Shown here: positions 1-64,000 of the stretch, one piece after another | How the letters are laid out: the number at the start of each line of letters is the position of its first letter | How positions within the stretch are numbered: position 1 is the first letter of the stretch | Assembly (NCBI GenBank): GCA_947479455.1 | Contig: CANJZE010000002.1 | Coordinates: 29,458-93,457, forward strand | Source of the DNA: Bacteroidota bacterium | GTDB taxonomy: Bacteria; Bacteroidota; Bacteroidia; Chitinophagales; LD1 | Direction of reading: 5' to 3' | DNA: 64,000 bases | Notes under the pieces: model-generated | What the model saw: the letters and a program-made list of their open reading frames with translations, nothing else | What the model was told of the DNA's origin: nothing | Databases searched by the model: none | Position numbers and translations under genes: made by a program

Positions 1-805
1 TGCGTCTCTCGTAATCGTATTTTACTTCTTCAAGAATTAAATTGTACTGGTCATCTTTCATTGGTAAATAATGGCAATCTACTTTGTCTTCATACGTTTT
101 CCAGCCGTTACCTTTTGTAGTGTTGCAAAGGATAGCAGTTGGAAGTTTCGAGTTTCGAGTTTCGAGTTTCGAGTTTTCTAAAGAAGTAAAGTCGTGTCCG
201 TCTGCTACCAAAACATTAAACCCAAATGCTTCTAATTTTTTACCTAATGGTTCCAGCTTCATTACATCTTCTGTTCTTCCATAACCTTGCAATTTATTTC
301 TGTCAATCAACCAGATTACATTGTTCAAATCATGATGTGCAATAAACAAAGCTGCTTCCCAAGTACTGCCTTCATTAATTTCTCCATCGCTGGTAATGCA
401 AAAAATTTTCTTGTCTTTTTTCTTCAGCTTTTGTGCCAGTCCTAAACCTGCGGCAAGCGAAAGCCCGTGACCCAAGCTACCAGTGGCAAAAGGTATGCGT
501 TTAATTTTATTCACCGGTGGATGTGCTGCGAGGTAAGTATTGTTTCTGTAAAAAGTTTTAATGTCTTCTTCTGTCAAAGTTCCATCTTCTGCCAACATCG
601 AATAGAGCGCAGCCGCTGCATGTCCTTTGCTCAAAATAATTTCATCGGTTTCTTTCATCCAACCAAAACGAACAAACGTAATCATCTCCGCTACACTCAA
701 CGAACAACCCACATGTCCGGCATTCGCCTGCTTATACATAGCAAGAAACCGATTCTTAATATTGAATGCTTTGGTAAGAAGATTTTTGTGTTCAGCCGAA
801 TTCAT
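1..805 (-). CDS. Transketolase N-terminal (TPP-binding) subunit, 3' end runs off the window
   Basis: Not in the ORF track. Manual translation from ATG at 805 gives MNSAEHK...AGHVGCSLS...ILSKGHAAAALY...PFATGSLGHGLSLAAG...SDGEINEGSTWEA...DGHD...TTKGNG, the transketolase N-domain motifs; the frame is still open at the window edge. Confidence 0.9.
   Translation of the reverse strand, partial: MNSAEHKNLLTKAFNIKNRFLAMYKQANAGHVGCSLSVAEMITFVRFGWMKETDEIILSKGHAAAALYSMLAEDGTLTEEDIKTFYRNNTYLAAHPPVNKIKRIPFATGSLGHGLSLAAGLGLAQKLKKKDKKIFCITSDGEINEGSTWEAALFIAHHDLNNVIWLIDRNKLQGYGRTEDVMKLEPLGKKLEAFGFNVLVADGHDFTSLENSKLETRNSKLPTAILCNTTKGNGWKTYEDKVDCHYLPMKDDQYNLILEEVKYDYERR
143..176. repeat. Heptamer tandem repeat (AGTTTCG)x4 inside the transketolase CDS
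   Basis: aagtttcgagtttcgagtttcgagtttcgagttt; reads ENSKLETRNSKL on the minus strand. Confidence 0.85.
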
Positions 806-817
806 AAGCGCGCAATA

Positions 818-1327
818 TTAAATTATTTCGCCTCGCTTGCCCAATTCAATCACCTCGAGGTTTTCAATTTTTTTATTGTTGAGTGTAAAACGTAAAACGG
901 TTTTTACTTTGTGAAAACCTTGAACACCCGCAGCACCCGGGTTCATCACTACCATATTGTTGTATTTGGCATCGCGCATTACTTTTAGAATGTGCGAGTG
1001 CCCGCAAATAAAAATATCGGGTTTCACCTCTTCGATTTTCCTTCTTGCTTTAGGTTCGTAATGATTCGGATAGCCGCCAATGTGGGTCATCAAAATTTTG
1101 AACCCTTCGCGCTCCAGTTCTAAATTCAAAGGATAATCCATCCTGATTTCCTTGCCATCAATGTTTCCGTAAACAGCAAAAAAAGGTTTGAAGCCTTTTA
1201 GATCATTGCATAGCTCAATGGTTCCCAAATCACCGGCATGCCATATTTCGTCTACGTCTTTAAACACTTCGAAAACTTTTATATCGAGGTGGCTGTGGGT
1301 GTCGCTGATGAGGCCGATTTTTATCAA
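818..1327 (-). CDS. Metallophosphoesterase, YfcE/MJ0936 family
   Basis: Motifs SDTH, HAGD, VYGNID, THIG, CGHSH, NPG. Confidence 0.9.
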   Translation of the reverse strand: MIKIGLISDTHSHLDIKVFEVFKDVDEIWHAGDLGTIELCNDLKGFKPFFAVYGNIDGKEIRMDYPLNLELEREGFKILMTHIGGYPNHYEPKARRKIEEVKPDIFICGHSHILKVMRDAKYNNMVVMNPGAAGVQGFHKVKTVLRFTLNNKKIENLEVIELGKRGEII

Positions 1328-1355
1328 TGCGTGAGTTGGTTATTTGTAAAGTGCA

Positions 1356-1670
1356 TCAGCCTTCTATATCCGCAAGTAATTCCGGATTTCGTTTACCGTG
1401 AAATATTTCGATTACTTCAATTTTATCTTTTTGAATTCGATAAACGATTTTGAAAGTATGATGCACAATTATCTGGCGAATGTTTTCGGTAGGTTGTTTA
1501 ATATCGAAACAAACAGGATAGCTTTTAGGCGATGCAACAATTTTATCAAATGCTTTTTCGACAGAATCAATAACTTTTGTAGTTCTTTCAAATGAATGTT
1601 CGGTGAGATAGTAATCGGTGATTTCTTCCAAAGAACTTTCGGCTCTTTGCGTAAGCACTAACTTTAACAT
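1356..1670 (-). CDS. Type II toxin, RelE/ParE family
   Basis: 104 aa with LTQRAESSLEEITDY...YP...RQIIV...KIVYRI...IEVIEIFHGKRNP pattern; directly downstream of a small gene. Confidence 0.85.
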   Translation of the reverse strand: MLKLVLTQRAESSLEEITDYYLTEHSFERTTKVIDSVEKAFDKIVASPKSYPVCFDIKQPTENIRQIIVHHTFKIVYRIQKDKIEVIEIFHGKRNPELLADIEG

Positions 1671-1671
1671 G

Positions 1672-1902
1672 CTATTTCGACTTTGCTTGAATGCGTTGGA
1701 GCAGTTTTGACTTTACTTCTTTCCACGGTTTTACCTTGCCTTCATCTGCATCTTTAAGTCCTTTTTCAATTCGTTGCTGAATTTGATTGCCGGTAAGGTT
1801 TGTAGAAAATGAATTTACTTCTACACTTTTAAAACGCTTCATCAATTCTTTTATTAAAGTAGCATCTTTTGCTGAGGATATATCTAAAACTATTTGTTCC
1901 AT
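1672..1902 (-). CDS. Putative antitoxin (addiction-module component)
   Basis: Likely start ATG 1902 (MEQIVLD); C-terminal IEKGLKDADEGKVKPWKEVK is typical of RelE/ParE-partner antitoxins; 1 nt from the toxin. Confidence 0.75.
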   Translation of the reverse strand: MEQIVLDISSAKDATLIKELMKRFKSVEVNSFSTNLTGNQIQQRIEKGLKDADEGKVKPWKEVKSKLLQRIQAKSK

Positions 1903-2001
1903 GTTACCTGTTTTTGGTTTAACGAAGTTAAGAAAAAAGAAAAGTATAAAACTAAGGAAGCAAGATTCGCTCATTTAAAAATTACCTTCGCCCCCTATAT
2001 C

Positions 2002-3306
2002 ATGATACAGAAAATACTCGCCAACTTAAAAATAGAATCGCTTAACCAAATGCAACAAGCTGTTTTAAAAACGGCTGAAACAAAAAATGAAATTGTGTTG
2101 CTCTCGCCAACCGGTTCAGGAAAAACGCTGGCGTTTTTATTACCTGTTCTTGCCTCTTTAAAAACTGAAATTACAGGTGTGCAGACTTTGATATTAGTTC
2201 CTAGCCGCGAATTGGCGATGCAAATTGAAAACGTTTTCAAATCAATGGGCACGGGTTTTAAAATTAATTGCTGCTATGGCGGGCACGACACCAAAGTAGA
2301 GCGCAACAATTTTCTTCATCCACCGGCAGTTTTAGTAGGCACACCCGGGCGCATTATGTATCACATAGAGCGGGAGACATTTGATACAAAAATGGTGAAG
2401 ACATTAGTGCTAGATGAATTTGATAAATCGCTGGAGTTTGGGTTTCAGAAAGAAATGGAGTTTATTATAAACCGTCTTCCAAACGTCAACAAACGAATGC
2501 TCACTTCTGCTACCAAAGGAGTAGAGATTCCGGCTTTTGCAGGATTGACAAAACCAGAGGAAATTAATTTTCTCAAAGAACACGTTACTCCGCAACTGAC
2601 TTTGAAAACGGTGCGTGCAGAAGAGAACGATAAGCTGAAAACACTCATGGCGTTACTGGCAAAAATAGGCAACGAAACAACGTTGGTGTTTTGTAATCAT
2701 CGCGATGCGGTGGACCGCATTAGCGAGATATTAAAGAAGAGCGGAGTGATACATGATGTGTATCACGGCAAGTTAGAACAAGACGAAAGACAATTAGCAT
2801 TAGTAAAATTTCGCAATGGTAGCAACCAGATTTTAATCACAACAGATTTGGCTTCGCGGGGTTTGGATATTCCTGCCATCCGTCACGTTATTCATTATCA
2901 GTTGCCGAACACTTTGGAAACGTACACGCACCGCAACGGACGCACGGCACGTATGCACGCAGAAGGCACTGCCTATTTAATTTTGAGTGAAGAGGAATAC
3001 ATACCGCCTTTTATAAAAGATGCGGCACCGGAGATGGAGCTGCCTACTAAATACAAATTTCCTGAACCAAGCGAATGGGCTACTATTTATATTTCTGCAG
3101 GTAAAAAAGATAAAGTCAATAAGATTGACATTGTAGGTTTCTTGATTCAAAAAGGAGGTTTACTAAAAGAGGAACTCGGACTTATTGAAGTGCAGGATTA
3201 CATTGCTTACGTAGCCGTGAAGCGCAATAAGGTTTTAGCCGTGCTTGATAAAGTTAAAGGACAGAAACTAAAGAACAAAAGTGTGAAGATGGTGTTGCAG
3301 GAGTAA
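2002..3306 (+). CDS. dbpA: DEAD/DEAH-box RNA helicase with DbpA-type RNA-binding domain
   Basis: Q motif, SPTGSGKT, PSRELA, TPGR, DEFD, SAT, HRNGRTAR; C-terminal GKKDKVNKIDIVG; start ATG 2002. Confidence 0.85.
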   Translation: MIQKILANLKIESLNQMQQAVLKTAETKNEIVLLSPTGSGKTLAFLLPVLASLKTEITGVQTLILVPSRELAMQIENVFKSMGTGFKINCCYGGHDTKVERNNFLHPPAVLVGTPGRIMYHIERETFDTKMVKTLVLDEFDKSLEFGFQKEMEFIINRLPNVNKRMLTSATKGVEIPAFAGLTKPEEINFLKEHVTPQLTLKTVRAEENDKLKTLMALLAKIGNETTLVFCNHRDAVDRISEILKKSGVIHDVYHGKLEQDERQLALVKFRNGSNQILITTDLASRGLDIPAIRHVIHYQLPNTLETYTHRNGRTARMHAEGTAYLILSEEEYIPPFIKDAAPEMELPTKYKFPEPSEWATIYISAGKKDKVNKIDIVGFLIQKGGLLKEELGLIEVQDYIAYVAVKRNKVLAVLDKVKGQKLKNKSVKMVLQE

Positions 3307-3312
3307 CCACCT

Positions 3313-3343
3313 CCTCTAAATCTCCTACGAAGTAGGAGACTTT
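3313..3343. repeat. REP-like palindrome / possible bidirectional terminator between convergent genes
   Basis: cctctaaa TCTCCTAC gaa GTAGGAGA cttt; perfect 8-bp stem. Confidence 0.6.
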
Positions 3344-3356
3344 AAAACCACTTCAT

Positions 3357-5930
3357 TTAAAGATTGTGCTTTACAAACTTCTTCACCACTCTTTTCTTTC
3401 CATCAAATATTTGAAGTAAATAAGTTCCTTCTCTCAATGAAGAAATATCAAGTGTTTCCTCGCTCTTTGCATTTAACTCTTGCAAACATTTTCTACCGTT
3501 CAAATCAAAAACAGTAAGCGAATAATTTTTCATAGCACAACTGATGTGAAGGAAATCATTCGCAGGATTCGGGAAAATGGAAACAGAGATTTGCGCTTCA
3601 ATATTTTTTAAAGAAGAAATTACTGTATCGCCCGGCAACGTAACACCCAGCGAATCGAGCGAGTACGAATAAATAGAACGCGCATAAGTTCCGGCAAAAA
3701 TTGTTCGTTGAATAGTGTTTAATCCCATTTCAAAAACAGGAACCACGGGCATATTGTTTCCTAACCGTTGCCAATTAGTTCCGGCATCCAGTGTTACATA
3801 AACACCGCCATCTGTCGCAGCAAAAAGAATACTGTCATTACCCGGCATCACGAGCAAATCATTTACTGCAAGTTGCGGAAGATTTCCTGAAATATCTATC
3901 CAAGAATTTCCTTTGTTGAAGGATTTATGCACGTGAGGAATCCACTCATTATCTCTATAACCCGAATGCGAAACGAATACCAGATTCGAATCGTTAGGCG
4001 AAGCTTTCACACTCGTCACAAAACGGTCGGGTAAAGTGTGCGTAATATTAGTCCAGGTGTTACAGTTGTCGTTACTACGCCAAACATTTCCATCGCTGGT
4101 ACCTGCATAAAGTAATGCCGGTACAGGTTTAGAATTATCCAATGTGCTTATCACATTAAACGATTGCCCTTGGGTGCTTCCTATCACATTTCCATCGGTA
4201 AGGTCGCCACTCATTTTTGTCCAGATATCATTGGGGGCAAAATCAATTTTGTAAACACAGTTGGTGCCGCAATACATTTGCTCAGGATTTGCGGGGCTCA
4301 TGATGTACGGAAAATCCCAATTGATTCTATCATTCACCAGATCAATGCCCGAAGTAAAATCATTGAAGTTCATGCCACCATCATTGGTAAAAACCATTCC
4401 ACCCCATTGTGTTTCGCAATAATAAGTGAGTGAATCGGTTGGATGAAAAATCATTCGAAATCCATCACCACCATACATGCGCGTCCAGTTATTTGCCATA
4501 GCTGCATTGCCTCCGTTAGAACCGTTATCCTGCGCTCCTCCGAAATAATAATCTGGATAAGTAGCAGCAGAAGTAACTCTGTAAAATTGAGTGTTCGGAA
4601 TATTCTCAACATCCGAATAAGTTGTTCCGAGGTTGTTTGTCTTATACATACCTCCATCGGTGGTCAACAGAAAAGTAGTTGGATTAGTAAAACGCAAATC
4701 GTGTTTATCGGCATGTACTTCATATGTCCACCAACTTGGCGAAAACTGCTGCCAGAGAGTTCCTCCATTTAATGAACCCCAAAGGTCAATTCCTCCTACA
4801 AAAACCTGTTCATCGTTCCAGGGGTTTACTCTAATTAAACCGAAATACCAGCCGAACCAATAGCCGTTGCTCCCATACAAATCGTTACCGAAAGAACTTA
4901 CATCTAACGCAGTCCAGTTGTTTCCACCATTGGTAGTTTTAAAAACGCCTTTCAAATTTTTGAAAGTATCTACAACACACGCGTAAAGTTTATTTCCGTT
5001 TTGCTCACTTAGTGCTAATGAAATTCTACCATTATTCTCTTGATTAAAACTTGCGGGCACAATCACCCATGTGTTTCCGCCATCAATTGTCTTCCACAGT
5101 TTACTGTCGTTTCCTGAATTTACATTCTCATGATTATTTCGAATGCTGTTCCAGGTGGCTGCATAGAGTGTATCGGGATGAAGTTTGTCCATGACCAGAT
5201 CCGTACAGCCGGCTTCATCGCTTCCTATTAAAATGCGATTCCAGTTTAACCCTCCGTCAATGGTTTTATAAATCCCGCGCAAACTATCGCGCACAAAAGG
5301 CGAGCCCATACAAGCGGCATACATTTCATTGGTGTTTTGAGGGTTGATAATAATTTTAGAAATCACTCCCTGCTGTTGCAAAGCAAATGAACTCCACGTT
5401 TCCCCTCCATCAGTGCTTCTATAAATTCCATTGCCCGAGTACGTATACCGTGTCATATTTTTGTCACCTGTGCCAGCATACATCGTATCGGGATGAACAG
5501 GATTAAATTCAATCCACGAAAGCGAAAGAAAAGACTGTGCATCAAAAACCGGATACCAGTTCGCCCCGCCATCAATGGTTTTAAAAATTCCTCCTTCGGC
5601 ACAACCGCCAAAAATGATATTAGTATCGAGCGGATGAACAGCTACACAATTAATTCTACCGCCAATATTTCCCGGGCCTTGTAAAGTCCAGGCGGCATTA
5701 ACATTTGAAGCGCGGCTGTTGCTGTTTGCATTCTGCTGAACCGCCAGCATATTATTTTTGAAACTTGTTTCGGCAAAAACATTATCCGGATACATGCGCT
5801 GGCGCACAAAATATTCGTACGGTTCTGTTCTGCTTTCTCTTTCTTCTTTCAAATCTTTTTTGGAAAAAGGAGAAAAAATAAAAACAGCGGCAATAAGAAA
5901 GAAGAAGAAAAGAAGGAAGTATTTTTTCAT
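3357..5930 (-). CDS. Secreted BNR/Asp-box (VPS10/sortilin-like) beta-propeller protein with T9SS type A C-terminal domain
   Basis: Repeated (S/T)xDGGxxW boxes, GPGNIGGRI, HADKH, GGAQDNG, GGDGF; C-terminal IFPNPAND...GTYLLQI...KFVK; likely start MKKYFLL at 5930. Confidence 0.85.
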   Translation of the reverse strand: MKKYFLLFFFFLIAAVFIFSPFSKKDLKEERESRTEPYEYFVRQRMYPDNVFAETSFKNNMLAVQQNANSNSRASNVNAAWTLQGPGNIGGRINCVAVHPLDTNIIFGGCAEGGIFKTIDGGANWYPVFDAQSFLSLSWIEFNPVHPDTMYAGTGDKNMTRYTYSGNGIYRSTDGGETWSSFALQQQGVISKIIINPQNTNEMYAACMGSPFVRDSLRGIYKTIDGGLNWNRILIGSDEAGCTDLVMDKLHPDTLYAATWNSIRNNHENVNSGNDSKLWKTIDGGNTWVIVPASFNQENNGRISLALSEQNGNKLYACVVDTFKNLKGVFKTTNGGNNWTALDVSSFGNDLYGSNGYWFGWYFGLIRVNPWNDEQVFVGGIDLWGSLNGGTLWQQFSPSWWTYEVHADKHDLRFTNPTTFLLTTDGGMYKTNNLGTTYSDVENIPNTQFYRVTSAATYPDYYFGGAQDNGSNGGNAAMANNWTRMYGGDGFRMIFHPTDSLTYYCETQWGGMVFTNDGGMNFNDFTSGIDLVNDRINWDFPYIMSPANPEQMYCGTNCVYKIDFAPNDIWTKMSGDLTDGNVIGSTQGQSFNVISTLDNSKPVPALLYAGTSDGNVWRSNDNCNTWTNITHTLPDRFVTSVKASPNDSNLVFVSHSGYRDNEWIPHVHKSFNKGNSWIDISGNLPQLAVNDLLVMPGNDSILFAATDGGVYVTLDAGTNWQRLGNNMPVVPVFEMGLNTIQRTIFAGTYARSIYSYSLDSLGVTLPGDTVISSLKNIEAQISVSIFPNPANDFLHISCAMKNYSLTVFDLNGRKCLQELNAKSEETLDISSLREGTYLLQIFDGKKRVVKKFVKHNL

Positions 5931-6001
5931 TCCATGAAAGTAAAAAGAAGTTTTACAGATGCTATCGCTGAATTGCTCCATGCTTTAGCATGGGGCTAAA
6001 C

Positions 6002-6032
6002 AAAAAACCCTGCCACTAAGGACAGGGTTTTT
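6002..6032 (-). terminator. Intrinsic terminator of the rpsF-rpsR-rplI operon
   Basis: aaaaaaccctg-ccactaagga-cagggttttt hairpin with T tract, just downstream of rplI. Confidence 0.75.
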
Positions 6033-6054
6033 CAAATCTTCAGTTGAAAATAAT

Positions 6055-6507
6055 TTAAGCTTCCGCTACCACTTCGAAGGTAACAGTTACTTTGTGGCTT
6101 GAACCTAAACCCACTTCGGCAGTATAAGTGCCTACGGCTTTAACTTCACCTTCCACAATCGTTACTTTTCTGCGGTCAACTTCCACCTGCAATTGTTCTT
6201 TAATAGCTTCAGCTACGTGGTATGAAGAAACACTTCCGAAAATTTTTCCGGTGGTTCCAACCTTAGCTGTAATTTTTAAAGGTGCAGATGTGAGGCGTGC
6301 TGAAATTTCATTGAACTGGCTAAGCAATTTGGCTTCGCGTTTTTCGCGACCTTTAGCACGTTGTGCTAATTCATTCGTAGTGCCTGCGTTTTTAATAACA
6401 GCAAACCCTTGAGGTATCAAATAGTTCAATCCGTAACCGGCACGAACTTTCACCACATCATCCGCGTAGCCTAGTTTTTCTACATTTTTTATAAGTATAA
6501 GTTCCAT
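6055..6507 (-). CDS. rplI: 50S ribosomal protein bL9
   Basis: MELILIKNVEKLG..DDVVKVRAGYGLNYLIPQG, GKIFGSV. Confidence 0.97.
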   Translation of the reverse strand: MELILIKNVEKLGYADDVVKVRAGYGLNYLIPQGFAVIKNAGTTNELAQRAKGREKREAKLLSQFNEISARLTSAPLKITAKVGTTGKIFGSVSSYHVAEAIKEQLQVEVDRRKVTIVEGEVKAVGTYTAEVGLGSSHKVTVTFEVVAEA

Positions 6508-6606
6508 TGTTTAATCTTTTTTGATTTCAATAATTTTTGCTTTCAACTTTTGACTTTGACTTATTGCATTTCGCTTCGGTCTTCGGTCCTCCGTCTCCGC
6601 ACTTTT

Positions 6607-6879
6607 CTATTTCAATAAATCGGCCACGTAAGGCAGAATAGCAATATGACGTGCACGCTTAACTGCTTGTGCAATTTTGCGTTGATACTTCAATGAATTG
6701 CCGGTCAATCTGCGTGGGTAAAGTTTGCCTTGCTCATTAATAAAGCGAAGCAAATATTCAGGGTCTTTGTAGTCAATGTACTTGATACCGTGCTTTTTGA
6801 AGCGGCAGTATTTTTTCTTGATTAAACCGATTTTTGTAGCGGTCAAATACTTGATGCTGTCGTTTGGTTTTGCGCTCAT
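6607..6879 (-). CDS. rpsR: 30S ribosomal protein bS18
   Basis: KKYCRFKK.GIKYIDYKD, GK..PRRLTG, QRKIAQAVKRARHIAILPY. Confidence 0.97.
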   Translation of the reverse strand: MSAKPNDSIKYLTATKIGLIKKKYCRFKKHGIKYIDYKDPEYLLRFINEQGKLYPRRLTGNSLKYQRKIAQAVKRARHIAILPYVADLLK

Positions 6880-7253
6880 ACTGTTGCCCCTTGTTTTTCT
6901 GTGTTAACTTTTTTGTTTCTTCCTACTAAGCCCGCACGCTTGTCCTCATTGTATTTGAGGGCGTATTTATCGAGGCGAATAGTCAAATAACGAAGCACAC
7001 TTTCATCGCGTCTAAACGCAACTTCAAGCGTGTCAACCGCTTTTCCTGTGCCGCGATATTCTACTACGTGGTAGATACCGGTGGTTTTTTTACCAATGGT
7101 GTAACGAAGATTTTTAAGTCCCCAATGTTCCTGATGAACGATCTCAGCTCCCTGGGACTTAAGCAACTCAACATAATTGTTGATCGCTTTCTTGGCGTCA
7201 TCTTCCGATAACACGGGAGTGAGAATTAATACTGTTTCGTACTGTGTCAGCAT
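6876..7253 (-). CDS. rpsF: 30S ribosomal protein bS6
   Basis: YETVLILTPVLSE, WGLKNLRYTI, RDESVLRYL; synteny with rpsR-rplI. Confidence 0.97.
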   Translation of the reverse strand: MLTQYETVLILTPVLSEDDAKKAINNYVELLKSQGAEIVHQEHWGLKNLRYTIGKKTTGIYHVVEYRGTGKAVDTLEVAFRRDESVLRYLTIRLDKYALKYNEDKRAGLVGRNKKVNTEKQGATV

Positions 7254-7318
7254 GTTTCTCTGCTTTTTGTTTGGGTTATGAAATTAATTTACGCCTTAGT
7301 TTTCTTTAAAGCGGGCGG

Positions 7319-7349
7319 CAAAGATATTCGGATAAACAGAAATTCCAAA
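7319..7349 (-). promoter_or_regulatory. Bacteroidota housekeeping promoter of rpsF (-33 TTTG / -7 TATCTTTG)
   Basis: Minus strand TTTG at 7349-7346, 19-nt spacer, TATCTTTG at 7326-7319, matching TAnnTTTG. Confidence 0.75.
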
Positions 7350-7371
7350 TGGATATTGGGCATGCGATAAC

Positions 7372-8433
7372 TTACCTCTTTAGATACAGCGGCATATCCA
7401 AATTTAAAAAATACATAGGGTGGAAAATTACTTGACCGAGTGTGTTGAATTCAACTGCAGGCATCGGCAGTTTTACAATATTCAATATCCCCAGAACCAT
7501 CTTTCCTGCTTTTGAATTGGTTTTAAATCTTGAAAAATCAGCATCGAGCGAAATCAAAAATTTGCGGTAACGTTTTATATCGCTGCGGTCGTGGTACACT
7601 CCGTTTTTGTCGGTCCATTTATTTTCAAAACCACCATACATGTTTCCTGCACCATAACCGAAAGCGATATTTAGCCAGGGTGCTTTGATATTGTGATTGA
7701 AAGAATAAAGATTGAAACTTAACCAGGTGGTAATGCCGTTGTAGTCTTTCAAAATTTTTTCGCCAAAACTTTTCCCGTACAGTTCATTTGCGCGATCGCG
7801 AAGTTCTCCTTTAGGATAATCCACTGAATGCAACGAATACTTTATACTAATACGTTGTTCCTTCCAAATTAAATATTGTGCCGTAGCAAAAGCGGCTCCG
7901 CCAAAATCGAAAACAATGTCACTCCAACTCGCTCCGTATTTATTGATTAGCCCGTCAGGAATTTCAATTGCCGCAAGAGATAAGAAACCAAAGGCACCGG
8001 CAGTAAGTGCAGCCGAAGTGTTTTTCATGCCACTCCACCTTAACATGTTGTAAGAAAAAACGGTAGTGAAATACGGAACATAAAAATGCCCGGCTTTATC
8101 AATCTGATTCCACTCGCGGGCATCTTCGAACCAATGAAATTTTCCCATAGACTGTTTGCCGTACCACTCAAAACCCACTACAGTCATAAACCCTGTATAT
8201 AACCCAACAGCACCAACACAAACCCCAGTCAAGCGCTTTTTATTGAGTTGATCAGGAAAATCGAGAAGCGAAGCCCCACCTAACCGCCCCTGAAGTGGGG
8301 GACGTGATGAAATAGAAAGGGAGGAACTATTTTGTCTGAAAACTGTTGAATCTTGCGCAAAAGAAAATAGAACGCAAATAACGCAGATGGTTAAGATAAG
8401 CGCAGATTTGAAATCCGTTTTAATCAGCGTCAT
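7372..8433 (-). CDS. DUF2279/YfiM-like exported protein
   Basis: Signal peptide; FHWFED..EWNQIDKAGH, EIPDG...YGASWSD, KDYNG.T.WLS, PWLNIAFGYGA, SLDADF motifs. Confidence 0.75.
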   Translation of the reverse strand: MTLIKTDFKSALILTICVICVLFSFAQDSTVFRQNSSSLSISSRPPLQGRLGGASLLDFPDQLNKKRLTGVCVGAVGLYTGFMTVVGFEWYGKQSMGKFHWFEDAREWNQIDKAGHFYVPYFTTVFSYNMLRWSGMKNTSAALTAGAFGFLSLAAIEIPDGLINKYGASWSDIVFDFGGAAFATAQYLIWKEQRISIKYSLHSVDYPKGELRDRANELYGKSFGEKILKDYNGITTWLSFNLYSFNHNIKAPWLNIAFGYGAGNMYGGFENKWTDKNGVYHDRSDIKRYRKFLISLDADFSRFKTNSKAGKMVLGILNIVKLPMPAVEFNTLGQVIFHPMYFLNLDMPLYLKR

Positions 8434-8448
8434 CGATGTTCTATTGAA

Positions 8449-9849
8449 TTATCCCAACAAAGTTTGCCTTACTTTTTCCATAACCACTTCAACTCGCTCT
8501 TCGGTTGATGCTTCAACATAAACACGAAGCAATGGCTCGGTTCCACTGGCACGAATCATTACTGTTTCTTCATCTACCAAATAAAATTTATACCCGTCTA
8601 AATCTTCCACGTTACTCACCGGTATGCCTCCGAAGTTTTGATAGAAACTGTTTTTGCAGTTCTCCATAATCTGCAATTTCTGCTCTTCTTTTAAATGAAG
8701 GTCGAGGCGATTGTATGCAAAACGACCCACCACTTCATATACTTCTTCAATCAGTTCCGATAATTTTTTCCCTTCGTTCACCAGGTGTTCAACAATTACT
8801 AATCCATCCCAAATGCCATCGCGTTCAGGAATGTGTCCTTTCACCGCAATGCCTCCGCTCTCTTCACCTCCTACAAGTACATCTTCGTTCTGCATAATCT
8901 CGCAAATGTATTTGAAACCAATCTTGGTTACTTCTAGAGGAATGCCATATTGCTCGCAAAGTTTTTTCACCTTATTCGAAACCGAAAAGGCAATCACCAC
9001 TTTCCCCGTCATCTGTTTATACTTATGCAGAATGTGAATGAGCAGGAGAATGATGTGGTGTGCATCAACAAACTTTCCATTCCCATTATAAAGACCAATT
9101 CGATCGGCATCACCGTCAGTGGCAATAGCCAAATCTACATGCTTCATTTCACGCAGATAAGCTTCTAACTCTTTCAGATTTTTTGCAATAGGCTCTGGAG
9201 CCTGACCATAAAACGAAGGATTGTATTCGCAATGAAGAAAATCGGCATGAGGCATAATACGCGGAAAAATATTTTGCCCTGCGCCATACATAGCGTCATA
9301 CGCCACTACCACATCACTTTCGTTCATGGCATCCAAATCAAAATGCTCGGCTACGTGTGCAAAGTACATGGTCTCTAAATCAACAAACTCAAGCAAACCT
9401 TTTTGCTCCCATTCTTCCAGCGATAAATCTTCGGTAGTAAAACTTTCGGGAATTAATTCTTCTACTTCCGTTATATACTTCTGAATCAATGGTCCTCCAT
9501 GTTTCGATTTCAATTTGTAACCGTTGTAAGAAGGCGGGTTGTGACTTGCTGTAAGAATCACTCCCAGTTCGCAACCGAGGTTGAGTGCGGCTAAAGAAAT
9601 CATCGGAGTAGAAACAAAATGCTTATCGTAAAAAACTTTTATTCCGCTGCTGCAAAAAACATTGATAGCGGCCTGTGAAAACAAATCGCCACCAAAACGG
9701 CAATCGTAACCAATTACAATTTTTGAATCAGGATTTTGTTTTTGTGCCCAAACAGCGGTGGCTTTAGCCACACGCTTTACATTATCAACTGTAAAATCTT
9801 TAGCGATAATTCCACGCCATCCATCTGTTCCAAATTTTATTTTGCTCAT
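8449..9849 (-). CDS. Phosphoglucomutase/phosphomannomutase family protein
   Basis: FGTDGWRG, TASHNP, DGDADR, GGEESGG, RASGTEP. Confidence 0.92.
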   Translation of the reverse strand: MSKIKFGTDGWRGIIAKDFTVDNVKRVAKATAVWAQKQNPDSKIVIGYDCRFGGDLFSQAAINVFCSSGIKVFYDKHFVSTPMISLAALNLGCELGVILTASHNPPSYNGYKLKSKHGGPLIQKYITEVEELIPESFTTEDLSLEEWEQKGLLEFVDLETMYFAHVAEHFDLDAMNESDVVVAYDAMYGAGQNIFPRIMPHADFLHCEYNPSFYGQAPEPIAKNLKELEAYLREMKHVDLAIATDGDADRIGLYNGNGKFVDAHHIILLLIHILHKYKQMTGKVVIAFSVSNKVKKLCEQYGIPLEVTKIGFKYICEIMQNEDVLVGGEESGGIAVKGHIPERDGIWDGLVIVEHLVNEGKKLSELIEEVYEVVGRFAYNRLDLHLKEEQKLQIMENCKNSFYQNFGGIPVSNVEDLDGYKFYLVDEETVMIRASGTEPLLRVYVEASTEERVEVVMEKVRQTLLG

Positions 9850-9865
9850 AGAAAAAATTGAGTGG

Positions 9866-9873
9866 CAAAAGTA
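9866..9873 (-). promoter_or_regulatory. -7 promoter box TACTTTTG upstream of the PGM/PMM gene
   Basis: Exact TAnnTTTG match 16 nt upstream of the start codon. Confidence 0.55.
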
Positions 9874-9910
9874 GAAAAGTAAGTAAGAGAAGGAAGTGCG
9901 GATGGAATGC

Positions 9911-10246
9911 TTAAAGAAGTTCTTTCAGCTGCTCGAGAAAACCACGCACCTCTTTTAGTTTTTCGATTACACGTAGGTTGTTTTCTTCTCCCGAAAATTT
10001 AGATTTCAAGTGTGCCTTAGCTCCATCTAAAGTAAAACCCTTTTCGCGTACGAGATGATGAATGATTTTTAACTTCTCAATATCGGCTTTGGTAAACGAA
10101 CGATCGCCTTTCGCATTTTTTCTTGGTTTAAGGATGTCGAATTCCTTTTCCCAATAGCGAATTTGCGAAGCGTTGATGTTCAACAACTCCGCCACTTCTC
10201 CAATCGGGAAATAAGCTTTTTCAATTTCTTTGTCTTTCCAAGCCAT
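9911..10246 (-). CDS. MerR family transcriptional regulator
   Basis: YFPIGEVAELL..NASQIRYWEKEF...GDRSF...EKGFTLDGAK. Confidence 0.9.
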   Translation of the reverse strand: MAWKDKEIEKAYFPIGEVAELLNINASQIRYWEKEFDILKPRKNAKGDRSFTKADIEKLKIIHHLVREKGFTLDGAKAHLKSKFSGEENNLRVIEKLKEVRGFLEQLKELL

Positions 10247-11982
10247 CAGAATTCATTTCTACGATATGCCAAATTCATTCGCAACCCAACATTAAACATA
10301 AAGGATGAATTTCCCGTTTGTGGATTGTTGATTGATTTTAAAGTTGATTTGCTCCGGTACAAAACTTCGGCATCAATATAAATGTTGTGCCACGGTTGAT
10401 AGCTCATAAGCAATTGAAAATAATTGATAGTTCCACTTGCTCCATCTCCAATTTTTTTATGACCGAACGGTTGCGCGGTGGAAACATAATCCGAACTCAC
10501 CAAAATATTTCCTCCAAAATTGGTGATGTCACAAGTTGTGCATGGTGTTATACCAGGATTTACAATAGTATCATCACCTACTTTAGCTACAAAATATTTT
10601 GCATTGAGTGAAAGTTTAGGAATAGGTTGATAATGTAGGTTCAAAATAATTTCATAAAAATTTGCTCCAAGAGGATGAGCTAGGGGTTGATTGTAGTGCG
10701 AGTAGTTGATATCAGCGCCATGGGTATACATGAATGGTCGCGCTATGTTTACTTCAATTTGCGCATCAAAACCCGGAGCAATATCTATATATTTTAAACC
10801 CCACTGCATAGCCCATTTATTTGCCCACCAACCATTTTTTGCAACTGCGTTTTTGAAGTTGAATTCATCCAAAACAAATTGTCCGTAAATGGAAAGATGA
10901 TTGATGGCATTGAACTTCCAATCAATACCAAGCAGTTCGTTGTCGGGACTACCAAGTGCATGTTCAACAGCACGATAAAAAATAATCGGGTTCAGATATT
11001 GCAACTCGAAGTGGTTACTTCGGTTCATCACTACGGCTTCGAACAATCCAATGTTCATCCAATTTGTAACTTGAATGCTGAGGTGATGTACCGCCATATA
11101 TTTTTTAGGCAGGAGTTTATCGCCTCCACGTTTGTATTGCGAATTAAGCTCAGCAAAAATGCTCGTGTAGTTAAACCGCCAAATGTTTACGTTGAATTTT
11201 AAAAATAAATAGGGCGCTGCAAAATCAGAGAGCATCATAGAACGCTGACCATTGCCAATAAAAAATTTATCGCGACCAAACGAAAGGTTGAGGTACTTCA
11301 ACACATTCACATTTATATAGCCACGCGCATCAAAATAATCTATACCATCGTTGAACTTAAAAGCTTTTGAAGAGTAATCTTTCCAATAAGCTGTGCCAGG
11401 AACAAACTTGTAAACTCCATTTGAATATTTATCAGAAACGTAAAAAGGTAAACGTGCCGAATTTCCTGTAGCATTGAAATAAAAACTAAACACGCGCATA
11501 ATATTTCCCCGAACTTCTAAACCAACTGCGCGGGTAAAAATAAAGCGACCGTTAAGTGATTCATAACCAACGTTAGCGGCAACAATTGGATTGAAACGCA
11601 AATCAAAAAGACCTTTTTTCTTAGACCGTACATGCGCAAAACTTGCCGGCTCACGATACAAAACTTTAAACAGTGGCTTTCGTGTTTTGCTTTGCAAGCT
11701 ATCGAGCCACTCGGCATTATCATCCACTAACCATTGTAGCTGATATTGTTGAACTTTGTTGAAACGAAGATTAGAAAGTAAAAGTGTTTCGGCAATTTTA
11801 GCTGCGGTGCCGCGATGAAAAGGTTTATCGGCCGTGTGTTCTATGGGAATAATTTTTCCGTATTTAATATCTAACCGTTCCAGGTAACCAATGCCGTCAG
11901 AACCAAACGGAATAAAAGTGCCTTGTGAAAAGGAGTACAAAATAAGCGTAGAAAGTAGAAGTGTGAGAAGAGGTTTCTGCAT
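10246..11982 (-). CDS. Predicted outer-membrane beta-barrel protein (Wzi/RemB-like)
   Basis: Signal peptide, amphipathic beta-strands, GRDKFFIGNG, QYLNPIIFYRAVE, LAHPLGANF, terminal F; family assignment from memory. Confidence 0.6.
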   Translation of the reverse strand: MQKPLLTLLLSTLILYSFSQGTFIPFGSDGIGYLERLDIKYGKIIPIEHTADKPFHRGTAAKIAETLLLSNLRFNKVQQYQLQWLVDDNAEWLDSLQSKTRKPLFKVLYREPASFAHVRSKKKGLFDLRFNPIVAANVGYESLNGRFIFTRAVGLEVRGNIMRVFSFYFNATGNSARLPFYVSDKYSNGVYKFVPGTAYWKDYSSKAFKFNDGIDYFDARGYINVNVLKYLNLSFGRDKFFIGNGQRSMMLSDFAAPYLFLKFNVNIWRFNYTSIFAELNSQYKRGGDKLLPKKYMAVHHLSIQVTNWMNIGLFEAVVMNRSNHFELQYLNPIIFYRAVEHALGSPDNELLGIDWKFNAINHLSIYGQFVLDEFNFKNAVAKNGWWANKWAMQWGLKYIDIAPGFDAQIEVNIARPFMYTHGADINYSHYNQPLAHPLGANFYEIILNLHYQPIPKLSLNAKYFVAKVGDDTIVNPGITPCTTCDITNFGGNILVSSDYVSTAQPFGHKKIGDGASGTINYFQLLMSYQPWHNIYIDAEVLYRSKSTLKSINNPQTGNSSFMFNVGLRMNLAYRRNEF

Positions 11983-12015
11983 AAACTATTTTATCTCCAT
12001 GAATTTGATTGCGGT

Positions 12016-12047
12016 CAAACGTAAACGAAATTTGTTTTGTTAGCAAA
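12016..12047 (-). promoter_or_regulatory. Promoter (-33 TTTG, -7 TACGTTTG) of the Wzi-like/MerR genes
   Basis: TTTG at 12047-12044, 20-nt spacer, TACGTTTG at 12023-12016; marks the downstream boundary of the Rhs gene run. Confidence 0.65.
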
Positions 12048-12091
12048 CAGAGTAGCCACAGGTGCAGTAGCGTTGGTGTTTATAATCTACA

Positions 12092-12673
12092 TCAATTGCG
12101 CGGTCGCAAATACACCGAACCCAGCAACCCTTTTTTCATTTCCAACTCAACCAGTTTGCCATTTTTATAATGGTAGTAGTAAGTAATGCCTTCCTTCATA
12201 TCGGCTTCATAAGTTCCTTCTCCTGTTTTTTTGAGCGGCCGCCATTCTCCTAATCGTTCTGAGAAAACACGTTGCGAATTACACGGCTCGGCAAAAAACA
12301 ATTTCACGGTGGAGCAATCAATATCGGGTTGAATACAAAACGACTCGTTGTTGCGTTTCAGGATGTAAGTACGGTTCTGCTGACGATTGATGGTTGTTAT
12401 ATGCCGTTCATCGTTTCGGTTATGCTCGGAGTAAGACGAGAAAAGCAAACTGCTTTTGTAAACTATATCGTAATTCAACGAAATTTTTCTTGTGGTGAAA
12501 AAAATATGCGCTTCAGAATTGCTTTGTAAAGTGTAAGCGGTAACGCTGTCGTTTTTTACAATTTTTTCGACACTTGATAAACCGATATTATTTCCGAATA
12601 AAAAAATATCGAAACTCAGTTTTTGAGAGAAGGAATAACTGGATAGCAGAAGAAATAGAAAGACGTATCGCAA
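12092..12673 (-). CDS. Secreted DUF6134-like protein (paralog 2)
   Basis: Signal peptide; FDIFLFGNNIG...LFFAEP...VFSERLG...YHYKNGKL; paralogous to 12688-13266. Confidence 0.65.
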   Translation of the reverse strand: MRYVFLFLLLSSYSFSQKLSFDIFLFGNNIGLSSVEKIVKNDSVTAYTLQSNSEAHIFFTTRKISLNYDIVYKSSLLFSSYSEHNRNDERHITTINRQQNRTYILKRNNESFCIQPDIDCSTVKLFFAEPCNSQRVFSERLGEWRPLKKTGEGTYEADMKEGITYYYHYKNGKLVELEMKKGLLGSVYLRPRN

Positions 12674-12687
12674 CTCTTTAAAGATTT

Positions 12688-13266
12688 TTACGGAACCAAT
12701 TTCATAAACACACTAGCCCCTTTGCTCATTTCCAATTCATAAAGCACGCCTTTTTTGTACCTGTAAATATTGGTGATTCCATTGGCTAATTTACACTCGT
12801 ATTCTCCTTCAGCTGTTTTAACGAAACTGCAAATTTGCCCAATACGCTCTGAAAATATTTTTACTTTACCTACGGGCTCGTGATAGTATAATTGAATAGA
12901 GGAAAAATCGAGTTGTTGACTAAGTTGTAACACTTCTTCCCCTTTTTTAATAATGTATTTTGTACCGTTCCACGCCACGCTTACAATTTCAATTACTCCG
13001 TCTTTTACATTTTTGCAATAGGACGAAATCATTTTCCCGTCCTTATAAATTACATCGGTATGCGTATCCGAAGTTTTATGTGTGAAGAGAATATTTACAT
13101 CGCTTTTGCTTTGCAATTTGAATTGCACTTCGCCATCGCCTTTGTCAATTCGCTCAACAATAGTTTGACCTATTTTTTTTCCAAAAAGTTCAATTTCGAA
13201 AACATGTTTTTGTGCGGGCAGCACCAAAGCATACAAAAAAAACACGGGCAACAAAAGTGATTTCAT
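12688..13266 (-). CDS. Secreted DUF6134-like protein (paralog 1)
   Basis: Signal peptide; FEIELFGKKIG...LYYHEP...IFSERIG...YRYKKGVL. Confidence 0.65.
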   Translation of the reverse strand: MKSLLLPVFFLYALVLPAQKHVFEIELFGKKIGQTIVERIDKGDGEVQFKLQSKSDVNILFTHKTSDTHTDVIYKDGKMISSYCKNVKDGVIEIVSVAWNGTKYIIKKGEEVLQLSQQLDFSSIQLYYHEPVGKVKIFSERIGQICSFVKTAEGEYECKLANGITNIYRYKKGVLYELEMSKGASVFMKLVP

Positions 13267-13319
13267 ATTGCCCGTGAATTTAAAATGAAAATTGAATCGT
13301 CTTAGAACTTATAAAAAAT

Positions 13320-15995
13320 TTACCAAACCACCGCCAACCTCGTAGTGAGAACCACCTCGTTAAACGGCAAATCGGTAACGAAATAATTTTGGTAATGATT
13401 GTAGCGAAGGTTGGTGGAGATGGTTAAATGTTTCAGGAAGAAATAACTCAGGTCAAGTTGAGTACCTACACGGTAATCCTGTCCGAAATTTTTTGCCATG
13501 TCCATATTCAATCCCGCATTAAAATTTTTGAAAGGCGAACTCATAATGCCTGCACCAAATTGAATTTGCCGTGTAGTTGCAATTATATTTTTCATTTGGT
13601 TGAAACCAACATTCATTAAAACAGTTACCGGAAATTTAAAGGTGATGCTTTGTGTTGCCATTATGTTGTGCAAAGTGTAATCCGAAAAACTTGTACTGTC
13701 GGCATTGCTCATCATCCATTGATAATTGATGGATGTGCGCATATTGGTTTTTGCAATTTTATAACTGTAACCCGATGATGCAGCAACCGTATGTGTAAGT
13801 TGATTAGCGAAAGTGCCAAACCGCATGTTGCCATTGTAATCAATCTTAAACGTAGGCAACTTGCGCATATTGAAAGAAATGCCTGCACCATAAAAGTGTG
13901 TGGTGGTTGTAAATCGTTTCGATGAAATCAGGTTGTCAATTTCATAACGATACTTGGCAGTTGCCTTCATTCTGTTCTTCCAGAAACTTTGTTCTACTCT
14001 GCCACCATATCTAACAACATCGTTGCGTAAAAACGGAACGCCAAAACTTTGATAGCCCGGGCCAATGTATTCGGTAAACACAGAAATCATACTTCCCTTC
14101 CAGAAATTAAAATCGCCACGTGCACTGTAAGCGTAATCGTAACTGGTAGAAAGATTTGGTTTTAAGAACGTAGGAATTTTTTGATACCAACTGTTCTCTA
14201 CTTTCAAAGTGGAATCGTTTCTGTTGCGGTTGAAAGCAACGCCCGCACCTTCACCCAATAATTTTATTCTGCCTTTCCAAAAAGTCAACTGCAACTCTGC
14301 GCCCAACACATCGTTTTGCTGCGGACGAACAGTTGATGTAACATCAACAGGCAGTGTATTTGCTTTATCAAACGAATGAATATAGCTGATGAAAAAGTGC
14401 GAGCGCTCTACTTTACCAATTCCAATTTTTCCTCCAACCATCCAGCGCTGGTAAGCCGACTTGAAAATATCGAACAGGTTCTTCGCACCAATGTGCGTAT
14501 TGCCTCCGGTAACGTTCAAAAAGAAAATGCTCGGGTTAATTTCAATAGCCCCACCCTGCACTTGTATGCCGTTTAAAACAAGTGGCGAGTAATAAGGATA
14601 CACAGTACCTATCTGCAACTGCCGCACTCCGAAAAATAATTTGTTGATACCAGTAAACATGCCGCGCTCCATTAAATTTTCTTTCAGCACGGTGGGGTCA
14701 TTCAGTCTTCCCAACTCGGCATAGCTGCCTGCATTTGCACTCGACAAATTTTTCTCTAAACCTTCCAGATAATTTTTCTTTTCAGTTAGCTGCTGAAACT
14801 GCTGTGCAGTTTCTTTTAGCTGATTCAACTTGCCCAACATTTCTTCATATTGCTTTTTCTTTTCTAAAGCTGATTTCAATTTTTCGTTGTAGCCGTTCAA
14901 CTTTCCTAATACGGAATCTTTCTTCGTTTCTAATCTTTGCAAACGCGCATCTAAACTATCACCCAAAGTTTTCTTCTGCTTCTCTTCTACCGAATCTTTA
15001 GGTACGTATTCCGCCAATTGATTTTTGGCATCTACATACTCTCCTTTCAGTTTATCGTAATCAATTTTATCGAGCGCATCAGTGGCTTGTTGTGTAATAG
15101 CAGAAACCGATTCGCCAATATTGCTGTATTCACCATTTTTAATTTGTCCTTCAAGCGAAGTAATCTCCGAAGTATTTAGCGACATCCCTTTGAGCGACTC
15201 ATTGATGCTACCCAACTCTGCCACCTGTGCATATTGTTTGCTCATGCCCGCCATATTCACTTTGGTTTGCTCCATTATTTTGCGCTCCACCATTTGGCGC
15301 AGATTGTTTTTGAATCTATCTGCATCAAACTGAAACGAAACAGCAAATTGATTTGGGCGGGCGGCAGTTCTTTCTGTAGTGTAATACAAATTCATACTCA
15401 CCGGCACATTGACAATACTCACACCCGGTTGTGCTTGTATGCGCACTAAATGCGGAGGCATTACTTGATTTGTACCTTGACGATTGCTAAACACATGCTC
15501 TACACTTGCGCTACCATACAACTGAATTTCTTTCGGTAGTTTTAAAAATCTTTTTTCAGCAACAGTATCTGTATTTGTTTGCGTAAGCGAAATACAATCC
15601 TCACCAACTTCTTCGCCATTGTTAGGCGCTTTAGCTACGGTGCAAAATTCGTAACGACCATCGGGCAATCTTCCATAGAGTTCTAAATGTCGCTTCACTT
15701 GCGCATCATAAAATTTGATGGAACTAGTGCGCACCATAGTGGCATCTAAATTCTGAACACCTTCACGTAAAACCAGTTTATCACTTTCGGTTTCTATCAA
15801 CACCTTGCCGTTGTCATCCGAAATTTTCCCGAACAGCTGCACGCGATTGGTTTCATACTTCACTTGTAGTTTCACGTTCCAGCACATAGAAGCATCTAAT
15901 TGCTGAACCGCATTGGGCGAGTAAGTGAGTTGCGCAAATAAGGACACCACACAAAATTGAATCGCAAAAAAGTTGAACAGTTTTTTCATACCCAT
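13320..15995 (-). CDS. Large predicted outer-membrane beta-barrel protein with an N-terminal Cys-pair domain and an internal coiled coil
   Basis: Signal peptide; K/E/Q/L-rich heptad region (~aa 225-430); alternating amphipathic strands to a C-terminal W; start 15995 or 15989. Confidence 0.7.
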   Translation of the reverse strand: MGMKKLFNFFAIQFCVVSLFAQLTYSPNAVQQLDASMCWNVKLQVKYETNRVQLFGKISDDNGKVLIETESDKLVLREGVQNLDATMVRTSSIKFYDAQVKRHLELYGRLPDGRYEFCTVAKAPNNGEEVGEDCISLTQTNTDTVAEKRFLKLPKEIQLYGSASVEHVFSNRQGTNQVMPPHLVRIQAQPGVSIVNVPVSMNLYYTTERTAARPNQFAVSFQFDADRFKNNLRQMVERKIMEQTKVNMAGMSKQYAQVAELGSINESLKGMSLNTSEITSLEGQIKNGEYSNIGESVSAITQQATDALDKIDYDKLKGEYVDAKNQLAEYVPKDSVEEKQKKTLGDSLDARLQRLETKKDSVLGKLNGYNEKLKSALEKKKQYEEMLGKLNQLKETAQQFQQLTEKKNYLEGLEKNLSSANAGSYAELGRLNDPTVLKENLMERGMFTGINKLFFGVRQLQIGTVYPYYSPLVLNGIQVQGGAIEINPSIFFLNVTGGNTHIGAKNLFDIFKSAYQRWMVGGKIGIGKVERSHFFISYIHSFDKANTLPVDVTSTVRPQQNDVLGAELQLTFWKGRIKLLGEGAGVAFNRNRNDSTLKVENSWYQKIPTFLKPNLSTSYDYAYSARGDFNFWKGSMISVFTEYIGPGYQSFGVPFLRNDVVRYGGRVEQSFWKNRMKATAKYRYEIDNLISSKRFTTTTHFYGAGISFNMRKLPTFKIDYNGNMRFGTFANQLTHTVAASSGYSYKIAKTNMRTSINYQWMMSNADSTSFSDYTLHNIMATQSITFKFPVTVLMNVGFNQMKNIIATTRQIQFGAGIMSSPFKNFNAGLNMDMAKNFGQDYRVGTQLDLSYFFLKHLTISTNLRYNHYQNYFVTDLPFNEVVLTTRLAVVW

Positions 15996-15997
15996 GT

Positions 15998-18900
15998 TTA
16001 ATGTCTTCCTCTTCTTCCGGTAGAACCGCCTCCAGTGGTCATTCTACTTGGTGCCACATCTTCGTCAATATGCTCGCGTCTTATCCGGTCAATTTCGCTC
16101 ACCATGTGAATTAGAAAATCTGCTTGTTGCACACTTAATCCTGCTTTAAAAAAGGCATCGTAAGTATCGCCTGCGTGGGACATACTCATCGAGCCCCATC
16201 CGCCAACTTCGGCTACTACCATTACCGCACCTGCCGAATAAAAATAGCCTGCCGCCATTAATGCTCCGGCACCAACATCTAACCCTAACCCAATGGAACG
16301 ATCAACGGCAGTTCCATAAGCACCACCCTCCCATGCTACATAAATTTGATAAACGTCCCAAGCTGTTGAAAGGAAAGAATGCACTGCCAGCGCGGCACCC
16401 ACACCACGCATAATGCGCCCTCGTGTGGAGGCACGGAATGCGGCTCGCTCTGCACGCGCAGCTTGTTGCCCTGCACGCAATCTGGCTGCGGCATATCGCT
16501 CATAGCGTGCGCGTGCCGCGGTGCCTGCTCTTCCTCTTCGAGGCATATATGCTGCTCGCCTTGCGGCATCCCGAAGACCGGTAGCACGCAAAGCCAATTG
16601 CAAACCGAAATAAGAATCTAACGCTTCATGCACAAATTCAACAGTGGAAGTAGCGTTACTTTGCAAGTATTCACTCACTTCGCCTACACTCGTAAATGTG
16701 CGCACCTGTTCTTCGCTCGACTCAATAGCACCTGCAGGCATTTCCAAAATTTGTAGTGTGCCATCTTCCATCAGTTCGCGGGCAATGTGTGTCAACATTT
16801 CATCCATGCTCATGCCTTCCATCAAGCGCATATCACGCGTGGCAATTTCCATCAAGCGATTGCTAAATTGTTGTGCGGTTAAAGGGTCTGCACCATTCGC
16901 ATCGCCTACCGAAATTGGATTATTCATAAACGCCACGTAAGGTGACATATCGGGGTATTTGTTTTCCATTGGGTCTACACTCATCCATCTACACACACGC
17001 GGGTCATATTGGCGAAACTCGGTTGTGTATGAATTACCATCACCAGCCACTGCTGAATCGCATTCCATTCCTTGAAAACCGTAACGATAAGTTCTAGTGC
17101 CAAAACTTCTATTCGGCATCACCATGCCAAATGGATAATAATCTGTAGCTGAAATAATATCGGCACTACTCACGCTTGAAGTGCGCACTCGCTTATCGCT
17201 TACTACTGCTTGCACATCGCCAGAGTGATTAACAATTTCATACCGTTTCAGACCGCGTAAAAAAGAATCGCGCACCGCTGTTTCGGTTTGAACTATTTCA
17301 TTCAAATTGTACGAACCAATTCGTGCTGAACCGTAAATGTTGATGTTCTCACAACGCAATTCACTGCCGTTAACTTTATAGGAAGCCAGTGTATTCCCTT
17401 GCGCATCGTTCACATAAAATTCCACGCCAGAAGAATTTTTCCGCCATGCTCTGTTGCCAAAAGCATCGTAACCATATTGAATAGTTTCGCCTGCAATTTT
17501 TTGTACTTGCTTCAATTTGTTTTTGTTGTTCCATTGTAACAAATCAAGCTGTCCGTTCAAATCACGTGTTAATCTTCCGCAGTTATCGTAGCGGTAATTT
17601 CCATCAGCTTGGTCGTGTAAATCATTGCCTACTACTCCACCAACGGCATCATCAATGTAGCTTAAGCGGTTGTTGGTAGGATAGTTGTAAGTCAAATTAT
17701 CCATGTCTGCCCCTTTTCCTCTTCGCAGTAACGTGGCAATATTTCCATTGGCATCGTAGCTCAAATTCATTTTGTAATCGTCTGAAAAAGTTCCGCCAAT
17801 ACTGTTGGATGTGTTCGAGGCAAAAATCATTTTCATTTCGTTCAACCGTCCGGCTTGGTCGTATTTAAAACCACGAGCCGCCATTTTTTCATTGCTCAAA
17901 ATACCACCAACATTCAACGTTGAAATCGTGTTTTGAATAAACCCATTATAAAGCGGTTTCGAAAATCCTGTAGCTAAATCACCTGATGTTGTTGTGCTGA
18001 ATTCTGCGGCTGTGGAAGAAATTGATTTATAATCTTCGTTGAAATAATTTAAGCTCTCACCAAACACATCAGCCATAAAATGTCCGTGCGCGGCACCGCT
18101 TCCTCCATCATTACCTATATCATTCAACACATTTGCGTTGCCGCTGTTAATGCCCTTCATCATGCCGTTAATAGTATAAGCGTAATCAATGCCCTGAATT
18201 TTTTCGGCACCCAATTCTACACGCGCTAACAAACCATGCGGGTAATAAAAATATTGCGCATCGAGTTCGCGAAGTGTTTCCATTTCGTTAGGGTTAGTAC
18301 CCGTTTGCACTTTTAATAATTTGCCATCATCATCATATTGATACCAATGAATAAACTGGTCGCTTTGATTTTTTTGATACCAAACCCTTTTCACTTTTCC
18401 CGAAACCAAATTATAGTCATAGCTTATTTTTTTGATGTTGCTTCCGATAGTGGAAAAGGCGGAAGGGGCTAACGATTTTACTTGTCTAAGATCTTGCACC
18501 ATGTTGCGCGTGTTGCCCGCTACATCGTAATCAAAATAAATAGCGTGAGCCATAGTACCGTTTACCTCTTCGCTGGTAATAGAGGCTACACGATTGCGTA
18601 AGTTCTTTTTAGTCGAAGAGAAATAACTAGTCGCCACTGTGGGCAAAACATCGTAAACAGTTCTGGTTATTTCAGCTTTTGCTGAACCAGTTAAATGTTC
18701 TGTTTCATTTTTAAAATCTTGATACAATTGAAACGAAGGAAGTGTTCCCGAAAAATTTCTTCTGCCCGATTCATACACACGGTCGTTAGCGTCATACAAA
18801 TTAAAAGTGCAGGCGTTAGCAGAAACTTGCACGGCATCTTGACTCATTATTGTTCTTCCGTTTTGGTCGTAACAAAAACGGGTAATACCTTCATCGGGCG

Positions 18901-21900
18901 AATTTTTTTGCACCAATTGATTGAACGAATTGTAACGATAGGTAGTAGCCATTGTGTGCGAAGGCAGAGTTGGTGTGCCACCACTTCGTCTATAATTTCT
19001 CACTGAATTTAACTGCGCATCAGTCAACAATTGCACACCCTTTGGCGAAATTGTTTTTATCAAATTTCCAGCGCGGTCGAAATACGAAAGAGTGATTTGG
19101 TAAATAGCATCAGTGTAATTGGCACTGAAGTTTTCAGCCGCGCGCAAACAATGTTGCACTAAAGTTTGCTCAAAAGAATCAGCCGCCATTTCAGCTCTAT
19201 TGATTTCATCGCGCAAGCGATTGGTTTCTGCCACATCATGCGCATCTTGCCCGCAGGTTCTTTCAAAATTCATTTTAGGCACTATAGGCAAGCAACATAC
19301 TCCGGTATGCGAAGATTGATTTCCCGATTGGCAGCATTTATAAAGTGTGTAGCATGAAGTTCCTTGAATTTTAAAAATAGCTCCGTTCGATTTTCGTGCG
19401 GTCAAAATAAAATCGCTCACGTTGCAAGTAGTAGTAGTGGTAACACGGCTGATATCAATAATTTCTGCCACATCGTTAAACGAAAAACCGGCAGTAAGGA
19501 CACGCAACACAAATGGACAATTCACCGTACGCGAATCAGTTCCGGAAAAAGTTCCTGAAGCGGGAAGCCCTAAAACACGCACAGCTAAATCAGCGGTGAG
19601 CACTCTATCACTTTCGCTGAGAGAAATAAATTTCCATGTCCATCTATCTGCACGTGCTGTTTGTTCACGCAATGCTTCACCAATAGGTGAGTGATAAGTG
19701 CGCGCATCGCGCAACAATAGATTTGTGTTGCGAAAACGATTTGCTTGAAATATATATTTCATCAGCACCGCCATTTCATCAGCGGAAGCTTGCTTGACAC
19801 AAACGCGAGTTGTAGTTGTCATCATAAAATCCATGCAAGAACTATTTCCTGTAATTTGAAAGACAGAATCTTCTTTTGTTCTACCACGCAACGTAAAACT
19901 GTGCGCATCAATTACCGAGAAGCAATCGAGTTGTATAATACTGTCCCAATCGTAAGCGGCAGACTTATTTAAGTTGATTACACATTGCTCCCCTCGTGTT
20001 GTTGAAACTTTATACTGCAATGAATTGGCAGTCACAGCAGAGTTCCAACGATAAGCTAATGCCATTGAATCACTGAATAGTCTGGTCATTGGTTTTGAAA
20101 AGGCAAGTGGTGTAACTGAAGGTAAATTCAACGACTGTTTTAGTTTTTTCTCCAGTACCAGCGCATTTAAAAACGAAGTCAAATCATAGCCAGCAATTGA
20201 ACCTCCGCATTGGGTTCTCATTTGCGCGGCTGCGGCATTTCTCCATTCGCTTATCGAGGCTTCGGTAATGGAATCTATTTCTACCGGTAAATGCTCTAAG
20301 CCATCTTCTACATCATTAAAGCGTTTTGTTTTGTCTGCATACAGAACATTCGGAACAGCATCTCTGCTATCATTTCCAATTTGATTGTTTAGAAAAAAAC
20401 CTCTGGCAGTTATCCAATTTCTTCGCGCGATATCATGTGCTTTATGTTTTTTCAACAAATAGAAGTCACGATAGAATGTCCATTCCTTATCCGCTACTGT
20501 ATAGCGTGTATACAATGCTTTTCCATGCACACTATCATACACTTGTGTTGCTGAAAGATTGACGTTATTGCAATTCACGGCTAGATAAACGGCTTCTTCC
20601 ATTTTCAAAAAACCAAAACCTGTAAGCGGTAGAAAATTATCGAGCGAATTAGTAAGTGTTGAAACTGCTGAAGGCTCCGCTCTAAAAAACGGGTCGTTTG
20701 TTTCGCGATTCGTTAAGTGCTCAGAAGTAGCCTGAAGGTATGTATTCGTTTGTTGCGCCAGCGAATCATAACTGTAACTATCCTGATGATTTATACACCA
20801 ATTGTAGTAAGGGTATTCGGGGTGATAAGCCACCAACGCTTCTGCCCATTGCGGTTGCCAGTATCGAATAAAATCTTCCACTCGATTTAGAAATCTCGGC
20901 TTCACAAAACGTTTTCCATCACGGGTTAAGATTTCTACATCGCGAAAATCCGGTGTGCCGTCATTGGCAATTTCAATGTAAGCCACACTGCCATCTTTGT
21001 TTTGATAGTCGAAAACAGGATTGCGCCAGTTGCCGTTTACTATTGGTAAACTGTTGCTATCATTCAGAACAGAAACAGAAAACGCTCTGGGATTTACGAT
21101 GTCGCGTGCCGTGGCCGTGTGGCGTAAAGTAGTATCCATGTATTCTCCATATTGCCCGCTTGGGCTTACATCACTCAATAGCACTTCAAGCGCAGTAGCA
21201 CATGGCGAAGGTGGACCTGTGTTGCAATAGCGCGTGCAATTACCATCGTTAGCCGCTCTTCTGTTCACCGCTAAATGCATATTCAAAATAGAACCATCGG
21301 CTTGGCGCACGGCATAATTTCTACTCGTATCGATTGTGCTTAGCGGGCAAGTATTACATGGAGAATTACACGGGTCGCTTGCTCCGCCTAAACCCGCACT
21401 GGGCAAGTAAGGAGTAAGCGGCAACACACATGGATGTTGCACTTTATAATCGTTTACATATTGCTGAATAGCATTTCTATTCACCGTCAATCGCTTGCCA
21501 ACAAAATAATTTCCTGCATTCAACGTAACGGTTTGATTCAAATTTACGGAGGCAGCCGCGCAAGTATTTAAGGGCGTAAGTGAGCCTATAGTTTGTGTTT
21601 TGCCCCAGACAGAATCGCCACATTCATTGCGAACAATAATTTCTAAATCGTAAATACAATCGTAACAGAACGAACCACCACCACAATAATTTCCGCTGAA
21701 AGAAGGGGCGGTTAGTGTGTAAGAAAATTGCACCGTGGAAGTTTTTGAAAGCAGCAAACTATTTTGACTAACGAGTGATTGTGTTGCTTCATACACACGA
21801 TTATCCTGCTCAATTAAATTCAATTGAATGTTTATCGCTTCACCATGCGACACAGCGGCATAAGCCAAAGGTGGATCGCCTGCTAAAGCTGTTGCTACCA

Positions 21901-23677
21901 CATTGCCACGAATATCTTTATAGCTTAAATGAGCTTGCCCGTTTTCATCGAGCAACATTTCTTTTTTGTATCGCGAAGCAGAACCAGCATCGTTGCCAAA
22001 CATTTTGTCTAATTCATTTTGCGATGGCACACCGTAAAACATTTTCTGTTCATGTCCACCGCCTAATTTTAAAGTAGCTCCCGCTTTGCCAATTGTTTGC
22101 GGGCGATTAGTCAAATCAGGTAGGTAAGAAATTTGCGTAAAAGGATAACCTTCTGCATCGGGAATAAACTGATTAGCGCCAGTTTTGTCAGCATTGTTTG
22201 GGGAATAATAATTGCCTGCGCCCGATATTGTATTGAATGGTTCGGGCGAAGTGTTGCATCGGCTTCTATCGGTATCAAAATCAATTTTGCTGTAAGGTTG
22301 TCCATCACTGTTTTGGTTTAAACTTTTTTGGTAACCAATTTTGGGATGCGAACTTTTGTAGTTGAAAATCCCTAGAAGCGATTGAATATTTAATAAGTCG
22401 CCATATATCAACCACGGCATAGATGGCCATATGTTTAAGCCATGGTAAGTCTCGCCCAAAACTCCACTTCCTAATCCGCCACCTACACTGCCCGTACCTG
22501 TACTTGATGAAGCACTTGAAGAAGAAGTTGTTGTTGTCTCAGGTTTTATAGCCGCAGGTAAAGTTTGTATGGCAGGTCGCCCTTGATAATCGTAAATAGT
22601 TTCACTCACGATTAAATTCAAATCAGTTTGCGAAGCACCCACCACTTGTCGCGCGCGCAATGAGCCATCAAAATAACTCACCGCTTCTTTATGCAAATCA
22701 TCACCGGCAAAACTGCCCACATACTGCCAATTCATTTTATCGCGCTCATGAATTAATGTTGCCGAAATTTGGTAAACGTGTTTTACATCGGTAGGAATAC
22801 TGGTTCCACTGTTCGCTTCGAACACATCCCAATTACCATATTCCAATTCATCAAAATTGGTTCCCTTTAAACCAACCGCACGAACGCGCGTTAGTACATA
22901 GCCTTGCTCAAACACCAACGGAATTTCCAATTCAGTTTGTTGCGTACTCACCCGTGTACTGTTGTGCCGAAAGTTGTAGGCAATTTCTGTTGCAGGTTTT
23001 TCACCGCCTAAAATTCCGTTGTAATTATCTACATACATCCACTCCACATCATAGCGTTCTGCCCACGGCAAACCTTCCCAACGCAATTTCAAAAAGCCAT
23101 TGTTGCTCGATGCTTTGAAATCAAGCACACTTGGCTTTTCCGCAATGTTTGGGGTAAATATTTTCTCCCCGCCATACTGTAAATAAAGGGCAAACGAACT
23201 ATCGCTAATCGCCATGGCCGGGTCAACTAAAATTTTAAGCGTAGTAACTTTCGCCCAAATGGCATTGGGAATGGTGAAATAATCTTTTGCCTTGTAAGGT
23301 GCGCCAGCGTTAGGATTGTAATTGATAGAAAGAATAGCACTATCGTTGCGCAGAGTTGCACTGGTAAACGTTTTATACTCAAAACGACATTTTACTTTCA
23401 CTTGAAATGCTGTTCTGCCCGGTGCCGCCAAAGCAGGATTCACAAAAAGCGTAGCGGTAATTCCTGCTTGTTTATGCTTGAAGGTAGAACTCGTAGAACG
23501 CACCACACCCAATGCATTGCAATACTGCGCATCATAAATAGTATCCAGCAAAAACTTGGTGTCGGTCAACACTTTTATGCTGTCGGCTGTGCGCACCACT
23601 GGTTGCGGATTATCGGTTTTTGCCAATAAAAATTGAGCGAAGAAAACCAGTGCTATGGGTAGTATGAACTTTTTCAT
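15998..23677 (-). CDS. Rhs/YD-repeat protein with RHS-associated core and ~297-aa C-terminal tip (putative polymorphic toxin)
   Basis: Signal peptide, Fn3-like segment, SYFDG...ETIYDYQGRP, YD repeats, DYYPFGM, YRYGFQGME, RQYDPRVCRWMSVDP...SPYVAFMNNPISVGDANG. Confidence 0.9.
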   Translation of the reverse strand: MKKFILPIALVFFAQFLLAKTDNPQPVVRTADSIKVLTDTKFLLDTIYDAQYCNALGVVRSTSSTFKHKQAGITATLFVNPALAAPGRTAFQVKVKCRFEYKTFTSATLRNDSAILSINYNPNAGAPYKAKDYFTIPNAIWAKVTTLKILVDPAMAISDSSFALYLQYGGEKIFTPNIAEKPSVLDFKASSNNGFLKLRWEGLPWAERYDVEWMYVDNYNGILGGEKPATEIAYNFRHNSTRVSTQQTELEIPLVFEQGYVLTRVRAVGLKGTNFDELEYGNWDVFEANSGTSIPTDVKHVYQISATLIHERDKMNWQYVGSFAGDDLHKEAVSYFDGSLRARQVVGASQTDLNLIVSETIYDYQGRPAIQTLPAAIKPETTTTSSSSASSSTGTGSVGGGLGSGVLGETYHGLNIWPSMPWLIYGDLLNIQSLLGIFNYKSSHPKIGYQKSLNQNSDGQPYSKIDFDTDRSRCNTSPEPFNTISGAGNYYSPNNADKTGANQFIPDAEGYPFTQISYLPDLTNRPQTIGKAGATLKLGGGHEQKMFYGVPSQNELDKMFGNDAGSASRYKKEMLLDENGQAHLSYKDIRGNVVATALAGDPPLAYAAVSHGEAINIQLNLIEQDNRVYEATQSLVSQNSLLLSKTSTVQFSYTLTAPSFSGNYCGGGSFCYDCIYDLEIIVRNECGDSVWGKTQTIGSLTPLNTCAAASVNLNQTVTLNAGNYFVGKRLTVNRNAIQQYVNDYKVQHPCVLPLTPYLPSAGLGGASDPCNSPCNTCPLSTIDTSRNYAVRQADGSILNMHLAVNRRAANDGNCTRYCNTGPPSPCATALEVLLSDVSPSGQYGEYMDTTLRHTATARDIVNPRAFSVSVLNDSNSLPIVNGNWRNPVFDYQNKDGSVAYIEIANDGTPDFRDVEILTRDGKRFVKPRFLNRVEDFIRYWQPQWAEALVAYHPEYPYYNWCINHQDSYSYDSLAQQTNTYLQATSEHLTNRETNDPFFRAEPSAVSTLTNSLDNFLPLTGFGFLKMEEAVYLAVNCNNVNLSATQVYDSVHGKALYTRYTVADKEWTFYRDFYLLKKHKAHDIARRNWITARGFFLNNQIGNDSRDAVPNVLYADKTKRFNDVEDGLEHLPVEIDSITEASISEWRNAAAAQMRTQCGGSIAGYDLTSFLNALVLEKKLKQSLNLPSVTPLAFSKPMTRLFSDSMALAYRWNSAVTANSLQYKVSTTRGEQCVINLNKSAAYDWDSIIQLDCFSVIDAHSFTLRGRTKEDSVFQITGNSSCMDFMMTTTTRVCVKQASADEMAVLMKYIFQANRFRNTNLLLRDARTYHSPIGEALREQTARADRWTWKFISLSESDRVLTADLAVRVLGLPASGTFSGTDSRTVNCPFVLRVLTAGFSFNDVAEIIDISRVTTTTTCNVSDFILTARKSNGAIFKIQGTSCYTLYKCCQSGNQSSHTGVCCLPIVPKMNFERTCGQDAHDVAETNRLRDEINRAEMAADSFEQTLVQHCLRAAENFSANYTDAIYQITLSYFDRAGNLIKTISPKGVQLLTDAQLNSVRNYRRSGGTPTLPSHTMATTYRYNSFNQLVQKNSPDEGITRFCYDQNGRTIMSQDAVQVSANACTFNLYDANDRVYESGRRNFSGTLPSFQLYQDFKNETEHLTGSAKAEITRTVYDVLPTVATSYFSSTKKNLRNRVASITSEEVNGTMAHAIYFDYDVAGNTRNMVQDLRQVKSLAPSAFSTIGSNIKKISYDYNLVSGKVKRVWYQKNQSDQFIHWYQYDDDGKLLKVQTGTNPNEMETLRELDAQYFYYPHGLLARVELGAEKIQGIDYAYTINGMMKGINSGNANVLNDIGNDGGSGAAHGHFMADVFGESLNYFNEDYKSISSTAAEFSTTTSGDLATGFSKPLYNGFIQNTISTLNVGGILSNEKMAARGFKYDQAGRLNEMKMIFASNTSNSIGGTFSDDYKMNLSYDANGNIATLLRRGKGADMDNLTYNYPTNNRLSYIDDAVGGVVGNDLHDQADGNYRYDNCGRLTRDLNGQLDLLQWNNKNKLKQVQKIAGETIQYGYDAFGNRAWRKNSSGVEFYVNDAQGNTLASYKVNGSELRCENINIYGSARIGSYNLNEIVQTETAVRDSFLRGLKRYEIVNHSGDVQAVVSDKRVRTSSVSSADIISATDYYPFGMVMPNRSFGTRTYRYGFQGMECDSAVAGDGNSYTTEFRQYDPRVCRWMSVDPMENKYPDMSPYVAFMNNPISVGDANGADPLTAQQFSNRLMEIATRDMRLMEGMSMDEMLTHIARELMEDGTLQILEMPAGAIESSEEQVRTFTSVGEVSEYLQSNATSTVEFVHEALDSYFGLQLALRATGLRDAARRAAYMPRRGRAGTAARARYERYAAARLRAGQQAARAERAAFRASTRGRIMRGVGAALAVHSFLSTAWDVYQIYVAWEGGAYGTAVDRSIGLGLDVGAGALMAAGYFYSAGAVMVVAEVGGWGSMSMSHAGDTYDAFFKAGLSVQQADFLIHMVSEIDRIRREHIDEDVAPSRMTTGGGSTGRRGRH

Positions 23678-23678
23678 A

Positions 23679-26600
23679 TTATCTGGTTTTAGGTTTTGCT
23701 GAACGAATTTCCTGTAGCGTTACAATGTTGTCTTCTACTTCTTTTTTGTTGCGCACTAAATTTCCTTCGTTGTCGTACTCATACATGGCGGCATAATTAT
23801 TTTCATCGAGCGTAGCCATCAAACGTAGTGTTTGCGGGTCATACACAAACGTTTTCATTTGGCTGTTGAAAGGCTGAATGCGAATGTCATCGTACCATGC
23901 TGTAACACCTGGCGGACTTAACTCCACTTTTATACTACGTACGTTTTCGGGTATAGTAAACTCGGCATTGATTTGTTTCCAGCCATCAATGCTTTTGCCT
24001 TCGCGCGATACTGCGGCAAGCGTAGTTTCGGCACCACTGCTATTGGTTATTTTAATTTTCACATCGCCCATTGCACCGGTTAACCCTGTAAGTGTTCCCG
24101 CCACTCCACTAAAATTTATAGGCGAAATATTATTGATGAGGTTGCCAATGTTTTGCAAAACATTAGTTCCGCTACCTATTGAAGTGGAAGGAGCAGGAGC
24201 ATCTGTTCGCATCCATGCACTGAAAAAATATTTGCCTGCGTTGGGTGTAAACGGTTGAATTAAATTATTGCGCGTGGCGGTAAACACACTGGATGATGAA
24301 GAAGGCGCAACAGCATCTTCCAAGGCATTAAAATTTCGCGTCAACGAAACGGCATCGGTTACTTTCAAACTGCTGTAACCAGTGTGGCTTACGTTGTCAA
24401 CTACTTTTGCACTTGCTGTATCAAATTTGAAATGTGGCAGTATTGGGCAGTTGTTCCAAGGATTATCAGCTTCGTTTTTATATTGATAATCTTCAAATCC
24501 ATCATACGCAGTATTCATATATCGCGCGTTTTGCGCGGCAAGAATGGGCAACGAAAAACCATAGCCGAAAACTTCACTGCTATAAATACCTACACTGTTT
24601 TTGCTTTCCATATTTCTGCCGTAAGGGTCAAAAACGGTTGCGGCAGTTTCATATTGCCAAGGAGAATTTTCGGAACGTGCCGAAACAGAAAGCGGAAATG
24701 TGTTGCTGAAAAAAGAACGAAATTCTCCTGCTAAAGTTCCACCTGTAGCCACTGTATTTCCTTCGCGCTCGCTACGATAAGTGTAGTCTGCTTTTTTTCG
24801 CCAGTTGCCCAAAATGCCGTTGATAAAAGGATTGACTACACCGCTTCCACTTGGGGCGCAAGTCAATTCACCGCGCCCAACATAATTTTCATGACAAAGC
24901 AAAAAAGGAAAACACGAAGTAGTAACGCGAACTCGCGCTGTAGTTGTTGTTTGCCCACCGTGTGTTATGTTGGTGCTTAATCCACCAGGATAGGTAATGG
25001 TGCCGAGAGCCGTGTAAACATCATCGCATTCTGCGCGGTCGGTTGAATCGGTTTGTGTTAAGTCTAAAGTGAAACCCAAAATGGTTTCAGGAAATGTGGT
25101 ACGATGGTCAGCCATTTCAATTTTAATATTGCATGAACTGCTATCGGCATTGATAATTTGCCCGTCAATTTGTGTTCCGTTTTTTATGCCATTGAAAATT
25201 CGCGGCTCCATGTCAATGGTATTATGCAAGAACGAAGCGAAGTCGGCATAAGGTGAAGTTTGTAGCGAGATTGCAGTTCTTTTAAAATCGCCATTGGCAA
25301 AAAGAGTTTGCAAAAAGGATTGCATAAAATCTTTAGCGCTCTTGCCTACTTTGTTTCCATACTGCTCGCAGTTACATTGATACTGCGGTTGTGTCGTAGT
25401 GAACGCGGCATACGTTTGCCATAAGTTACTGAACTCACTTGCCGTGGCATTCACTATTCTACGCGAAGGAATTTGCAAACGATTTCCATCTATAGGGTTG
25501 GTGAGAGAAGTTACATTACCTGCTACCTCGTTGAGGTGATTTTTTCTTCCGCTTCGCGTAATTTCAATGCCGTAAGTGCCAGGCTCAGTAATCGCATTCC
25601 CTCTTTCATCAATAAGTGAGATGCCAAAAGCATTTACTGCATATACCCAAGCTTTTTTAGGTGGGGCAACAACCGTTCTGCCACTTAAACCGGGAATAAT
25701 TTCTGGAACAGAAGAACGAAAATTGCGAATGTGCAATTCATCGCCCACAGAAAAAACACTTTCATAACCACCGCCAATAGGTAAGGTGATATTCATTTTA
25801 ACCCCGCAATTTTTATACGCGGCATCCATGCCCCCATTCACCCAATAGGCAGGAATGTTCAGCGAATATTCAGTGGAATCAAATTCATTCTTCGCTTCGC
25901 TTAAAATTCCCTCTCCGGTTTGTTTGTCATATAAAGTTGTAGCAGCACTTGCACTTGCTCCGTTGTTATAACTCTCCACACGCTCTAAAATTCCACTGCG
26001 GTGAATTACTTTAGTAAAAGTGAGCGCGCGATAACGCTTAAGCGCGTAACTCAAATCGGGATACCCCGAAGGTGTTATCAACGGCACCGGACCCGCCACA
26101 AAAACATCCACGTTTATATCCGCACCACCAGAATGTGTTTCTTGAAAACATTCTCGCGCATCGCTATAAAATTCATAATCAACACCCAATAAATTTTGCG
26201 AAATAATTCCTGTAGCACCGTCCACCAAATTCACGCTGTTCTCTAAATTTCCTTGTGCGTTTGTTTTGTAAAAAAACTGTTGTCCAGAAATTGGATTCAC
26301 CGAATCGGTTTGCTGAAACACATGAACTGCCTTTTGCTGTCCATGCATATTGTTCAAGTCTATACAAAACCCCTGCGACACTGTTGCTTGTTTTTCGCTG
26401 TAAAAAGGAGGGAACGGAACTTCCTTCGGATTGATTTGTAGTGGAGTTTGCGAAGTGATAGTTGGGAAATCTTTTGCTGTATAAAATTCGCTCACTGAAA
26501 ATCCGGTCGCATTCTTCGTTACGTTTTCGTGTTGCAAATTTCTAACCTTCACTTTGCTGTAACCAATGCCGGCTCCCGGGAAAAACGCTTCGCCCACAGG

Positions 26601-29600
26601 TTCGGTTTGGTACAAAGCCAAATCAATTGCCAATGGTTTTTCAATGCTATAGCGCGTAGGCAAAGCGAATGGATTTTCTTCGCCACCTGTTGGCGGTTCA
26701 TACGATGCCACACCACTGCTAATGGTGGTTTCGCGCCCGTTGATATTTTCTTTAGTCGTGTAAAAATATTCAGTGCCATACGTAGAAGTGGTTCCTGCCA
26801 CACCACTCATTTCCGCCCAACCATCAGTAACCATAATTTTTTTCACCCGCGCACCGCCACCAAATTTTACTCTGTCGGGCGAACACAAACGGATTTTGCT
26901 TTTCGATAAACAAATACGATTAGCTTGATTGCGTTTTTTAAAATAAGTATTCGGGTCGCTGAAAAATTCGCCCAATGCTTCTACGGCATCAGCCGCGGCT
27001 TGTGCAAAAAGCATAGCATCATCTTTAATCGTAGCCGAAGTGTTGTAAATCATTTCGGGCATGCTCTTTCTAATTTTTTGCCAAGCGGCTTTGGCAAAAG
27101 GATGAACACCATTTTCATCTTCTGCATTGCCATCACCGTTGGTTTGTTTCGGAATTTTGAGCCACGCGTAAGCGAAACCCGAAGGCGTGGAAGTGCTGGT
27201 GCAAAATCCATAATCCGTATTAAACGTGTTGAACGAAACGGGAATAAACCCTTCCACTTTTTCGTTGGCTGGCGGCACGCCAGCTTTGGTCAAAGTCATG
27301 GTGGCACTGAAATACAATTCATGTATATCATCAAAATATTTTCGCAATTCTTCAGGGTCAGCTGTTGGTTTTTTTAGTTTAATTTTTAGAAAATTTCGAA
27401 CCGTGTGTTGCACAGGTGGTTCACGGAAACTGTAAAGAATAGAATCCTCGTCACTTGGTGCATCGTTCTTTCTGTCGTTAGTGGTAAACGCTTGTGTGGT
27501 GTACATTTCCATGGCAGTTTTGTTTTGCACAAACGCGTAATCATCGGTTTCATAGTTTATTTTAATGCCGCTTCCTTCGGGTGTTTTTATACTGTCGAGC
27601 AACCAAGCCGCAGCATATTTATCAGCCGAATCTTTTTTCAACGCGCTATAACTTCCACTTTCATCGTCATCACTCTTTTTGAGATAGTTTCCCCAACGGT
27701 CAATTTTTTTAGGACTGTAATTCGGATTTTCGCTGTAAGAGAAATTGTAAGGACTCAACTTTCCTTTTTCGGAACTGCCATAAGTAAACGATACCTGTTT
27801 CAACGTGAGCTTACCACCATTTTCAGTAATGGAATTTGAAATGCCTTTGCACAACGAATAATCGTAACTGAAATTCACCTTCTTCAAAGGCACCGCTGCA
27901 TTGCCTTTTTGTAGTCGTTCACTTTTTGCATACAGCGTGATGCAATCCAGCTTCATCAATCGGGCAAAAGGATTTTTGCCTCCGTTTTCATTCACGACAC
28001 CTAATCCATCTTCACGAAGTGAATACGAAAACTCGGCAACATAATTTCGGGTTTCAATGGAATGAACATTCCAAATTTCTTTCACCCCATAGCTATAGTG
28101 CGCCATGTTATCGCCATCATCTGTTTTATTTCCCTCTTGATAAAACGCTTTGTTTTTTTCAACCGGCATTCGCCACGGGTAGGCTACACTGTTTTGCGTG
28201 TAATTAAATTTAGTGTAGTTGCCCAAATCATCAGGCGAGGGTCCGTTGCCAGTTAAGTCAACATAATCATCGCTCAACACACTCGACAGCAACCATGCAT
28301 AAGCATAAGCAGGCGTTGTTTCTGCTTCAAAAAAATTATCAACGCCTCTATTATTCGCCACCGTGTTGTCTGCACCAGGCATATAGCTCACCATTTTTTT
28401 TCCGTCCGGCTTTATGGTTCTGCCGGCTGTATCTTCTCCGCTAATGTTGAACGAAACATCTTTTGAAGAAATGTTGTAAGCTGGAATGCCATAGATAAAT
28501 CGTGCACCATCTGTTCGTGTAACGGTGATTTCACTCAAATGATTGTTTTTTCTGTAGCGCGAATTGCGTTGAATTTTTCTTGGTGCATTGCTCGAAGTGG
28601 TGGATGCCGCATCAGCAATCAACGGAGAAATGTTGGGCTTGTAGCTTTTAACTTCTTTTTCAAAACCATTCGTTACGGCATCGTTTGCATTGAGGTAAGC
28701 AAACATGGTGTTGCGCGGCTCACGATTTCTTTTTACAAAATTTTCATTGGTAAAACTCAATCCATTATTTCCCATTAGCAAACTTCCGTTGGTCGTTCCA
28801 TCATTATTTACACCGGCACAAATAGCGCGGTCGCGACCTATATTTAAGTATTGGTCAGCATTTGCCATAGCCGTTACTTCGCTTAAATTTTTGAAATACA
28901 CTGGCTCATACAATACATTGTTGGTGGAAGATTTAAAACCGAGTGGCTCGGCAAATCCATTTCCTTCCTGCCATTTTTTGCTTTCACTATGCGTATACAC
29001 GCCTACTACATCAACACCCACTTTTACTAAATTGCCCAAACCAACTTCGCCACCTACTTTTACCTGTGTGTTGTTTTGATAGCTGTAAGCATCGTGCAAC
29101 ATGCCCACATCACTGCGAAACGGACGAAAACTTCCAGCAATTCCCTGTCCACTTACACTATACACATCGTGCGTAAATTGGGTAACGGGTAAGTTCGGCA
29201 ATTCGGAAATAAATGCACCGTCATTATCGCGATTGAAGTCGAGCAATTGTCTGCCGCCTGAAGATTTATCGGAATAGATATAACCAAACGCAGGTACTGA
29301 ATCGCGATTGCTTACGAGATAGCTTTTGCTGTAATGCCCAGATACATTTCCGCTCAAAGCGATGTTTGAAATTTCACCACCTAATTTGAACGAGAGCAAA
29401 TACGCCTCTGAATTTTGTGGCATCTTAAACGTGGGACTGAATGCAGGCGAGGCAAACGACACAGGGAAATTTGATTTGAAGCCTTTCGATAAATGGCGCG
29501 TAACTTTTCCATGAGGCATTTTATTATTCCAACTGCCACTGAAACTGGCGTTGAGGTCAAGTGATTTTATACCATCGCGCGAAGAGGCATCTAAACCAAC

Positions 29601-30278
29601 ACCAACACCAGCTTTCGCTTTGTTGTGTCCGGCAGTTAATTCTCCGTCAAACGATAAATCGGCATTATAACTTGCTCCACCTTTATTGCTCACGCCTAAT
29701 CCTGCGCTTAATGAGCCACTCAATTCAGCATCGCCACAGGTAGTGGAGGCAGAGCCTGCGGCAGATGTACTCATGCCCACTTCCCAACCATCATAATTAT
29801 TTTTAGAAATTTCCATACCGGCATCACCACCAATCTTTGCCGCATCAAAACCCGTAAACTCAATTCCAAAACCCAACTTTACCCCACTTTCCTCTTCCGG
29901 TTTTTTGTTCATTTCTTTGGTAACAATATCTCCGGAAAAATCATCTGCCAAACCGCGCACCTCCCGCGAAATAGTGCCCACATCTAAATTCCAACCCAAA
30001 CCTACCTGTGTGGCTTCGGTTTCCATTTTCACGGCATCGCTGTTGTAGGAAATGGATATTGGGTAACCGCCTACATCCATCAACGGAATGTTGTACGAAA
30101 AATCTCCAGTGAATAAATTCACCATTTGCTGTTCATCACTTGCCGAAGCTGATTGCACTTCGGGTGTGGTGGGTCCACCCGTGAGCGCAAAAGCTCTCAT
30201 TGGTAAAATGAGTTCGATGGCTTGAATGGTTACCAATAGAAGGGCAATCTTCCGCGCGTGTTTTCTGATCTTTTTCAT
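23679..30278 (-). CDS. Giant secreted YD-type protein with an SpvB/TcB-like N-terminus and a C-terminal CBM-like domain
   Basis: Signal peptide from ATG 30278; VNLFTGDFSYNIPL..VGGYPISISYNS...VGLGWNL..G.ISR.VRG..DD; GGARVKKI; YSKVKV; KYFFSAW...WYDDIRIQP; TFVYDP...YEYDNEGNL. Confidence 0.75.
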   Translation of the reverse strand: MKKIRKHARKIALLLVTIQAIELILPMRAFALTGGPTTPEVQSASASDEQQMVNLFTGDFSYNIPLMDVGGYPISISYNSDAVKMETEATQVGLGWNLDVGTISREVRGLADDFSGDIVTKEMNKKPEEESGVKLGFGIEFTGFDAAKIGGDAGMEISKNNYDGWEVGMSTSAAGSASTTCGDAELSGSLSAGLGVSNKGGASYNADLSFDGELTAGHNKAKAGVGVGLDASSRDGIKSLDLNASFSGSWNNKMPHGKVTRHLSKGFKSNFPVSFASPAFSPTFKMPQNSEAYLLSFKLGGEISNIALSGNVSGHYSKSYLVSNRDSVPAFGYIYSDKSSGGRQLLDFNRDNDGAFISELPNLPVTQFTHDVYSVSGQGIAGSFRPFRSDVGMLHDAYSYQNNTQVKVGGEVGLGNLVKVGVDVVGVYTHSESKKWQEGNGFAEPLGFKSSTNNVLYEPVYFKNLSEVTAMANADQYLNIGRDRAICAGVNNDGTTNGSLLMGNNGLSFTNENFVKRNREPRNTMFAYLNANDAVTNGFEKEVKSYKPNISPLIADAASTTSSNAPRKIQRNSRYRKNNHLSEITVTRTDGARFIYGIPAYNISSKDVSFNISGEDTAGRTIKPDGKKMVSYMPGADNTVANNRGVDNFFEAETTPAYAYAWLLSSVLSDDYVDLTGNGPSPDDLGNYTKFNYTQNSVAYPWRMPVEKNKAFYQEGNKTDDGDNMAHYSYGVKEIWNVHSIETRNYVAEFSYSLREDGLGVVNENGGKNPFARLMKLDCITLYAKSERLQKGNAAVPLKKVNFSYDYSLCKGISNSITENGGKLTLKQVSFTYGSSEKGKLSPYNFSYSENPNYSPKKIDRWGNYLKKSDDDESGSYSALKKDSADKYAAAWLLDSIKTPEGSGIKINYETDDYAFVQNKTAMEMYTTQAFTTNDRKNDAPSDEDSILYSFREPPVQHTVRNFLKIKLKKPTADPEELRKYFDDIHELYFSATMTLTKAGVPPANEKVEGFIPVSFNTFNTDYGFCTSTSTPSGFAYAWLKIPKQTNGDGNAEDENGVHPFAKAAWQKIRKSMPEMIYNTSATIKDDAMLFAQAAADAVEALGEFFSDPNTYFKKRNQANRICLSKSKIRLCSPDRVKFGGGARVKKIMVTDGWAEMSGVAGTTSTYGTEYFYTTKENINGRETTISSGVASYEPPTGGEENPFALPTRYSIEKPLAIDLALYQTEPVGEAFFPGAGIGYSKVKVRNLQHENVTKNATGFSVSEFYTAKDFPTITSQTPLQINPKEVPFPPFYSEKQATVSQGFCIDLNNMHGQQKAVHVFQQTDSVNPISGQQFFYKTNAQGNLENSVNLVDGATGIISQNLLGVDYEFYSDARECFQETHSGGADINVDVFVAGPVPLITPSGYPDLSYALKRYRALTFTKVIHRSGILERVESYNNGASASAATTLYDKQTGEGILSEAKNEFDSTEYSLNIPAYWVNGGMDAAYKNCGVKMNITLPIGGGYESVFSVGDELHIRNFRSSVPEIIPGLSGRTVVAPPKKAWVYAVNAFGISLIDERGNAITEPGTYGIEITRSGRKNHLNEVAGNVTSLTNPIDGNRLQIPSRRIVNATASEFSNLWQTYAAFTTTQPQYQCNCEQYGNKVGKSAKDFMQSFLQTLFANGDFKRTAISLQTSPYADFASFLHNTIDMEPRIFNGIKNGTQIDGQIINADSSSCNIKIEMADHRTTFPETILGFTLDLTQTDSTDRAECDDVYTALGTITYPGGLSTNITHGGQTTTTARVRVTTSCFPFLLCHENYVGRGELTCAPSGSGVVNPFINGILGNWRKKADYTYRSEREGNTVATGGTLAGEFRSFFSNTFPLSVSARSENSPWQYETAATVFDPYGRNMESKNSVGIYSSEVFGYGFSLPILAAQNARYMNTAYDGFEDYQYKNEADNPWNNCPILPHFKFDTASAKVVDNVSHTGYSSLKVTDAVSLTRNFNALEDAVAPSSSSSVFTATRNNLIQPFTPNAGKYFFSAWMRTDAPAPSTSIGSGTNVLQNIGNLINNISPINFSGVAGTLTGLTGAMGDVKIKITNSSGAETTLAAVSREGKSIDGWKQINAEFTIPENVRSIKVELSPPGVTAWYDDIRIQPFNSQMKTFVYDPQTLRLMATLDENNYAAMYEYDNEGNLVRNKKEVEDNIVTLQEIRSAKPKTR

Positions 30279-30288
30279 ACCCAAAATT

Positions 30289-31440
30289 TTATTGAATGAA
30301 TTGAAATTTTGCCTTCACCACATTTCCTTTAATATCGGTTACTTGCAGTTCGTAAAACTTTCCGTTCTGCATTTTGCCACCGCCTTTTGCCTCTACACTG
30401 AAATAGTTGAAGCCATAATTTACATCGAGTACCTGCTTATCAATGCTCTGCATTTTTGAATCCAAAATTTGATAGCCGATTTTGTCTTGCTGTAAATTAT
30501 TGACGTAGACAAAACTCATTTTGCCATCGTCAATCACACTATAGTTGTTAGCAGTTTTTGCTTTCAATTCCATGTAAGGTATGCCGGGCTTTGGAGGGTT
30601 TTTTACAACCTCTTTTTTCTTCTTCGTTGTATCAGCAATAAAAACAAGCGAACCCTTTTTGCAGTAAACAAAACTCCACACTTCGCTTGTTGCTACCGTT
30701 TGATTATTGACTTCTGCTGAAACCTTCCAAGCGTAGCGATAACCCTCGCGCAGATTGCGCGCATTAATTACGTATTGTGAAATAGGCATTGCAATTCCTT
30801 TCTTTTCATAGTAGGCGGGATTGGTTTGCACCGAACTCAAAACTGTTTGCACGTTTTGCAATTCGTAAATAGAAAGTGTGTAAGTAAATTTTTGTCCGTT
30901 GTTGGGAGTCGGTGGCAACCAACTAAAAAACGGATACGGCTCGCAAACTGTATCGTTGTTATCGGGAGAAATTAAAACCGGTGGAGAAAAATAGTCAGCA
31001 GAAAAATTAAGACAGTTGCTTCCTAATTCAGTCGAATCAGTTGCCGAAAAGGCCGTGATACAAATTTCATAATCGCCAGCCGGAAGTCCATTTGTTTGAA
31101 TGGCGTATTGCCGCAACGCCTGGTCTTCGTATAAAACTTTGTAAGGCTCTAAGCCCACATAATATTGTGTGCTGAACGTGGTAGAGCCTGGCGCAATAGC
31201 GCGGTCATACGATTGTGCTTCGTAAACTTTACCGCGTTGCGCTTCGGTAGCAATACCGTAGAAATAAACTTTTAGAGTTTGTGCTGTGGTATTAGTTACA
31301 ATCACTTTCCATTCGTCTCTTCTCGACAATGTGTAATCACTGGCGGGAATGATGGCGATTTGGATTTGTTGTGCACTTAGCTTAAAGGCAAACAGTACAA
31401 GCCCCATGATGAAAATTTGTCGGCTAGTTTTCATTGACAT
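30289..31440 (-). CDS. Secreted accessory protein: TANFOR/DUF928-like N-domain plus Fn3-like domain
   Basis: Signal peptide; GLPAGDYEICI...C; PPVLISP.N...PFFSWLPP...YAWKVSA...SEVWSF; family name from memory. Confidence 0.6.
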   Translation of the reverse strand: MSMKTSRQIFIMGLVLFAFKLSAQQIQIAIIPASDYTLSRRDEWKVIVTNTTAQTLKVYFYGIATEAQRGKVYEAQSYDRAIAPGSTTFSTQYYVGLEPYKVLYEDQALRQYAIQTNGLPAGDYEICITAFSATDSTELGSNCLNFSADYFSPPVLISPDNNDTVCEPYPFFSWLPPTPNNGQKFTYTLSIYELQNVQTVLSSVQTNPAYYEKKGIAMPISQYVINARNLREGYRYAWKVSAEVNNQTVATSEVWSFVYCKKGSLVFIADTTKKKKEVVKNPPKPGIPYMELKAKTANNYSVIDDGKMSFVYVNNLQQDKIGYQILDSKMQSIDKQVLDVNYGFNYFSVEAKGGGKMQNGKFYELQVTDIKGNVVKAKFQFIQ

Positions 31441-31470
31441 TATTTTATTACTGAAATAGAAAACTGAATA

Positions 31471-32820
31471 CTACAATTTCGAAACACGTTGCACAAACCG
31501 CTCCTTAGCAGTTTCAATTTTTATGAAGTAGAGCCCAGAATTAAGTTCGTTGAAATTTAGTTGCCATTGGTTGACACCATCGTTCATAAAAGCCTCTACC
31601 TGTTGAACTAATCTTCCATCGAGGTCAAACACTTCAATTTTTGCTTTGCCGCTTTCATTCAAATTAAATTCAACAGTTGCTCTTTGTGTAAATGGATTTG
31701 GAAAAACTTTCAGTGATTTTGTTTCCGCAATTTCTTCAACTCCCGAAAGTGTTGTGCTATACCAATAGTAATCTTCGTTATAGTTTATCCAGTTGCCGCT
31801 CGTCCAGTTCTGTAAAATGTGATGGCGCAAATCGCCATCGTTGTCGTAGGTAAAAAATTCCTTTTGGTAGTTTTCCCATACACTTGTAATCAGATTGTAA
31901 TGCTCTTGTACTGCAGTTAGCCAATGGTTATTGGCGTCTAGCGTAAACGTAGTTCTTTGATTAGGATCTAAACTTCCGTTGTTTACAGCAAGTTGCTTAT
32001 AAACATAAGTAAGCACGTTAGAAGTATAAGAATAATCGTATCTCCATTGAGCCCAAGGAAGTGTGCCTCCAATAATATCTACCCATTCAAAAAATTGTTG
32101 CGATGCCATTTCCCCATTTACGTTGTAAGTAAAAGTGGTAAACCCGAATGCGTACCAATTTGAACCGACAGTGTTCCAGTTATATTGGTGTACTATAGAA
32201 TCTTTTGTGCTGCCGCTATATAAAATATGCGTGTACTGGTAAGCGTTTTCCCAAGTGGTTGTTGCAACCATCCAGTTTTGTTTCACAACAACCGTAGGAA
32301 TGTTTCCAAAAAAAGTTGCGTATTGCTCTCTCCGCAAATTTCTCCAATTACTCGAAATCCAATTTTCGGTAGTATATGTAATTAGGTGCTGTTGTGCATC
32401 ATAAGCACTGGTGTAACGGTTTACACCTACCCATGCACTGCTAATCCATAACCATCTTGCTTCGGTTATAAGCAGGTTGTTTCCGTTGTAGGTATAATCA
32501 ATTTTAAAGCTGTTTACTTGAGTGCCCGAGCTAACACCGAAGGTGGTTTTGTTGGTTAACAGACTTCCGCTGTAAGTATAAACTGTGAGCGTATTCTCTT
32601 TCCATCCGGTGCCCGCGTTGTAAACAAACCCATGCGACTGCGTAATTTTTCCGCTTCCATCGTACTCGTAAGTAGTGGAGTCTAAACCTTCGAAAAAAGA
32701 AGTGCCGGTGTTCCAGTTATTGGTGCGGTCGCCAATTAATTGCTTTACCGAAGCCGTTGCGTTTTGTGTTGCAAAAATTATTGCAGCAAAAGCAATGTAT
32801 GTTCTGAATGAAGTTTTCAT
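31471..32820 (-). CDS. T9SS type A cargo protein with Trp/Tyr-rich beta repeats
   Basis: Repeats of W....W.N...Y.YD; C-terminal KVFPNPF...IEVFDLDGR...LNSGLYFIKI; signal peptide from ATG 32820 (alternative start 32862). Confidence 0.8.
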   Translation of the reverse strand: MKTSFRTYIAFAAIIFATQNATASVKQLIGDRTNNWNTGTSFFEGLDSTTYEYDGSGKITQSHGFVYNAGTGWKENTLTVYTYSGSLLTNKTTFGVSSGTQVNSFKIDYTYNGNNLLITEARWLWISSAWVGVNRYTSAYDAQQHLITYTTENWISSNWRNLRREQYATFFGNIPTVVVKQNWMVATTTWENAYQYTHILYSGSTKDSIVHQYNWNTVGSNWYAFGFTTFTYNVNGEMASQQFFEWVDIIGGTLPWAQWRYDYSYTSNVLTYVYKQLAVNNGSLDPNQRTTFTLDANNHWLTAVQEHYNLITSVWENYQKEFFTYDNDGDLRHHILQNWTSGNWINYNEDYYWYSTTLSGVEEIAETKSLKVFPNPFTQRATVEFNLNESGKAKIEVFDLDGRLVQQVEAFMNDGVNQWQLNFNELNSGLYFIKIETAKERFVQRVSKL

Positions 32821-32891
32821 TTTGATTTTTTTAGTGAGAAGATAAATAAGTGATGTTTTCATAGTTCTAATTTTATGTGTTTACTAAAGTT

Positions 32892-34103
32892 CTACTCGTG
32901 GTAATAATTGCCGCTTACATTATTTTGATAAAACATACTTACAGGCAGAAAAATAGAGGGTGCCAAGGTAGCATACACACCATAAGCTGCACTATTAGTT
33001 ATGTTCGAATTCTCAATACTAAAGCTACCTGCACTCCAAGCACCGGCCATAATATTGCCACGCTGTGCGGTGTTTCCTGTATAGGAAGAATGCCCACCAT
33101 ACTCGATAATTGTGTAGGAAATTTGATTATTCGGACTGGTGCTTTGAAAAGCAATTCCTTTCCACCAACCGGCTAAAGCAGTTTCGCCTGTAAGAGTTAT
33201 GACATTAGGCGGACTGCTTCCATTCAGTTTCATCCATGAACCTGTAGAATAGTCACCTGTGCAAAGTCCTGCACCGCCTGCAAACTCAATGGTTACGCCC
33301 GGGTTAACAGTAAGATTACCGTTGTCGGCATAATATCCAACCGATAAAATATCCTGAACCAAGTAATGAACTCCCAGTTTTTTCCAAACATGCGCACCAA
33401 ATAAACGACCTCCACGTACCAACACTTTATCAATTGTATTGCCTATATAAACAGAACTTGCATCCAATTCATTTACGGTTGCACCCAAAATGGAAAGCGG
33501 ATAATTGAGGTTGCCAGTAAAAGTATTGTTGCTGAAAGAGGTGATAGAATTTTGCTCATCGGAGTCAAACCCCTCCACGTAAACACCATCCTTTCCACTC
33601 TTCGAAATATCACAGTTGGTTAATTCAACTCGTGCTGATAATGCAACGCGCAAATTTGCTTTCCAATCCGTATGTCCATCAAAACTGCTTTGTCCTCCGC
33701 CTGAAATAGTGCAGAAATCAAACTTGTTATTTAAACTACTTGTGTTTAGAAAAATTCCTTTCCAAGAACCGGCCACATCGGTACTACCATGCATAGAAAT
33801 TTTTTGACTAAAAGTTCCTACTGCTTTTATGGACCCTGTATTGCTTACAATTATTCCTGCACCACTTGCAAATTCAATTTCGGTTCCGGGTTCAATAGTT
33901 AGTAATGCTTCTACTGAAATAGGACAACTGATAATGTAGTCTACGCCATCGCGATGATTGCTCCAGGTGGTTGCACCGGTTACGGTATCGCAAAAAGTAA
34001 TAACGGAAGAAGTGCGGTGGCAAGCAGATAGAAAAACGATCATCACCAGGTAAATGGCTGTGCTGCTTAAAAAAATGTTCGGTTGGTAAGATTTTGCTTT
34101 CAT
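32892..34103 (-). CDS. Lipoprotein with right-handed parallel beta-helix repeats
   Basis: Lipobox LSAC after MKAKSY (ATG 34103); duplicated LT(I/V).PG..IEF..GAG / GxWKGI / I.xGG units. Confidence 0.75.
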   Translation of the reverse strand: MKAKSYQPNIFLSSTAIYLVMIVFLSACHRTSSVITFCDTVTGATTWSNHRDGVDYIISCPISVEALLTIEPGTEIEFASGAGIIVSNTGSIKAVGTFSQKISMHGSTDVAGSWKGIFLNTSSLNNKFDFCTISGGGQSSFDGHTDWKANLRVALSARVELTNCDISKSGKDGVYVEGFDSDEQNSITSFSNNTFTGNLNYPLSILGATVNELDASSVYIGNTIDKVLVRGGRLFGAHVWKKLGVHYLVQDILSVGYYADNGNLTVNPGVTIEFAGGAGLCTGDYSTGSWMKLNGSSPPNVITLTGETALAGWWKGIAFQSTSPNNQISYTIIEYGGHSSYTGNTAQRGNIMAGAWSAGSFSIENSNITNSAAYGVYATLAPSIFLPVSMFYQNNVSGNYYHE

Positions 34104-34216
34104 GATTTTTAATTTTTGTAAAGCAAATGTGCATGTGTAAAATACAATTATCAAATTGAAATTTCGGAATTTGTGATAAAACGCTACTTTAGAAAGGTGC
34201 GACAAATACCCACGTT

Positions 34217-35674
34217 ATGAAACACAGCAAACTTTTTTCATTGATAAAACAATTGCCTGAAAAGGAATTGACAGCCATAGGTTCTACTCTGCTACAACAC
34301 AAAAGAAGTAGCTTGAAAAAACTTTTTGTGGTGCTTAGTAACGCGCGTCATGAAGATGAACCCGAAGCTTCATTGGTGTATAAAGTGGTTTTTGGCAAGA
34401 AATATTCAAAAGCCTCCGACTATCTTTTGCGAAACGAATACCGGCTGCTTTACGATTGGTTACATCAATACATCCATCAAAAAATTTCGGCAGAAAAAAA
34501 TTTTGATCCTGCAGCGTTGCTCAGCTATTTTGTAAATATAGGAGCAGTTGAACTTTTTGAAGAAGAGTACCATGCAGCTTGGAAAAAAGCTTTACAACAA
34601 GACGATATTGATTTGCTGACACAACTCAGCGATTTGAACATCCATTATTATCTAACTGCAAAAAACCAATCGCTGGTAAATGCAGAAATGATAACTCAAC
34701 TTTCGCAGCAACGAATCAATTTATTGCAAACACAATTTTTACGCAGTATCAGGAAAGAAGAAATTCGGGTTAAACTTTCGGAACGCATCGTATCAGCATT
34801 CAAAAAACTGGAGCACCCAATTGAAACCTTGAACCAGGTAAATTTAAAGGAACTGGAAAAAGAAGATTTATATGCACAGTACTTAAGCACAAGAGCCAGA
34901 ATTAATTTTGCCAGAGGAGAAGAAAAAATCAGACTGCTTAAAAACAATCTTGCCCAAGAACAAGTCATTCGAAAATATGAACCTGCACCCGAAGAAGCCT
35001 TGTGCCGTTTTTTAATTAACCTGGCACAGGAGCATTACCTGAACCTGAACTTTAAAGAAGCAGTTGAATATTATCAAAAGGCGTATGAATATTTTGAGCA
35101 GGTAGCCATGCCGGTGCGCGAAACGCTTTTGATCAACTATATTATGTCGCTCATGCGTAATGAAGATTTTAAACTAGCAGAAAAATTAGCGGCAGAAAAT
35201 TCGACCTTGCTACTGGATAGCAAATTGCTGGCGAGCCGGTCACCGTTTTTATTGGCAGTATTAAAACTCCACGCCCGCGATGCAGAAGCAGCCGAAAAAT
35301 ATGTGAACCTCGACAGCAAAAAAGAAGGCAGTGTATTTTACTACTTCATGCGCTTAATTTTATCTGCGGTTTATTATTTACGAGGCGATATTGAATTTGC
35401 GGTTCGCGAAGCCATCAACCTTGACCAGGCTGTTAATTACGAATTGAATCGTGAGCAAAATTTACAAACAAAAATGAGTAAGCCTATCGTTTCGGTTTTC
35501 AGAAAATTCTATTCTACCATTCAGAACACTACAAAACATCAACTGAAAAAAGAACTCGCTTTGCTAAATCAGGAAATAAATGCTTCGCTGGTTTCCGCCA
35601 ACGACCAATCGCCAAATTCTATACTTACCCAATGGATAAATAAAGAAGTAAGCATCCTGATAAGTAAAAAATGA
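34217..35674 (+). CDS. Cytoplasmic all-helical protein with TPR-like repeats and a possible N-terminal HTH (putative regulator)
   Basis: 485-aa ORF with no signal peptide; TPR-like NLAQEHY...FKEAVEYYQKAYE; divergent from the Rhs gene run. Confidence 0.55.
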   Translation: MKHSKLFSLIKQLPEKELTAIGSTLLQHKRSSLKKLFVVLSNARHEDEPEASLVYKVVFGKKYSKASDYLLRNEYRLLYDWLHQYIHQKISAEKNFDPAALLSYFVNIGAVELFEEEYHAAWKKALQQDDIDLLTQLSDLNIHYYLTAKNQSLVNAEMITQLSQQRINLLQTQFLRSIRKEEIRVKLSERIVSAFKKLEHPIETLNQVNLKELEKEDLYAQYLSTRARINFARGEEKIRLLKNNLAQEQVIRKYEPAPEEALCRFLINLAQEHYLNLNFKEAVEYYQKAYEYFEQVAMPVRETLLINYIMSLMRNEDFKLAEKLAAENSTLLLDSKLLASRSPFLLAVLKLHARDAEAAEKYVNLDSKKEGSVFYYFMRLILSAVYYLRGDIEFAVREAINLDQAVNYELNREQNLQTKMSKPIVSVFRKFYSTIQNTTKHQLKKELALLNQEINASLVSANDQSPNSILTQWINKEVSILISKK

Positions 35675-35965
35675 TTACAGAATAATCACCTCGGTAATTA
35701 CGTTGTCCTCTAATTCTTTGTTGAACACCTCTTTAATTTTATCGCGCGAGTAATTGAGTTCTTGTCTAAGCGCGGCAGAATCAACCTTAACATACAACTT
35801 TCCTTTTTTAAGTGTGACCGATGTAGTGTATTTTGCAATGGGTGCACCCATCACCTTTGCCCAGGCATCGCGCACGCGCGACTCATCAATTCTGCCTTTT
35901 AGTTTAAGGTCAGTCACCATCATATCGAGGGCTTGTTTAATGGTAAGGCTGTTTTTAAATCGCAT
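35675..35965 (-). CDS. DUF721 (DciA-like) protein
   Basis: W.KVMG..IAKYT....LK.GKLYV.VDSAALRQEL. Confidence 0.85.
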   Translation of the reverse strand: MRFKNSLTIKQALDMMVTDLKLKGRIDESRVRDAWAKVMGAPIAKYTTSVTLKKGKLYVKVDSAALRQELNYSRDKIKEVFNKELEDNVITEVIIL

Positions 35966-36003
35966 AAGAATTATGCTGCAAGGTAAAATTCTGTGGGCAA
36001 ATA

Positions 36004-37905
36004 TTATTTCGAAAATTTCCTCATTGCAATAACGAGCAGCAGTACCACCAACTGAATAGAAACACTTTCCACAGTTGGAAACAAACCAATCAGTTCTATG
36101 CGCGAAAAAGAAATTCCATGCACCGGAATTACTCCTATTTCCTGCAACGAGTGAGCGCCTTTGCCGGCTAACACTACTGCCAACACGCCCATTACGAACG
36201 AAGAAATTTTAAAGAGCGTAGGAATAGGAAGTTTGGCAGAAAAGCGAAGTACTACAAAAGCAAAAACTAAAACTACTGCAAACGCCCAAAGCACTCCAAA
36301 TAAAATGGCTTTGCTATGAGTTACACCTGCTTCTACCTGCAAGGCCGATAAAAACAAAACTGATTCAAACACTTCGCGAAACACTACAAAAAAAGAAAGT
36401 GCCCCCAAGCCTACCATGCTTTTATTATCCATTACTCCCTTCATCATCCCTTTCACATAATCTTTCCACTTATTGATTTCGCTTTTACCATGTAACCAAA
36501 AACCAACGTAAAGCAACATGGCAACTGCAATAAACGAGATAACCCCTTCGGTCAATTCAACACGAGTTGAGTTTCCATTCAAAATCTTTTCGCTGAGCAC
36601 AAACAAAATGCAACCAAGTGCTACGGCTAAAATCCAACCACTATGCACCCATTTTTTTGCTCCCGATAAATTGCCCGCTTTAATTACAGAGAGAATAACC
36701 ATAATTACTAAGAACGCTTCTAACCCTTCACGAAACAAAACAGAAGCCGCCATAAAAAATGCAAGCCAAAATGAATACTCTTTTTTGTTGAGTAATTCAC
36801 CCGCGCTTTTCACTGTTATGCGAACCGCATGGATAGAATCTTTCACCTCAATAGCCGGTCGGCCGTCTTCCATCATTTTGCGCAAATGCTGCATTTGTTC
36901 TTCAAGAATAATAAGCAAAGAAGGGTCTGTTGCTTTTAAACGATTTTCGATAGGTTCAATGCCTTCCAAGTACGAAAGCGCAGCCATTTGCGATGCTTCA
37001 GTATATTTTTTTTCGTAGTAGAGTGTCAGTGCGCCATCTAAATATTGCAGCGATGTGTTAATGAAATCATTGTCGCTGTGTTCAGGTTGGTTAAAACGAA
37101 TTGCGGCCAAAACAAGCTTTGCTTTTGAACTGTCTTTAATATTCAGTACACTTAAAAAATCATCATCGCTTTTAACGGCTGCCTCGGCAGGAGAAATACC
37201 TGAAAGAAATTTCTTGGTCTCTTCTGTTTTTAAAAATGCATTAGAAGCTAAATCCTGAAAGCGTAAGGTAGAAATATAAAACGCCACATCCCAAACTTCT
37301 TCATCTTCTAAAGTTGGGTGCGCTTTCATTCCAGTTCCTTCAATTCCCAAACGAATGGTATTAAAAGCAAAAAATGGAGAGATAGATCGCATCCGTTCAG
37401 TATCATGAAAATTGCGCGGCTTCGGCTCAAGGTCTTTGCCCTCTGGTCCATTGCCAAAACCATTGGCACCATGACATTTAGCACATTCTGTTTTGAAAAT
37501 AATTTTGCCGGTTTCCAAATTTGGAAACTGAGCAGGGGTGATGATTAAACCTGATGCACTAATCACTTTGTTCTTTGCTTCAATAGCTACTTCCGCTACT
37601 TCCTTAAAATCGGCAAAATGAGCTATCAAATTATCTAAGCGGTAAATCAATAAACCTATAGCTACAGAATCGCTATCACTCCATTGCGATGAATAGAGTT
37701 TGAAATTTTTTACAGCCGCTTCAGAAAACTCTTCTTCTTCCTTGTATTCTGCTGCACTACTAATTTTTCCATCCTTAACCGCAAACTGATAATCGTGACT
37801 AATGTAATTGAGGGTGTGCACCAGCAAACGCGATTGCTCTCCATTCTGCGCTTGTGCAGCTATAGAAAAGAACAGAAACAGTAAAGCGTAACAGAAATAT
37901 TTCAA
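36004..37905 (-). CDS. Cytochrome c / FTR1 family iron permease fusion
   Basis: CAKCHG heme motif; two RExxE motifs (REGLE, REVFE); multiple TM helices; likely TTG start at 37905 (LKYFC..., signal-like). Confidence 0.88.
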   Translation of the reverse strand: MKYFCYALLFLFFSIAAQAQNGEQSRLLVHTLNYISHDYQFAVKDGKISSAAEYKEEEEFSEAAVKNFKLYSSQWSDSDSVAIGLLIYRLDNLIAHFADFKEVAEVAIEAKNKVISASGLIITPAQFPNLETGKIIFKTECAKCHGANGFGNGPEGKDLEPKPRNFHDTERMRSISPFFAFNTIRLGIEGTGMKAHPTLEDEEVWDVAFYISTLRFQDLASNAFLKTEETKKFLSGISPAEAAVKSDDDFLSVLNIKDSSKAKLVLAAIRFNQPEHSDNDFINTSLQYLDGALTLYYEKKYTEASQMAALSYLEGIEPIENRLKATDPSLLIILEEQMQHLRKMMEDGRPAIEVKDSIHAVRITVKSAGELLNKKEYSFWLAFFMAASVLFREGLEAFLVIMVILSVIKAGNLSGAKKWVHSGWILAVALGCILFVLSEKILNGNSTRVELTEGVISFIAVAMLLYVGFWLHGKSEINKWKDYVKGMMKGVMDNKSMVGLGALSFFVVFREVFESVLFLSALQVEAGVTHSKAILFGVLWAFAVVLVFAFVVLRFSAKLPIPTLFKISSFVMGVLAVVLAGKGAHSLQEIGVIPVHGISFSRIELIGLFPTVESVSIQLVVLLLVIAMRKFSK

Positions 37906-37926
37906 AGCAAATTCAGAATTAAATGA

Positions 37927-37945
37927 GTTTAGATTAAATCTAAAC
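37927..37945. promoter_or_regulatory. Perfect 19-bp palindrome GTTTAGATT-A-AATCTAAAC, candidate metal-responsive operator
   Basis: 9-1-9 inverted repeat immediately downstream of a near-consensus -7 box (TACATTCG, 37958-37951, minus strand) before the FTR1 gene. Confidence 0.7.
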
Positions 37946-38083
37946 AAGCGCGAATGTAAGATGTTGGACGAAATGTGAAAGGGTGATTTTTGTCAGTTGA
38001 TTTGGTCATAAGATCAAGTGAACCACTTTTCGAAGTACCTTAAAATTTTACTTTTGCCGTCCTTTAAATTAAAAAATAACAAC

Positions 38084-39472
38084 TTGTCTCTAATAAAATC
38101 TATATCAGGTATTCGCGGCACCATCGGTGGTTTTCCCAGTGCAAATTTCACTCCCGTTGACATTATGAAGTTTACCCTCGCCTTTGGTGAGTGGGTAAAG
38201 AATAACGAAGGCAATCGTAAAATTGTAATTGGAAGAGATGCGCGCGTGAGTGGCGAAATGGTAAATCATATTGTAGTGGGCTCGCTTCTTTCTATAGGAA
38301 TGGATGTGGTTGACCTTGGTCTTTCTACTACGCCTACCGTTGAAATTGCCGTGCATGAAGAAAAAGCCGGTGGTGGAATTATTATCACTGCTTCACATAA
38401 TCCTAAACAGTGGAATGCGCTAAAATTGCTCAATAGCCACGGTGAATTTATTTCAGCAAAAGCAGGAGAAGAATTACTGCGCATAGCTGAAGATAAAACC
38501 ATTGAGTTTGAAGAAGTGAATGCCATTGGTTCTTATACACAAGACAGCACTTATATAGACCGTCACATTGAAAAGATTTTGAAGTTGAAGTTAGTGGATG
38601 TAGAAGCCATTAAAGCCCGCAATTTTAAAGTGGTGATTGATTGTGTGAACTCTACAGGCGGTATTGCACTTCCAAAATTGTTGAAAGCATTAGGAGTGGA
38701 GCAAGTGGTGGAACTTTTTTGCGAACCGACAGGACAGTTTCCGCATAATCCTGAACCGCTGCCCGAGAATTTAAATGAACTTTCGGTTACCGTAAAAAAG
38801 AGCAAAGCCGATTTAGGAATTTCTGTTGACCCAGATGTAGACCGCCTTGCCCTAGTTTGCGAAGACGGAAATATGTTTGGCGAAGAATATACGCTCGTAG
38901 CCGTAAGTGATTATGTGTTGAGCCAAAAGAAAGGCAATACAGTTTCCAATCTTTCTTCTACCCGCGCACTTAGCGATGTAACCAAGAAAGCTGGCGGAGA
39001 ATATTTTGCTTCGGCCGTAGGCGAAGTAAATGTGGTAGAAAAAATGAAAGAGGTGAAGGCGGTAATTGGTGGCGAAGGAAACGGAGGAATCATTTATCCT
39101 GAATTGCATTATGGAAGAGATGCAATGGTGGGCATTGCTTTGTTCCTTACACACCTTGCTAAGTTTGGAAAGACGGCATCTATGCTTCGCTCTACTTACC
39201 CGAATTACTTTATGGCGAAGAAGAAAATCGATTTGGATTTAGGGGTGAATATTGAGGAGTTGTTTGATGAAGTGGAGAAAAAATATCGCAAGTATCCGGT
39301 GAACACCATTGATGGGGTCAAGATTGATTTCGAAAATGAGTGGGTTCATTTGCGCAGGTCAAACACCGAACCTATTATTCGTATTTACAGCGAAAGCAAT
39401 TCGGAAACCACAGCCGATAACATTGCGAATCAAATCATGAGCGACCTACAAACTTTTTCGAAGAAGAAGTAA
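38084..39472 (+). CDS. glmM: Phosphoglucosamine mutase
   Basis: SISGIRG, GRDAR.SG, TASHNP, DPDVDR, GGEGNGG, R.SNTEP; TTG start 38084 after a TACTTTTG box at 38049-38056. Confidence 0.85.
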   Translation: MSLIKSISGIRGTIGGFPSANFTPVDIMKFTLAFGEWVKNNEGNRKIVIGRDARVSGEMVNHIVVGSLLSIGMDVVDLGLSTTPTVEIAVHEEKAGGGIIITASHNPKQWNALKLLNSHGEFISAKAGEELLRIAEDKTIEFEEVNAIGSYTQDSTYIDRHIEKILKLKLVDVEAIKARNFKVVIDCVNSTGGIALPKLLKALGVEQVVELFCEPTGQFPHNPEPLPENLNELSVTVKKSKADLGISVDPDVDRLALVCEDGNMFGEEYTLVAVSDYVLSQKKGNTVSNLSSTRALSDVTKKAGGEYFASAVGEVNVVEKMKEVKAVIGGEGNGGIIYPELHYGRDAMVGIALFLTHLAKFGKTASMLRSTYPNYFMAKKKIDLDLGVNIEELFDEVEKKYRKYPVNTIDGVKIDFENEWVHLRRSNTEPIIRIYSESNSETTADNIANQIMSDLQTFSKKK

Positions 39473-39637
39473 ACTCAAATCTCGCACTAAGTGTTTCAAC
39501 CCTCCGTTAATTTGTTTCTCCAAAACATCTTCAGCAGGCAATCTTCATCACCCGTTTAAACTTTGTTTACACCTAGGTGTTTCCGCTTTTGCCTTACATC
39601 TATTTTAATACTTTTACCCGCCTCAAAAAAAATATCA

Positions 39638-42600
39638 ATGCAAAAATTCAAATTGCTCAATAACATCTTCGGATGGATTTCTTTTGTTTTTGCCGCCATC
39701 GTTTACACCATGACCATGGAAAGCAGCGGCAGTTTCTGGGATTGCGGTGAGTTCGTATCGGGTTGTTTAAAATTGCAAGTAGTTCACCCACCGGGTGCCC
39801 CTTTCTTCCTAATGTTAGGTAGAATATTTACACTCTTCGCCAGTAATGCTTCTCACGTAGCACAAACGGTTAACTTCCTCAGCGCACTTTCTACAGCGGG
39901 CGCAGTGCTCTTTACTTTCTGGACAGTTACTGCTCTTGCACGCAAAGTAGTTATCAAAGATGGTGCGTATACCACCGCGCAAATCATCACCGTTTTGGGT
40001 GCGGGTTTAATAGCAGCAGGTTGCTGCACTTTTCTCGATTCACTTTGGTTTAGCGCGGTAGAAGGTGAGGTATATGCGCTCTCGCAATTCTTCATGTCGT
40101 TTATTGTATGGGCTATTATGAAATGGGATGCTGATGACAGCAAATATGCCGACCACTGGTTGGTATTGATTGCTTACATGACCGGTCTTTCCATTGGTGT
40201 TCACTTGCTCAGTTTACTCGCCTTGCCATTTATTGCCATGGTGTATTACTACAAACGTTTCAAAACCACCGTTACAGGCTGGTTGATTGCAGTAGTTTCA
40301 GGCTTTGCTATTCTTGGTTTATACATGAAGTTCATTATCTCCTTCACGCAATCGTACCTCGCGGGAATGGATTTGTTTTTTGTAAACACGCTGAGTTTAC
40401 CGTTTAACTCAGGCGTTATTTTCGGAATGTTATTAGTGGTAGCTGTACTAGTTTTTGTTTTGCGTTACACACACAGCGGCAAAGACAAGGACTGGAACAT
40501 TGCAATGGGCATTGCAGCATTCTATGTAATCCTCGGCTTCATCATCAGCGATAGCCTCACTGCTAAACTCGTTCGCATTATTTTCCCTGTTGGTTTGTGG
40601 CTCGCAAAAAAATACGGCTACGAATCAAGAAGACTGCTGAACATTGGCATTCTTGCTATTGCATTTTCATACATCGGTTACATGAGTTACCTGATGGTGC
40701 CTATACGTTCTATTGCAAATCCTCCTATCAACATGAATCGCCCTACTGACCCTTTCAGTATCAAATCGTATGTTGATCGCGAGCAGTACGGTGACCGCCC
40801 ATTATTGAAAGGTCCAGATTACACCGTTACATCAAATGATATTATTGATTATGTGCAAACCGGTGAGCGTTGGGTTAAGGACGAAAAGAAAAAACAATAT
40901 GCTTACGGTGGACCAAAACAGGATTACAAATTTCGTGATGATGTACAAATGCCTTTCCCTCGTTTAGGTTTTTGGCAGGAAGAAGGGAAAAAATCGGGCT
41001 ACCGTGCCTGGTTAAATCCGGAGTACAATGTTATCAATCGCGAAACCAAAGAAATTTCAAAAACATTTCCTCCATCGGGAATGAAACAAGCAACCGATTA
41101 TGCAGCAAGTTTAAACAAGCAGGCCGGTGCGGGAACTTACGTAGTTAAAGATGCTATTTCGTTCAGCGACAATCTCACGTTCTTCTTCAAGTATCAGATT
41201 GGCTATATGTACTTCCGTTACTTCATGTGGAACTTCTCGGGTCGTCAAAATGATATACAAGGAACTTACGGCAACGATGATGGAAGATGGATTTCGGGAA
41301 TTCCTTTTGTAGATAACTCACACAAATTTTTTACCCCCGAATGGCCGCAGGAGAATCTTTCAAAAAGCATGAAAGCAAACAAAGGACGAAACACGTACTT
41401 TATGATTCCATTTATCATTGGCTTAATAGGATTGATTTATACCTTGTTTAAAGACGAAAAAACGTTCTGGCTTATTCTTGTTCTGTTTGGAACAACAGGA
41501 TTGTTGCAAATATTTTATCAGAACGAACCGCCTATTGAACCGCGCGAAAGAGATTACGCCATCGCTTGCTCTTTCATTACTTATTGTATGTGGATTGGGT
41601 TTGGGGTAGTTGCCTTGATTGAATTCTTGCGCAAAAAATTGCCCGAAATTCCAAGTGCCATTGCCGTTATTCTAATTTGTGCAAGCGCTCCGGTGCTAAT
41701 GGGCTCGCAAGCATGGAACGATCACACGCGTCATAATCGTTTTACCGCGCGCGATTTTGCCATTGATTATTTAGAAAGTTGCGCACCTAATGCCGTTTTG
41801 TTTACACAAGGCGATAATGATACTTATCCGCTTTGGTATGCGCAGGAAACCGAAGGTGTGCGTCCCGATATTCGCATTATCAATCTTTCACTACTAGGTG
41901 TTGATTGGTATATCGAACAATTGCGTTACAAAACAAATAGCGCAGCTCCGTTAAAGATGAGTTTCACGAGCGAACAATTAGCGGGCAGCAATCGCGATGT
42001 AGTTTACTATCGACAAGATCCGCGCATACCTGAAGGCGCTTCAGTTGATTTGAAAAAAATTATGCAGTTCATTGCCAGCGATAACGAACGAGATAAAACG
42101 GCTCTTCGTCAAAGCGGTGAATTGGAGAATTTTTTACCTACGCATAATTTTTACCTCGACATTGACCCTGTTAAGGCACGTGAAATGAACATGCTTTCAA
42201 AAGACGATGACTCGTTGATGGTTCCTCGCATACAGTTTAGCATTGATAACAGCGCACTCTTGAAAAATGATTTATTGACGCTCGACATAGTGGCTAACAA
42301 CATTATGGAACGCCCGATTTACTTTGCTGTTTCGGTAGCACCGGAAGCGTATTTGGGCTTGGCAAAATATTTCCAGTTAGAAGGATTAACTTATCGCATT
42401 GTGCCAAAAATAAATCCAAGCAGTTCGCCCTACAACGCACCTGTGCGCACCGATGTAATGTACACCAACATGCTTACCAAATTCAAATTTGGAGGAATTA
42501 CAGAGAACAAAGACATCTATTTGGATGAGAACGTTCTTCGAATGACGGTGAATATTCGAGGTAATTTTGGTCGTTTGGCTGAGGCATTATTGGCAAAAGG

Positions 42601-43018
42601 CGAAAAAGAAAAAGCCGCTGAGGTAATTGATTATTCACTAAAAGTAATGCCTGCCGACCGGGTTGAGCATTCTGTTTTCGATTATTCATATCCCGAAGTT
42701 TTCTATGAAGCTGGGCAAAAAGAAAAAGCAAGAAAATTGTTGAACGAAATGCTTGAAAAATCGAAAGATGAGTTGAACTATTACAAAACAGTGTACAACT
42801 ACGCATTAGCACAAGCCCGCGATAATGGTGATATGGGTTATTACAATCAATTGCAACAAGGGGCATTTTTAGAACGCAGAGAAGTACGCGAGGAAATGTT
42901 CATTATGCAAGAGCTTTCTATGGCCGCTAAGAAATATGAAGATGCCGACTTTGCTTCGAAGGTGGAGAAAACATTTATGGATTACCGCATGAGCTTTGTG
43001 CAAATGCAGAAACAATAA
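39638..43018 (+). CDS. DUF2723 polytopic membrane glycosyltransferase (TMEM260-like, GT-C fold)
   Basis: SFWDCGEF...HPPGAP, WFSAVEGEVY, GVHLL, REQYG, YFRYFMWNFSGRQND, EPRERDY, GDNDTYPLWY; start ATG 39638. Confidence 0.88.
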   Translation: MQKFKLLNNIFGWISFVFAAIVYTMTMESSGSFWDCGEFVSGCLKLQVVHPPGAPFFLMLGRIFTLFASNASHVAQTVNFLSALSTAGAVLFTFWTVTALARKVVIKDGAYTTAQIITVLGAGLIAAGCCTFLDSLWFSAVEGEVYALSQFFMSFIVWAIMKWDADDSKYADHWLVLIAYMTGLSIGVHLLSLLALPFIAMVYYYKRFKTTVTGWLIAVVSGFAILGLYMKFIISFTQSYLAGMDLFFVNTLSLPFNSGVIFGMLLVVAVLVFVLRYTHSGKDKDWNIAMGIAAFYVILGFIISDSLTAKLVRIIFPVGLWLAKKYGYESRRLLNIGILAIAFSYIGYMSYLMVPIRSIANPPINMNRPTDPFSIKSYVDREQYGDRPLLKGPDYTVTSNDIIDYVQTGERWVKDEKKKQYAYGGPKQDYKFRDDVQMPFPRLGFWQEEGKKSGYRAWLNPEYNVINRETKEISKTFPPSGMKQATDYAASLNKQAGAGTYVVKDAISFSDNLTFFFKYQIGYMYFRYFMWNFSGRQNDIQGTYGNDDGRWISGIPFVDNSHKFFTPEWPQENLSKSMKANKGRNTYFMIPFIIGLIGLIYTLFKDEKTFWLILVLFGTTGLLQIFYQNEPPIEPRERDYAIACSFITYCMWIGFGVVALIEFLRKKLPEIPSAIAVILICASAPVLMGSQAWNDHTRHNRFTARDFAIDYLESCAPNAVLFTQGDNDTYPLWYAQETEGVRPDIRIINLSLLGVDWYIEQLRYKTNSAAPLKMSFTSEQLAGSNRDVVYYRQDPRIPEGASVDLKKIMQFIASDNERDKTALRQSGELENFLPTHNFYLDIDPVKAREMNMLSKDDDSLMVPRIQFSIDNSALLKNDLLTLDIVANNIMERPIYFAVSVAPEAYLGLAKYFQLEGLTYRIVPKINPSSSPYNAPVRTDVMYTNMLTKFKFGGITENKDIYLDENVLRMTVNIRGNFGRLAEALLAKGEKEKAAEVIDYSLKVMPADRVEHSVFDYSYPEVFYEAGQKEKARKLLNEMLEKSKDELNYYKTVYNYALAQARDNGDMGYYNQLQQGAFLERREVREEMFIMQELSMAAKKYEDADFASKVEKTFMDYRMSFVQMQKQ

Positions 43019-43030
43019 ATATCAATAGGT

Positions 43031-43108
43031 ACAAAGGGACGAGTGAAGAAGTGACAAAGGGAGCCGAATTTGTAATTTCCCCTTCTCACTTCGCCCTTCG
43101 TCCCTTTT
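43031..43108. repeat. Degenerate octamer arrays in inverted orientation (acaaaggg... / ...cccttcgt)
   Basis: acaaagggacgagtgaagaagtgacaaaggg ... cccttctcacttcgcccttcgtccctt. Confidence 0.6.
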
Positions 43109-43115
43109 TTACTTT

Positions 43116-43892
43116 ATGAATAATACCAAACAATACTTCTGCATTTTCGGTCGCCAACCGGTTTTAGAAGCTTTTGCCGAAGGCAAACGTTTCGATAAAA
43201 TTCTCATTCTAAAAAATGCGGGTGGCGAAGAAATGAGCACCATTGAAAAAAAGGCGCGTGAAACCGAATGCCCCGTTCAACGCGTACCAAAAGAAAAGCT
43301 CGAAAATATTTTACAAAAATATTCGAAGTTTAAAGAAGCCAATCATCAAGGCATAGTCGGTTTTCTTTCCATCATTGATTACTATTCTATTGACGATGTT
43401 CTTCATCATGCTTATTCAAAAGGCGAAACTCCTCTCCTATTAATTCTTGATGGAATAACCGATGTCGGAAATTTCGGAGCCATTGCGCGTTCAGCAGAAT
43501 GTCTCGGTGCGCATGCGGTAATCGTTCCTTCCACCGGTTCGGCACAAATAAATGCGGAGGCTATGAAGGCGAGTGCCGGTGCACTCCATAAAATTTTTGT
43601 GTGCCGCGAAAGGAGTTTAGTTACCGCAGTCAATTATTTGAAAACAAACGGCATTAAAATTTTCGGAACAGAAATGAAAGGTGCGGTAGAAGTTTCAAAA
43701 GCAGACTTTTCTGTTCCATGTGCAGTTGTGATGGGTTCAGAAGGTGACGGTGTATCAAAGGAAATTTTGAAACTATGCGATGAGCGCATAAAAATACCAA
43801 TGAGCGGCACTACAGAATCGCTCAACGTTTCAGTAAGTGCAGGAATTATTTTGTATGAAATAAACAAAGGCAGAAGTTCTTCCGCTAAATAA
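43116..43892 (+). CDS. rlmB: 23S rRNA (guanosine-2'-O)-methyltransferase, SpoU family
   Basis: HQGIV, LDGITDVGNFGAIARSA, MGSEG.G, IPM.G..ESLNVSVSAG. Confidence 0.92.
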   Translation: MNNTKQYFCIFGRQPVLEAFAEGKRFDKILILKNAGGEEMSTIEKKARETECPVQRVPKEKLENILQKYSKFKEANHQGIVGFLSIIDYYSIDDVLHHAYSKGETPLLLILDGITDVGNFGAIARSAECLGAHAVIVPSTGSAQINAEAMKASAGALHKIFVCRERSLVTAVNYLKTNGIKIFGTEMKGAVEVSKADFSVPCAVVMGSEGDGVSKEILKLCDERIKIPMSGTTESLNVSVSAGIILYEINKGRSSSAK

Positions 43893-43905
43893 TCAAACTC
43901 AAAAT

Positions 43906-44475
43906 TTATCTCGGCAAACTTGCAACTACACAAGGTGTCATCAATGAATCAGCTGGGTGGTTCATGATATGCTTATTGATTGCCGTTTGCACAGCCATTT
44001 TAAAACTGTTGTCAGAAAAAGTATCAGGACAATTCACTTCTGTATCATTTTTAATCACCTGAAAAAAAACATCGCCAGTAGCGGTAATGTGTCCGAGAAT
44101 TGTACCCGGTGCGACCGTTTGACCAACGCTTACCATAATATTTTGCAAGCCTGAATAGTAGAAACAGTAAATCGAATTGGTTTTATATAAAACCATTACA
44201 GAATTGGCAGAAACCGCTGTCACTTTTCCTGCAGTTGCCGAATTAATAGTCAAATTTGGGTCGGTCAAATGTATGGTATAGCCTTTACTAATCTCCGAAG
44301 TAGCCGGAACAGTTCCTCCAAATGGGGTAAACTGCGTGGTTGATGAAAAACTTACAACAGGATACGAAATTGTTGGCGGTGTGGTATCCTTAGGCAGTTC
44401 ATCAATAGGGTATTTGTTATTGCAAGAAAAAAAAGCAAAACTCAAAAGTAAAAGCGTGAAAACTATTTTTTGCAT
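43906..44475 (-). CDS. Lipoprotein with a degenerate M23/LytM-like fold
   Basis: Lipobox FFSC; SATAGKVTAV and VSVGQTV..G.ILG motifs, but no HxxxD or HxH. Confidence 0.55.
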   Translation of the reverse strand: MQKIVFTLLLLSFAFFSCNNKYPIDELPKDTTPPTISYPVVSFSSTTQFTPFGGTVPATSEISKGYTIHLTDPNLTINSATAGKVTAVSANSVMVLYKTNSIYCFYYSGLQNIMVSVGQTVAPGTILGHITATGDVFFQVIKNDTEVNCPDTFSDNSFKMAVQTAINKHIMNHPADSLMTPCVVASLPR

Positions 44476-44552
44476 GAAATTATTTTTTGTGCAAATTATA
44501 AAAACACAATTGCTAACACAGAGAAAAACGTATCATTGTTCAACGACAAATC

Positions 44553-45149
44553 ATGTCATTTTCAGAAAAAAATATTTTAGAGCCGGAGCAATGGGTTGAG
44601 CGGTATAGCGATATCCTTTTCAATTACACCATTACGCGAATAAATAAACGCGAAGTGGCGGAAGACTTGGTGCAAGAAACTTTTTTTGCTGCTTATAAAG
44701 CACGAGAGTCGTTTAAGCATGAAGCTTCCGAAAAAACATGGCTCATTGCCATTCTTAAAAGAAAAATCATTGACCATTACCGTAAAAAGTCAACGCAAAA
44801 CGAGCTCAGTGTTTTCGACAAAGATTCGAAAGATGATTTCACGAATCATTTTTTTAATAAAGAAGGCGGACATGAAGGTCACTGGACCGATTCATCTTCA
44901 CCGCAGGAATGGCGAAAAGATTTTCAAACCAGTGTAGAGAGCGATGAGTTCAATGCTATTTTGAAAAAATGCCTCGGCAAACTGTCGGAAAAAACAAGCG
45001 CTGTTTTTATTTTAAAAAATATGGAAGATTTAGATTCGGATGAAATTTGTAAAGAATTGCAAATTACTCCGTCTAACTATTGGGTACTCATGCACCGCGC
45101 TAAATTGCAGTTACGCGAATGCATGGAAAAGCATTGGTTTAATAAATAG
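44553..45149 (+). CDS. ECF RNA polymerase sigma factor
   Basis: AEDLVQETF, TWL.AILKRKIID, EICKELQIT.SN.WV.MHRAK. Confidence 0.92.
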   Translation: MSFSEKNILEPEQWVERYSDILFNYTITRINKREVAEDLVQETFFAAYKARESFKHEASEKTWLIAILKRKIIDHYRKKSTQNELSVFDKDSKDDFTNHFFNKEGGHEGHWTDSSSPQEWRKDFQTSVESDEFNAILKKCLGKLSEKTSAVFILKNMEDLDSDEICKELQITPSNYWVLMHRAKLQLRECMEKHWFNK

Positions 45150-45184
45150 ATTTCAACTATAGAAAAGACAAATACACAAGAGCA

Positions 45185-45454
45185 ATGAATTTGTTTGAAG
45201 CTTTAAAGATGACTTGCAAGGATGCATGCTACCTTCACGAAAAAAAGAAGGAAGGCAAGTTGTCGTTTACAGAAATGCTCGGCTTAAAACTTCATTTGTT
45301 GTATTGTGGTTTATGCCGAATGTTTTTCAAACAGTTAAATGAATTGGAAAAACATACACAGCGTTTTTCTCATTCCGAAAAAACAATCGCATCGCTCGAT
45401 GCGTCTTCAAAAGAAAAAATGAAACAATCGTTTCAGCACGAGTTAAAAAAATGA
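45185..45454 (+). CDS. Soluble zinc-finger anti-sigma factor (ZAS, zf-HC2)
   Basis: MTC...HLLYCGLC (HxxxCxxC); directly follows the ECF gene; no TM segment. Confidence 0.85.
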   Translation: MNLFEALKMTCKDACYLHEKKKEGKLSFTEMLGLKLHLLYCGLCRMFFKQLNELEKHTQRFSHSEKTIASLDASSKEKMKQSFQHELKK

Positions 45455-45513
45455 TTCCGGCAACACGACACTTGTAAACCATTTGAATAAATTAGCTTCC
45501 ATAAAATTTTGTT

Positions 45514-46704
45514 ATGGCAGAAGCAATACGACTCGGTAGAATGACCGACACCATGGAAGAAGGTTTCGTGGCTGAACTGAATGTAAAAACGGGCGACAAA
45601 ATTAAAAGTGGTGATACCATTGCCGAAATTGAAACCGACAAAGCCACACTTCCTCTCGAATCTTATTTCAACGGAACTATTCTTTATGTAGCCGCAAAAA
45701 AGGGCGATACGTTATTGATTGGTGAACTCATTGCTATCATAGGTAAGGAGGGAGAGGATTATAGCGCGTTGCTTGTAAAGTCAGAAGTCGGAAGTCAGAA
45801 GTCGGAAGTAAAGACAATTACAAAAGAGGAAGTTCAACCAGCAACTTCTAATCCGCAAGCCGCAACAAATTCTGGTTTAAGAGTTAAAGCATCTCCTCTT
45901 GCTCGCATGATTGCAAAAGAAAAAGGAATAGAACTTTCGAACGTAAAAGGAACTGGTGAAGAAGGAAGAATTACCAAGAAAGATTTAGAAAGTGGTGGCG
46001 GAGTGCATTCGTTCACCGGAAAAGAAAATTCACGCGATGTGCGTGTAAGTCAAATGCGCAAAACAATTGCCAAGCGATTACTCGAGAGTAAAAACAGTGC
46101 TCCACATTTCTATTTGACTCTAGACATTAATATGGATAATGCAGTTTCTATCCGTACACAACTCAATAATGTTTTACCCACAAAAATTTCTTTCAATGAT
46201 ATTGTTGTTAAAGCGGTAGCCATTGCACTTCGTCAAAATCCAAATGTGAATTGTTCATGGTTAGGCGATACCATTCGCTACTACGATCATATTCATATTG
46301 GTATAGCAGTAGCTGTGGAAGATGGTTTGTTAGTTCCTGTACTAAAATTTGCTGATGGGAAAACCGTGCAACAAATTTCAACTGAAACAAAATTATTGGC
46401 TAAAAAAGCAAGTGCTAAAAAATTATTGCCAGCAGAAATGGAAGGCAACACGTTCACTATTTCTAACCTTGGTATGTTCGGTATCGAAGAATTTACTGCC
46501 ATTATCAATCCGCCCGATGCTTGCATACTGGCTATAGGCGCAATACGTCAGGAACCTTCGGTAGTCAATGGCGAAATAAAAATTGCGAGTAAAATGAAAG
46601 TGACATTAAGTTGCGACCATCGCGTGGTGGATGGAGCCACCGGTGCAAAATTTTTGCAGTCGCTTAATAATACGTTAGAAAATCCGGTAACTGTTTTGTT
46701 GTAG
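45514..46704 (+). CDS. pdhC: Pyruvate dehydrogenase E2, dihydrolipoamide acetyltransferase (single lipoyl domain)
   Basis: EIETDKA lipoyl site, ASPLAR..A E3-binding domain, FTISNLGM, DHRVVDG. Confidence 0.9.
   Translation: MAEAIRLGRMTDTMEEGFVAELNVKTGDKIKSGDTIAEIETDKATLPLESYFNGTILYVAAKKGDTLLIGELIAIIGKEGEDYSALLVKSEVGSQKSEVKTITKEEVQPATSNPQAATNSGLRVKASPLARMIAKEKGIELSNVKGTGEEGRITKKDLESGGGVHSFTGKENSRDVRVSQMRKTIAKRLLESKNSAPHFYLTLDINMDNAVSIRTQLNNVLPTKISFNDIVVKAVAIALRQNPNVNCSWLGDTIRYYDHIHIGIAVAVEDGLLVPVLKFADGKTVQQISTETKLLAKKASAKKLLPAEMEGNTFTISNLGMFGIEEFTAIINPPDACILAIGAIRQEPSVVNGEIKIASKMKVTLSCDHRVVDGATGAKFLQSLNNTLENPVTVLL
45778..45809 (+). repeat. Heptamer repeat AAGTC(A/G)G x4 in the E2 linker
   Basis: aagtcag aagtcgg aagtcag aagtcgg aagt, encoding KSEVGSQKSEV. 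Confidence 0.8.
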
Positions 46705-46999
46705 AAATGTGCTCCACTTCTACATGGGCAATAGCCTCAATGGGAATATGTATTCCTCCTTTCAGTAAAATAAATTTTTCGGTAGTAGCCCACACGGTTG
46801 TAAAAACTTCCTTGTAGCCTTCAAGCGTATTGAAAACAATTTTCGCCTTGCTCTCAAAATTATTTCCCATGAGCATGGCTAAATAAAGTCTTCGATTTCG
46901 TTCACGCATTTCATGCTCGGTTGAGCGTTCGCTTGGTTTTCTAAAAGCACATTCTCTCAATTGTTCCTTTTCAATTTTTTTCGCTTGTGTATTGGTCAT
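46664..46999 (-). CDS. Conserved hypothetical protein (paralog of 47095-47376)
   Basis: LYLAMLMGNN..SK..I.F.T.EG...V.TTVWA.TE..I.LKGG..IP; overlaps the pdhC 3' end by 41 nt. Confidence 0.7.
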   Translation of the reverse strand: MTNTQAKKIEKEQLRECAFRKPSERSTEHEMRERNRRLYLAMLMGNNFESKAKIVFNTLEGYKEVFTTVWATTEKFILLKGGIHIPIEAIAHVEVEHISTTKQLPDFLTYY

Positions 47000-47094
47000 A
47001 AAATAGCTTGTGATTGCGTTTACGACCGTGTGTTAAAAAAGTTACCAGCTGCAGCTTGTATAATTTCGATACTGTTTAGGAGTACGAATTCAGT

Positions 47095-47376
47095 TTAGTA
47101 GATGTGTATCTCTTCGACACAACAAACCGGAATTTTTGTTCCTCCTTTTAGAATAACATACTCCTCAGTAAGTGCAAGAACTACTCCTTCAATTTGCTTT
47201 TTTCCCTCTGTAGTAAGCACAAAGAGCCTAGCCAGCTTATTGTAATTTCTACCCAAAATAAGAGCCATATAAAGATTATCTTTTCTACGCAGTATAAGCT
47301 CGGGAGATTTAAGCACTTCGCTTTTTACAAAATCGTGTGGTAGAATTTCTTCTGTTGTAAACACCAAGTTTTTCAT
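47095..47376 (-). CDS. Conserved hypothetical protein (paralog of 46664-46999)
   Basis: LYMALILGRNY...TTEG...TEEYVILKGGTKIP; likely start ATG 47376. Confidence 0.65.
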   Translation of the reverse strand: MKNLVFTTEEILPHDFVKSEVLKSPELILRRKDNLYMALILGRNYNKLARLFVLTTEGKKQIEGVVLALTEEYVILKGGTKIPVCCVEEIHIY

Positions 47377-47452
47377 AGTATGGATGCGAATGTAATTTTG
47401 AGTTTCACTTTTATTTCTTCGTTTTAAATACATTTGTTGATAACACAACTAC

Positions 47453-47809
47453 ATGAAGACACTTGTGCTTGGCGCTTCTCTTAATCCTTCTCGCTATTCA
47501 AACCGGGCTGTAAAATTATTGCGCGTTTACCAACATGAAGTGATTGCTGTGGGACGCGATGAAGGGAGCATTGATGAAGTAAAAATTAAGCACTCTTTTA
47601 CCGTTGATGATAAAATTGATACCGTTACCGTTTACTTAAGTCAGGAACACCAAAAACAGTATTATGAAAAAATTGTTGCAGCTAAACCAAGAAGAATAAT
47701 TTTCAATCCGGGTGCAGAAAATAGCGAACTTGAAAAGATTGCTCAGGCTAATGGAATTTTATCGGAAGAAGCATGCACGCTTGTTCTACTTAACACCAAT
47801 CAGTATTAA
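47453..47809 (+). CDS. CoA-binding domain protein
   Basis: TLVLGAS.NP.RYS, DTVTVY, RIIFNPGAEN, ACTLVLL. Confidence 0.9.
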   Translation: MKTLVLGASLNPSRYSNRAVKLLRVYQHEVIAVGRDEGSIDEVKIKHSFTVDDKIDTVTVYLSQEHQKQYYEKIVAAKPRRIIFNPGAENSELEKIAQANGILSEEACTLVLLNTNQY

Positions 47810-47846
47810 ACCTTAATTCTTAAATTTTAAATCTTAAATCAAAAAC

Positions 47847-48728
47847 ATGGCTTACACAGATGGAATGCTTAAAGACGGTGCACTAAAAGGAAAAACAATT
47901 TTAATTACAGGCGGTGGAACAGGGCTTGGTAAAAGTATGAGTAAATACTTTTTGCAGTTGGGCGCCAACGTTGTTATTACCAGCAGAAAAATAGAAGTGT
48001 TGCAAAAAACTGCCGAAGAGTTAATGACTGAAACTGGCGGGCAGGTACTGGCGGTGCAATGCGATGTGCGCAAATATGCCGAAGTAGAAAACACGTTGGC
48101 AGAAGCGGTGAAAAAATTTGGAAGTGTAGATACGCTCATTAATAACGCAGCGGGAAATTTTATTTCACCTACCGAACGTTTATCGAACCGCGCGTTTGAT
48201 ACGGTGGTAGATATTGTTTTGCGCGGTTCTTACAATTGCACACTCGCTTTGGGCAAACATTGGATTAAAGAAAAGCAGACCAACAAAACTGTTTTGAATA
48301 TTGTAACTACTTATGCGTGGACAGGATCTGCTTATGTGGTTCCAAGTGCTTGTGCAAAAGCTGGCGTGCTTGCAATGACACGTTCTCTGGCAGTGGAGTG
48401 GGCTAAATACGGCATTCGCACAAATGCAATTGCACCCGGCCCATTCCCGACTAAAGGTGCCTGGGATAGATTAGTTCCAGGAGTATTCAGAGAACAATTT
48501 GAAATGAAAAACAAAGTGCCCTTGCGCAGAGCTGGAGAACATCAGGAGTTGTGCAACCTTGCCGGTTATCTCATTTCCGATTTCTCGGCATATGTAAATG
48601 GCGAAGTGGTAACTATTGACGGTGGCGAATGGTTGCAGGGTGCCGGTGAATTCAACATGTTCGAGGCTGTAACTCCTGAGCAGTGGGATGCCATTGAAAT
48701 AATGGTGAGAGGGGCAAAAAGCGAATAG
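47847..48728 (+). CDS. SDR oxidoreductase, 2,4-dienoyl-CoA reductase-like
   Basis: TGGGTGLG, NNAAGNF, SACAKAGV, IAPGP, DGG.W. Confidence 0.88.
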   Translation: MAYTDGMLKDGALKGKTILITGGGTGLGKSMSKYFLQLGANVVITSRKIEVLQKTAEELMTETGGQVLAVQCDVRKYAEVENTLAEAVKKFGSVDTLINNAAGNFISPTERLSNRAFDTVVDIVLRGSYNCTLALGKHWIKEKQTNKTVLNIVTTYAWTGSAYVVPSACAKAGVLAMTRSLAVEWAKYGIRTNAIAPGPFPTKGAWDRLVPGVFREQFEMKNKVPLRRAGEHQELCNLAGYLISDFSAYVNGEVVTIDGGEWLQGAGEFNMFEAVTPEQWDAIEIMVRGAKSE

Positions 48729-48774
48729 CAAATTTGAAAATTCAAGAATTCGAAAATTTGAAAATGAATAGCAA

Positions 48775-49431
48775 ATGAGTTTTACATCTACAGAAGAGAA
48801 CTATATCAAGTCCATTTTCCATCTTTCGGAAGATGGTGATGAGACCATTTCTACCAATGATATTGCGCGCTCGGTTAATGCAACTGCCGCATCTGTCACA
48901 GATATGCTCAAGAAGTTGAAACAGAAGAAAATTATCACTTACGAAAAATATCAAGGAGTTCGATTAACAAACGAAGGCGATAAAATTGCAAAATCAATTG
49001 TACGTAAGCATCGTTTGTGGGAAGTTTTTTTGGTGGAAAAACTTGGTTACAGTTGGGATAAGATTCACGACATTGCTGAACAACTCGAGCACATTCGCAG
49101 CGAAGAAATGATTGACAAACTCGATAAGTTTTTGGGCTATCCAGAGTTTGACCCGCACGGTGACCCTATTCCTGATGCCTCCGGAAATATTAAACAAGTG
49201 AAACAAGTTTTACTTTCAAAAATGAAAGTAGGCGAGAAGGGAAAAGTAGTGGGCGTTAAGGACAGTTCATCTAAACTTCTACAGCATTTAGATTCATTGC
49301 AAATTCACCTCGGCACTTCTATCGAAATTTCGGAAGTAATTGAGTTTGATAATTCTTTCGTTGTGCAACTGGGTAAGAAAAGAAAAATTACGCTCTCAAA
49401 ATTAGCGGCACAGAATATTTTAGTGGGGTGA
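48775..49431 (+). CDS. DtxR/MntR family metal-dependent transcriptional regulator with FeoA-like domain
   Basis: EENYIK, RKHRLWE.FL, AEQLEH, DPHGDPIP. Confidence 0.92.
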   Translation: MSFTSTEENYIKSIFHLSEDGDETISTNDIARSVNATAASVTDMLKKLKQKKIITYEKYQGVRLTNEGDKIAKSIVRKHRLWEVFLVEKLGYSWDKIHDIAEQLEHIRSEEMIDKLDKFLGYPEFDPHGDPIPDASGNIKQVKQVLLSKMKVGEKGKVVGVKDSSSKLLQHLDSLQIHLGTSIEISEVIEFDNSFVVQLGKKRKITLSKLAAQNILVG

Positions 49432-49487
49432 TCGCCCTTTAAACTTACGCGAATCCTTCTTCCCTTATAATTTTTTATCATTGCGGC

Positions 49488-49772
49488 ATGGACAGAGAGC
49501 AAGAAAAATTACAACTGAAACAGCATATCATTAAGTATTTGAATCTTCTTCATGTAACGCCCGAAGAGATTACGGATGATATGCCGATGTTTAGAGAGGG
49601 GCTCGGGCTCGACTCGATTGATTCGATTGAGATGGTGGTGATGATGGAGCGCGAATACGGTTTGAAAATTGAAAACCCGAAAGACGGACGCGAGATTTTG
49701 CAGACGATTAATTCGATGATGGACTTTATAGAAAAAGGAAGAGCAGCCAAGGCAGCAGAAGAAAAAGCATGA
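49488..49772 (+). CDS. Acyl carrier protein (flexirubin/aryl-polyene type)
   Basis: GLGLDSIDSIE phosphopantetheine site; overlaps the KS start by 4 nt. Confidence 0.88.
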   Translation: MDREQEKLQLKQHIIKYLNLLHVTPEEITDDMPMFREGLGLDSIDSIEMVVMMEREYGLKIENPKDGREILQTINSMMDFIEKGRAAKAAEEKA

Positions 49773-50956
49773 GCAAAATTGTAGTTACCGGCATTGGCAT
49801 CATCAGCCCAATCGGAAACTCTGTAGCCGAAAATTGTGCGGCATTGCAAGCAAGTAAGTGTGGTCTTTCATCGCTCGAATTATTTGCTACCCGCTATGCC
49901 ACGCTGCTCAAGTTTGGCGAAATAAAAATTACCAACGAAGATTTGAAACAGCAACTGGGTGTAACCACGAAAGGGGTTACGCGCACTACGCTGCTTGCGC
50001 TTCATGCATTTGTGCAGGCGATTGAAGACAGAGGATTGAGCGCAGAAGAATTGCAAAGCAGCGATACCGCTTTGATTAACGGCAACACGATTGGCGGCAT
50101 GAGCGAAAGCGAAAACCTTTACCTCGATGCCAACAAAAATGAGGTGGGCTCGGAATATATTTCGAGTTATAACCTGGGCACGGTGAACATGTATATTCAG
50201 CAGCGTTACAAAATTGGCGGTGTGGTGAACACGTTCAACACCGCCTGTTCTTCGAGCGCGAATGCGATTGCTTATGGTGCGCGGCTGATTAAAAACGGTT
50301 TTGCGAAACGCGCTATTGTTGGCGGAACCGATTCGCTGGCGAAGTTTACCATCAACGGTTTTAATTCATTGGGCATTCTTTCTTCTACGCTCTGCAAACC
50401 TTTTGATGCCGAGCGCTCGGGTTTGAACTTAGGTGAAGGTGCTGCGTTTTTGGTTTTGGAAAAAGAAGAAGATGCTAAAGGAAAAAAGATTTATGCCGAA
50501 GTAAGTGGCTGGGGAAATACGAATGATGCGTTTCACCCATCCTCGTTGTCGGATAATGGTGATGGTCCGTATTTAGCTATGAAGGAAGCGTTGGAAGTGG
50601 CGAAACTGAAACCTGAACAAATTGGTTTTGTAAACGCACACGGTACCGCCACCGAGAACAACGATGAGAAAGAAAGTGTTGCCATGAAACGTTTGTTTGA
50701 AAAGGTTCCTGCGTTTGCGAGTACGAAATCAAACACAGGTCACACGCTTGGAGCAGCAGGAGCAATTGAAGCGGTGTATTGCATTTTGAATTTAATGCAT
50801 CAGGAAGTTTATGCGAATCTGCGTTTTGAAAAAACGATTGAAACAACGGGCTTAACTCCTGTTACGGAATACACGAAAATGAATCTGGAACATGTGATGA
50901 GTAATTCGTTTGGCTTTGGAGGAAATTGTTCATCACTAATTTTCTCAAAAACATAA
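49769..50956 (+). CDS. Beta-ketoacyl-ACP synthase (aryl-polyene/flexirubin type)
   Basis: TACSSS, GEGAA, NAHGTAT..ND, GHTLGAAG, SNSFGFGG. Confidence 0.9.
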   Translation: MSKIVVTGIGIISPIGNSVAENCAALQASKCGLSSLELFATRYATLLKFGEIKITNEDLKQQLGVTTKGVTRTTLLALHAFVQAIEDRGLSAEELQSSDTALINGNTIGGMSESENLYLDANKNEVGSEYISSYNLGTVNMYIQQRYKIGGVVNTFNTACSSSANAIAYGARLIKNGFAKRAIVGGTDSLAKFTINGFNSLGILSSTLCKPFDAERSGLNLGEGAAFLVLEKEEDAKGKKIYAEVSGWGNTNDAFHPSSLSDNGDGPYLAMKEALEVAKLKPEQIGFVNAHGTATENNDEKESVAMKRLFEKVPAFASTKSNTGHTLGAAGAIEAVYCILNLMHQEVYANLRFEKTIETTGLTPVTEYTKMNLEHVMSNSFGFGGNCSSLIFSKT

Positions 50957-51042
50957 TGGAAAATGGAATGATGGAATGGTGGAATAGTGGATGTGAAATG
51001 CAGTTTTGTATTCCAATCATCCATCATTCCATTTATCCAATT
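50955..51042. repeat. Octamer arrays (AATG(A/G)TGG-like) in inverted orientation
   Basis: aatgatgg aatggtgg aatagtgg ... attccaatcatccatcattccatttatcc. Confidence 0.7.
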
Positions 51043-51103
51043 CGCTACTCAAAATTAATTTGCGGTACTAATCACTTATAACTAAACATTACTCAGAAAG
51101 CCT

Positions 51104-52132
51104 GTGTTTTACATCCATCAATCTTCCTGCATCAGCCATCAGCCAACATTCAACGATGTTGACCTCGAAGATTTAAAGCCGATAGAAAACAATCTGGTGC
51201 CTGCCATTGAGCCGAAGTATGAGAATGTTCCGTTGGGGCAATTGAGAAGAATGGGTCGTGCGTTGCGCATGGGTGTAGGTACCTGCATGAAATTGCTTGC
51301 TACAAATAAGGTGAACGGATTACTGATTGGAACAGCTAACGGAGGAATAGAAGACAGTATTATGTTCCTTAATCAGATTCATGATTATGAAGAAGGAAGA
51401 TTAACGCCTACTGCTTTTGTGCAAAGCACTTACAATGCCATTGCAGGAATGGTGGGAATGATTACGGTGAATCACGGTTACAATGCCACGCACGTTCACC
51501 GCGGACATGCATTTGAAAATGTAGTACTGGATGCTGCGATGTTGCTGAAAGAAAATCCGGACCACAGTTATTTGATTGGCGGAGTGGATGAAATATCGGT
51601 GAAGAACCACCGCTTGGTTTCACTCGCGGGTTGGTATCGTCATGATGTTGTTTCAAATGCTGATTTATACACAGGCAATGCAACAGGAACACTACCGGGT
51701 GAAGGCGCGGCAATGTTTATCGTGAGTAACAAAAGCGAAGGCGCCAAAGCAAAACTTACAGGTTTGAAAATGCTCAACAGCTTAGATGAAAACTTTGTGA
51801 AAGAGCAGTTGAATTTATTTCTGAAAGAAAATCCGGGAGAAGTTGATTTGTTCCTGCAAGGCGAAAACGGAGATAATCGTTTGTTGAAATATTACACCGC
51901 TGCTGAAAGTTTAATGGGAGAAGAAACAACGGTGGCAAGATTCAAACACGCGTTTGGTGAGTTTCAAACTGTGTCAGCACTTGCAGTATGGCTTTCGACT
52001 TATGTTTTGCAAAACCAAAAATTGCCGCAGCACTTTATCAAGAAAAACTCAGCCACAGCGTTTAACCGCATTTTGATTTACAATAATTATCAGGGTTTGC
52101 AGCATAGTTTTATGTTGGTGGAGAGGGTATGA
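51104..52132 (+). CDS. Ketosynthase-like chain-length factor
   Basis: LRRMGR..RMG, PTAFVQSTYNAIAG, GGVDE, GEGA; no catalytic Cys motif; GTG start. Confidence 0.8.
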   Translation: MFYIHQSSCISHQPTFNDVDLEDLKPIENNLVPAIEPKYENVPLGQLRRMGRALRMGVGTCMKLLATNKVNGLLIGTANGGIEDSIMFLNQIHDYEEGRLTPTAFVQSTYNAIAGMVGMITVNHGYNATHVHRGHAFENVVLDAAMLLKENPDHSYLIGGVDEISVKNHRLVSLAGWYRHDVVSNADLYTGNATGTLPGEGAAMFIVSNKSEGAKAKLTGLKMLNSLDENFVKEQLNLFLKENPGEVDLFLQGENGDNRLLKYYTAAESLMGEETTVARFKHAFGEFQTVSALAVWLSTYVLQNQKLPQHFIKKNSATAFNRILIYNNYQGLQHSFMLVERV

Positions 52133-52139
52133 TTTTTAC

Positions 52140-52209
52140 CATTAAGGACATTAAGGGCATTGAGAATACAAATGCAAAAATTTTCTTAGTGTTCTTAATG
52201 TCCTTAATG
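52140..52209. repeat. Nonamer arrays in inverted orientation (CATTAAGGA / TCCTTAATG)
   Basis: cattaagga cattaaggg cattgag ... cttagtgtt cttaatgtc cttaatg, between convergent genes. Confidence 0.7.
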
Positions 52210-52647
52210 TTTAATTTCTTCTTCGGGCTCAAAGAACACTTTCATATTACACGAAGAAATTTTTTCGCTGCCTACAAACACTTTTCCGGCAATAAGTGTA
52301 ACCGAACCAAAAACTTTTCCTTCAATCGTTATTTCGGTAGTCAATTGCTCACCAACATTCGGTAACCGCGAAACCGAAAAGTTTTTTACCTCGCCAATAA
52401 AACCGCGTCTGCTCTTTTTGTTTTCGGTAAAGTCTTCATAACCCATTTTGCAGCCCGCACTTTGCGCCATGTTCTCTAACAGTCCCGCTAACATTAGCTT
52501 ACCGTTTTCGCATAAAACATTATCGGCTTTAAACGTGAACGTGGTGATGCATTTATTCTTCGTCACTTCGTTCAACGAATCAATAAAAACAAAAGGCGGC
52601 TTTTGGGGAATGAGTTGTGTGAGTTGATTTCCGCTGATGGGGAACAT
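52204..52647 (-). CDS. Hot-dog fold 3-hydroxyacyl-ACP dehydratase-like protein
   Basis: LIPQKPPFVFID, GLLENMAQS, GFIGEVKN. Confidence 0.82.
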   Translation of the reverse strand: MFPISGNQLTQLIPQKPPFVFIDSLNEVTKNKCITTFTFKADNVLCENGKLMLAGLLENMAQSAGCKMGYEDFTENKKSRRGFIGEVKNFSVSRLPNVGEQLTTEITIEGKVFGSVTLIAGKVFVGSEKISSCNMKVFFEPEEEIKH

Positions 52648-52669
52648 GAAATGAAATTTCGGCTAAAAT

Positions 52670-52698
52670 AAAAAAAGCCTCCCTGAGGAGGCTTTTTT
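52670..52698 (-). terminator. Intrinsic terminator ending the tRNA array
   Basis: aaaaaaagcctcc-ctga-ggaggctttttt. Confidence 0.8.
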
Positions 52699-52699
52699 G

Positions 52700-52773
52700 T
52701 GACCCCGGTGGGGATCGAACCCACGACCCTCCCGATAAAAAATCGGGATGCTCTACACCTGAGTTACGAAATC
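52700..52773 (-). ncRNA. Full-length tRNA-like element with a rebuilt anticodon arm (TCCCG ATTTTTTAT CGGGA)
   Basis: GATTTCG TA ACTC AGGTGTA GAGC A TCCCG ATTTTTTAT CGGGA GGGTC GTGGG TTCGATC CCCAC CGGGGTC A; intact T arm, acceptor stem with three G-U pairs. Confidence 0.75.
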
Positions 52774-52783
52774 ACTTTTGGGC

Positions 52784-52818
52784 AAAAAATAAGGGCTTCG
52801 CGTATGCGAAACCCTTTG
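52784..52818 (-). terminator. Hairpin plus T tract between tRNA-Lys and the downstream tRNA-like element
   Basis: Minus strand AAGGGTTTCGCATACGCGAAGCCCTTATTTTTT. Confidence 0.55.
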
Positions 52819-52826
52819 TCATTTTG

Positions 52827-52899
52827 TGACCCGGGAGAGGATCGAACTCTCGACCCAATGATTAAGAGTCATTTGCTCTACCAGCTGAGCTACCGAGTC
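52827..52899 (-). tRNA. tRNA-Lys (anticodon CTT)
   Basis: GACTCGG TA GCTC AGCTGGTA GAGC A AATGA CTCTTAA TCATT GGGTC GAGAG TTCGATC CTCTC CCGGGTC A; canonical 73-nt cloverleaf. Confidence 0.96.
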
Positions 52900-52918
52900 A
52901 TTTACTTCTACTTCTTTT

Positions 52919-52986
52919 TAACTCCTCTCGAACCTTCGACCCTCCCGACAAAAGTCGGGATGCTCTACCTGCTGAGCTACAGAGTC
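52919..52986 (-). pseudogene. tRNA-Lys-like element with a rebuilt anticodon arm and deleted T-stem 3' strand
   Basis: GACTCTG TA GCTC AGCAGGTA GAGC A TCCCG ACTTTTGT CGGGA GGGTC GAAGG TTCGA GAGGAGTTA. Confidence 0.75.
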
Positions 52987-53004
52987 GTTTTTAAAAACGA
53001 GGCG

Positions 53005-53035
53005 CAAACATAAAATCTCTTTCCAAAATTTTCAA
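53005..53035 (-). promoter_or_regulatory. Promoter of the tRNA array (-33 TTG, -7 TATGTTTG)
   Basis: TATGTTTG at 53012-53005; TTG 20 nt further upstream. Confidence 0.65.
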
Positions 53036-53081
53036 TAATAGCTGCTTCGTTGTTTAAAATTTATTTCTTTGAAACCTACTT

Positions 53082-53735
53082 ATGGCTCACGAGCATCATC
53101 ACGACCACTCTCACTATCACATACACGCTAACGAACGCAGCACCCGTATTGTGGTTATTATATCATTCTGCACCATGTTGCTCGAATTGTATTTTGGTTA
53201 CACCGCCAATTCAAAAACGCTGATGATGGATGGCTGGCACATGTTGAGTCATGTGCTCGTGTTATTGCTGGCGTGGAGCGCTTACTTCTATATTCTACGC
53301 CACAAAAATGAAATTACTCACGCTCAACAGCACAAGGTTATTTCGCTCAGCGGTTTTGCCAGTGCGGTAATCATGTTACTTATAACCTTGGGCATGATTT
53401 ACGAATCGGTGAAAGGTTTTTTTGATGTAAAGACCGATGTAACTTTTGAAACTTTATTGGTGGCTGTTATTGCAGTAGTGGTGAATGGCGCAAGTGCTTT
53501 TTTTCTTCATCGCGAAGAAGAAAAAACCGATGTGAATTTACAGGCAGCGTATCTGCATGTGTTGAGTGATGTGGTGTTAAGTGTGTTTGCGATTATCTCT
53601 TTACTCGCTATAAAATATTTCGATTTAAAAATTCTCGATTCAATTCTAGCGCTGTTTGGCGCGCTCGTTATTTTGAAATGGAGCGTAGAGTTGATTCGCA
53701 AAAGCTGGAAAGAAGTACTTGAACTTCGGAATTGA
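53082..53735 (+). CDS. Cation diffusion facilitator (CDF) transporter, short form with His-rich N-terminus
   Basis: HEHHHDHSHYH; ANS..L..DGWHM..H; NLQAAYLHVLSD; about six TM helices; no C-terminal cytosolic domain. Confidence 0.85.
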   Translation: MAHEHHHDHSHYHIHANERSTRIVVIISFCTMLLELYFGYTANSKTLMMDGWHMLSHVLVLLLAWSAYFYILRHKNEITHAQQHKVISLSGFASAVIMLLITLGMIYESVKGFFDVKTDVTFETLLVAVIAVVVNGASAFFLHREEEKTDVNLQAAYLHVLSDVVLSVFAIISLLAIKYFDLKILDSILALFGALVILKWSVELIRKSWKEVLELRN

Positions 53736-53741
53736 AAACAC

Positions 53742-56700
53742 TTATCTGAGAATCGTCAAACTTCCTTTATATATTTTTTCGTTGTGACCATCTAAGAAAA
53801 CTGCTTTCATTACATACACACAAACTGAAGGTTGCAACAATTCTCCTTTGTAAACACCATCCCATTTGAAATCAGTTTCTTCCGATTCGAAAACTTTCTC
53901 GCCCCAACGGTCAAAAATCATGATGTTGAATTTCTTGATTCCTGCTTTGTTCCCGAACAACTCGAAGTAATCGTTGTTGCCATCACCATTCGGTGTGAAA
54001 GCATTTGGAGTAAAGATGGTGTGATCTTCTATCACATTTACAGTAATAGTATCCTGCGCTTCGCAGCCATTGATGTCCATTCCTACAACGGTATATAAAG
54101 TTGTTTGCCCTGGTTGAACCGTTACATCATTGCAAGTAGTGCAGTTCATTCCGAAAACGGGAGTCCAAGAATAAGTTGTTTGTGGTGAACCAGTACTTGT
54201 TACATGTAGTTCTGAAGTTGCACCAAGTGTAATAGTTCCACCACCGCTTGCATTTACGTTGAAGGAATTCAAATTGATAATTGTAAACGAAGTATCGAAC
54301 GGACAACCATTTGCATCTTGAATTGTTACACCGTAAATTCCTGAATGAACATCGCTCAAATCTTCTGTAGTTTCTCCGTTGCTCCAATGAAAGGTGTAAG
54401 GAGCCGAGCCATTGTTCACTGTTACATTGATTCCTCCTGTGGCATTAGTGCAAGGCAATTGGTCAGCAGTGCCGTTCACACTCAATTGAGGAAGTGTGTT
54501 GATGAGCGCGTTAGCAATTTGTGTGCAACCATTCGCATCTGTAATTGTCAAGCGATAAGTTCCTGCAATTACGTTTGCTAAATCTTCGGTGGTTGCTCCG
54601 TTGTTCCAGTGATAGTTGTAAGGAGTAGTTCCACCGTTAATGCTCGCATTCACTGTTCCGTTGTGAGCACCTAAGCATGCCACATCAGTTGCGGTAACTG
54701 CCACACCTAAAAATGCAGGTTGTGAAATTGTAATTGCATTAAGCAAAGCACCGCATCCGTTTGCATCGTTCACAGTAACACCATAAGATCCAGCTACAAG
54801 ATTTGAAATTACAGATGTGCTTGCTGAATTATTCCATTTATAAACGAAAGGAGAAGTTCCGCCTGCTACTACAACCGAAATAGTTCCGTTAGAGGATGCA
54901 TTGCAACTTGCATCTGTATGCGTTTCAGATAAAATAAGAGAAGCAGGCATCACTAAATTTTGAGAACCACTCACCACACAACCGTGACTATCGGTTACAC
55001 TTACCGTGTAGGTTCCCGCAGGTAATTGATTTGGATCTTCATCATGCGCGCCTGTATTCCATAAATAATTCATTGGAGGAACACCACCATTTACTGTTGT
55101 GTTTATAGCGCCATTGTTTGCACCATTACAAAGCGGGTCTGTTTTTGCCATAGCTAATTGAAGAGCAGCTGGCTGAATTAAGATGGCAGAACTTGTTGCC
55201 GAACAATTATGTGAATCGTAAACACTAACCGAATAATTTCCTGCAACCACTCCGTTTAAATCTTCACTTGCTCCTCCTCCATTCCAATGATAATTGTAAG
55301 GAGTTGTTCCGCCAGTTGTTGTTACATCTATTGCTCCGTTGCTTCCGCCATTACATAAAACATCTGTTTTTGAATTGCTGATAACAAGAGCAGTTGGCTG
55401 ATTGATTATTGCCGAGCGAACTACCGAACAACTGTTTGCATCGGTTAGTGTGAGCGAATAATTTCCGGCTAAAATATTATTGATACTAACTGTGCTTGCT
55501 GAATTGCTCCACTGATAATTGTAGTTTGTAACTCCACCACTTACAACCGATGAAATACTTCCGTTTGTGTTTCCATTGCAGATAACATCAATTGGCGTAA
55601 GCGTTACTGAAATTGCAGTTGGTTCAGTAATAACAATCGGCTGGCTCACCGCGCAACTGTTTTGGTCGTTAACGGTAATGCTATATGTTCCTGCCGAAAG
55701 AGAAGTTCTGTCTTCTGTATTTCCTCCATCGCTCCATTGATAAACAAAAGGGAATGTTCCGCCCACAATTGAAATATCAATGCTTCCATTGTTCCCACCG
55801 TTACAACTAACATCGGTATGCGTGTTGGTGACTACCACCAGTCCAATTGGCTGAGTAACGTTTACGTTTGCATTTGCAACGCAATTGTTCGCATCATGAA
55901 TAGTTACTGAATAATTTCCTGCAACAATACTTTGAAGATCTTGTGTAGCAGCACCGGTATTCCATAGGTAAACATAAGGGGCAACCGCTCCTGATACAGT
56001 CAAATCAATATTGCCATTGTTTCCGCCATTGCAACTAACGTTGTTGTAGTTCAAACCAATACTGATAGCAGTTGGCTGAGTAACAGCAATTGATTTTACA
56101 ACAGTACAAGAGTTAGCATCGCTTACTGTCACTGAATAATTTCCGGCAAGAATTGCAGCAAGGTCTTCGGTGTTGTAACCATTGCTCCAGTTGTAAGAAT
56201 AATTTCCTGTGCCGCCTGTGGTTGTAATATCTATTGAGCCGGTCATGTTACCGTTGCAAATTGCATTCACATGAGTTTCTGCAATTGCAATTGCTGTTGG
56301 TTGTGTAATTATTTTTGAGAGCGAAGCAGAACAACTATTTGCATCAGTAATTGTTACTGAATAATTTCCAGCTAAAAGATTTGTTCTGTTTTGCGAAATA
56401 ATTCCTGAACCCCAGTTGTAGCTATAAGGAGAAGTTCCTCCGTTTACAGTAAGATTTATAGCTCCTGTGTTTCCACCATTGCACAATACATTTGTTGCTG
56501 ATGCAACCGCTGATAGCGCAAGACTCGGCTGCGTAATAGTTGCTGATGTTGCTACTGTGCACAAATTATTATCGGTAATCGTCACCGGATAATTTCCTGC
56601 TATAAGATTCGTTCTGTTTGCCGAAATAATTCCACCGCCCCAATTGTAAGTATAACCGGGTGTTCCTCCATTCACGCTCAAGCTAATAGCACCGTTGTTT

Positions 56701-59700
56701 CCACCATTACACGGCACATTTGTAACTGAAGTTGTTGTCACAATTTGTGTTGGCTGCGTAATATTTACGTTCACCGCTGTGGTGCAATTATTATAATCAA
56801 CTACCGTAACCGAATAATTTCCTGCCGGAATATTGCTGATGCTTTGCTGACCCGGGCTTCCATTCCATAAAAAAGTATACGGAACCATTCCACCATTTAC
56901 TGTCACTGTGACTGTTCCATTACTTCCACCATAGCACGAAACCTGGCCTGTAACAGTTGTTGCACTTAGTGCAGTTGGCTGACTAATGTTTGCAGATGTT
57001 GCAGCAGCGCAACCGTTTGCATCGGTAACAGTAACTGCATAAGCAGCAGCAACCAGATTCGTTCTGTTTTGCGAAGTAATTCCACCTCCCCAGTTGTATG
57101 TGTATCCAGAAGTTCCACCAATTACATTTAAGTTGATGGCTCCGTTGTTTCCACCGTTGCACGAAACATTTGTTACACCGGTAGAAAGCGAAACTGCATT
57201 GGGTTGTGTTACCGTTGCAGAAGCTGAAGCCGTGCAATTATTTGAATCAGTTGCTACCACGTTATAAATTCCTGCTATGAGATTCGTTCTGTTTTGTGAA
57301 GTAATTCCTCCGCCCCAGTTAAATGCATAAGGAGAAATTCCTCCGCTGATACTTGTTGCAATTGCACCGTTACTTCCACCATTACACGTTGTGGAAGTTA
57401 CAACTGTTGAAACGGAAACCGCAGAAGCAGGTTGAGTAATAGTAGCTGAAGAAGATGCACTGCATCCATTATTATCAGTAACACTTACAATGTAAGTTCC
57501 AGCTGCAATGTTTGTTCTGTTCGGTGTTGTAATTCCTGCGCCCCAATTGTAAGTATAAGGAGAGGTTCCTCCGCTTACAGTTGTTGTAATTGCTCCTGTT
57601 GCTGCTCCGTAGCAAAGAACATTTGTTGCAATCATGGCATCAATACTTAGCGGAGCAGAAGGTTGTGTGATGCTTGCACTTGTTGCAGCAGAACAACCGT
57701 TTTGGTCAGTGGCAGTTACGAAGTAAGAACCACCAAGCATGTTCGTTCTGTTTTGCAAACTGCTTCCATCGCCCCACAGATAAGTGTAAGCAGGTACTCC
57801 ACCACCGGCAGAAATATTTATGGTGCCGTTGTTATTTCCGTAGCAATTCAATGTGCTTGCGCTTACCACATTTACACTAACGGCAGTAGCAGGTTGTGCA
57901 ACAATTGTGGTTTCAGAAACTGAACAAGCATTCGCATCGCTCACCGTCACCGAATAAGTTCCTGCGTTTAACGATGAACGATTGGCGTTCACGTTTCCAT
58001 CGTTCCACAAATAATTGTAAGGAGAATTTCCACCTGTAGTTGATGAAGTAATGCTTCCGTTATTTCCACTAAAACAAGAAATATTTGAAGTCGAAAGTGT
58101 TGTTGAAAGAGTTGAAGGTTGTGTAACGGTGGCTGCAATTGTTGCCGTGCAATTGTTTGCATCGTTTACTGTTACACTGTAATTTCCTGCTGTAAGATTT
58201 GTTCTATTTTGAGAAATAATTCCACCGCCCCAGTTGTACGCATAAGCACCAGTTCCGCCTATTGCGGTTAAATCAATTGCTCCGTTATTTTGTGCATTGC
58301 ACAAAATATTGGTAACCGATGTAACTAAACTGATAGCATTCGGCTGATAAAGTAAAATGCTATTGACACTGCTACAAGCATTTGCATCACTTACCGTTAC
58401 TGTGTAAGTTCCTCCTATTAATCCAGTTCTGTTTTGTGTTGCAATTCCACCGCCCCAATTGTAAGTGTAAGCACCTGTTCCACCTGTTACCGTTAAGTTT
58501 ATTGCTCCGTTGTTTCCACCACTACAAGTAACGTTAGTGTTCGAGTTTGTAACTGTAAGAACTGTTGGTTCAGTAATGGTAGTAGTAAATGTTGCAGAGC
58601 AAGGAGATGCATCCGTAACGGTTACTGAATAATTTCCCGGTGCAAGTGAAGTTCTGTTTTGTGTAATTATTCCTCCGCCCCAGTTAAAAGCATAAGGAGT
58701 TGTTCCGCTTGAAACAGCAAGTGTAATTGAGCCATTGCTTGTTCCGTTGCAAAGAACGTTTGTTACTGTTGGTGCAATTACCGGAGAGTTTTTAATCGTA
58801 ACTACTTTCACTATTGAATCTGCACAGAATCCTCTATACACTACGTGATTTACATTGTAAGTTCCGGCTGAAGGATAAGTGTAAGAAGCAGTTGGTGTGC
58901 TTGCTGTAGCCCCAGCATTTCCAAAATCCCAAAACTGAGAAGTCAATCCATTGCTACCTGTGTGAGTAAAGTTCACTGTTGCATTTGGTGCGCATAAATT
59001 TCCTGTGAATGTAAAGTTGGCGTTGGTGTTATTGCCACTCAATCCAACAAGTACCGAACTACTTATGCTGCAACTATTCGCATCAGTAACGGTTACTGAA
59101 ATATTACCCGGAGCTAAACCATTTTGATTTTGTGAATTCGCTCCTCCATTTGACCAAGCATAATTGTAAGGAGCAGTTCCTGAATTGTTCAACACTGCTG
59201 TTGCTGTTCCTGTTGCATTTGCACAAACACTCGTTCCTGAATTAAGTGTTAGTGTAAGAGTGCTTGGTTGAGTAATTATTGAAGATGAAGTTGCTGTGCA
59301 AAGATTTGCATCGGTAACTGTTACAGTATATGTTCCTACAGAAAGTGAAGTTCTGTTTTGCGTAATTATTCCCCCACCCCAATTGAAACTGTATGCGCCA
59401 GTTCCACCTGTAACAGTTAAAGTAATTGCTCCGTTGTTTCCTCCGTTGCAACTAATGTTGTTTACTACAGGTGAAATGCTGATAGCAGAGGGTTGAATAA
59501 TTGTTGCAGTTGAACTTGCCGAACACAATTTGTTATCGGTTACCGTTACGCTGTATGTTCCTGCTGCAAATGAGGTTCTGTTTTGCGCAGTAATGCCATC
59601 GTTCCACACAAATGTGTAAGGCGATGTTCCTCCGCTTACTGCATTATTTATTGCGCCCGTGTTTGCACTATTGCATAAAATATTTGTTGGTGACAAAACA

Positions 59701-62700
59701 GTTGAAAGTGCAGAAACAGGTTGCGTAACAACTGAAGATGTTGTAGCAGTGCAACTATTCGCATCGCTTACAGTAACTGTGTAAGTTCCTGAAATTACGT
59801 TCGAAAGATTTTGCGAAATACTTCCATTGCTCCAATTGAATGAATAAGCACCTATGCCACCACTTGCACTTAATGTTACACTTCCGTTATTTCCCCCGAA
59901 ACAAGAAACACTAATGTTTGTGGTTGAAAGAATAATTGCAGCAGCGGGTTGTGCAATGGTAGATGATAAAGCGGCTGTGCAAAGATTTGCATCAGTAACC
60001 GTAACCGTATAAGTTCCGACAGCAAGTGCTGTTCTGTTTTGTGTAACAACTCCTCCGCCCCAGTTATAACTGAATGCTCCTGTTCCGCCAGTGGCAGAAA
60101 TATTTATTGCGCCTGTGTTTGCACCGTTGCATAAAATATTTGTTGCCGTTGCTGAAACTGAAATAGCAGTTGGCTGAGTAATGTTGCTGTTTGAAATTGC
60201 CGAGCATCCTAAACCATCGGTCACTGTAACAGAATATGTTCCTGCAGTAAGTGTTGTTCTGTCTTGTGTATTAATTCCTCCGCCCCAGTTATAAGTTACA
60301 GGTGCAGTTCCGCCTACAATCGTTACATCAATCGCTCCGTTGTTTCCTCCGTTGCATGAAACATTTGTATTAGCTGCGGAGAGTGTAATTCCGGTTCCCA
60401 GCTGTGAAACTGAAATTGATTTTGATGAAGTGCAGCCAACATTATCGGTAACAGTTACGGTATAAGTTCCTGCATAAAGTGAAGTTCTGTTTTGTGTAAG
60501 TATACCACCGCCCCAGTTAAATGTATAAGGAGAAGCTCCACCACTTACAGTAAGTGTAATAGCTCCGTTATTTCCCGGAGCACAGGTAGCATCTATAACA
60601 GCTTGCGAAATATTTATAGCGATCGGTTGAGTGATTGTTGCAGAACCTGTAACACTGCATCCGTTGTTATCTGTTGCAGTTACATTGTAAGTTCCTGCTG
60701 AAAGAGTTGTTCTATTTTGTGTAACAATTCCACCACCCCAGTTATAAGTATAAGGAGAAGTTCCTCCGTTGATGGTAACATTTATACTTCCGTTAGCTCC
60801 ACCGTTACAAATGTTATTTGCATGCGTTTGTGAAAATGAAAGTGAAGTTGGCTGTGTAATGCTCACCGATGTTGCAATGGTGCACGCGCGATTATCAGTT
60901 GCCGTTACGTTATAAGTTCCAATGGCAAGATTCGTTCTGTCTTCTGTAGTAATTGCACCAGTCCAGTTATAAGTATAAGGAGTTGTTCCTCCGCTTACCG
61001 TAATATCAATTGCTCCGTTGCTTCCTCCGTTGCACGAAACATTTGTCGCTGTGTTTGAAATAGCAAGAGCAGTTGGTTGTATAATAATTGCAGAAGCAGT
61101 TGCCGTGCAACTCTTGTTATCAGTCACCGTTACGTTGTAAGTTCCTACGTTAAGTGACGTTCTGTTTTGTGTTACGATTCCACCGCCCCAGTTGTAAGCG
61201 TATGGACTGGTTCCGCCTGTAGCAGTTAAATTGATTGTTCCGTTGTTTCCTCCGTTGCATGAAACATTTGTTTGTGTAGTTGATGCGCTCAACACAGTTG
61301 GTTGCGTTAGAGTTGCTGTTGCCGTAGCGGTGCAAGTATTCACATCTGAAACGGTTACTGTAAACGTTCCACTTGCGATTGAAGAAATATTTTGTGCAGT
61401 AGCACTGTTACTCCATGCAAAAGTATATGGAGAACTTCCTCCGCTCACCACTAAATTGATTGAACCATTCGTACTTCCGAAACAAGAAGGATTAGTTGCA
61501 GTTGGTGCAACAGTAATTGCAGTTGGCTGAGAAATGTTTATGCTTCTTGAAACCGTGCAACTGTTTGCATCGGCAACAGTAACGGTATAATTTCCTGATG
61601 CAAGTGAAGAAACATCCTGTGTGCTTCCACTGTTGCTCCAGTTGTAAGTGTAAGCACCTGTGCCGCCACTTACGGTTAAATCAATTGAACCATTGCTTGC
61701 TCCAAAACAATTTCCGTTCACATGAGTTTCAGAAGTTGTAATAGCTGTTGGTTGTGTAATCACTACACTTCGTGTTGTGCTACATCCATTAAAATCTGTA
61801 ATGGTAACCGAATAAGTATTTGCGCTTAAGTTGCTGATGTCCTCCGTTAATGCTGCGTTATTCCAGGCAAATGTGTAAGGCGAAACTCCACCATTTGGTG
61901 TAAGATTTATGCTTCCATTGTTTCCCGCATTGCACGAAACAGAAACGTTTGTTGCAGTACTCGTAAGGTTAGAAACAGGTTGCGTAATAGTATATGAAGC
62001 TGTTACCGAACATCCAACGGTATTGCTCACCGTTACGGTGTAAGTGCCCGCAACAATATTTGTTCTGTCCTGCGAAACAATTCCACCGCCCCAGTTATAA
62101 GTGAAGGGCGCGTTTGTTCCGGTAACAGTAATATCAATTCCTCCATTGGTTCCACCAATGCACGAAACGTTTGTGCTGGTTCCGCTCACATTCAAATTGG
62201 CAATGGAAATTGTTTGCGAAGCGTTTGCTGTGCAACCATAAGCATCGGTTGCAGTCAACGAATAAGTTCCTCCCGCTACTGCTGTAATGTTTGGAGTAGT
62301 ATTTCCATTACTCCATAAATAACTATAAGGCAAAATTCCATTTGTTGGTGAAGCAGAAATTAGAATTGTTCCTCCGTTGCAAATGGATGCTGCCGGAGAA
62401 ACAGTGGTAGCGAGTGTTGGGTGACTCACATAAACAGTTTGCGAAACTGTTTTTACGCAAGCACCAAAGGTCATAGAGCAAGTGTAAGTTGTAGTTACCG
62501 CAGGAGTAGCAATCGGATTTCTAATGTTTGCATTGCTCAAACCAAGTGCAGGACTCCACGAATAAGTAACTCCTCCGCTTGCAATCAATTGTGTTGATTG
62601 ACCTAAACATAAAGTGGTATCGCTTGCAGTAATTGTTGCGGGTATATCATCGCGTATAGTAATAGTTGCACTTGATGAAACTGCACCTGTACAAGGATCG

Positions 62701-63863
62701 AGCGTTGCAAGTGTTACCGTTTCTGCAGGCTCCGTAATTCCATCAACCAGCGGATTTAAATCAATAGCTACAGAAGATTGACCGGCTGGAATCATCACTA
62801 CTAATGGAATAGCTGTGTAATCACTTCCGTTAGTAGCATTGCCGGTAATCGAAAGATTTACATAAACATCTACGGTTTGAATTTGCGAAAGTGTAAGTGT
62901 AAAAGTTCCGCCAACACAACCTTCGTAAGCCGAAGAAAATCCTGCGTAGTCCAATGCAGAAATGGCAGAAACAGAAACAGGATTTGACGTAAAGGAATAA
63001 GCTGAAAGAAAAACTCCTGAATCATAAATTCTATCAGCCACATCGGCAATGGCAATTTTTAAATGATAAACCTGACAAGGAACCACCGATGCAGTAGCAG
63101 TTAATACAGTAGTCATTCCATCGTAAACAATATTTGTATTAACGGGTGAAAGATTGTTGCGATAGTAAGCCGTGTTTGTAAGCGAAGGACAGTTAGAAGA
63201 ATTCCAAGTTGTGCCACCATAAGTTCCCGAAGTTCCTCCGTTTACTGTATTAATTGCAACAGGCAAAGTACCGCCTGGAATAGTTGCTAAATTTTTGCTG
63301 GCATAATTTCCACCACCGGGGTTTGGGCCCGAAATAAAAAATCCAAACACATCGTTGTAAGGTGAGCAAACAAATTCAGGATATTCTTCCGATGCAAAAA
63401 CATAATCGAATTTCAACAGCGGCCCTTGCGGAACAATATCAAATTCCAACACACATGGGTCGTAAATTGTGCCCGTAGTTAAAGTAGAAAGTTGCGCATC
63501 GCCTGATGCAGTAAAAGAAGAGGAAGCAAAGTTAGTGGCTGTTTGCGGTACATTGGTTACTCTACCCGTTGACATTACTACACCACCCGGCATTCCAATA
63601 TTCGAGCTTACGTTGTTGAATGTACCGGTTCCGTTTGCACTGCAAGTAAGCGTATAGTTTGTGATAGAAACACCTGGACCTGCCAGTAATTGCGCCAACG
63701 TTTGCGAGTTAGCGTTTTGAACAACCGCTACCTGCGCTTGAATAGAAAGGAATGAAACCGTTGAAATAAACAGAAGCAAAAAAGCCTTCCGTAACTCACA
63801 AGAAAATCCTTGTAAGATTTTTATTTTTTGAGTGTAATTTCTGTTTGGGTCGAGCTGCTTCAT
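53742..63863 (-). CDS. Giant SprB-repeat adhesin: choice-of-anchor-L-like N-domain, Calx-beta-like domain, SprB repeats, PKD domain and T9SS type B (gliding-motility) CTD
   Basis: YVFASEEYPE..C..YNDVFGF; many C.G..NG.I...V.GG..PY.Y.W...L.AG.Y.VTVTD.N.C units; FWDFGN; TPNAFTPNGDGNND...IFDRWG...WDG...G.LTILR; start 63863 or 63869. Confidence 0.92.
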   Translation of the reverse strand: MKQLDPNRNYTQKIKILQGFSCELRKAFLLLFISTVSFLSIQAQVAVVQNANSQTLAQLLAGPGVSITNYTLTCSANGTGTFNNVSSNIGMPGGVVMSTGRVTNVPQTATNFASSSFTASGDAQLSTLTTGTIYDPCVLEFDIVPQGPLLKFDYVFASEEYPEFVCSPYNDVFGFFISGPNPGGGNYASKNLATIPGGTLPVAINTVNGGTSGTYGGTTWNSSNCPSLTNTAYYRNNLSPVNTNIVYDGMTTVLTATASVVPCQVYHLKIAIADVADRIYDSGVFLSAYSFTSNPVSVSAISALDYAGFSSAYEGCVGGTFTLTLSQIQTVDVYVNLSITGNATNGSDYTAIPLVVMIPAGQSSVAIDLNPLVDGITEPAETVTLATLDPCTGAVSSSATITIRDDIPATITASDTTLCLGQSTQLIASGGVTYSWSPALGLSNANIRNPIATPAVTTTYTCSMTFGACVKTVSQTVYVSHPTLATTVSPAASICNGGTILISASPTNGILPYSYLWSNGNTTPNITAVAGGTYSLTATDAYGCTANASQTISIANLNVSGTSTNVSCIGGTNGGIDITVTGTNAPFTYNWGGGIVSQDRTNIVAGTYTVTVSNTVGCSVTASYTITQPVSNLTSTATNVSVSCNAGNNGSINLTPNGGVSPYTFAWNNAALTEDISNLSANTYSVTITDFNGCSTTRSVVITQPTAITTSETHVNGNCFGASNGSIDLTVSGGTGAYTYNWSNSGSTQDVSSLASGNYTVTVADANSCTVSRSINISQPTAITVAPTATNPSCFGSTNGSINLVVSGGSSPYTFAWSNSATAQNISSIASGTFTVTVSDVNTCTATATATLTQPTVLSASTTQTNVSCNGGNNGTINLTATGGTSPYAYNWGGGIVTQNRTSLNVGTYNVTVTDNKSCTATASAIIIQPTALAISNTATNVSCNGGSNGAIDITVSGGTTPYTYNWTGAITTEDRTNLAIGTYNVTATDNRACTIATSVSITQPTSLSFSQTHANNICNGGANGSINVTINGGTSPYTYNWGGGIVTQNRTTLSAGTYNVTATDNNGCSVTGSATITQPIAINISQAVIDATCAPGNNGAITLTVSGGASPYTFNWGGGILTQNRTSLYAGTYTVTVTDNVGCTSSKSISVSQLGTGITLSAANTNVSCNGGNNGAIDVTIVGGTAPVTYNWGGGINTQDRTTLTAGTYSVTVTDGLGCSAISNSNITQPTAISVSATATNILCNGANTGAINISATGGTGAFSYNWGGGVVTQNRTALAVGTYTVTVTDANLCTAALSSTIAQPAAAIILSTTNISVSCFGGNNGSVTLSASGGIGAYSFNWSNGSISQNLSNVISGTYTVTVSDANSCTATTSSVVTQPVSALSTVLSPTNILCNSANTGAINNAVSGGTSPYTFVWNDGITAQNRTSFAAGTYSVTVTDNKLCSASSTATIIQPSAISISPVVNNISCNGGNNGAITLTVTGGTGAYSFNWGGGIITQNRTSLSVGTYTVTVTDANLCTATSSSIITQPSTLTLTLNSGTSVCANATGTATAVLNNSGTAPYNYAWSNGGANSQNQNGLAPGNISVTVTDANSCSISSSVLVGLSGNNTNANFTFTGNLCAPNATVNFTHTGSNGLTSQFWDFGNAGATASTPTASYTYPSAGTYNVNHVVYRGFCADSIVKVVTIKNSPVIAPTVTNVLCNGTSNGSITLAVSSGTTPYAFNWGGGIITQNRTSLAPGNYSVTVTDASPCSATFTTTITEPTVLTVTNSNTNVTCSGGNNGAINLTVTGGTGAYTYNWGGGIATQNRTGLIGGTYTVTVSDANACSSVNSILLYQPNAISLVTSVTNILCNAQNNGAIDLTAIGGTGAYAYNWGGGIISQNRTNLTAGNYSVTVNDANNCTATIAATVTQPSTLSTTLSTSNISCFSGNNGSITSSTTGGNSPYNYLWNDGNVNANRSSLNAGTYSVTVSDANACSVSETTIVAQPATAVSVNVVSASTLNCYGNNNGTINISAGGGVPAYTYLWGDGSSLQNRTNMLGGSYFVTATDQNGCSAATSASITQPSAPLSIDAMIATNVLCYGAATGAITTTVSGGTSPYTYNWGAGITTPNRTNIAAGTYIVSVTDNNGCSASSSATITQPASAVSVSTVVTSTTCNGGSNGAIATSISGGISPYAFNWGGGITSQNRTNLIAGIYNVVATDSNNCTASASATVTQPNAVSLSTGVTNVSCNGGNNGAINLNVIGGTSGYTYNWGGGITSQNRTNLVAAAYAVTVTDANGCAAATSANISQPTALSATTVTGQVSCYGGSNGTVTVTVNGGMVPYTFLWNGSPGQQSISNIPAGNYSVTVVDYNNCTTAVNVNITQPTQIVTTTSVTNVPCNGGNNGAISLSVNGGTPGYTYNWGGGIISANRTNLIAGNYPVTITDNNLCTVATSATITQPSLALSAVASATNVLCNGGNTGAINLTVNGGTSPYSYNWGSGIISQNRTNLLAGNYSVTITDANSCSASLSKIITQPTAIAIAETHVNAICNGNMTGSIDITTTGGTGNYSYNWSNGYNTEDLAAILAGNYSVTVSDANSCTVVKSIAVTQPTAISIGLNYNNVSCNGGNNGNIDLTVSGAVAPYVYLWNTGAATQDLQSIVAGNYSVTIHDANNCVANANVNVTQPIGLVVVTNTHTDVSCNGGNNGSIDISIVGGTFPFVYQWSDGGNTEDRTSLSAGTYSITVNDQNSCAVSQPIVITEPTAISVTLTPIDVICNGNTNGSISSVVSGGVTNYNYQWSNSASTVSINNILAGNYSLTLTDANSCSVVRSAIINQPTALVISNSKTDVLCNGGSNGAIDVTTTGGTTPYNYHWNGGGASEDLNGVVAGNYSVSVYDSHNCSATSSAILIQPAALQLAMAKTDPLCNGANNGAINTTVNGGVPPMNYLWNTGAHDEDPNQLPAGTYTVSVTDSHGCVVSGSQNLVMPASLILSETHTDASCNASSNGTISVVVAGGTSPFVYKWNNSASTSVISNLVAGSYGVTVNDANGCGALLNAITISQPAFLGVAVTATDVACLGAHNGTVNASINGGTTPYNYHWNNGATTEDLANVIAGTYRLTITDANGCTQIANALINTLPQLSVNGTADQLPCTNATGGINVTVNNGSAPYTFHWSNGETTEDLSDVHSGIYGVTIQDANGCPFDTSFTIINLNSFNVNASGGGTITLGATSELHVTSTGSPQTTYSWTPVFGMNCTTCNDVTVQPGQTTLYTVVGMDINGCEAQDTITVNVIEDHTIFTPNAFTPNGDGNNDYFELFGNKAGIKKFNIMIFDRWGEKVFESEETDFKWDGVYKGELLQPSVCVYVMKAVFLDGHNEKIYKGSLTILR

Positions 63864-63872
63864 GGTCATGTT

Positions 63873-63880
63873 CCTCCTTA
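63873..63880 (-). promoter_or_regulatory. Canonical Shine-Dalgarno TAAGGAGG
   Basis: Minus strand TAAGGAGG AACATGACC ATG; 9 nt from the ATG at 63863. Confidence 0.55.
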
Positions 63881-64000
63881 TAATACAGGCTTACGGATGA
63901 AGCAGGAAAAGGTTTTACCAAACGCACGAAGGGAGGCTTATCTTTTGCACAGGTTTTCAACACATAGGCAGTGTCACACAATCCTAAAAACAACTTTTGC

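Follow-up and report, generated by a model that had tools for sequence, protein, structure and literature searches.

What is a tRNA look-alike whose anticodon arm has been exchanged for a palindrome, and why should two of them flank a working tRNA gene? The question is raised by a tRNA-Lys(CTT) locus of a Bacteroidota bacterium, which lies in the 64,000-nt stretch of contig CANJZE010000002.1 analysed here (the window). The original prediction offered either a REP-like palindrome that replaces tRNA anticodon arms or tRNA mimics that act as decoys or expanded-loop decoders. Our analysis points to an answer close to the first of these. We consider it fairly likely that the two elements are non-decoding pseudo-tRNA copies, the typical flanks of a small GIY-YIG cassette found at Bacteroidota tRNA genes, and these look-alikes are probably neither working tRNAs nor decoys.

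Structure of the tRNA-Lys(CTT) locus

The minus strand carries, in order, a putative promoter, element 1 (truncated at its 3' side), tRNA-Lys(CTT), a terminator, element 2 (a full cloverleaf) and a second terminator (Table 1), and all parts of the predicted unit were found in their places. In both elements the anticodon arm is replaced by TCCCGAY...RTCGGGA. The promoter-like site contains TATGTTTG, which we take to fit the Bacteroidota -7 motif TAnnTTTG. Element 1 consists of the 5' acceptor strand, the D arm, TCCCG-ACTTTTGT-CGGGA, GGGTC and GAAGGTTCGA, after which the sequence is unrelated. The variable loop and the 5' strand of the T stem are present and the break lies in the T loop; the loss of the 3' strand of the T stem was confirmed, and the 3' strand of the acceptor stem is gone as well. 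The functional tRNA, the type B allele, has the acceptor stem GACTCGG/CCGGGTC and the T stem GAGAG/CTCTC, and the terminator behind it is homologous to that behind tRNA-Lys(CTT) in the relative G042. In element 2 the replacement reads TCCCG-ATTTTTTAT-CGGGA. Two ORFs of 217 and 147 aa border the locus, with no integrase-sized ORF between them, and no nuclease ORF or remnant of one was found there. By eye, the bordering ORFs resemble a cation-efflux protein and a small dehydratase-like protein.

Table 1 Features of the tRNA-Lys(CTT) locus, in window coordinates.
Feature	Position	Strand	Basis
Promoter-like site (predicted)	53005..53035	-	sigma-70-type scan: TTGAAA, 17 nt, TATGTT (scan span 53035-53007)
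Element 1, 5'-type pseudo-tRNA	52919..52986	-	sequence; Rfam tRNA 18.4 bits
Signature hairpin of element 1	52943..52960	-	TCCCGAC-TTTT-GTCGGGA
tRNA-Lys(CTT), functional, type B allele	52826..52899	-	68.1 bits (Rfam)
Intrinsic terminator (predicted), terminator-like hairpin 3' of the tRNA	52791..52816	-	terminator scan and homology
Element 2, full-length pseudo-tRNA, hairpin replacing the anticodon arm	52699..52773	-	ARAGORN and Rfam 39.5 bits
Signature hairpin of element 2	52730..52748	-	TCCCGAT-TTTTT-ATCGGGA
Second intrinsic terminator (predicted), behind element 2	52671..52698	-	terminator scan

An assembly artefact was refuted by contigs of public runs from two studies, which tile positions 52450-53250 without differences; the source sample may be among these runs. 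Three runs contain a joint from 52900 to 53064 that would skip element 1; it was discounted, because one side spans only 27 letters and the letters in the middle are unknown.

Scoring with the Rfam tRNA model RF00005 (cut-off 29 bits) placed element 1 below the cut-off and element 2 above it. The score of element 2 is the lowest of the 36 tRNA matches in the genome that exceed the cut-off, the next lowest being 48.0 bits, and its defects comprise three G-U pairs in the acceptor stem and one mismatch in the D stem. ARAGORN designates element 2 as tRNA-Lys(TTT), and with this call and the Rfam match the genome appears to have two tRNA-Lys(TTT) genes, one of which is canonical (C2:120376-120449). 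A decoder needs a 5-bp anticodon stem with a 7-nt loop, whereas the loops here are 8 and 9 nt long, or 4-5 nt on a 7-bp stem, and neither element combines the required arm with an intact acceptor stem. No Rfam family other than tRNA exceeded its cut-off at the locus, and nothing did so at eight dispersed hairpin sites.

Comparison with relatives revealed that the elements are not conserved. Both are absent from the locus in all seven relatives examined, of which G014, G018, G044, G054, G003 and G042 were compared by sequence and G023 by BLAST coordinates only, so the conservation at the orthologous locus expected of a decoder is lacking among them. Element 1 is missing in all six relatives with a syntenic upstream gene (one through BLAST coordinates only), and element 2 in the one relative in which the syntenic downstream gene adjoins the tRNA. 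Element 2 occupies the place that the tRNA holds in G042. In lake metagenome contigs of a related strain, too, element 2 is missing and the tRNA adjoins the downstream gene. The body of element 2 is a 'type A' tRNA-Lys(CTT), the allele of relatives at this locus: its 3' half agrees with type A (G014, G018) at 30 of 31 positions and with its own type B neighbour at 26 of 31. The type B tRNA is identical in G054 and G044. The 5' half of element 1 agrees with the neighbouring type B gene at 24 of 26 positions and with type A at 23 of 26.

The compensated stem and its distribution

The hairpin is not unique to this locus. A genome-wide search inside and outside tRNA bodies found 14 copies at seven tRNA loci and a dispersed family of 54 hairpins. 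Val-TAC, Leu-TAA and Pro-TGG each have three copies (those of Pro-TGG at contig ends), Lys-CTT has two (elements 1 and 2), and Lys-TTT, Arg-TCT and Ser-TGA have one each. Every copy at these seven loci is a copy of the adjoining tRNA, and the tRNA-type copies are duplicated tRNA segments rather than plain palindrome insertions. All of them lie within tRNA transcription units, between promoter and terminator. The TCCCG stem also replaces T loops or sits in D loops in some copies; many 3' copies elsewhere begin in the D loop, whereas element 2 has a full 5' half. In an Arg copy (locus L090), TCCCGA-TTTCTAA-TCGGGA, the cognate anticodon loop is retained inside a 6-bp stem. The exact motif was found in 16 of another 400 genomes from the phylum, and its reversed control in 0 of 401.

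The base pairing of the stem was analysed in 53 distinct loops from 149 hairpins. Pair 6 is standard in 53 of 53 and pair 7 in 51 of 53 (T-A 38, C-G 9, T-G 4), and both counts exceed those of all 1000 shuffles, which reached maxima of 52 and 48. The compensatory seventh pair noted between the two elements, C-G versus T-A, is thus real and general, and the covariation shows that stems of 7 bp or more are selected for. The accompanying argument against random decay is upheld by the recurrence of the same compensated stem in copies of seven tRNAs and in 16 other genomes.

The pattern TCCCG-N3-12-CGGGA occurs 119 times in the genome, compared with 6-19 times for stems of equal composition, and is therefore not due to chance. 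Long open frames make up 89% of the genome and contain 46 of these 119 sites. The dispersed hairpins share the stem and a conserved 5' flank, TTTGTTTCA, and their number varies from 0 to 45 across 40 genomes of the genus. This number correlates weakly with that of the tRNA-type copies (G000 45, G004 38, G008 12, G021 2, G009 0), and the correlation was not used.

Tie between the hairpin and a small GIY-YIG gene

The genome contains three small GIY-YIG ORFs, all of which start 36-101 nt behind a tRNA gene, and a TCCCG hairpin copy lies 34 nt from the end of the one on contig C4. Since there is no such ORF at the tRNA-Lys(CTT) locus and six of the seven TCCCG tRNA loci in this genome are without one, the nuclease is linked to the locus by layout only. 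A search that started from the hairpin yielded 27 distinct loci outside this genome, with an intact tRNA in 23 and a GIY-YIG tblastn match in 15; several of the 12 loci without a match are at contig ends. A search that started from relatives of the C4 ORF found a same-strand tRNA within 300 nt upstream in 52 of 64 cases, 40 of them Lys-TTT, and 23 of these 52 loci have one to five tandem 5'-type copies upstream of the tRNA, in arrays of nearly identical repeats. Nuclease clade pairs with hairpin type: of 77 relatives of the C4 ORF, 58 have a TCCCG hairpin where the ORF ends, compared with 3 of 74 relatives of the C9 ORF, which form a sister clade. This pairing is partly confounded with taxonomy, as the lineages behind the two protein sets differ in part. 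Frequently the nuclease ORF runs into the 3' copy and takes the TAG or TAA of the copy as its stop codon. The hairpin of element 1 itself, TCCCGAC-TTTT-GTCGGGA, also occurs behind a GIY-YIG ORF beside tRNA-Lys(TTT) in a relative (G021, locus L004). The usual unit consists of a variable number of 5'-type hairpin copies, an intact tRNA, a terminator, an ORF for a GIY-YIG protein of ~80 aa, a 3'-type hairpin copy and a terminator, and this layout is tied to the nuclease gene.

An empty and a filled site can be compared at tRNA-Arg. In G042 and G008 the tRNA is followed by its native terminator and the downstream gene, whereas here the order is tRNA, terminator, GIY-YIG ORF, hairpin copy, terminator, a second copy with a different hairpin, and the native terminator. 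The sole cargo of this cassette is an 82-aa ORF.

The nuclease is a single-domain protein of ~80 aa. The 82-aa ORF matches only the Pfam GIY-YIG family above cut-off (3e-12), no NCBIfam match exceeds its cut-off, and the closest solved structures are the UPF0213 proteins 1zg2 and 1ywl (E 0.003). The ORF is intact in 65 of 80 cases, and residues Y6, Y17, G19, R27, H31 and E63 are invariant. Judged from these intact ORFs, the invariant residues and the Pfam match, the nuclease looks catalytically competent.

Related systems, alternative readings and a possible mechanism

A parallel is provided by SsnA of Neisseria meningitidis, a single-domain GIY-YIG protein that binds and cuts single-stranded DNA at hairpin repeats flanking its own gene (PMC11893778). 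The likeness covers the single-domain protein of ~80-95 aa, a gene flanked by its cognate hairpin repeat with the repeat also scattered over the genome, and a CCCG-type stem with an oriented 5' flank ending in TCA (NTS CGTCA-TTCCCGCG... compared with TTTGTTTCA-TCCCGC... here), and the paper itself remarks on the IS-like layout NTS-ssnA-NTS (PMC11893778). A small single-domain GIY-YIG gene next to a hairpin repeat is likewise found here, in the 82-aa ORF and in the 58 relatives counted above. On the model of Ssn/NTS, the TCCCGAY/RTCGGGA hairpin is likely to be, as single-stranded DNA, the binding and cleavage site of its cognate nuclease. The two systems also differ. The main text of PMC11893778 does not contain the word 'tRNA', whereas here the hairpin lies in partial tRNA copies and the gene in tRNA operons. 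Ssn proteins form the family cd10448; the nearest solved proteins of the present nuclease belong to UPF0213. The published SRM pattern (HGTCWY N0-2 YYVSBRH N0-5 WNVSBRG N0-2 RNCYNB) matches 0 of 49 dispersed sites and nothing at the locus, with four matches in the genome compared with 3-6 in simulated genomes; the hairpin does not match this published motif.

Alternatively, the hairpin could be an independent REP-like mobile palindrome, moved by a Y1/RAYT or other enzyme and landing in tRNA anticodon arms, with the GIY-YIG genes as mere neighbours. The flanked, dispersed hairpins, which are mostly outside long open frames, their variable number within the genus, the three Y1_Tnp genes of the genome and the missing GIY-YIG ORF at six of the seven tRNA loci would all fit such an element. 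REP/RAYT and IS200/IS605 systems show a general likeness, with short multi-copy extragenic palindromes that have an oriented flank and are read as single-stranded hairpins by a small nuclease (PMC11893778 discussion). However, the Y1_Tnp genes have no TCCCG hairpin within 3 kb, the nearest being 4.1, 6.8 and 29 kb away, whereas the C4 GIY-YIG ORF has one at 34 nt; a RAYT link was rejected on these grounds. The hairpin also accompanies one nuclease clade and hardly its sister, and the tRNA-type copies duplicate tRNA segments. To our knowledge, REPs neither replace tRNA arms nor duplicate tRNA segments. The predicted palindrome that replaces tRNA arms therefore survives in part, as a single stem that marks partial copies of seven tRNAs and the 54 dispersed hairpins, and fails in its enzyme, which is not a RAYT. 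We regard an independent palindrome as unlikely.

Lower still in probability is a role of the copies in cis as RNA, where they would signal processing, stability or termination in the tRNA operon or in the mRNA of the nuclease, for example as RNase P/Z entry sites that set the ends of the mRNA. Their confinement to tRNA transcription units and the frequent stop of the nuclease ORF inside the 3' copy are consistent with such signals, but their number (one to five, in nearly identical repeat arrays) and their lack of conservation at orthologous loci are not, and the phylum-wide retention of one stem sequence that tracks the nuclease clade would be left unexplained.

Functional tRNA-like RNAs, either decoys for Lys-anticodon nucleases or decoders that would use an expanded 8-9-nt loop or a 6-bp stem to read quadruplets or shift frame, are very improbable. 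Element 2 passes the tRNA cut-off and has an intact T arm, a discriminator A and a U-rich loop with UUU, fresh copies elsewhere, such as the L090 Arg copy, keep the cognate anticodon loop, and the non-Watson-Crick stem pairs on the tRNA-sense strand (five G-T versus one C-A) fit a role as RNA or as single-stranded DNA. Against this, element 1 and most copies have no 3' acceptor strand and so cannot be charged, the same stem occurs in T-loop and D-loop positions, and the 53 distinct loop strings vary freely, with no conserved anticodon. The defects of element 2, the canonical tRNA-Lys(TTT) elsewhere in the genome and the absence of both elements in all relatives examined argue in the same direction, and the mimic option of the original prediction is left unsupported.

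Least probable of all are ordinary att-site remnants of integrase-driven tRNA islands, or simply tandem tRNA duplicates in decay. In relatives, tRNA-Lys(CTT) is a hot spot of insertion (G044 carries an island with a 3' tRNA repeat, and in G003 the tRNA is cut in its anticodon arm), but no tyrosine or serine integrase stands beside an att repeat at the locus, where only the 217-aa and 147-aa ORFs flank the unit, or in the Arg cassette, and random change would not yield the same compensated stem in seven tRNAs and 16 other genomes. Williams, in 2002, reportedly distinguished sublocation classes of islands that insert at tRNA genes and leave the tRNA restored. Such islands resemble the present units in insertion at the anticodon arm or T loop, where an intact tRNA and a displaced partial copy stand on opposite sides; unlike them, the units here have no integrase, a cargo of ~250 bp, a conserved palindrome as the arm of the displaced copy, and tandem 5' arrays.

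If the elements are pseudo-tRNA flanks of a GIY-YIG cassette, the tRNA-Lys(CTT) locus would be the usual unit minus its ORF, either a relic after gene loss or a non-autonomous derivative. The cassette may have spread by recombination, with the near-universal tRNA sequence on either side as homology arms; the intact tRNA would remain upstream and a displaced, hairpin-marked copy would be left behind. The tandem 5' arrays could lengthen and shorten through cuts at the hairpin that are repaired via the 26-nt repeats. Element 2 would represent the former resident type-A tRNA-Lys(CTT), the working type-B tRNA having arrived with the cassette. Insertion could have occurred by a split of the resident tRNA in its anticodon arm or by a double crossover within the tRNA. 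Because the 5' half of element 1 is closer to type B than to type A, the simple split model needs a later gene conversion; a single cassette splitting the resident tRNA fits element 2 but not the type-B-like half of element 1, and was rejected in that form. We know of no mechanism for DNA insertion by a hydrolytic GIY-YIG enzyme.

A further reading is possible but doubtful, namely that the hairpin-swapped pseudo-tRNAs are cis sites of an undescribed class of mobile elements that parasitise tRNA genes. At its own hairpin the nuclease would cleave single-stranded DNA, with the conserved tRNA sequence serving as portable homology arms. The single C4 copy would move ORF-less units in trans, the same pair would have seeded the 54 dispersed hairpins, and the 5' arrays would reflect repeated cycles of cutting and repair. 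Such an element could enter the same tRNA gene in any genome and would always leave a working tRNA.

The presence/absence polymorphism known from homing cassettes is seen at tRNA-Arg, which is empty in G042 and G008 and filled here. The homing endonuclease SegB is much larger than the present nuclease and has a separate DNA-binding region. It is a free-standing GIY-YIG enzyme of the phage T4 tRNA gene cluster that leaves mostly 3' 2-nt overhangs, taken to mean cleavage of double-stranded DNA (PMC2330249). It resembles the present system as a GIY-YIG gene among tRNA genes and as a selfish cassette inherited with its flanks and variably present among relatives; SegB is, however, a phage protein and, as far as the account goes, has neither hairpin-swapped pseudo-tRNA flanks nor tandem partial tRNA arrays (PMC2330249).

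No description of hairpin-swapped pseudo-tRNAs beside GIY-YIG genes was found in a search of the openly accessible literature. For the large family of tiny single-domain GIY-YIG proteins, these findings define a concrete way of life in the genome, among hairpin-marked tRNA copies in tRNA operons; the main text of PMC11893778, the paper that characterises such enzymes, does not describe it. Should the link between nuclease and hairpin hold, these loci would provide many natural pairs of a site-specific single-stranded DNA nuclease and its site, and a simple system for the study of how a selfish gene lands in a conserved host gene that survives. The cassette would also account for the recurrence of 'scrambled' tRNA loci and of tandem arrays of partial tRNAs in Bacteroidota.

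Organization of the tRNA-Lys(CTT) locus

The minus strand of the window at positions 52671-53035 forms a single block that, on inspection of the sequence, resembles a transcription unit. ARAGORN calls two tRNAs in it, the tRNA-Lys(CTT) and, as a Lys(TTT), element 2, the downstream pseudo-tRNA copy. Element 2 is a complete cloverleaf carrying TCCCG-ATTTTTTAT-CGGGA, with a D-stem mismatch and three acceptor-stem G-U pairs, and ranks at the bottom of the 36 tRNA matches genome-wide that exceed the Rfam cut-off of 29 bits, the next scoring 48.0 bits. Element 1, the upstream copy, runs from the 5' acceptor strand through the D arm, TCCCG-ACTTTTGT-CGGGA and the variable loop to GAAGGTTCGA; because the sequence diverges after GAAGGTTCGA, it lacks a 3' T-stem or acceptor strand. 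The original prediction described the locus correctly in all its parts.

Features of the tRNA-Lys(CTT) locus (window coordinates)
Feature	Position	Strand	Basis
Promoter-like site	53035-53007	minus	promoter scan
Element 1	52986-52919	minus	sequence; Rfam 18.4 bits
tRNA-Lys(CTT)	52899-52826	minus	ARAGORN; Rfam 68.1 bits
Terminator hairpin	52816-52791	minus	terminator scan
Element 2	52773-52699	minus	ARAGORN Lys(TTT); Rfam 39.5 bits
Second terminator	52698-52671	minus	terminator scan

Two studies have public DNA runs whose Logan contigs (run X3) tile positions 52450-53250 with zero differences; one of the runs may be the assembly's own source. Elements 1 and 2 are not an assembly artefact. Nor is the abundance of the TCCCG hairpin due to chance: the 3.76-Mb genome has 119 occurrences of TCCCG-N3-12-CGGGA, compared with 6-19 for stems of the same composition. 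Adjoining the locus is an ORF of 3375 aa (53742-63869, minus strand) with dozens of ~75-aa repeats rich in an 'SCNGGNNG' motif, which has the look of a giant repeat protein of the surface or adhesin type.

Hairpin-bearing tRNA copies and GIY-YIG genes

An intact tRNA-Lys(TTT) does exist elsewhere in the genome, as a canonical gene at C2:120376-120449 with a truncated copy carrying TCCCG-CCTTTTAG-CGGGA directly 5' of it. Three tandem 5'-type copies lie upstream of tRNA-Val(TAC), three upstream of tRNA-Leu(TAA) and at least three upstream of tRNA-Pro(TGG), while one 3'-type copy lies downstream of tRNA-Arg(TCT) and one downstream of tRNA-Ser(TGA). The flanks of every copy are those of the adjoining tRNA, and the anticodon arm is one common palindrome. 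Copies of the 5' type stop within the T loop or short of it; those of the 3' type begin no earlier than the D loop. Contigs C42 and C26 each end inside one common array of hairpin-bearing tRNA-Pro copies, which probably joins them.

With the small ORF beside the Arg copy as tblastn query, three small GIY-YIG ORFs (Pfam PF01541) were found in this genome, all beginning 36-101 nt past a tRNA gene: Arg-TCT (contig C4), Leu (C9) and Asp-GTC (C10). The ends of the C9 and C10 ORFs carry hairpins other than the TCCCG type, within a T-loop copy of their own tRNA. The C10 ORF (C10:117415-117621, L063) is probably dead, as it contains a tandem duplication of 36 nt and is interrupted by an in-frame TGA; the 3' copy there has the palindrome CCCCGAGTACTCGGGG in its T loop, which is like the NTSvar core as published (PMC11893778).

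We then approached the association from both sides. The exact string GCA-TCCCG-N5-10-CGGGA-GGGT was present in 4 of 24 other genomes of the genus, 2 of 16 from other families of the order and 16 of 400 others sampled across the phylum; its reversed control occurred in none of 401 genomes. Merging overlapping matches and leaving out one (G365:C2:405539) gave 27 distinct loci outside this genome, with an intact tRNA in 23 (two of the other four lie at contig ends) and a GIY-YIG match (E <= 1e-3) in 15. Starting from the protein, we collected 80 loci of relatives of the C4 ORF, mainly from Chitinophagaceae and Chitinophagales assemblies. A same-strand tRNA ends within 300 nt upstream in 52 of the 64 loci with sufficient upstream sequence (median gap to the ORF 37 nt; 40 of the 52 are Lys-TTT). 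The TCCCG hairpin stands at the ORF end in 58/77 loci of this clade but in only 3/74 of the C9-type clade (80 loci; upstream tRNA in 36/69), whereas a TTCCCTGCC-type hairpin occurs in 0/77 and 18/74, respectively. Thus, hairpin type tracks nuclease clade, with the caveat that the two sets were drawn from partly different lineages.

Among the 52 C4-clade loci, 23 have 1-5 tandem 5'-type copies upstream of the tRNA, and the hairpin lies only after the ORF in 27, on both sides in 16, only upstream in 7 and on neither side in 2. The order normally seen is thus [5' copies]n, tRNA, terminator, ORF, 3' copy, terminator; the locus in the window follows it except that it has no ORF.

As far as sequence can indicate, nuclease and hairpin look functional. 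C4-type ORFs are intact in 65 of 80 cases (78-102 aa), and their proteins show no variation at Tyr6, Tyr17, Gly19, Arg27, His31 and Glu63. The stop codon of the ORF is often a TAG in the D arm of the copy or else a TAA of its hairpin loop, and young 3' copies are nearly complete in length. At these loci the palindrome can also take the place of the T loop or lie within the D loop. A set of 149 hairpins comprises 53 distinct loops; among these, the sixth pair is standard in 53/53 and the seventh in 51/53 (alternatives T-A, C-G and T-G). Since both counts lie above all 1000 shuffles, selection acts for stems of 7 bp or more; the loop is free and often retains part of the old anticodon loop. The compensatory C-G versus T-A pair first noticed between elements 1 and 2 is thus general.

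History of the Arg and Lys sites

In two relatives (G042 and G008), the tRNA-Arg site is empty, with promoter, tRNA, native terminator and downstream gene in succession. The filled site here (C4:2900-3700, L061) begins with the tRNA, a terminator resembling the native one and the GIY-YIG ORF, continues with a D-loop-to-3'-end copy bearing the TCCCG hairpin and a second terminator, and ends with a T-arm-to-3'-end copy bearing a C9-type hairpin, followed by the native terminator. This order, set against the empty one, indicates that the tRNA-Arg(TCT) site comprises two nested cassettes, one with the GIY-YIG ORF and one an ORF-less remnant, to which the hairpin of the T-loop copy (CCTGCCCGA...GGCGGGG) belongs. 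Each cassette leaves the tRNA intact on its upstream side, with a displaced, hairpin-marked copy on the downstream side.

At the Lys site, element 1 is absent in relatives with the same upstream gene, where the tRNA directly follows the promoter (sequences of G014, G018, G044, G054 and G003; BLAST coordinates of G023). In G042, the tRNA immediately precedes the same downstream gene, where element 2 stands here, and in lake contigs of a related strain (run X8) that gene is linked to the tRNA by 60 other letters, without element 2. Two tRNA-Lys(CTT) alleles, A and B, occur among the relatives. The 3' half of element 2 matches type A (G014, G018) at 30/31 positions, compared with 26/31 for type B, the allele of the working copy; the 5' half of element 1 is closer to type B (24/26, versus 23/26 for type A). 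Element 2 may accordingly be read as the former resident tRNA with a swapped arm, the working tRNA would have been brought in with the cassette, and element 1 could owe its sequence to homogenisation with the neighbouring tRNA or be a later product of array turnover.

The tRNA-Lys(CTT) site is also a hot spot for other insertions: in G044 (L018), a ~800-bp block with an unknown ORF lies between this tRNA and a 3' repeat starting in the anticodon arm, and in G003 (L020) the tRNA is broken 3' of the anticodon arm.

Relation to known systems and the dispersed hairpins

Among published systems, the Ssn family comes closest: its members are single-domain GIY-YIG proteins of ~94 aa described as binding and cutting single-stranded DNA at NTS/SRM hairpin repeats, which flank their own genes and are scattered genome-wide (PMC11893778). 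The cassettes described here resemble it in layout and, to some extent, in sequence, as its repeats share a TCA flank and a CCCG stem with hairpins of this genome. The published SRM pattern fits neither the dispersed hairpins nor the Lys locus. Its main text does not mention tRNA, whereas the cassettes here sit at tRNA genes. The nearest solved proteins to the nuclease are UPF0213. SegB of phage T4, as reported (PMC2330249), is comparable only in that its GIY-YIG gene is lodged among genes for tRNAs. We found no description in the literature of hairpin-swapped pseudo-tRNAs beside GIY-YIG genes.

The hairpin may, by analogy with the Ssn repeats, be the site of the nuclease; cassettes may recombine through tRNA homology, and arrays could turn over via cut-and-repair. 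The original prediction of a REP-like palindrome replacing anticodon arms was nearly right about the palindrome but named the wrong enzyme, as the positions of hairpins and transposase genes in the genome exclude REP/RAYT as the partner; its alternative, a tRNA mimic or decoder, is unsupported.

As in the Ssn system, hairpins are also scattered in this genome. A dispersed family of 54, TTTGTTTCA-TCCCG-N4-10-CGGGA, is mainly intergenic (for example C13:26650-26900, L244, and C16:69500-69750, L245; none in the window) and has no Rfam match. Its members are often flanked on both sides by short purine-rich or 7-nt-period repeats. Among 40 genomes of the genus, 21 carry the family, and copy numbers range from 0 to 45 per genome.
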